Source: Koleobacter methoxysyntrophicus
GTDB taxonomy: Bacteria > Bacillota > Thermosediminibacteria > Koleobacterales > Koleobacteraceae
Assembly: GCF_017301615.1 (NCBI RefSeq)
Contig: NZ_CP059066.1
Location: 2,468,888 to 2,492,887 of the forward strand
Length of the DNA stretch: 24,000 nt
Direction of reading: 5' to 3'
A program made the position numbers and the translations under genes. Position 1 is the stretch's first letter; each line of letters begins with the position of its first letter. Positions 1 through 24,000 of the stretch are shown piece by piece. The notes beneath the pieces were generated by a model. It saw nothing but the letters and a program-made list of their open reading frames with translations, was not told the origin of the DNA and did not search any database.

Positions 1-46
1 ATGAAAGGACGGTATTGATAGTTAAAGACAGGAGGAGGGTTATGGA

Positions 47-649
47 TTGACCTGGATTATAGTTATTTCAGTCATAGGTGGTATCACTTCCGGAGCATTT
101 TTAGTTCCCGATAGTTTGATAAGTAAAATTGATGTATTTGTAACTGGGGCTTTAGCCTTTCTCCTTTTTTGTATAGGTATGGATATAGGAAAAAACAGAG
201 CGATATTGAAAAATTTACATAAGGACGGTTTAAAAATTGTATTTTTACCTATCAGCATTGCAATCGGCAGTATTTTTGGAGCAGTGCTTTTAGGACTATT
301 TATGGGAATACCGGTTAATGAGACAAGTGCTGTTGGCGCAGGTTTCGGTTGGTACAGCTTATCGGGAATAATGATTACCCAGATTTACAATACAGAAACC
401 GGTACCCTGGCTTTTCTAACAAATGTATGGAGAGAAATCCTGGCATGCATAATTATACCGATAACCGCAAAATATTTCGGTAAATATGCTGCTATTGCTC
501 CCGGTGGGGCTACAACAATGGATGTTACACTACCTGTAATACAAAAATCAGTAGGAACCGATATGGTAATGGCAGCTTTTATAAATGGTGCAATATTATC
601 AGCCATGGTGCCTATTCTTGTACCTTTATTAATAAAAATCCCTTTTTAA
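47..649 (+). CDS. LysO/YbjE-like (DUF340) membrane exporter family protein
   Basis: 200-aa multi-pass hydrophobic ORF. The segments GAGFGWYSLSG and GGATTMDVTLPV resemble the LysO/DUF340 family as I recall it. The TTG start at 47 overlaps a TGA (48-50) that closes a frame open from the window edge (TTGA overlap), suggesting a truncated upstream partner gene. Confidence 0.6.
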   Translation: MTWIIVISVIGGITSGAFLVPDSLISKIDVFVTGALAFLLFCIGMDIGKNRAILKNLHKDGLKIVFLPISIAIGSIFGAVLLGLFMGIPVNETSAVGAGFGWYSLSGIMITQIYNTETGTLAFLTNVWREILACIIIPITAKYFGKYAAIAPGGATTMDVTLPVIQKSVGTDMVMAAFINGAILSAMVPILVPLLIKIPF

Positions 650-669
650 AGGGTTAAAAAGGTGAGATT

Positions 670-1878
670 ATGAAACATAAGAAAAAATACGAAAACCTTG
701 AGTTGAATCTTATTACAAAAAGGGCTATTATCTTTTTTGTAAATAGGTACCGTGAATTCCGTTCAGTTTCTTCAAATTTATATATAAAAGTTAAACTTTA
801 TTTTTTAAAAAACAAGTTTATAAATAAAAGAGACTCTGCATTCTTTGTAAAAATTAATATCATAAAAAAGAAGCACAAAGATATAATATTTTTGTTAACT
901 TTCAGTTTGGTTTTTATATTTATGATAATATACAGTAGTGTTTTTGACATGTTGCAACCCCTCGACTACAATGGCAAAACGAAAGAAAAAATTATAGAAA
1001 TTCTGCCTGGGAAAAACACTTCTCAGATAGCCAGGCTTTTAAAACACGAAAAATTGATTAAGAATGAAAAAGTGCTAATAATATATGCCAAGATAAAGGG
1101 ATTAGATTCAAAGTTGAAAGCAGGTAAATATATTTTACATCCGGCCATGTCCATTCCTGAAATAGTAAAGGATCTTTCCGAAGGCAATGTCCTAAATGAA
1201 AGCATAAGGTTTACGATTCCGGAGGGATTAGAATTAAAGGAAATTGCCGAACTTTTAGAAAAAAAGGGTCTTGTTGATAGTGAATATTTTATCGAAATAG
1301 CAAAGGTCAAAAACTTCCCTTTTGACTTCTTAAAAGGCCTACCCGGGGATACAACCCTAGAGGGCTATCTTTTCCCTGATACCTATGAGGTAAATAAAGA
1401 CATAGGTGAAAAGGGTATAATAAAGATAATGTTAAGGAGATTCGAGAATATATTCAATGCTGATTTTGTTTCTAGGGCAAGGGAATTGAGGTTGTCCGTT
1501 CATGAGGTAATAACCCTTGCATCGATTATTGAAAGGGAAGCAAAGGTTGATGATGAAAGACCATTAATCTCATCGGTTTTCCATAACAGGTTGAAAATAG
1601 GAAAGCTGCTGCAATCATGTGCTACAGTTCAATATGCATTAGGCGAAAGGAAAGAGACCCTTTTATTCAAGGATCTAGAAATCGATTCACCTTATAATAC
1701 TTATAAAGTACCCGGATTACCTCCAGGTCCAATATCAAATCCGGGTGAAGCGTCTATTAAAGCAGCATTATTTCCAGCAGAGACGGATTATCTATATTTT
1801 GTTTCCAATGGAGATGGGACCCATACGTTTAGCAGAACATACGGAGAACATTTAAGAACAATTAATAGAAATAATTAA
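670..1878 (+). CDS. mltG: endolytic peptidoglycan transglycosylase MltG (YceG-like)
   Basis: 402-aa ORF with SD aaggtgag just upstream of the ATG. It has a single TM helix (IIFLLTFSLVFIFMIIYSSVF) followed by a YceG domain with the hallmark segments SCATVQYALGE and SPYNTYKVPGLPPGPISNPG. Position upstream of a yrrM-like gene matches B. subtilis yrrL. Confidence 0.9.
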   Translation: MKHKKKYENLELNLITKRAIIFFVNRYREFRSVSSNLYIKVKLYFLKNKFINKRDSAFFVKINIIKKKHKDIIFLLTFSLVFIFMIIYSSVFDMLQPLDYNGKTKEKIIEILPGKNTSQIARLLKHEKLIKNEKVLIIYAKIKGLDSKLKAGKYILHPAMSIPEIVKDLSEGNVLNESIRFTIPEGLELKEIAELLEKKGLVDSEYFIEIAKVKNFPFDFLKGLPGDTTLEGYLFPDTYEVNKDIGEKGIIKIMLRRFENIFNADFVSRARELRLSVHEVITLASIIEREAKVDDERPLISSVFHNRLKIGKLLQSCATVQYALGERKETLLFKDLEIDSPYNTYKVPGLPPGPISNPGEASIKAALFPAETDYLYFVSNGDGTHTFSRTYGEHLRTINRNN

Positions 1879-1987
1879 TGATAGATATACTTTGTAGTTA
1901 GTTTAATATTTAGAGCAATACATATATCCCGCAATGCGGCCCTGTCAATTGCTAGTGGCCTCTTTAGCTGTTGCAATGGAGGAAAAT

Positions 1988-2641
1988 ATGGGAACAATTA
2001 ATTATGACTTTATAGAAGAATTTATAAGACAGTTTATTCCCGAAAGAGATGCCTTGCTTCTTGAAATTGAACGTTCAGCCAAAGAGAAAGGTATTCCTAT
2101 CGTTGAACCTGAAGTAGGTCAATTGATATACCTGCTGGCTCGTATAAAGAAATGCAAGGCAATCCTTGAAATAGGAACAGCCATAGGATATTCGACGATT
2201 ATCCTTGCCGGGGGCCTTGAACCCGGAGGAAGGCTGATTACAATAGAAAAAGACAAGGAAATGGCTGATGAGGCTGAAAAGAATTTTCAACGTTTAGGTC
2301 TATCAAATGTTATACTGCTTAAAGGGGATGCCCTTGAGATTTTAAAAAATATGGTTTCAACAGGAAATTATCAATTTGATTTTATATTTCTTGATGCAGC
2401 TAAGGGCCAGTATGTTCAATTTTTGCCTCTATGTTACAGGCTTTTAAATACCGGTGGACTTTTAGTGGCTGATAATGTACTTTATAAAGGTATGGTGGCA
2501 AATCGAGATTTATTAAAACGAAGGAAAATAACTATCGTAAAGAGGCTAAAAAAATATTTGAATCAAGTGACCAGCCATCCAAATTTGGAAACATCAATTT
2601 TACCTATCGGTGATGGTGTTTCTATAAGTTTAAAGGTTTGA
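1988..2641 (+). CDS. trmR: class I SAM-dependent O-methyltransferase, YrrM/TrmR-like (tRNA 5-hydroxyuridine methyltransferase candidate)
   Basis: SAM-binding motif ILEIGTAIGYST and the DAAKGQY / LLVADNVL segments are typical of the caffeoyl-CoA O-methyltransferase-like family. GGAGG (1978-1982) precedes the ATG at 1988, so I prefer this start over the track start at 1934. Synteny mltG-yrrM-U32 matches B. subtilis. Confidence 0.75.
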   Translation: MGTINYDFIEEFIRQFIPERDALLLEIERSAKEKGIPIVEPEVGQLIYLLARIKKCKAILEIGTAIGYSTIILAGGLEPGGRLITIEKDKEMADEAEKNFQRLGLSNVILLKGDALEILKNMVSTGNYQFDFIFLDAAKGQYVQFLPLCYRLLNTGGLLVADNVLYKGMVANRDLLKRRKITIVKRLKKYLNQVTSHPNLETSILPIGDGVSISLKV

Positions 2642-2654
2642 AAGGGAGATACTT

Positions 2655-3884
2655 ATGAAAAAACCCGAATTACTGGCTCCTGCAGGAAATTTAGAAAAAC
2701 TGAAGATAGCTGTATTGTATGGAGCAGATGCAGTTTATTTAGGCGGTCAAAACTATGGTTTAAGGGCCTTTACCGATAATTTTACATTTGAAGAAATGCA
2801 AGCGGGAGTCGATTTTGCCCATAAATATAATGTGAAGGTATATGTGACCGTTAACATCTTTTTTCACAATGATGATTTAAATGGATTAATACCTCACCTG
2901 AAGAAAATTGCAGAAATCGGGGCTGATGGAATAATAGTTTCAGACCCCGGTATTGTAATGCTGGCAAGAAAGGAAGTACCGGAGCTTGAACTTCACCTGA
3001 GCACCCAGGCAAATACTACTAACTGGGCCAGTGCCTGTTTTTGGTACGAACAGGGGGTAAAGAGGATCATCCTCGCAAGGGAACTCTCACTTCAGGAGAT
3101 TAAAGAAATAAGAGAAAAAACCCCCCGGGATTTGATGTTAGAGGTCTTTATCCACGGAGCTATGTGTATTTCGTATTCCGGGCGGTGTCTGCTCAGCAAT
3201 TATATGGCGTACAGAGATTCTAATAGGGGAGAATGTGCCCATCCATGCAGATGGAAATACTATTTAATGGAAGAACAGAGGCCGGGGGAGTATCTGCCGG
3301 TATTTGAAGATGACAGGGGTACGTATATTTTAAATTCTAAGGATCTGTGTATGATTCATAAAATACCGGAAATGGTAGAAACAGGGGTCGATAGTTTTAA
3401 AATAGAAGGCAGAATGAAAAGCGTTCACTATGTCGCCAGTGTAATAAAGGCATACAGGGAAGCTATTGATACATACTTCAAGGCACCCCAGAATTACAAA
3501 TTCAACCCCCAATGGTTAAGGGATATTGAAAAGTCCAGCCATAGAGAGTTTACTACCGGATTTTATTTCGGAAAGCCTACAGGTCTGGATCAAATATATG
3601 GAAACAGCTCTTATATAAGGGAATATGATTTTGTAGGACTGGTCGTTGATTATAAGGAGGATAAAAAATTGGCTCTTGTAGAACAGAGAAATAGATTTTG
3701 TGTCGGTGAGGTTATAGAATTTTTCGGTCCTAAGGGCGAGAGCTTTTCACAGCGAATTGAAAAGTTGTGGGATGAAAATGGCAATGAGATCGATTGTGCA
3801 CCACATCCTCAACAAAGGGTTATGATTAAGACAGAATTCCCGGTGAGCCCGTACTGCATCTTACGACGGAAAAGGGATAATTGA
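2655..3884 (+). CDS. peptidase U32 family protein (YrrO/TrhP-type, likely tRNA U34 hydroxylation factor)
   Basis: 409-aa ORF. N-terminal KPELLAPAGNLEKLKIAVLYGADAVYLGG and the cysteine-rich core (HGAMCISYSGRCLLSNY...ECAHPCRW) are characteristic of U32 collagenase-like proteins. It lies directly downstream of the trmR-like gene. Confidence 0.85.
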   Translation: MKKPELLAPAGNLEKLKIAVLYGADAVYLGGQNYGLRAFTDNFTFEEMQAGVDFAHKYNVKVYVTVNIFFHNDDLNGLIPHLKKIAEIGADGIIVSDPGIVMLARKEVPELELHLSTQANTTNWASACFWYEQGVKRIILARELSLQEIKEIREKTPRDLMLEVFIHGAMCISYSGRCLLSNYMAYRDSNRGECAHPCRWKYYLMEEQRPGEYLPVFEDDRGTYILNSKDLCMIHKIPEMVETGVDSFKIEGRMKSVHYVASVIKAYREAIDTYFKAPQNYKFNPQWLRDIEKSSHREFTTGFYFGKPTGLDQIYGNSSYIREYDFVGLVVDYKEDKKLALVEQRNRFCVGEVIEFFGPKGESFSQRIEKLWDENGNEIDCAPHPQQRVMIKTEFPVSPYCILRRKRDN

Positions 3885-4139
3885 GATTTAATATGAAAAT
3901 CCTCATCTATCCATCCATTTTCATTTTGCATACTTATGAATTTCTTTACATCTGCTAAAAACTAGTTTTTCTGGGGATACCATTAATTCCCTCATGCACT
4001 ATTATATCATAAATATATCTTAAATTTCTTTTCTTTCAGCTAGATATCAAATAAGAATTAAAAAAAATAATATATACAAGCACTTTTACCTCCAATTATT
4101 CATATAATTTAAGGTAACCAAATTGGAGGTGAAGTGCCA

Positions 4140-4850
4140 ATGGTACCAGCGTTACTTGCTGCTTTGTTGGGATTTGGGAAGGAACTACTGGTATTTGTTT
4201 CTTACATTACTAATAGCACAACCTTTCCCGAACCCCTTTCATCCGAAGAAGAGGAAAAATATCTTAAATTGTATAAAGAAGGAGATGAAGAAGCAAGGAA
4301 TATTTTAATAGAAAGGAATCTCAGGCTGGTAGCCCATATAGTAAAGAAATTCGGGAATACTAGCGAAGATACAGATGACCTTATTTCAATAGGAACCATT
4401 GGCCTCATAAAAGCTATTTCTACCTTTGACCCTAATAAAGGAACCCGTCTTGCAACATATGCTGCAAGATGTATTGAAAATGAGATCCTGATGAATCTTC
4501 GTACTACGAAAAAGACAAAAATTGAAGTTTCGCTTCATAACCCTATAGGTATTGATAAAGAAGGCAATGAAATATCATTAATGGATATTCTAGGGACCGA
4601 TTCTGATGCTGTAACTGATGAAATTGCATTAAAGTTTCAAAAGAAACGGCTTTATGATAAAATAAAATCTGCATTAAAGGGCAGGGAAAAAAAGGTAATC
4701 GAGTTAAGATACGGCCTCTTAAATGGTTCTGGAAAAACCCAGCGAGAAATCGCCCATATATTGGGGATTTCCAGGTCATATGTTTCGAGAATAGAGAAGA
4801 GGGCTATAAAAAAACTTAGTAAAGAATTAAATCCTGAAAGCTGCCATTGA
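4140..4850 (+). CDS. sigK: RNA polymerase sporulation sigma factor SigK (pro-sigma-K), uninterrupted
   Basis: Near-colinear with B. subtilis pro-sigma-K as I recall it: [90 protein letters not shown] at 4125-4129. The ATG at 4140 gives a 21-residue leader, the same length as in B. subtilis. An in-frame GTG at 4134 is an alternative start. Confidence 0.92.
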
Positions 4851-4870
4851 TTCCGGCAGCTTTTTGTTTT
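4839..4870 (+). terminator. rho-independent terminator after sigK
   Basis: Stem agctgcc (4839-4845) pairs with ggcagct (4855-4861). The 9-nt loop contains the stop codon, and the stem is followed by tttttgtttt. Confidence 0.75.
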
Positions 4871-4919
4871 ATCATAGTTATATAACATACATATTAAATG
4901 ATTACGATGAGGTGTAGAA

Positions 4920-5435
4920 ATGCTTAAGCTATTTTGCCCGGATATGTATATTCAATCAATATACTTTCTTAAACCAGAAGACTTGGCAAACAGGGGGATT
5001 AAGGGGATAATTGTTGATCTTGATAATACCCTTGTTCCCTGGAATGCAGAAGAACCAGATAATAAGCTAATATCCTGGTTTAAAGGGTTTGACAAACGAG
5101 GCATTAAGATGTGTATAGTTTCAAATAATAAAAAAAACCGCGTCAAATCTTTTGCGAACGAATTGAGTATACCTTTTATCCATAAGGCAGTAAAACCTCG
5201 AAAAAAGGCTTTTCTTAAAGGAATAAAACTCTTAGGGACGGAAATATTCAATACTGCTGTAATCGGAGATCAAATTTTAACGGACATTTTAGGTGGCAAT
5301 CGGCTCGGTTTTTATACAGTTCTCGTAATACCAATGAGCTCAAAGGAATTATGGTGGACAAGGTTAATGAGAAAGGTTGAAAGGGTTATAATAAATATGT
5401 TAATTAAAAAGGGGTTATTGAAAAAACCGTTATGA
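4920..5435 (+). CDS. yqeG: YqeG-family HAD superfamily (IIIA) phosphatase
   Basis: 171-aa ORF with HAD motif I (IIVDLDNTLVPW), a later SNN motif and GDQILTDILGG. Position directly upstream of aroE matches the B. subtilis yqeG cluster. Confidence 0.85.
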   Translation: MLKLFCPDMYIQSIYFLKPEDLANRGIKGIIVDLDNTLVPWNAEEPDNKLISWFKGFDKRGIKMCIVSNNKKNRVKSFANELSIPFIHKAVKPRKKAFLKGIKLLGTEIFNTAVIGDQILTDILGGNRLGFYTVLVIPMSSKELWWTRLMRKVERVIINMLIKKGLLKKPL

Positions 5436-5482
5436 TTTATTAGAGGTTTTTAATAAAATTCAAAGTTGGAGTGATTAATGAT

Positions 5483-6364
5483 ATGAACCACAATATAATG
5501 GGAACTACGAAGGTAGTAGGAATAATAGGGTGGCCGGTGGAACATAGTTTGTCACCGGTTATGCATAATAATGCTTTTAGCTATCTGGGATTGGATTACT
5601 GCTATGTTCCCTTTCCGGTGAAACCCGATTATTTACACCAGGCCGTAAATGGTATAAGGGCTCTATCGATAAAAGGAGTAAATGTTACTGTTCCATATAA
5701 GGAAAGAATATTACCGTTGATAGATGAACTTTCAAATGAAGCTGCTCAAATAGGTGCCGTCAATACTATCCTTAATGAGAATGGCAGGTTAAAGGGATAT
5801 AATACCGATGGATTGGGATTTTATAAAGCTTTAAAGGCAGCGGGAATAAACCCTAAAGACAGGAGAGCTATACTGATAGGCGCGGGTGGAGCCGCAAGGG
5901 CAATCGGGATTTACTTAGCCTTAAAAGGTGTAGGGGGAATAATCTTAACTAACAGGTCACAGGAAAAGGCTGGTTATTTAAAAAATGAAATAAATAAGAT
6001 ATCTCCTGGAATATGTGAAGTCATTCCTTTTAATGAAAACAGTATAAAAAAAGTTTTGCAAAAAGGGGATTTGCTGGTAAATACGACCCCTCTGGGAATG
6101 AGCCCTAAAATCGAAGATTCCCCCATAAAATCAGCGGATTTTTTCAGAGAGGATATAGTAGTTTTTGATATAGTTTATAATCCTTTAGAAACCATGTTTT
6201 TGAAGATGGCAAAGCAGGCGGGTTGCTGTGTAATATATGGCGATGAAATGCTCTTGTATCAGGGGGCTGCAGCTTTTGAAATATGGACCGGCAAAGAGGC
6301 ACCGGTAGAAATAATGAGAAAGTTTCTAAAATCAAATCTGGGTAATTATACAAAATCCACCTGA
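5483..6364 (+). CDS. aroE: shikimate dehydrogenase AroE
   Basis: Motifs GWPVEHSLSPVMHN, GVNVTVPYK, AVNT, NTDGLGF and the Rossmann loop LIGAGGAARA. This is the first in-frame ATG after the GGAG at 5468-5471; the track start at 5471 is a GTG that overlaps the SD. Confidence 0.92.
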   Translation: MNHNIMGTTKVVGIIGWPVEHSLSPVMHNNAFSYLGLDYCYVPFPVKPDYLHQAVNGIRALSIKGVNVTVPYKERILPLIDELSNEAAQIGAVNTILNENGRLKGYNTDGLGFYKALKAAGINPKDRRAILIGAGGAARAIGIYLALKGVGGIILTNRSQEKAGYLKNEINKISPGICEVIPFNENSIKKVLQKGDLLVNTTPLGMSPKIEDSPIKSADFFREDIVVFDIVYNPLETMFLKMAKQAGCCVIYGDEMLLYQGAAAFEIWTGKEAPVEIMRKFLKSNLGNYTKST

Positions 6365-6446
6365 ACTTCAATTTATTATCTATTCAATTACCTGAGAATA
6401 TGGTATTATAAAATTGTGTTGAAAAGTTTTGAGGAGATGTGCTGTT

Positions 6447-6902
6447 ATGACAAACGTATTATTAATCCATGGCCCCAATTTGAATTTATTGGGGAAGAGA
6501 GAAATTGATATATATGGTAACAAAACCCTTGAGGAGATAAACGATCTTCTTATGGGGAAAGCTAGGGAATTAAAGATAAATCTTGAAATAAAACAATACA
6601 ATTGTGAAGGCCGTATTATAGAATCTATACATCAAGCAAGGGATAGATTTGATGGTATAATCATTAACCCGGGAGCATATTCCCATTATAGTATCGCTAT
6701 CAGAGATGCCATCGCCGGTGTAAAATTGCCTACAATTGAAGTTCACCTCTCAAATATATATGCTCGAGAGGATTTCAGACATTTTTCTGTAATATCCCCT
6801 GTAGTTATCGGACAGATATCAGGTCTGGGTGAATTAAGCTACATTTTAGCTTTGGAAGCCATCGTTAATATAATAGAAACTATAAAAAAACGGGGGGATT
6901 AA
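6447..6902 (+). CDS. aroQ: type II 3-dehydroquinate dehydratase AroQ
   Basis: LLIHGPNLNLLGKRE..IYG, NPGAYSHYSIAIRDA and EVHLSNIYAREDFRH are type II DHQase signatures. GAGGAG at 6431-6436 precedes the ATG at 6447. Confidence 0.92.
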   Translation: MTNVLLIHGPNLNLLGKREIDIYGNKTLEEINDLLMGKARELKINLEIKQYNCEGRIIESIHQARDRFDGIIINPGAYSHYSIAIRDAIAGVKLPTIEVHLSNIYAREDFRHFSVISPVVIGQISGLGELSYILALEAIVNIIETIKKRGD

Positions 6903-6903
6903 A

Positions 6904-7971
6904 ATGGGAAAGCGTTTAAAGAATATTAGGGAAAGGATGGCAAGGGAAGGTTATGATTCGATTCTAATTACAAAAAAACACAATGTTTACTACCTCAGTG
7001 GTTTCACTGGAACTGCAGGGGTTCTATTTATAACCATGGATGATGCCTATTTAATAACGGATTTTCGATACATACAGCAGGCAAAAGAACAGACTCTGGA
7101 ATTCAATGTTTTAAAATATGAAGATACAATATGGACTACCCTGAATAATTTGATCAGGCAAAATGGTTTAAATAATATAGCATTTGAAAGCAATCATGTT
7201 ACATATAACCAATATGAAAGGATGAAAAGGGAAATCGCTGAAATACAATTGATTCCTACCCAGGATATAGTAGAAGATTTAAGGATAAAAAAAGACGAAG
7301 AAGAAATATTAACAATAGAAAGAGCCGCACGAATTGCAGATGAAACCTTTGAACATATTCTAGATATTATCAAGCCGGGGATTAGTGAAAGGGATATAGC
7401 CTGTGAGTTAGAATATTTCATGAAACAAAAAGGAGCAGAAGGTATAGCCTTTGATACAATTGTGGCATCAGGAATTAGATCTGCCCTTCCTCACGGTGTT
7501 GCTGATAATAAAAAGATAGAAAAAGGTGATTTTGTTACATTAGATTTCGGTTGTAAATTAAACCGGTATTGCTCCGATATGACGAGGACAATAGTTATAG
7601 GTAAGCCTGATGAAGAACAAAAGAAAATATACAAAACGGTATTTGAAGCCCAAAAGGCTGCAAGGGAATATGTAAAATCCGGTTTAACGGGAGAAGAAGT
7701 GGATAAGGTAGCCAGAGATATAATAAACTTAGGTGGATATGAAGGTTTATTTGGACACGGCCTCGGCCATGGCGTGGGAGTTGAAATTCATGAAGCTCCG
7801 CGATTGGCTCCCGGTTTTAAAAGGAAGCTTGAGGAGAATATGGTCGTAACTATCGAACCTGGAATCTATATAAATGGTTTAGGGGGGGTAAGGATAGAAG
7901 ACCTGGTTGTTATAACAGAAGATGGTTGCAGGGAATTATCCAATTCTTCTAGAGAACTAATATCTGTCTAG
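6904..7971 (+). CDS. M24 family Xaa-Pro aminopeptidase/dipeptidase (YqhT-like)
   Basis: Creatinase-like N-domain plus a pita-bread catalytic domain with metal-ligand motifs (DFGCKLNRYCSDMTRT, HGLGHGVGVEIHEAP, TIEPGIY, RIED). Its position between aroQ and efp matches B. subtilis. Confidence 0.88.
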   Translation: MGKRLKNIRERMAREGYDSILITKKHNVYYLSGFTGTAGVLFITMDDAYLITDFRYIQQAKEQTLEFNVLKYEDTIWTTLNNLIRQNGLNNIAFESNHVTYNQYERMKREIAEIQLIPTQDIVEDLRIKKDEEEILTIERAARIADETFEHILDIIKPGISERDIACELEYFMKQKGAEGIAFDTIVASGIRSALPHGVADNKKIEKGDFVTLDFGCKLNRYCSDMTRTIVIGKPDEEQKKIYKTVFEAQKAAREYVKSGLTGEEVDKVARDIINLGGYEGLFGHGLGHGVGVEIHEAPRLAPGFKRKLEENMVVTIEPGIYINGLGGVRIEDLVVITEDGCRELSNSSRELISV

Positions 7972-8008
7972 TAATTATTAATCTTTCATAGAAGGAGGCT
8001 GTTGTTTT

Positions 8009-8566
8009 ATGATTTCTACAAATGATTTCAAAACAGGTGTTACTATTGAATTGGATGGGGAAGTATATGTAGTAGTGGACTTCCAGCATGTAAAGCCGGG
8101 AAAAGGAGCTGCATTTGTTAGGAGTAAATTAAAAAATGTGAAAACGGGAGGGGTTATAGAGAAAACCTTTAGGGCCGGTGAAAAGATTCCCAGAGCCCAT
8201 GTTGATAGGAAAGATATGCAATATCTTTATAAGAGCGGTGACCTTTATTATTTTATGGATATGGAAACATATGAACAGATACCTCTCCAGGAGGAACAAT
8301 TGGGGGATTCCATTAAATTTTTAAAGGAAAACATGCAGGTTACCGTAATGTTTTTTGACGGAGTATCAATAGGGGTTGAATTACCAACTTTTGTTGAACT
8401 TGAAGTAACTGAAACAGAGCCAGGGTTTAAAGGTGATACTGCTACGGGTGGTTCCAAACCGGCAAAACTTGAAACTGGGGCAGTAATACAGGTACCGTTG
8501 TTTATAGAAATAGGTGATGTTGTAAAAGTTGATACGCGGACAGGCGAGTATATTAGCAGAGTATAG
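8009..8566 (+). CDS. efp: translation elongation factor P
   Basis: 185-aa ORF starting [43 protein letters not shown], the canonical EF-P N-terminus including the modified-lysine loop KPGKG. Strong SD gaaggagg. Confidence 0.97.
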
Positions 8567-8607
8567 GAGGTATAATATACTCTGAATACGTTTTAAGGAG
8601 GTATAAA

Positions 8608-8991
8608 ATGGAAAACTTAAAGGAAAAGGTTTCATATTTAAAAGGATTGACAGAAGGGTTGGAATTAGAAGAAAGTAAAGAAACAAAATTGTTAAAAAAA
8701 ATAATTTCAGTGTTACAGGATTTTGCTGATGCAATTGATGAACTCGAAGCATCTCAAGTTGAACTTGAGGAATATGTTGAAGCAATAGATGAGGACCTTG
8801 GCAACCTTGAGAGGGATTACTATGATTTGGATGATTATGAAGAAGAACCCGATTATTTAGAAGTAACATGCCCTCATTGCAATGAAGTTGTTTTTATAGA
8901 TGAATCCATTGATGATGAGGTTCTTTGCCCCAATTGTAGAGAACGTATTGAAATTAATGATAATGATAATTCAGGAAAGGAAAACGAATAG
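8608..8991 (+). CDS. hypothetical acidic protein with a C-terminal CxxC...CxxC zinc ribbon
   Basis: 127-aa ORF with strong SD aaggagg. The N-terminal helical region is very D/E-rich. The C-terminus has CPHC (x18) CPNC, typical of a 4-Cys zinc ribbon. A terminator follows. Confidence 0.75.
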   Translation: MENLKEKVSYLKGLTEGLELEESKETKLLKKIISVLQDFADAIDELEASQVELEEYVEAIDEDLGNLERDYYDLDDYEEEPDYLEVTCPHCNEVVFIDESIDDEVLCPNCRERIEINDNDNSGKENE

Positions 8992-9022
8992 AAAATTTTT
9001 GAAAATTCTATGTCGATAAAAG

Positions 9023-9054
9023 AACACCGTTTGTATATACGGTGTTTTTATTTT
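9023..9054 (+). terminator. rho-independent terminator upstream of spoIIIA
   Basis: Stem aacaccgt (9023-9030) pairs with acggtgtt (9039-9046), loop ttgtatat, followed by a T-rich run (tttttatttt). Confidence 0.8.
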
Positions 9055-9128
9055 GCAAAATTTTAAGCAGTAGTCATATTATCTTCACTGAGCAAATAAT
9101 AATTATATAAATAGAGGAGGGACAAGGA

Positions 9129-10145
9129 TTGATTGTCGTAAAAAAAAGGTTTGTAAAAGCTAATAATTATAAAAAAGGATATGACCTGTTTTTGTCAGAT
9201 ATTTATCCCTACTTACCATCAAATTTAAGGAACATACTGAGTCAAGTAGAAACCGATATTTATGAGTTCATTGAAGAGATTAGGCTTAGGATAAATAGAC
9301 CCCTTATGATATATGGAAATAATACTGATTTTTTTGTTCAGGATTGCGGTAAGATTACCCACATTTCTGAACAGGGTTACATAGTAACAAAAGATGATAT
9401 ACAAAAAACCCTACATTTGCTTTCGGAAAGTTCGATATATGCTTTAGAGGAAGAATTAAAAAATGGGTTTATAACAATCAAAGGTGGCCATAGAGTAGGT
9501 CTCGCCGGCAAGATAATTATGGAAAATGGTGTAATAAAAACTATAAAAGATATAAGCAGTTTGAATATTCGTATAAGTAAAGAGGTCATAGGTGCAGCAG
9601 ATAAAATAATTAAATATATAATTGATCCGCTTTCCAACAGGGTTTTCAATACATTGATAATTTCGCCTCCTAAATGCGGGAAAACTACCATATTAAGGGA
9701 TATAGTCAGGCAGCTGAGTAACGGCATACCGAATAAAGGCTTTAAAGGAATAAATGTAGGGGTAGTTGACGAACGTTCGGAAATTGCCAGTTTTTATGAT
9801 GGGGTCTATAAAAAAGATTTAGGGGTAAGGACTGATGTGTTGGATTCCTGTCCGAAAGCTCAAGGTATTATTATGTTAATAAGGTCTATGTCTCCTCAAG
9901 TTATAGCTACAGATGAAATTGGGAAAAAACAGGATGCTGCAGCAATAGAAGAAGCAGTTAATGCTGGAGTCAGTATAATTACTACCGTTCACGGAGCGAA
10001 TATTGATGATATTAGAAATAGACCGACAATGAGGAAAATTTTAAATGAAAGGTTCTTTGATGTATTGATTTTTTTGAGCAACCGTTTAGGAGTTGGTACA
10101 ATTGAAAAGGTTCTTGATGGAAAAACCTTCAAGCCCATACATTAA
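9129..10145 (+). CDS. spoIIIAA: stage III sporulation protein AA (AAA+/secretion-ATPase-like)
   Basis: 338-aa ORF with Walker A in IISPPKCGKTTILRDI and a Walker B-like VIATDEIG. It is the first gene of an eight-gene spoIIIA-ordered cluster. GGAGGG lies 8 nt upstream of the TTG start. Confidence 0.9.
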   Translation: MIVVKKRFVKANNYKKGYDLFLSDIYPYLPSNLRNILSQVETDIYEFIEEIRLRINRPLMIYGNNTDFFVQDCGKITHISEQGYIVTKDDIQKTLHLLSESSIYALEEELKNGFITIKGGHRVGLAGKIIMENGVIKTIKDISSLNIRISKEVIGAADKIIKYIIDPLSNRVFNTLIISPPKCGKTTILRDIVRQLSNGIPNKGFKGINVGVVDERSEIASFYDGVYKKDLGVRTDVLDSCPKAQGIIMLIRSMSPQVIATDEIGKKQDAAAIEEAVNAGVSIITTVHGANIDDIRNRPTMRKILNERFFDVLIFLSNRLGVGTIEKVLDGKTFKPIH

Positions 10146-10176
10146 AATACCGATAAGGTGGAATGGAGGTATTTAA

Positions 10177-10698
10177 ATGTTAATTAAAATTGCCGGTGTT
10201 TTGATTATTATTATTTCTTCTTCATATATTGGTTTTTTAATAGCAGGTTTTTACAGGGATCGACCTAAACAATTGAGAAACTTACAAGCTGCATTGCATA
10301 TGCTGGAAACTGAAATTATATATTTTTCAACACCTTTACCTGATGCCATGAGAAAAATATCCTGTAAATGCGATCCTAGGGTCTCTGATGTATTTAAAAC
10401 CGTTGCTGAAATGTTGGATAAGCGACAGGGCTATACAGCAGGAGAGTGTTGGGAAATGGCCATAAACAGTTTCTATCAGAATTCATCTATTAATATAAAT
10501 GATAAAGAAATATTAATTTCTTTTGCTAAATATTTAGGCAGCACAGATAAAGATAACCAGCTAAAAAATCTTAAACTTACTAGAGAACTATTGCATAAAC
10601 AGGAAGAAGAGGCGGAAGAAGTCAGGAATAGAAACGAAAAAATATGGAGATATATAGGGGTTTTGACAGGGGTTATGATTGTATTGCTGATATTCTGA
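10177..10698 (+). CDS. spoIIIAB: stage III sporulation protein AB
   Basis: 173 aa with N- and C-terminal TM helices. The conserved RPKQLRNLQAALHMLETEIIY segment parallels B. subtilis SpoIIIAB, and operon position agrees. Confidence 0.88.
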   Translation: MLIKIAGVLIIIISSSYIGFLIAGFYRDRPKQLRNLQAALHMLETEIIYFSTPLPDAMRKISCKCDPRVSDVFKTVAEMLDKRQGYTAGECWEMAINSFYQNSSININDKEILISFAKYLGSTDKDNQLKNLKLTRELLHKQEEEAEEVRNRNEKIWRYIGVLTGVMIVLLIF

Positions 10699-10718
10699 TA
10701 AGAAAGGAGTTATGAAAA

Positions 10719-10916
10719 ATGGATGTTGATCTGATTTTCAAAATAGCAGGGCTGGGAATACTTATTTCTATTTTAAACAAAGTATTAATTCAATCGGGAA
10801 GGGAAGAACAGGCTCAGATGACGACACTGGTTGGTGTTATAATTGTATTATTAATCGTTATTCAATTGATTGGCAAGCTATTTGACAGCGTTAAGACTAT
10901 GTTCCATCTGTATTAA
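10719..10916 (+). CDS. spoIIIAC: stage III sporulation protein AC
   Basis: 65-aa two-TM protein. MDVDLIFKIAGLGILISIL resembles the SpoIIIAC N-terminus, and operon position agrees. Confidence 0.88.
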   Translation: MDVDLIFKIAGLGILISILNKVLIQSGREEQAQMTTLVGVIIVLLIVIQLIGKLFDSVKTMFHLY

Positions 10917-10932
10917 TCAGGGGTGTTTATAA

Positions 10933-11319
10933 ATGGAAGTTTTAAATATAGTAGGAATGGGGCTTATAGCGGCTATCCTAGTAGTTGTTTTAAAAGAAGA
11001 AAGACCTGAAATAGCGATCCAGGTTTCTATTTTAGTCGGTATTATAATCTTTATATTGATGGTTAACAAGATATCATTGGTTATATCAATCCTGGAAGAC
11101 CTGTCACGAAAGGTTAATATAGATTTCATATATTTTTCTACTATACTTAAGATTATAGGTATCGCATATATAACGGAATTTGGAGCCCAAATTTGCAGGG
11201 ATGCTGGTTCTGGAGCAATTGCTTCAAAGATAGAATTTGCAGGGAAAATTTTAATTATTTTACTATCAGTACCTATAATTGTGGCACTGCTCGAGATGGT
11301 ACTTAAGATAATGCCGTAA
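10933..11319 (+). CDS. spoIIIAD: stage III sporulation protein AD
   Basis: 128-aa membrane protein with the highly conserved ILKIIGIAYITEFGAQICRDAGSGAIASKIEFAGKILI block. Confidence 0.9.
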   Translation: MEVLNIVGMGLIAAILVVVLKEERPEIAIQVSILVGIIIFILMVNKISLVISILEDLSRKVNIDFIYFSTILKIIGIAYITEFGAQICRDAGSGAIASKIEFAGKILIILLSVPIIVALLEMVLKIMP

Positions 11320-11337
11320 CGGAGTTGAGACATAATT

Positions 11338-12513
11338 ATGGGAAAAATTAAACCCTTTAAAATAAGTATTCTTATGATTAGTATAATTTTTTTGCTGTCA
11401 GGTATGACATTTGCCCAGGAGGAAATTGATATAATCGACGAACAGATTTCAAAACTTGATTTTAGTCAGGTTGAGGAATTATTAAATTCAATGAACAGGG
11501 ATGTAGAGGAATTTATACCTGAATTTACCATAGATAATTTAATAAACCTTATCAAAAATAAGGATATAAATTATTCTTTCAAATCGTTTTTCGCAGGGGT
11601 ATTTAATTATTTTTTTAAAGAAGTTATAGCAAATTCCCAGTTATTAGCAAAATTAATTATACTCGCCGTATTGCTGGCAATTTTGCAAAATCTCCAGTCT
11701 GCTTTTGAAAAAGATAATATCAGTAAACTGGCATATAGTGTATGCTATTTGATATTGATAGGGATTATAGTCAACAGTTTTACGATTGCCCTCTCCTTAG
11801 GAAAACAAGCGATTAACGATATGGTTAATTTCCTGCATGCAATTCTTCCCCTTTTATTGAGTTTGCTTGTTGCCCTTGGTGGTTTTGCCTCTGCTGCTGT
11901 TTTTCATCCCATTATTCTCATGACTATAAGTGGAGTGGGCACTTTAATAAGGGACATACTTTTGCCTTTAATTTTTTTATCATCAATCCTTACAATTGTT
12001 GACAATATAACAGATGCCTACAAGGTTTCACGAATGTCCGGTTTGTTAAGGGAAATAAGTATAGGTTTGTTAGGTTTTTTCCTTAGCATTTTTTTAGGTG
12101 TAATGATAATCCAGGGAGCAGGTGCTGCTGTAGCCGATGGTGTATCCGTTAGGACAGCTAAGTTTGCTACGAAAAACTTTTTCCCTATAGTCGGCGGAAT
12201 ATTTGCGGATGCCATCGACATGGTAATAGGATGTTCATTGTTACTAAAAAACTCTATAGGCATTTTTGGAGCAATTGTTGTTTTCCTCATTTGTATCTTC
12301 CCTGTGATAAAGATTATTTCAATTATGGTGATATATAAAATTGCCAGCGCCCTAGTTGAACCCCTGGGAGAGAATAAAATTGTAAAATGTTTAAATGATG
12401 TGGGGAATTCCCTTACCATGATTTTTGTCTGTGTATCAGCTGTAGCTATGATGCTGTTTATAGCAATAACAATAATAATTGGCGCCGGTAATGTTATGGT
12501 GATGATGCGTTAA
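11338..12513 (+). CDS. spoIIIAE: stage III sporulation protein AE
   Basis: 391-aa polytopic membrane protein with a signal-like N-terminus. Size and operon position fit SpoIIIAE. Confidence 0.88.
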   Translation: MGKIKPFKISILMISIIFLLSGMTFAQEEIDIIDEQISKLDFSQVEELLNSMNRDVEEFIPEFTIDNLINLIKNKDINYSFKSFFAGVFNYFFKEVIANSQLLAKLIILAVLLAILQNLQSAFEKDNISKLAYSVCYLILIGIIVNSFTIALSLGKQAINDMVNFLHAILPLLLSLLVALGGFASAAVFHPIILMTISGVGTLIRDILLPLIFLSSILTIVDNITDAYKVSRMSGLLREISIGLLGFFLSIFLGVMIIQGAGAAVADGVSVRTAKFATKNFFPIVGGIFADAIDMVIGCSLLLKNSIGIFGAIVVFLICIFPVIKIISIMVIYKIASALVEPLGENKIVKCLNDVGNSLTMIFVCVSAVAMMLFIAITIIIGAGNVMVMMR

Positions 12514-12528
12514 GGAAGGAGTGGTATA

Positions 12529-13185
12529 TTGATCGAATTCCTGAAAAACTGGATTAGGAGTATAGTCTTAATTATATTTTTTGCTTTCCTTTTAGAAGTA
12601 TTTATGCCCAGAAGCGATTTAAGCAGATATATAAAAGTTATATTAGGTTTTTTGGTAATTATAACTGTTTTAAGCCCGGTTTTAAGCCTATTTAATTTAG
12701 ATTTTGATTTCAACCAGAGGATCTGGGCAATAAAAAATGATATAGAAATACAAGAAATAACTGAAAGAGGGAAGAGTATTCAAAAGGATTATAATGAACA
12801 GGCTATTGAACAGTATAAAAAAGGCATAGTGGAACAGATTAAAAGTCACATTCTCGATGTTGTTGGGTTAGATGAATCTAAAATTGAGATAAATGTAGAA
12901 ATATGTGAAGATATTCATGATAAAGATTTTGGTAAACTGCAGGGGGTAGAAGTTATAATAGATTATTCAAAAAAAGAAGAAATGGGTGTAAAGAAAATTA
13001 AACCTGTAGAAATATCTATAGGATTACCTAATGAAACAAAGAAAGCATCGTCTGACCGAAATGAGGTAGATAATGATAGTATATTAATCAATAACATAAA
13101 AAAGGCCCTGTCTCAGTTTTATAACATTTCCCATGAAAGGGTTTATATAGAAGTGAGAAAGGATGAAGATTATGGAGCTTTTTAA
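12529..13185 (+). CDS. spoIIIAF: stage III sporulation protein AF
   Basis: 218 aa. The N-terminus (FLKNWIRSIVLIIFFAFLLEVFMP...YIKVILGFLVI) parallels B. subtilis SpoIIIAF. AAGGAG precedes the TTG start. Confidence 0.85.
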   Translation: MIEFLKNWIRSIVLIIFFAFLLEVFMPRSDLSRYIKVILGFLVIITVLSPVLSLFNLDFDFNQRIWAIKNDIEIQEITERGKSIQKDYNEQAIEQYKKGIVEQIKSHILDVVGLDESKIEINVEICEDIHDKDFGKLQGVEVIIDYSKKEEMGVKKIKPVEISIGLPNETKKASSDRNEVDNDSILINNIKKALSQFYNISHERVYIEVRKDEDYGAF

Positions 13186-13780
13186 GAATATAAACACTTT
13201 TTTGAAGAAAATCAGCAATTCTCAAGGCAAGAATATTAATACCCTTTTCATTTATCTGTTAATAGGGGTTATAATTCTGACAGCCGGAAGTATTCTTTTT
13301 GATAGCCCCGGTTCTGAAAGAAAAGCAGAAAATACAGTTACAAATTTAGAAAAGCGACCTGTGAAGGAAGAATCCAGCATAGAATATAAACATATCCTTG
13401 AAAAACAACTAAAGGATATCTTATCCTGTATTAATGGTGTTGGAAGGGTAGAAATAATGATAACTTTAGATACCGATGAAGAGATTCAGCCTGCATACAA
13501 TATTTCAGAAACCAGAAAAAATACTGAAGAAAAAGATACACAGGGTGGAATAAGGAATATAGCTGAGTTTAATAGTGACAAGAAAGTAGTTATTGTCAGG
13601 GAACAGGGCGGGAATGAAAAACCGGTGGTAGTAAAGGAAATAAAACCCCGTGTAAAAGGAGTAATTGTCGTAGCTGAAGGAGCAGAAAATTCTGCTATCG
13701 AAGAAAAACTAACTAAAGCCGTTAAAACGGTGTTAAATATTCCTGTTTATAAGATTAAAGTCTTACCGATGAAAAAATAA
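13172..13780 (+). CDS. spoIIIAG: stage III sporulation protein AG
   Basis: N-terminal TM helix and a C-terminal ring-building domain with VKGVIVVAEGAEN. The ATG at 13172 has better SD spacing (aaagga at 13157-13162) than the track start at 13163. It overlaps the end of spoIIIAF. Confidence 0.85.
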   Translation: MELFKNINTFLKKISNSQGKNINTLFIYLLIGVIILTAGSILFDSPGSERKAENTVTNLEKRPVKEESSIEYKHILEKQLKDILSCINGVGRVEIMITLDTDEEIQPAYNISETRKNTEEKDTQGGIRNIAEFNSDKKVVIVREQGGNEKPVVVKEIKPRVKGVIVVAEGAENSAIEEKLTKAVKTVLNIPVYKIKVLPMKK

Positions 13781-13809
13781 TAATAATATGATATGGGGAG
13801 GGGTATATA

Positions 13810-14334
13810 TTGATTATAAAAAAAAGGACATTAGTAATTTTTGTGTTAATCATTATTTTGGGGATAACCATACATCTTTATTTAAATAAAGAATCCCTTG
13901 ATTTTGAAGAAATAACCCAGACGGAAAAAGCGGTCTTAAATCAAGTAGAGTTTCCTCAGGATGATTTAGAAGATTTCGAGAAAGGCCAGAATTTTTTTAT
14001 AGATTATAAATTAGAAAGGGATAGGTTAAGAAGCCAGGAAATAGATATGTTGAGGGAAATAATTTATAATCCAAATTCTGATAAGGAGATTCGAGAACGA
14101 GCACAGGAAGACCTGCTAAAAATCATACGGCAGATGGAGAAAGAACTAATCCTGGAAAACCTTATTAAAGGGAAAGGGTTTGAAGATGCGGTTATCTTCT
14201 TTGGTGATGATTCAGTTAATGTAATAGTTAAAACTCAGGGGTTGGACGACAAACAGGTTGCACAAATCTGTGATATTGTTTCAAAAGGGACTGGTTTATC
14301 TCTAGATAAAATAACAATTATTGAAAGAAAATAA
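13810..14334 (+). CDS. spoIIIAH: stage III sporulation protein AH
   Basis: 174 aa with an N-terminal TM helix. FFIDYKLERDRLRSQEIDMLREII is typical of the SpoIIIAH/YscJ-like fold region. It is the last gene of the operon, with a GGGGAGGGG SD and a TTG start. Confidence 0.85.
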   Translation: MIIKKRTLVIFVLIIILGITIHLYLNKESLDFEEITQTEKAVLNQVEFPQDDLEDFEKGQNFFIDYKLERDRLRSQEIDMLREIIYNPNSDKEIRERAQEDLLKIIRQMEKELILENLIKGKGFEDAVIFFGDDSVNVIVKTQGLDDKQVAQICDIVSKGTGLSLDKITIIERK

Positions 14335-14346
14335 ACGGCTTATTAA

Positions 14347-14375
14347 TTGTAATAGAACCCTTCATCTGGTATAAT
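14347..14375 (+). promoter_or_regulatory. sigma-A-type promoter with extended -10 upstream of the asp23 module
   Basis: TTGTAA (14347-14352), a 17-nt spacer, then TGgTATAAT (14367-14375), located in the 61-nt gap after spoIIIAH. Confidence 0.6.
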
Positions 14376-14410
14376 AAATTTTTAGAGGAGAATATGTGGA
14401 GGTGATAGTT

Positions 14411-14797
14411 ATGGAGCTAACCAACAATGCTAACGATAATAAAGGTACGATAAAAATTGCCGATGAGGTTGTAAGTATAATAGCCGGTATTGCTGCAACG
14501 GAAGTCAAAGGAGTTGCCGGGATGAGCGGAGGAGTAGCCGGCGGTATAGTGGAAATACTTGGAAAAAAGAACCTATCTAAAGGTGTTAAGGTTGAAGTTG
14601 GGGAAAAAGAAGCTGCCGTAGATTTATATGTTATTGTTGAATATGGTGTAAGAATCCCGGAAGTAGCATGGAACATTCAGGAAAATGTCAAACAGGCAAT
14701 TGAAAATATGACAGGTTTGGAAGTAGTAGAGGTTAATATTCATGTTCAAGGTGTTAATTTTCAGCATGAGAATAAAGAAGATGGAAGGGTAAGATAA
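14411..14797 (+). CDS. Asp23/Gls24 family envelope stress response protein
   Basis: GTIKIADEVVSIIAGIAATEVKGVAGM and a DLYVIVEYGVRIPEVAWNIQENVKQAIENMTGLEV core typical of Asp23/DUF322. GGAGGTGA (14398-14405) precedes the ATG at 14411. The GTG at 14396 (track start) is also possible. Confidence 0.88.
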   Translation: MELTNNANDNKGTIKIADEVVSIIAGIAATEVKGVAGMSGGVAGGIVEILGKKNLSKGVKVEVGEKEAAVDLYVIVEYGVRIPEVAWNIQENVKQAIENMTGLEVVEVNIHVQGVNFQHENKEDGRVR

Positions 14798-14807
14798 TAT
14801 ATAATAA

Positions 14808-14840
14808 AATAACCCCCTGATTTCTCAGGGGGTTATTTTG
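14808..14840 (+). terminator. strong hairpin / probable intrinsic terminator or attenuator after asp23
   Basis: A 13-bp perfect stem, aataaccccctga (14808-14820) with tcagggggttatt (14825-14837), and loop tttc. The T tract is short and lies partly within the stem. Confidence 0.65.
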
Positions 14841-14865
14841 AATCTTATAAGAAAGGGGTTAGAAG

Positions 14866-15399
14866 ATGACTTTATTTGATAGGTTTATGCTGACGATATA
14901 TACCTTCTGCCTTACTATTTTTTCTATTTTTGCCATATTAATATCACTTAGGGTTTTGCCTGTGGATTTTTGCTGGACAACCTTTAAAGGGATTTATGGA
15001 AGATGGGAAACAGGTCTTATAGGGTTAGTATTTTTAATCGTAAGTTTAAAATTTTTGCTCTCTGGTATCAAAGGAAACAAATATAATCAAATACTGATTT
15101 CTACAACTTCTCTTGGGGAGATTAGTATTTCGTTAGTTGCCATAGAAAACACAGTAATTAAAACCGTAAAAGAAATAATAGGGGTTAGGGATGTAGAGGT
15201 AAAGATTAGAAATTATTCAGATGGCATTCGGTTAATTCTTAAATTAAACATAATACCTGATGTAAATATCCCTGAAATTACAACAGAAATACAGAAAAAT
15301 GTTAAAGAATATGTGGAAACAACAACGGGCATTAAAATTAAAGAAATAAAGGTTCTGATCGGGAATATAGCTACAAACATTAAATCAAGGGTTAGTTAG
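14866..15399 (+). CDS. amaP: alkaline shock response membrane anchor protein AmaP-like
   Basis: 177 aa with two N-terminal TM helices, then an Asp23-like soluble region (ISISLVAIENTVIKTVKEI...VEVKI). Adjacency to Asp23 and DUF2273 genes matches the known asp23 module. Confidence 0.75.
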   Translation: MTLFDRFMLTIYTFCLTIFSIFAILISLRVLPVDFCWTTFKGIYGRWETGLIGLVFLIVSLKFLLSGIKGNKYNQILISTTSLGEISISLVAIENTVIKTVKEIIGVRDVEVKIRNYSDGIRLILKLNIIPDVNIPEITTEIQKNVKEYVETTTGIKIKEIKVLIGNIATNIKSRVS

Positions 15400-15422
15400 G
15401 TTGATATTGTGAGGTGTTTAAA

Positions 15423-15647
15423 ATGTGGAAGGATATTGTAAGAGATGTATTAAAAGAACATAAGGGTAAAATAATTGGGGCCTTTTTAGGTCTGGTAATA
15501 AGTTTAATGATATTGTTCCTTGGATTTTTTAGGGCTGTTTTTATAATAATGTGTGTCTTAATAGGATACTTTATTGGTAACCGTATAGATAAAAAGGAAG
15601 ATATAAAAGAATTGCTGGAAAAATTTTTACCACCAGGTTCAGATTAA
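15423..15647 (+). CDS. DUF2273-like small integral membrane protein
   Basis: About 74 aa with two TM helices (GKIIGAFLGLVISLMILFLGFFRAVFIIMCVLIGYFIG). This is the third member of the Asp23/AmaP module. The ATG at 15423 has GAGG 8 nt upstream; the track start is a GTG at 15414. Confidence 0.7.
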   Translation: MWKDIVRDVLKEHKGKIIGAFLGLVISLMILFLGFFRAVFIIMCVLIGYFIGNRIDKKEDIKELLEKFLPPGSD

Positions 15648-15679
15648 TGAATGGTGCAGATTAAGGAGGACCGTTTTAT

Positions 15680-16123
15680 ATGAACAGAAGGATGGCCCGG
15701 GAAAACGTGTTAAAAATTCTATTTGAGATTGATGTGGGGGGAAAGCCCGCAGAAGATGCTCTGGCGGATTTTTTTGAGAATATAGGTATAAACTTAAATA
15801 ATGTTTCAGATAGAAACTTGATTTACATTAAAGAAACCGTAGAAGGAACGGTAAAAAATAGAAAAGAAATAGACTCCATTATTGAAGAATTTACTATTGA
15901 TTGGAAGCTCGATCGTTTAGCTAATGTAGACAAAAATGTTTTAAGGTTTTCGATATTTGAAATCTTATTTAAGGATGATATCCCTATCCAGGCGACGATT
16001 AATGAAGCTGTTGAATTAACAAAAAAGTATAACACAGAAGAAGCAGGAAAGTTTGTTAATGGGATACTGGGAGAAATAGTGAAACAGCTTGATAAAATCA
16101 ATAAAAGATTAAAAAGACCCTGA
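15680..16123 (+). CDS. nusB: transcription antitermination factor NusB
   Basis: 147 aa. RRMARENVLKILFEIDV, LDRLANVDKNVLRFSIFEIL and INEAVELTKKY....GKFVNGILG are canonical NusB segments. Strong SD aaggagg. Confidence 0.93.
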   Translation: MNRRMARENVLKILFEIDVGGKPAEDALADFFENIGINLNNVSDRNLIYIKETVEGTVKNRKEIDSIIEEFTIDWKLDRLANVDKNVLRFSIFEILFKDDIPIQATINEAVELTKKYNTEEAGKFVNGILGEIVKQLDKINKRLKRP

Positions 16124-16180
16124 AGGGGTAAAAATTGAGGGGCTTTCAAGGATAAGTAAAAAGGGGGGGCCATATAAAAA

Positions 16181-17404
16181 ATGGGCATGACTGTATTAAC
16201 AGTTGGAGAAGTAACCAAATATATAAAACAAACCTTTGTATCTGACCCCATTTTGAATAATGTATATGTTAAGGGAGAAGTATCTAATTATATTAAACAT
16301 ACTTCGGGTCACATGTATTTTACGCTAAAAGACAAAACTAGTAAATTGAAATGTGTTATGTTTAGCAATAGGAACAGGCTGATTAATTTTAGTATTAGCA
16401 ACGGAATGAAAGTTATAGTAGGTGGGTATATTTCTGTTTATGAGCGTGATGGAATATATCAACTATATGCCGAAGAAATACAGCCGGATGGCATAGGGTC
16501 CCTTTATCTGGCTTTTGAAGAATTAAAACAGAAGTTAGAAAAAGAGGGTTTATTTAAGCCGGAGCATAAAAAGAAAATCCCAGCTTTACCGAGAAATATT
16601 GGATTGGTCACTTCTACCACAGGAGCAGCAGTAAGGGATTTTTTAACGGTTGTTAAAAGGCGTTTTCCTGGTGTAAATATATACCTGGTACCGGTACTGG
16701 TTCAAGGAGTTCAAGCTTCAGAACAGATATCTAATGCAATAGATACATTAAACAGATACAGCAACATAGACTTAATTGTATTGACGAGGGGTGGAGGTTC
16801 CATTGAAGAGCTCTGGGCCTTCAATGAGGAAAGGGTAGCTAGAAGCATATTCAGCTCCAAAATCCCTATTGTATCTGCGGTAGGTCATGAAAGGGACTTT
16901 ACGATAGCCGATTTCGTTGCAGATTTAAGGGCACCTACGCCATCAGCTGCGGGGGAACTGGTAGTCCCTGTTAAACGGGAATTAGAAGTAAAAATTAATA
17001 CTTTGTTAAGGCAACTAAATTTCCAAATTGGCAGGAAAATCATTTCAAATAAAGAAAAGTTGAGTTATTTAAAAAAGAGACTGTATTCAAGGCCTGAAGA
17101 TTTTATTTATCAAAAACAGCAGGAAATCGATAACATTACAAAAGACCTTTTTAGAAATCTCAAGAGTTTATTGGAAAGAAAGAACAGCTTATTTATGAGA
17201 TTGGTAGAAAAAATGGAAGCCTTAAGCCCGTTAAAGGTATTATCCAGAGGGTATTCTATTACGAGAAAATATAACGATAAAACAATTATTAAAGATATAA
17301 AAGCCTTAAAAAAAGGTGAGATTTTAGAAACTTTATTATATAAAGGCCAAATTTTGAGTCAGATTATCAAATTAGAGGAAGGGAGAACCGAGTATGGAAA
17401 CTGA
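16181..17404 (+). CDS. xseA: exodeoxyribonuclease VII large subunit
   Basis: 407 aa with an N-terminal OB fold (VSNYIKHTSGHMYFTLKD), a catalytic core (GLVTSTTGAAVRDF, RGGGSIEELWAFNEE, GHERDFTIADFVAD.RAPTPSAA) and a C-terminal coiled coil. Confidence 0.93.
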   Translation: MGMTVLTVGEVTKYIKQTFVSDPILNNVYVKGEVSNYIKHTSGHMYFTLKDKTSKLKCVMFSNRNRLINFSISNGMKVIVGGYISVYERDGIYQLYAEEIQPDGIGSLYLAFEELKQKLEKEGLFKPEHKKKIPALPRNIGLVTSTTGAAVRDFLTVVKRRFPGVNIYLVPVLVQGVQASEQISNAIDTLNRYSNIDLIVLTRGGGSIEELWAFNEERVARSIFSSKIPIVSAVGHERDFTIADFVADLRAPTPSAAGELVVPVKRELEVKINTLLRQLNFQIGRKIISNKEKLSYLKKRLYSRPEDFIYQKQQEIDNITKDLFRNLKSLLERKNSLFMRLVEKMEALSPLKVLSRGYSITRKYNDKTIIKDIKALKKGEILETLLYKGQILSQIIKLEEGRTEYGN

Positions 17405-17633
17405 TAATTTAACCTTTGAAACAGCTTTAAAAAATTTGGAACAGGTGGTAGATTTATTAGAAAAAGGAGATTTACCGCTGGAGGAGGCATTGAAGGAATT
17501 TGAAAAAGGGGTAAAGCTTGCCCGCTTTTGTACCAGAAAACTAAATGAAGTAGAAGGGAAGGTTAATTTGCTTATTGAAAAAGACGGAGGAGAATTCATT
17601 TTAGAAGAATTTAAAATTTCCGAGGGGGAATAA
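17394..17633 (+). CDS. xseB: exodeoxyribonuclease VII small subunit
   Basis: 79 aa. LTFETALKNLEQVVDLLEKGDLPLEEALKEFEKGVKLARFC is the canonical XseB helix-hairpin. It overlaps xseA by 11 nt. Confidence 0.93.
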   Translation: METDNLTFETALKNLEQVVDLLEKGDLPLEEALKEFEKGVKLARFCTRKLNEVEGKVNLLIEKDGGEFILEEFKISEGE

Positions 17634-17638
17634 GATCG

Positions 17639-18526
17639 ATGGATTTAAAACAATATTTCCGAGAAAGAAGGGATATCATAGAAAAAGCTCTAGACAAGTT
17701 TCTTCCCCCTGAAAGCGAATACCCGGAGATTATCCATAAAGCTATAAGGTATAGTGTTTTTGCAGGAGGGAAACGGCTTAGACCCATTCTCGTAATGGCT
17801 GGGGCAGAGGCTGTAGGGGGGTCTATACATGATGTTCTCCCCATAGCCTGTGGAATCGAGTTTATTCACACATATTCCCTAATACATGATGACCTTCCGG
17901 CCCTTGATAACGATGATTTTAGAAGGGGAAAACCAACCAATCATAAGGTTTTCGGGGAAGATATTGCTATTCTTGCTGGAGATGCTTTATTAACCTTAGC
18001 TTTTGAAGTTATTTCTGGACACTATAACAGGAGTAAAGGATTTGATAAAGTTTTAAGGATAATAAATGAGATTGCCAGAGCTTGTGGAACCATGGGGATG
18101 ATAGGAGGACAGGTGATAGATCTAGAATCCGAGGGGAGAGAAATTGATTTTAAAACCCTTGATTATATCCATAATCATAAGACAGGAGCTTTAATTACCA
18201 CTTCCATAAGGGTAGGAGCTATTTATTCCGACGCAACAGAAAACCAACTCGAAATTCTTACCGGATATGCCGAAAAAATAGGCCTTTTATATCAAATTGT
18301 TGATGACCTGCTGGATATAAAAGGAGACATCAAAAAAACAGGCAAATCTGTGGGGAGTGATATTAAGAACAATAAATCCACTTATCCTGCTATTTACGGA
18401 TTGGAAAAAGCCCAGCAGATTGCCTGTATTTTAGCCGGGGAGGCAAAGGATTATGCTAGTAATTTAGGGGAAAAGGGGAAATTTTTTATCCATTTTGCCG
18501 ACTATTTGCTTACCAGGGAATCATAA
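17639..18526 (+). CDS. ispA: (2E,6E)-farnesyl diphosphate synthase / polyprenyl synthetase
   Basis: 295 aa with the first and second aspartate-rich motifs (LIHDDLPALDNDDFRRG and QIVDDLLD), the GGKRLRP motif, and its position after xseB. Confidence 0.92.
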   Translation: MDLKQYFRERRDIIEKALDKFLPPESEYPEIIHKAIRYSVFAGGKRLRPILVMAGAEAVGGSIHDVLPIACGIEFIHTYSLIHDDLPALDNDDFRRGKPTNHKVFGEDIAILAGDALLTLAFEVISGHYNRSKGFDKVLRIINEIARACGTMGMIGGQVIDLESEGREIDFKTLDYIHNHKTGALITTSIRVGAIYSDATENQLEILTGYAEKIGLLYQIVDDLLDIKGDIKKTGKSVGSDIKNNKSTYPAIYGLEKAQQIACILAGEAKDYASNLGEKGKFFIHFADYLLTRES

Positions 18527-18542
18527 ACAGGGAGGTTGATTA

Positions 18543-18989
18543 GTGTATTCCTTTGTTTTGCTTTTTCAAAACCCTATATTAATAACGGCAGTTGCTGCAT
18601 GGTTTTCAGCTCAGACCCTGAAAATTATAGTTGTAATGGTATTAACTAAAAAGATAGATTTTAAGAGGTTTATAAGTGCTGGTGGTATGCCGAGTTCCCA
18701 TTCTGCACTGGTAACGTCAATGGCAACAGCTATCGGAAAGATTGAAGGTTGGTCTTCACCTATTACTGCCTTAGCTGTGGTTGTAGCTTTAATAGTAATG
18801 TATGATGCTGCCGGAGTTAGACGCTCAGCTGGTAAACAGGCCGAGGTTATAAATAAAATTATAGAGGAATTTCTTCGGCCCCAGAGGCTGATTAAGGAAG
18901 AGAGATTAAAAGAATTAATTGGCCATACCCCAACAGAAGTTTTTGCTGGGGGTATACTTGGAATTATAATAGCCAATATACTTATATGA
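18543..18989 (+). CDS. divergent PAP2 family (DUF212) membrane protein, putative lipid/polyprenyl phosphate phosphatase
   Basis: 148-aa polytopic protein with GGMPSSHSA, AAGVRRSAG and LIGHTPTEVFAGG motifs typical of the divergent PAP2/DUF212 family. GGGAGG precedes the GTG start. Confidence 0.8.
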   Translation: MYSFVLLFQNPILITAVAAWFSAQTLKIIVVMVLTKKIDFKRFISAGGMPSSHSALVTSMATAIGKIEGWSSPITALAVVVALIVMYDAAGVRRSAGKQAEVINKIIEEFLRPQRLIKEERLKELIGHTPTEVFAGGILGIIIANILI

Positions 18990-18992
18990 AAC

Positions 18993-19020
18993 TTGAATAT
19001 AACGAAAAATATGCTATAAT
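18993..19020 (+). promoter_or_regulatory. sigma-A-type promoter with extended -10 immediately upstream of the large ncRNA
   Basis: TTGAAT (18993-18998), a 16-nt spacer, then TGcTATAAT (19012-19020). The predicted start lies about 12 nt before the 5' strand of the RNA closing helix. Confidence 0.6.
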
Positions 19021-19039
19021 GATAGACGGATTTATTAAT

Positions 19040-19632
19040 GGTAGATGGCGCAGTATTCTAGTCAGTATTATATTTCCTGAAGGCGGGGCTAAAAATCCGT
19101 CATAGGGCACATCGATGAAGTTCCTGGTATTGGCTGCCAACGCCCAGTTGGGGGTCAGTGCTGGGAGTTAAGGAAGATGGGGCGATCTACAAAGGCATGT
19201 AGGCGTTGACCCCGCTTCCGTGGAGACTCAGACAGGTTTAATTATACAGGAACCTTCTGAGGAAACCTACATTCCGGTATTGCCAGAAGATGCTGGGTGT
19301 AGCGTAGCCTGCCTTGAGTGATTTGGGTGGGATAAAGGTTTTAAACCTCAAGATTCAAGGGCCCTTGAAGTAGAGGCTATGCCTTTTGAAACCCAAATTG
19401 CAAAAGGGGCTAGGGAAATATTAATACTGCCGAGGAAAACTCCTAGACTGTTCTTATGAAGAGACATATCGGGGATTACAGTGCGGTCTGAGTGGCAATC
19501 TAGCCCTGTGCTCGGAAACGGTACAGAAGCAGTCATAAAGGGAAACCGCCTGACTGGCGACGGTCGGGTGACTGCTTGGGAAATCCTGCTAGACCTAAGC
19601 CGCAAAATTTACCTGATATGTTGCCATCTACC
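19040..19632 (+). ncRNA. ole: OLE (ornate, large, extremophilic) RNA candidate
   Basis: The 678-nt gap between CDSs has no + strand ORF in the track. There is a local G+C rise. A perfect 10-bp closing helix joins ggtagatggc (19040-19049) and gccatctacc (19623-19632). Several perfect internal helices are present, for example 19527-19535 with 19569-19577 and 19305-19310 with 19374-19379. The genomic context xseAB-ispA-[RNA]-4TM protein-dxs-tlyA-nadK matches published OLE loci. Exact ends are uncertain. Confidence 0.85.
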
Positions 19633-19667
19633 TCAATAACGACCATTTATTTTATGGGGGATTTTTT

Positions 19668-20243
19668 TTGAATCGAAGTAAAAGAAAATATAAATATAAA
19701 AAGGCATGGATCTATAAGATATTTATATTGACTTTTATTATAGCCTTTTTAATAAGCTTTTCTTCAGAAAATCTGATTAAAGCCCTAAATTTAATATTGG
19801 CTTTTTTTATTTTAATAATTATAATCTTAATAGGTATTATATTTGATATCGTAGGTGTTGCTGTTACCGCTGCTAAAGAACCGCCCTTTCATGCTATGTC
19901 GGCAGATAAAGTAAAAGGAGCAAAGGAAGCGGTTAAATTGATAAGAAATGCGGATATAGTATCAAATTTTTGTAATGATGTTATTGGTGATATATCAGGT
20001 ACTATAAGTGGCGCTGCTGGTGCTGCAATTGTCTTGAAAATATTTAACTATTACAGTATTATTGATAAGGCTATGTTTAGTATAATAGTTACCAGTTTAA
20101 TTGCTACATTGACCGTCGGAGGAAAAGCAATAGGGAAAGGTATCGCTATTTCTAGATGTCAAGAAATAGTTTTAAAAGTGGGTTTATTACTTTATTACCT
20201 TAATACCAAGTTTAGAATCCAAATTTTGAAAAATAATAAATAG
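19668..20243 (+). CDS. oapA: OLE-associated protein A (OapA)-like four-TM membrane protein
   Basis: 191 aa (about 21 kDa) with a basic N-terminus (NRSKRKYKYKK) and four predicted TM helices. A DxxxD motif (D104-VIG-D108) follows NADIVSNFCN. It starts 35 nt after the RNA with no intervening terminator. GGGGGA lies 6 nt upstream of the TTG start. Confidence 0.8.
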   Translation: MNRSKRKYKYKKAWIYKIFILTFIIAFLISFSSENLIKALNLILAFFILIIIILIGIIFDIVGVAVTAAKEPPFHAMSADKVKGAKEAVKLIRNADIVSNFCNDVIGDISGTISGAAGAAIVLKIFNYYSIIDKAMFSIIVTSLIATLTVGGKAIGKGIAISRCQEIVLKVGLLLYYLNTKFRIQILKNNK

Positions 20244-20258
20244 AAAGGTTTAAGTAAA

Positions 20259-22172
20259 ATGGTTGGAAATCTACATTTGTTAAAAAGGATAAAAAGTCCA
20301 GAAGATTTAAAAAAAATGAGCTATAACGACTTGGAGATTCTAGCCGAAGAAATAAGAAGATATATCCTTGAGGTAGTTTCTAAAAATGGCGGTCATCTGG
20401 CTTCAAATTTAGGAGTTGTCGAATTAACAATAGCTTTGCATAAGGTATTTTCAAGTCCAAGGGATAAGATCATATGGGATGTCGGCCATCAATCTTATGT
20501 ACATAAACTGCTAACGGGCAGATTTGATGAATTTTCAAAGCTGCGGCAATATAAAGGCATTAGCGGTTTTCCTAAAAGGAAGGAAAGTATTCACGATATA
20601 TTCGAAACGGGTCACAGCAGCACTTCCATCTCTGCTGCTGTAGGTTTTGCCCATATAAGAGATTTAACCGAAGAAAAATATGAGGTAATAGCTGTCATCG
20701 GAGATGGGGCATTAACAGGTGGAATGGCCTTTGAAGCATTGAATTATGCAGGACACGTAAAAAAGGATTTTATAGTAATTTTAAATGATAATGAAATGTC
20801 TATTTCACCCAATATAGGTGGACTATCATCGTATCTAACACGTCTAAGGGCTGACCCTGCTTATTATAAGCTGAAATCAGATGTGGAATATATTTTGAAT
20901 AATATTCCTGCTATTGGTAAAAGTGTAGCTAAAACCATTGAAAGAGTAAAGGGCAGTTTGAAATATTTCCTTGTTCCAGGAATGCTATTTGAGGAATTAG
21001 GGTTTAAATATTTCGGGCCCCTAGATGGTCATAATATTAAACAGGTGGTTTCAACACTGGAGATGGCCAAAAAAACTAAAGGGCCTAAAATTATACATGT
21101 AATAACAAAAAAGGGAAAGGGTTACCGTTTTGCTGAAGAAAATCCCGACTATTTTCACGGAATCGCACCATTTGATATAGATACTGGTAGGGTTATAAAA
21201 CCAAAAAAGGGACCTTCATATTCTGAAGTTTTTGGTGATTTTTTATGCACGTTAGCTGAAAGAAATGATAAAATAGTGGCAATAACGGCTGCAATGCCTG
21301 ATGGAACAGGATTAAGGAAGTTTTCACAAAGATTTCCTAATAGATTTTTTGATGTTGGCATAGCAGAACAGCATGCTGTTACTATGGCGGCCGCAATGGC
21401 AATGGAAGGTTTTATACCTGTTGTTGCTATATATTCTACATTTCTGCAAAGGGCATATGACCAAATAATTCATGATGTATGCCTGCAAAATTTGCCTGTA
21501 ATTTTTGCAGTAGACAGGGCGGGGATAGTAGGAGAAGATGGAGAAACCCATCATGGTGTTTTTGATCTTTCTTTTTTGAGGCATATTCCGAATATGGTCG
21601 TCATGTCACCCAAAGATGAAAGCGAATTAAAGAGTATGCTTATTACGGCAGTAAAATCATCTAGCCCAGTTGCTATCAGGTATCCTAGGGGTAGCGGTAT
21701 AGGAGTTGATAAAAATCAAGACATTAATCCAATTGAAATCGGACGGGGAGAGATTTTAAGAAAAGGAAAGGATATCAACATATTATCAATAGGTTCTATG
21801 GTATATCCTTCCCTTGAAGCCGCCAAAATGTTAACGGATCACAGAATAGATGCCTGTGTTGTCAACTGTAGGTTTTTAAAGCCAATAGATGGGGAGCTAT
21901 TAAAAAGACTTGCCGAAATTTCCCCCTACTTTATAACAGTAGAAGAAAACGCATTACAGGGTGGTTTTGGAAGTGCTGTTCTTGAATTTTTTGAACGAGA
22001 AAATTTATTCGATTTAAAAATAAAAAGACTGGGTATCCCTGATAAATTTCTTTTACAAGGTCCAAGAGAGCTCCTCTTAAAAGAAATTGATTTAACCCCT
22101 GAAGGTATTGTTAATGATGTTCTAACGATTCTAAGGAGTGAAAACTTTGGCCGGGAAAAAACAAAGACTTGA
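20259..22172 (+). CDS. dxs: 1-deoxy-D-xylulose-5-phosphate synthase
   Basis: 637 aa. GGHLASNLGVVELTIALH, DVGHQSY.HK, the ThDP motif GDGALTGGMAFEALN, and DVGIAEQHAVT are canonical DXS segments. Confidence 0.96.
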   Translation: MVGNLHLLKRIKSPEDLKKMSYNDLEILAEEIRRYILEVVSKNGGHLASNLGVVELTIALHKVFSSPRDKIIWDVGHQSYVHKLLTGRFDEFSKLRQYKGISGFPKRKESIHDIFETGHSSTSISAAVGFAHIRDLTEEKYEVIAVIGDGALTGGMAFEALNYAGHVKKDFIVILNDNEMSISPNIGGLSSYLTRLRADPAYYKLKSDVEYILNNIPAIGKSVAKTIERVKGSLKYFLVPGMLFEELGFKYFGPLDGHNIKQVVSTLEMAKKTKGPKIIHVITKKGKGYRFAEENPDYFHGIAPFDIDTGRVIKPKKGPSYSEVFGDFLCTLAERNDKIVAITAAMPDGTGLRKFSQRFPNRFFDVGIAEQHAVTMAAAMAMEGFIPVVAIYSTFLQRAYDQIIHDVCLQNLPVIFAVDRAGIVGEDGETHHGVFDLSFLRHIPNMVVMSPKDESELKSMLITAVKSSSPVAIRYPRGSGIGVDKNQDINPIEIGRGEILRKGKDINILSIGSMVYPSLEAAKMLTDHRIDACVVNCRFLKPIDGELLKRLAEISPYFITVEENALQGGFGSAVLEFFERENLFDLKIKRLGIPDKFLLQGPRELLLKEIDLTPEGIVNDVLTILRSENFGREKTKT

Positions 22173-22971
22173 TAGTTTGCTTGTTGAAAAGGGTTTTTTT
22201 GATAGCAGGGAACGGGCAAAAAGGGCTATAATGGCCGGTCTTGTGTTAGTAGATGAAAAATTGATCGATAAACCGGGTGCAAGAATTGATGATAGAAGCA
22301 TTATCATTGTAAAGGGTGATCCGATTCCTTATGTAAGTAGAGGAGGTCTTAAGCTAGAAAAAGCTATCAGGGTGTTCAATATCGATGTAAAAGACAGTAT
22401 TGCCATTGATGTGGGCGCATCAACAGGAGGGTTTACACACTGTCTTTTAGAATTTGGAGCAAAAAAAGTATATGCTATAGATGTCGGATATGGGCAATTA
22501 GCTTGGAAATTACGTAAAGACCCTAGAGTGATTCCTATGGAAAGGAAAAACATCAGATATCTTACCCTTGATGACTTAGATGAACGGTGTGATATAGCTA
22601 CTATCGATGTTTCTTTCATTTCATTGAAAAAGGTTATTCCATCCGTCTTAAACCTCCTTGTCGAAACGGGTGAAATAATAGCCCTTATTAAACCCCAATT
22701 TGAAACTCAAAAGGAAAAAGTAGGGAAGAAAGGTGTTGTTAAATCTGCTGTTGTACATAAGGAGGTCATTTATTCAATTATAGAATTTATTGAAGAACAG
22801 GGCCTTAGTTTTAATAACTTGACCTATTCACCTATAAAAGGACCGGAAGGAAATATTGAATTTTTAATTCATATTTCCAAAATCCATCATTCACCTGATT
22901 CATTAAATACATTTGACAAACTTTCTTTAATTTCTACAGTTGTAAATAATGCTCATAAAGAGCTTTTATAA
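22138..22971 (+). CDS. tlyA: TlyA family rRNA (cytidine-2'-O)-methyltransferase
   Basis: S4 domain (RLDSLLVEKGFFDSRERAKRAIMAGLVLVD), YVSRGG.KLE, and the SAM motif AIDVGASTGGFT. The start is ambiguous: the GTG at 22138 overlaps the SD AAGGAG, while the TTG at 22147 has 8-nt spacing. It overlaps the end of dxs. Confidence 0.88.
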   Translation: MKTLAGKKQRLDSLLVEKGFFDSRERAKRAIMAGLVLVDEKLIDKPGARIDDRSIIIVKGDPIPYVSRGGLKLEKAIRVFNIDVKDSIAIDVGASTGGFTHCLLEFGAKKVYAIDVGYGQLAWKLRKDPRVIPMERKNIRYLTLDDLDERCDIATIDVSFISLKKVIPSVLNLLVETGEIIALIKPQFETQKEKVGKKGVVKSAVVHKEVIYSIIEFIEEQGLSFNNLTYSPIKGPEGNIEFLIHISKIHHSPDSLNTFDKLSLISTVVNNAHKELL

Positions 22972-22978
22972 ATTCTAT

Positions 22979-23007
22979 TAGTATGCTTTAAAGCATGCTA
23001 TTTTTTT
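22979..23007 (+). terminator. rho-independent terminator after tlyA
   Basis: A 9-bp stem (tagtatgct with agcatgcta, one G-U pair), tetraloop ttaa, then T7 (23001-23007). Confidence 0.72.
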
Positions 23008-23083
23008 AAAGGAAAATTCCTTTTTTTGTTGAATATAGTCTTAGCAGAAAAAAATTGAAAAAAGAATTGCATAAAGGATAAGG

Positions 23084-23605
23084 ATGTTTTATATGAAAGC
23101 CATCGATTTTCTCATTATAGGATGTATTGTCGGAGCCATTTTTATAACCCTTATGAAAAAATGGTTTAATAGACGTATCATAATTAAAAGAATAGAAAAG
23201 GCAAAACGTGGAGAAAAAGATGCTATAAAGTTGCTAAAAGCTCAAGGCTTTAAAATACTCAATGTGCAGGAGAGGAAACCATTAACAACCTATATAAACG
23301 GAAAACCTTATACTAACTACGTACAGGTAGATATAATAGCTGAAAAAAGGAAAAAGAAATATATAGCTGAAGTAAAAACTGGAACAAGGGCTGTTCAGAC
23401 AACTAATCCGAATACCCGGAGGCAACTCCTTGAATATTATCTTGTCTATAAACCTGAAGGGATACTTTTATTGGATATGTCAAATAAAAAAATAAATGAA
23501 GTTCATTTTGATATTATAAAACCCTTCAATAAGGCAACAATAGAAATGATAAAAATTCTCATAGTTTTTATAGCTGGACTAATTGCCGGGGCTATTATAG
23601 GTTAA
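23084..23605 (+). CDS. hypothetical membrane-anchored protein with a PD-(D/E)xK (YraN/Hjc-like) nuclease-fold core
   Basis: 173 aa with an N-terminal TM (AIDFLIIGCIVGAIFITLM) and a C-terminal TM (ILIVFIAGLIAGAIIG). The core, GEKDAIKLLKAQGFKIL ... VDIIAEKRKKKYIAEVKTG, reproduces the E...D-x12-E-x-K arrangement of YraN/Hjc-type endonucleases. The ATG at 23093 is an alternative start. Confidence 0.7.
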   Translation: MFYMKAIDFLIIGCIVGAIFITLMKKWFNRRIIIKRIEKAKRGEKDAIKLLKAQGFKILNVQERKPLTTYINGKPYTNYVQVDIIAEKRKKKYIAEVKTGTRAVQTTNPNTRRQLLEYYLVYKPEGILLLDMSNKKINEVHFDIIKPFNKATIEMIKILIVFIAGLIAGAIIG

Positions 23606-23617
23606 GGAGTTGAATAT

Positions 23618-24000
23618 ATGAAGCAAATAGGTATATTCCCTAACTTTAAAAAAGTAAATACGGCAAAAATAACTACAGAAACTATTAAATGGCTAAAAAA
23701 TAAAGGAATTAATGTATATTTACCCAGAATAGCTGTCGAAATTTTAGGGTTTCCCCAATATCAGAACTTACTGGAGAGATCTAAAGAAATCCTTGACATG
23801 GTAATTGTATTTGGTGGTGATGGAACTTTACTACGAGTAGCAAGGGAATTAGCACCTAAAGAGATTCCAATTCTTGGTGTTAATTTTGGGCATCTGGGAT
23901 TTCTTACAGAATTAGAAATCCCTGAATTGTTTAGCGGTTTAGAAAAAATTATAGAAGGTCATTACCGTATTGAAAATAGAATGATGTTAAAAACCAGTCT
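23618..24000 (+). CDS. nadK: NAD(+) kinase (5' partial, runs off the window end)
   Basis: AAGGAG lies 8 nt upstream of the ATG at 23618, and the frame stays open to the window end. The translation MKQIGIFPNFKK...DMVIVFGGDGTLLRVAREL...ILGVNFGHLGFLTE contains the GGDGT and NxGxLGFL NAD kinase motifs. It is absent from the ORF track because it has no stop codon in the window. Confidence 0.9.
   Translation, partial: MKQIGIFPNFKKVNTAKITTETIKWLKNKGINVYLPRIAVEILGFPQYQNLLERSKEILDMVIVFGGDGTLLRVARELAPKEIPILGVNFGHLGFLTELEIPELFSGLEKIIEGHYRIENRMMLKTS

Follow-up and report, generated by a model that had tools for sequence, protein, structure and literature searches.

The question raised by this locus is what is encoded in the gap at 18990-19667 of a 24,000-nucleotide stretch of DNA from Koleobacter methoxysyntrophicus, the whole of which was analysed and is referred to below as the window. 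The original prediction had assigned the gap to OLE RNA, which was reportedly first described by Puerta-Fernandez et al. in 2006 as a large membrane-associated bacterial noncoding RNA. Our analysis leads to the same answer: the + strand interval 19029-19643 is almost certainly the ole gene, specifying an OLE RNA that is full-length, at about 600 nt, and would be expressed and act in a ribonucleoprotein as judged from sequence and homology. The host appears to be a spore-forming, Clostridia-type member of Bacillota; a spoIIIAA-AH operon and a Bacillota-type gene order are present in the window. Hosts of OLE RNA are typically anaerobic or extremophilic Bacillota.

Sequence searches and alignment

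Matches to Rfam families were sought over the whole window; the gathering score of the OLE family (RF01071) is 50 bits. For comparison, at least 120 loci were selected by the presence of two invariant OLE motifs, the source species not being among them, so that the set is biased towards canonical OLE RNAs. Covariation was assessed in a MAFFT alignment of the window OLE RNA with 83 other OLE RNAs by explicit pair counting with slid controls. The P numbers of the 3' domain were mapped from the text of the published papers.

Identification of the OLE RNA gene

As a check on its assignment, the original prediction had proposed a search with the OLE covariance model, correctly giving the accession as RF01071, and had named a full-length + strand match as confirmation. 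Such a match was obtained at 19029-19643 (546.5 bits, E = 6e-158, model positions 1-616 of 616) and was the sole Rfam match in the 24-kb window.

19029-19643, + strand: OLE RNA gene (Rfam model span)
19040-19632, + strand: OLE core, P1 to P1 (593 nt)

The score lies within the range of 495-559 bits obtained with RF01071 for 17 other OLE RNAs. OLE RNAs are about 600 nt long, and roughly a quarter of their positions are nearly invariant. The window sequence is identical to the consensus at 238 of the 249 well-conserved (upper-case) positions, several of the 11 departures being compensatory, and standard base pairs are formed at 150 of the 159 consensus pairs. Among the matches listed from the at least 120 loci, the nearest OLE RNA shares 73% identity with the window copy and the nearest loci are those of Clostridia. 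A 6.6 kb segment of DNA and the exact OapA protein are 100% identical in GCA_030157005.1 (JASGLK010000008.1) and in three other assemblies. The class comprises 2,822 catalogued representatives (PMC11332333); the window OLE RNA is an ordinary full-length member of this known class and adds nothing new to it.

The open reading frames of the gap had been described accurately, the longest being an 85-aa minus-strand frame and those on the + strand not exceeding 52 aa. A protein-coding reading of the region, through the minus-strand frame (19348-19605; 8 R, 15 S and 7 P, with 2 K and 1 E) or through short + strand ORFs, can draw on the existence of that frame and on the 39-aa and 62-aa ORFs that automatic gene callers placed inside the region in public assemblies, but its probability is close to nil. 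The 85-aa frame was rejected as a coding gene: it has no family match in Pfam or NCBIfam and is not kept across OLE RNAs, the homologous minus-strand stretch being stop-free in just ten of the 83 others. It is to be expected by chance, because about 85 aa is the median length of stop-free runs in OLE sequences, whatever the frame, and the conservation of the region takes the form of covariation between paired columns and is not codon-like.

Overall fold

The G+C counts reported earlier (34/60 at 19141-19200 and 25/60 at 19381-19440) were exact; over the OLE span the G+C content is 48% (295/615), higher than in the window as a whole (35%) and in the flanking genes (29-38%). The MFE of the region was -249.2 kcal/mol, against -189.6 ± 6.5 kcal/mol for shuffled sequences (z = -9.2), and P1 to P14 were recovered independently by the MFE fold. 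In the 84-sequence alignment the consensus fold, taken together with the terminal helix of the original prediction, was 83% paired (41-45% in slid controls) and 136 of its 169 pairs changed on both sides. The covariation score of the fold was 0.456, compared with 0.11-0.14 for slid controls, and was reached by none of 500 shuffles. P7 and the inner P9 helices were only 42-52% paired in the MAFFT alignment, most likely owing to misaligned hairpins of variable length.

The six helices proposed from the single sequence were all perfect reverse complements as located, but covariation supported only three of them. The pairings tagcct/aggcta (19305-19310/19374-19379), cttgag/ctcaag (19313-19318/19347-19352) and ccttttg/caaaagg (19382-19388/19401-19407) were rejected as helices, each showing no compensatory change and clashing with the conserved fold. 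They were 38-56% paired across the 84 OLE RNAs, compared with 37-47% for slid controls; one strand was conserved, there was essentially no double-sided change, and they compete with well-supported consensus helices. These three are chance complementarities, and their failure in the comparison illustrates that perfect complementarity in one sequence does not imply a helix.

Helices P1 to P3 and the 5' segments

The 5' part of the RNA comprises the following elements.

19040-19049, + strand: P1 5' strand GGUAGAUGGC, pairing with 19623-19632
19623-19632, + strand: P1 3' strand GCCAUCUACC, pairing with 19040-19049
19050-19061, + strand: probable P2 5' strand (MFE-fold prediction)
19063-19077, + strand: P3/P3.1 5' strand, pairing with 19414-19429
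19414-19429, + strand: P3/P3.1 3' strand (alignment and MFE fold)
19104-19120, + strand: conserved P4a/J4a-5 segment AGGGCACAUCGAUGAAG, matching the consensus and invariant in the alignment

The helix that had been proposed to close the domain corresponds to the published P1, which is named at the OLE 5' end (PMC3413148, PMC12265935): 86% of its cells are paired and nine of its ten pairs change on both sides. Its inner 7 bp are strong and its outer 3 bp are 55-70% paired in the 84-sequence alignment. A perfect 10-nt complement between the 5' and 3' ends arose in two of 2000 shuffles, and at 19049/19623 the consensus U-A is replaced by C-G, a compensatory change. P1 is not annotated in the Rfam structure line.

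For P2 the MFE fold predicts pairing of GCAG (19050-19053) with CUGU (19448-19451) and of UCUAG (19057-19061) with CUAGA (19443-19447); this helix is outside the reach of covariation because its nucleotides are invariant in the 84 sequences. The segment 19050-19061 contains a CUAG palindrome, and the text of PMC12265935 makes both the P2 label and a link of CUAG to an OapA site probable. P3/P3.1, a helix of about 15 bp that was missing from the original helix list, consists of 8 + 7 bp separated by a 1-nt bulge (U19421) and encloses P4-P9. It is 82% paired (39-44% in slid controls) with a covariation score of 0.56 (0.09-0.16), and was also recovered by the MFE fold. A published model proposes, as a hypothesis, that P3 spans the membrane (PMC12265935). 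Part of the AGGGCACAUCGAUGAAG segment served as a search anchor, so that the invariance of that part is by construction. The segment contains an AUCGAU palindrome, which by analogy with the roles described in PMC12265935 and PMC12286853 is a candidate OapA site, and it would supply one strand of a k-turn.

Hairpins P4 to P9 and dimer contact motifs

P3 encloses a series of hairpins.

19082-19101, + strand: P4 hairpin with conserved A-rich loop GCUAAAAAU, 98% paired
19121-19167, + strand: P5/P5.1 hairpin, loop GCCCA (Rfam fold, alignment)
19172-19219, + strand: P6/P6.1, loop AAGGCA, 82% and 98% paired
19227-19261, + strand: P7 hairpin, shorter by 9 nt than in the Rfam consensus
19267-19302, + strand: P8 hairpin with a 7-nt loop insertion relative to the Rfam model
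19311-19410, + strand: P9 arm, P9 to P9.3, helices 98% and 91% paired
19353-19370, + strand: P9.3 terminal hairpin with palindromic loop L9.3, GGGCCC (19359-19364)

By its sequence the window RNA carries each of the four contact motifs of the OLE dimer, namely the A-rich loop of P4, the loops of P5.1 and of P6.1, and L9.3 with its palindrome. The A-rich loop is a dimer contact in cryo-EM structures (PMC12286853, PMC12265935). P5/P5.1 contains 20 pairs, one of them non-standard, and is 96% paired in the alignment, with 15 of the 20 pairs changing on both sides; the GCC of its loop is complementary to the GGC of the P6.1 loop, and the published dimer structures show a kissing contact between the P5.1 loop and the partner RNA's P6.1 loop. 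The hairpin with a GGCC loop noted in the original prediction is real, being supported by covariation, and corresponds to P9.3. GGCC occurs in nearly all of the 84 L9.3 loops, with one GGAUCC and one non-palindromic loop; a kissing-loop role of L9.3 has been described (PMC12286853).

P8 is 88% paired, 11 of its 13 pairs change on both sides, and at 19269/19300 the consensus G-C is replaced by A-U, again a compensatory change. P7 is 46% paired where the MAFFT alignment is poor, and the MFE fold gives a hairpin there; four of its 17 aligned pairs are non-standard, as are four pairs in the outer P9.2/P9.3 stem.

P10, P11 and the 3' domain

19432-19442, + strand: P10 small hairpin GAGGAAAACUC, 98% paired
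19452-19462, + strand: P11 small hairpin, 80% paired
19463-19622, + strand: 3' domain, helices 85-99.6% paired, most pairs changing on both sides
19463-19473/19612-19622, 19482-19486/19600-19604 and 19499-19504/19588-19593, + strand: long-range helices of the 3' domain
19506-19526, + strand: P13 hairpin with a GAAA tetraloop plus one bulged nucleotide (C19511), 92% paired
19527-19534/19570-19577, + strand: P14
19548-19569, + strand: P14.1 with a GCGA tetraloop

P10 and P11 flank the conserved CCUAGACUGU. The helix aagcagtca/tgactgctt, recognized earlier by its complementarity, is borne out by covariation (19527/19569 helix). The determinant for OapB binding is the GNRA loop together with the bulge in P13 (PMC7936274).

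The shortened P7 with its non-standard pairs, and those of the outer P9.2/P9.3 stem, could be taken as signs of a decaying or reduced OLE relic that is without the full ribonucleoprotein, either a pseudogene or a form like 'variant 1', which is often without the OapB site, or 'variant 2', which is without P7 and P8 (PMC11332333). This is highly improbable, since P7, P8 and the GNRA loop and bulge of P13 are all present, the model match is full-length with a family-typical score and 238 of 249 conserved positions are kept; moreover, oapA is intact, a promoter-like site is present (see below) and the OLE sequence is identical across four independent assemblies.

Promoter and transcription into oapA

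18993-19020, + strand: sigma-70/SigA-type promoter-like site, TTGAAT, 16-nt spacer and TGnTATAAT (extended -10)

This site has 10 of 12 matches with the TG present, and predicts a transcription start at about 19026-19029, just 5' of P1. Among the matches listed, a site with at least 9 of 12 matches occurs at the same position in 76 of 112 OLE loci, compared with six of 112 for a control window. B. halodurans is known to have an active proximal ole promoter (PMC3413148), and we infer that the site is used in the source organism. The start of oapA (19668) is 24 nt from the Rfam 3' end (19643) and 35 nt from the end of P1. Scanning and folding revealed no intrinsic terminator between ole and oapA, so that transcription probably reads through into oapA; terminator-like hairpins between OLE and oapA were found at 19 of 81 other loci among the matches listed. 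The gap 19643-19667 yielded no promoter call for oapA alone.

The missing terminator, the short gap, the small share of other loci with a terminator-like hairpin and the lack of a promoter call between the upstream promoter and oapA would all suit a structured region whose main action is in cis, where it would form a long 5' leader on the oapA(-dxs-tlyA) mRNA and serve regulation or co-translational targeting. This reading is nevertheless unlikely, because Northern analysis in B. halodurans detected one abundant RNA of OLE size, whose half-life is ~3 h, and OLE also works with OapA if the two are provided from a distal locus (PMC3413148), and because the RNA binds OapA, OapB, OapC and bS21 as a ribonucleoprotein (PMC12265935). 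It amounts to a refinement and not an alternative, as co-transcription followed by processing fits the main explanation, that of an OLE RNA acting in a ribonucleoprotein.

oapA and the gene neighbourhood

16181-18526, + strand: xseA, xseB and ispA (farnesyl diphosphate synthase), conserved upstream neighbours
18543-18989, + strand: DUF212 (divergent PAP2 family) membrane protein gene (PF02681, E = 1e-51)
19668-20243, + strand: oapA, 191-aa membrane protein, TTG start, intact ORF
20259-22971, + strand: dxs and tlyA, conserved downstream neighbours
23084-23605, + strand: orf173, a 173-aa ORF between tlyA and nadK
23618 onwards, + strand: nadK, running off the window

A GGGGGA ribosome-binding site lies 6 nt upstream of the TTG start of oapA. 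About four transmembrane helices and a basic cytoplasmic cluster are expected of an OapA protein. The N-terminus of the window protein is very basic (7 K/R in 13 residues), and a crude hydropathy analysis showed two or three hydrophobic segments clearly and others more weakly. At 92 of 94 loci among the matches listed, the gene that immediately follows OLE on the same strand encodes an OapA homologue (33-57% identity), and D60, D104, G107, G115, K153 and K157 are invariant in an alignment of 95 OapA sequences. Residues 48-179 match the CNNM/DUF21 family PF01595 weakly (E = 0.0023, 18.1 bits, below the gathering score of 28.4 bits), and this family matches 60 of the 95 OapA family members with a best E of 4.3e-9; the weak match agrees with the published relationship between OapA and MpfA (PMC11332333). 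Neither the single sequence nor the 95-sequence profile led to a solved structure related to OapA.

The gene order is nusB-xseA-xseB-ispA-DUF212-ole-oapA-dxs-tlyA-orf173-nadK. The order expected for an OLE locus thus holds, with two genes that had not been predicted, namely the DUF212 gene between ispA and ole and orf173 between tlyA and nadK. Among the matches listed, ispA is upstream of ole at 80 of 96 loci and dxs downstream at 67 of 75, and the DUF212 gene lies between ispA and ole at 18 of 96 loci, all of Clostridia type. Its product might conceivably act in a lineage-specific way as partner or client of the OLE/OapA membrane particle, linking it to the metabolism of polyprenyl phosphate, a cell-envelope lipid carrier; we regard this as quite unlikely. 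No link between OLE and DUF212, PAP2 or yuiD was found in the literature searched, the subscription-journal survey of Breaker et al. (2023) lying outside that literature. Neither oapB nor oapC was found within the 24-kb window; an OLE-positive genome would be expected to carry oapC and oapB, which encodes a KOW/SBB-fold protein of about 100 aa, and to be without mpfA (PMC11332333).

Proposed mechanism and significance

The following scheme is modelled on the OLE RNAs that have been studied, those from H. halodurans, C. acetobutylicum and C. botulinum (PMC3413148, PMC7936274, PMC9723947, PMC10898510, PMC11332333, PMC12054373, PMC12286853, PMC12265935). Transcription of the ole gene would proceed from a sigma-70-type promoter of its own, about 10 nt 5' of P1, and probably continue into oapA. 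The RNA would dimerize via the A-rich P4 loop, loop-loop pairing of P5.1 with P6.1 and the palindromic GGGCCC loop of P9.3. OapA, a putative stand-alone relative of the membrane domain of CNNM/MpfA divalent-cation transporters, would bind the RNA and tether it to the cell membrane, and the P3 helix may cross the bilayer. The GNRA hairpin of P13 is expected to recruit OapB, and the k-turn region OapC and bS21. The resulting ribonucleoprotein would aid tolerance of short-chain alcohols, cold, excess Mg2+ and poor carbon sources.

OLE is among the largest and best-conserved of those bacterial noncoding RNAs whose biochemical job still awaits explanation; according to recent cryo-EM work, it may be an example of a natural RNA crossing a membrane. 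The window adds one Clostridia-type sequence for comparative work, and the open question is no more testable with this copy than with the ~2,800 catalogued representatives. Correct annotation prevents spurious small ORFs, which have already been placed inside the same sequence in public assemblies.

Comparison with known systems

The ROOL, GOLLD and raiA motif RNAs are likewise large and highly structured with unexplained biochemistry, and homo-oligomers are formed by ROOL and GOLLD as well (PMC12286853). All of these RNAs are unrelated to OLE in sequence and fold, and none of them matches the window at the Rfam gathering thresholds. In contrast to MpfA of the MpfA/CorB/CNNM (DUF21) group, the window OapA is without the CBS and CorC domains. 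With the cryo-EM dimers of C. acetobutylicum and C. botulinum, as described in PMC12286853 and in the account of Wang et al. (2025) given by PMC12265935, the window RNA shares the contact motifs at the sequence level; its L9.3 is a 6-nt palindrome, and dimerization would follow by analogy.

For the Halalkalibacterium (Bacillus) halodurans ribonucleoprotein, as in the window, a proximal promoter stands immediately ahead of P1, oapA follows directly (PMC3413148, PMC7936274), and P13 combines a GNRA tetraloop with one bulged nucleotide, which in the window would likewise serve as the OapB site. The P13 loop is GAAA in the window and GUGA in H. halodurans, and the window has the DUF212 gene before ole. 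Compared with the OLE consensus, P7 of the window RNA is shorter, its P8 loop carries a 7-nt insertion and its L9.3 reads GGGCCC instead of uGGCCa, differences that represent ordinary lineage-level variation. In its length, conserved nucleotides and helices P1 to P14.1 it is the same as the 'full-length' OLE type (Fernando and Breaker 2024, PMC11332333), with which it also shares the oapA partner, the surrounding genes, a proximal promoter and its occurrence in Bacillota.

Identification of the RNA

Comparisons were made with 120 listed OLE loci (at least 120 exist), selected from one-genome-per-species contigs by two invariant OLE motifs. The whole window was scanned against Rfam 15 at gathering thresholds. 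The sole match, to OLE (RF01071), was full-length on the plus strand at 19029-19643; it scored 546.5 bits (E = 6e-158; threshold 50) and spanned model positions 1-616 of 616. As 17 other OLE RNAs scanned identically gave 495-559 bits, the window copy is typical. It is identical to the consensus at 238 of the 249 upper-case (well-conserved) positions; of the 11 that differ, several show compensatory change, including 19049/19623 (U-A to C-G) and 19269/19300 (G-C to A-U). Standard pairs are formed at 150 of 159 consensus base pairs. This match and the pair conservation described below support the original prediction that the region is an OLE RNA, here an ordinary full-length one.

Four independent assemblies carry exactly this OLE sequence, with window 16668-23243 matching contig JASGLK010000008.1 of GCA_030157005.1 at 100% identity; the closest other OLE among the listed species (a sample of at least 120 loci) is 73% identical. 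The class is known, with 2,822 representatives catalogued in GTDB (PMC11332333), and the sequence was already public. The copy would not surprise a specialist and gives no new route into the unsolved biochemistry of the class.

Composition and coding potential

The G+C content of the OLE span is 48%, against a window average of 35%; the counts reported originally (34/60 at 19141-19200 and 25/60 at 19381-19440) were exact. The folding energy of the region was -249.2 kcal/mol, compared with -189.6 ± 6.5 kcal/mol for shuffled sequence (z = -9.2). The gap at 18990-19667 contains, on the plus strand, only ORFs of at most 52 aa, and on the minus strand the 85-aa frame described originally, in which S, R and P are abundant. 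A coding role for this frame was rejected: it has no family match, and among 83 other OLE RNAs just 10 lack stop codons in the homologous stretch. The median stop-free run in OLE sequences is of this length, so the frame is a by-product of a G+C-rich RNA in an A+T-rich genome. Public gene calls on the identical sequence include a 39-aa ORF (18986-19105, plus strand) that overlaps the 5' end of OLE. Another assembly has a 62-aa ORF called on the minus strand within OLE (locus L124, 245-433); the OLE gene was evidently unmasked in those protein predictions.

Gene neighbourhood

Genes surrounding ole
15680-16123, plus: nusB
16181-17404, plus: xseA
17394-17633, plus: xseB
17639-18526, plus: ispA (FPP synthase)
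18543-18989, plus: DUF212 (divergent PAP2)
19029-19643, plus: ole
19668-20243, plus: oapA, 191-aa ORF
20259-22172, plus: dxs
22138-22971, plus: tlyA
23084-23605, plus: 173-aa ORF
from 23618, past the window end, plus: nadK

The predicted order xseA-xseB-ispA-OLE-oapA-dxs-tlyA-nadK was recovered, with the DUF212 gene and the 173-aa ORF in addition. By tblastn against the 120 listed loci (at least 120 exist), ispA lies upstream of OLE in 80 of 96 and dxs downstream in 67 of 75. In 18 of 96 listed loci, all Clostridia-type and none from Bacilli, a DUF212 gene separates ispA from ole. This membrane protein gene adjoins ole in, for example, Caloramator, Alkaliphilus, Thermoclostridium, Caldicoprobacter and Acetivibrio; no paper linking it to OLE was found in the searchable literature. 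The 173-aa ORF carries a hydrophobic segment at its N-terminus and weakly matches UPF0102/YraN (PD-(D/E)XK-like; E = 0.001). Weak homologues are placed equivalently in Heliorestis (L072, 40%), Alicyclobacillus herbarius (L010) and Laceyella (L083).

Upstream of nusB lies a complete spoIIIAA-AH sporulation operon (9129-14334). After it, in the region to 15647, come genes for an Asp23/YqhY-like protein (14396-14797), for an Asp23-like protein of 177 aa and for a small DUF2273 membrane protein. The operon and this cluster indicate that the host is an endospore-forming member of Bacillota; yqhY is one of the genes with which ole is commonly associated (PMC12265935). Typical Bacillota synteny (xseA-xseB-ispA-ole-oapA-dxs) also occurs in assemblies labelled Fibrobacter, Deltaproteobacteria and Succinivibrio (L043, L057, L099), which are probably binning or labelling errors; 24 non-Bacillota OLE matches with Bacillota-like flanking DNA have been reported (PMC11332333).

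In 92 of the 94 listed loci with room for it, a homologue of the 191-aa protein (33-57% identity, tblastn) is encoded directly after OLE in the same orientation, and the protein is OapA. It contains hydrophobic segments, and its N-terminus is strongly basic. Its match to the CNNM/DUF21 membrane domain is sub-threshold (E = 0.0023); 60 of 95 family members match this domain (best E = 4e-9), in agreement with the published distant relationship of OapA to the Mg2+ transporter MpfA (PMC11332333, PMC12265935).

Transcription signals

A promoter-like site (TTGAAT-16-TGnTATAAT) is present at 18993-19020, with a predicted start at about 19026-19029, some 10 nt before helix P1. Of 112 listed OLE loci, 76 have a site scoring at least 9/12 at the equivalent position; a control window gave 6 of 112. 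In B. halodurans the proximal ole promoter is active and RNA 5' ends map to the start of P1 (PMC3413148). Site scan and folding detected no terminator-like structure in the 24-nt interval that separates oapA from the Rfam 3' end, so ole and oapA are likely to be co-transcribed. A terminator-like hairpin follows OLE in just 19 of 81 other loci. The spacer (19633-19667) carries a GGGGGA ribosome-binding site and a run of eight U residues that directly precedes the oapA start codon (TTG), without a stable hairpin.

Comparative analysis of the fold

The window copy and 83 other full-length OLE RNAs were aligned using MAFFT, which is not structure-aware. The Rfam structure plus the terminal helix of the original prediction was tested against controls in which the 3' partners were slid by 1-3 columns. 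Standard pairs occupied 83% of cells, against 41-45% with slid partners, and the covariation score was 0.456 against 0.11-0.14, the structure being slightly favoured in both comparisons because it was projected from the window row. None of 500 shuffles reached the observed values. P7 and the inner P9 helices were 42-52% paired, where hairpin length varies and MAFFT aligns poorly. Helix numbers are our own mapping from the text of the cited papers.

All six helices originally listed are perfect reverse complements, and three were borne out by the alignment. The closing helix 19040-19049/19623-19632 is real and corresponds to P1, the name of the 5'-terminal OLE stem (PMC3413148, PMC12265935); it is 86% paired with changes on both sides in 9 of 10 pairs, the inner 7 bp being best supported. 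Helix 19527-19535/19569-19577 is a consensus helix (P14 in our mapping; 94% paired, 8 of 8 pairs covarying), and the ttcaag-ggcc-cttgaa hairpin is the P9 tip (P9.3). The other three, tagcct/aggcta (38% paired), cttgag/ctcaag (42%) and ccttttg/caaaagg (56%), were rejected: one strand is conserved as single-stranded or otherwise paired, both-side changes are essentially nil, and they compete with well-supported consensus helices. P3, the helix around P4-P9, had been missed; it joins 19063-19077 to 19414-19429 through 8 + 7 bp and a one-base bulge. Its pairing is 82%, compared with about 41% in slid controls, and it also appears in the MFE fold. The helix list is thus corrected by dropping the three spurious helices and adding P3. 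Both P1 and P3 are absent from the RF01071 consensus structure line; they covary strongly in the 84 sequences (86 and 82% against about 41-45% in controls).

GGCC is present in the P9.3 loop of nearly all 84 sequences; in the cryo-EM dimer this palindrome makes a kissing-loop contact between the two RNA molecules (PMC12286853). The window loop (19359-19364) is the 6-nt palindrome GGGCCC, where uGGCCa is usual. At alignment columns ~494-499, Caloramator quimbayensis (L008) has GGAUCC, still palindromic, and in one rumen MAG (L036) the loop reads CGGCAG, which is not palindromic and would break the published contact.

Comparison with studied OLE RNAs

OLE RNAs are abundant, long-lived and placed at the membrane by OapA, and their function needs OapA, OapB and OapC; H. 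halodurans without the OLE particle is sensitive to short-chain alcohols, cold, excess Mg2+ and poor carbon sources (PMC3413148, PMC10898510, PMC12265935). In a current model P3 crosses the bilayer beside OapA (PMC12265935). The binding site of OapB comprises the singly bulged P13 GNRA hairpin and P12.2 (PMC7936274). The functional determinants from the cited work were all located in the window copy by sequence.

Functional determinants in the window copy
P4 A-rich loop: GCUAAAAAU
P5.1 loop: GCCCA
P6.1 loop: AAGGCA
L9.3 loop: GGGCCC
P3: 15 bp
P13: GAAA loop, bulged C19511
P14.1: GCGA loop
Palindromes: CUAG (near P2), AUCGAU (near P4a)

The window RNA most likely functions as its homologues do in other species; it would be abundant, stable and tethered to the membrane by OapA, working with OapB and OapC. 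The cryo-EM structure is an RNA-only dimer with four contacts, one made by the P4 A-rich loops, two by kissing of P5.1 with P6.1, and one by the L9.3 palindrome (PMC12286853, PMC12265935). The window sequence contains all of these contact motifs.
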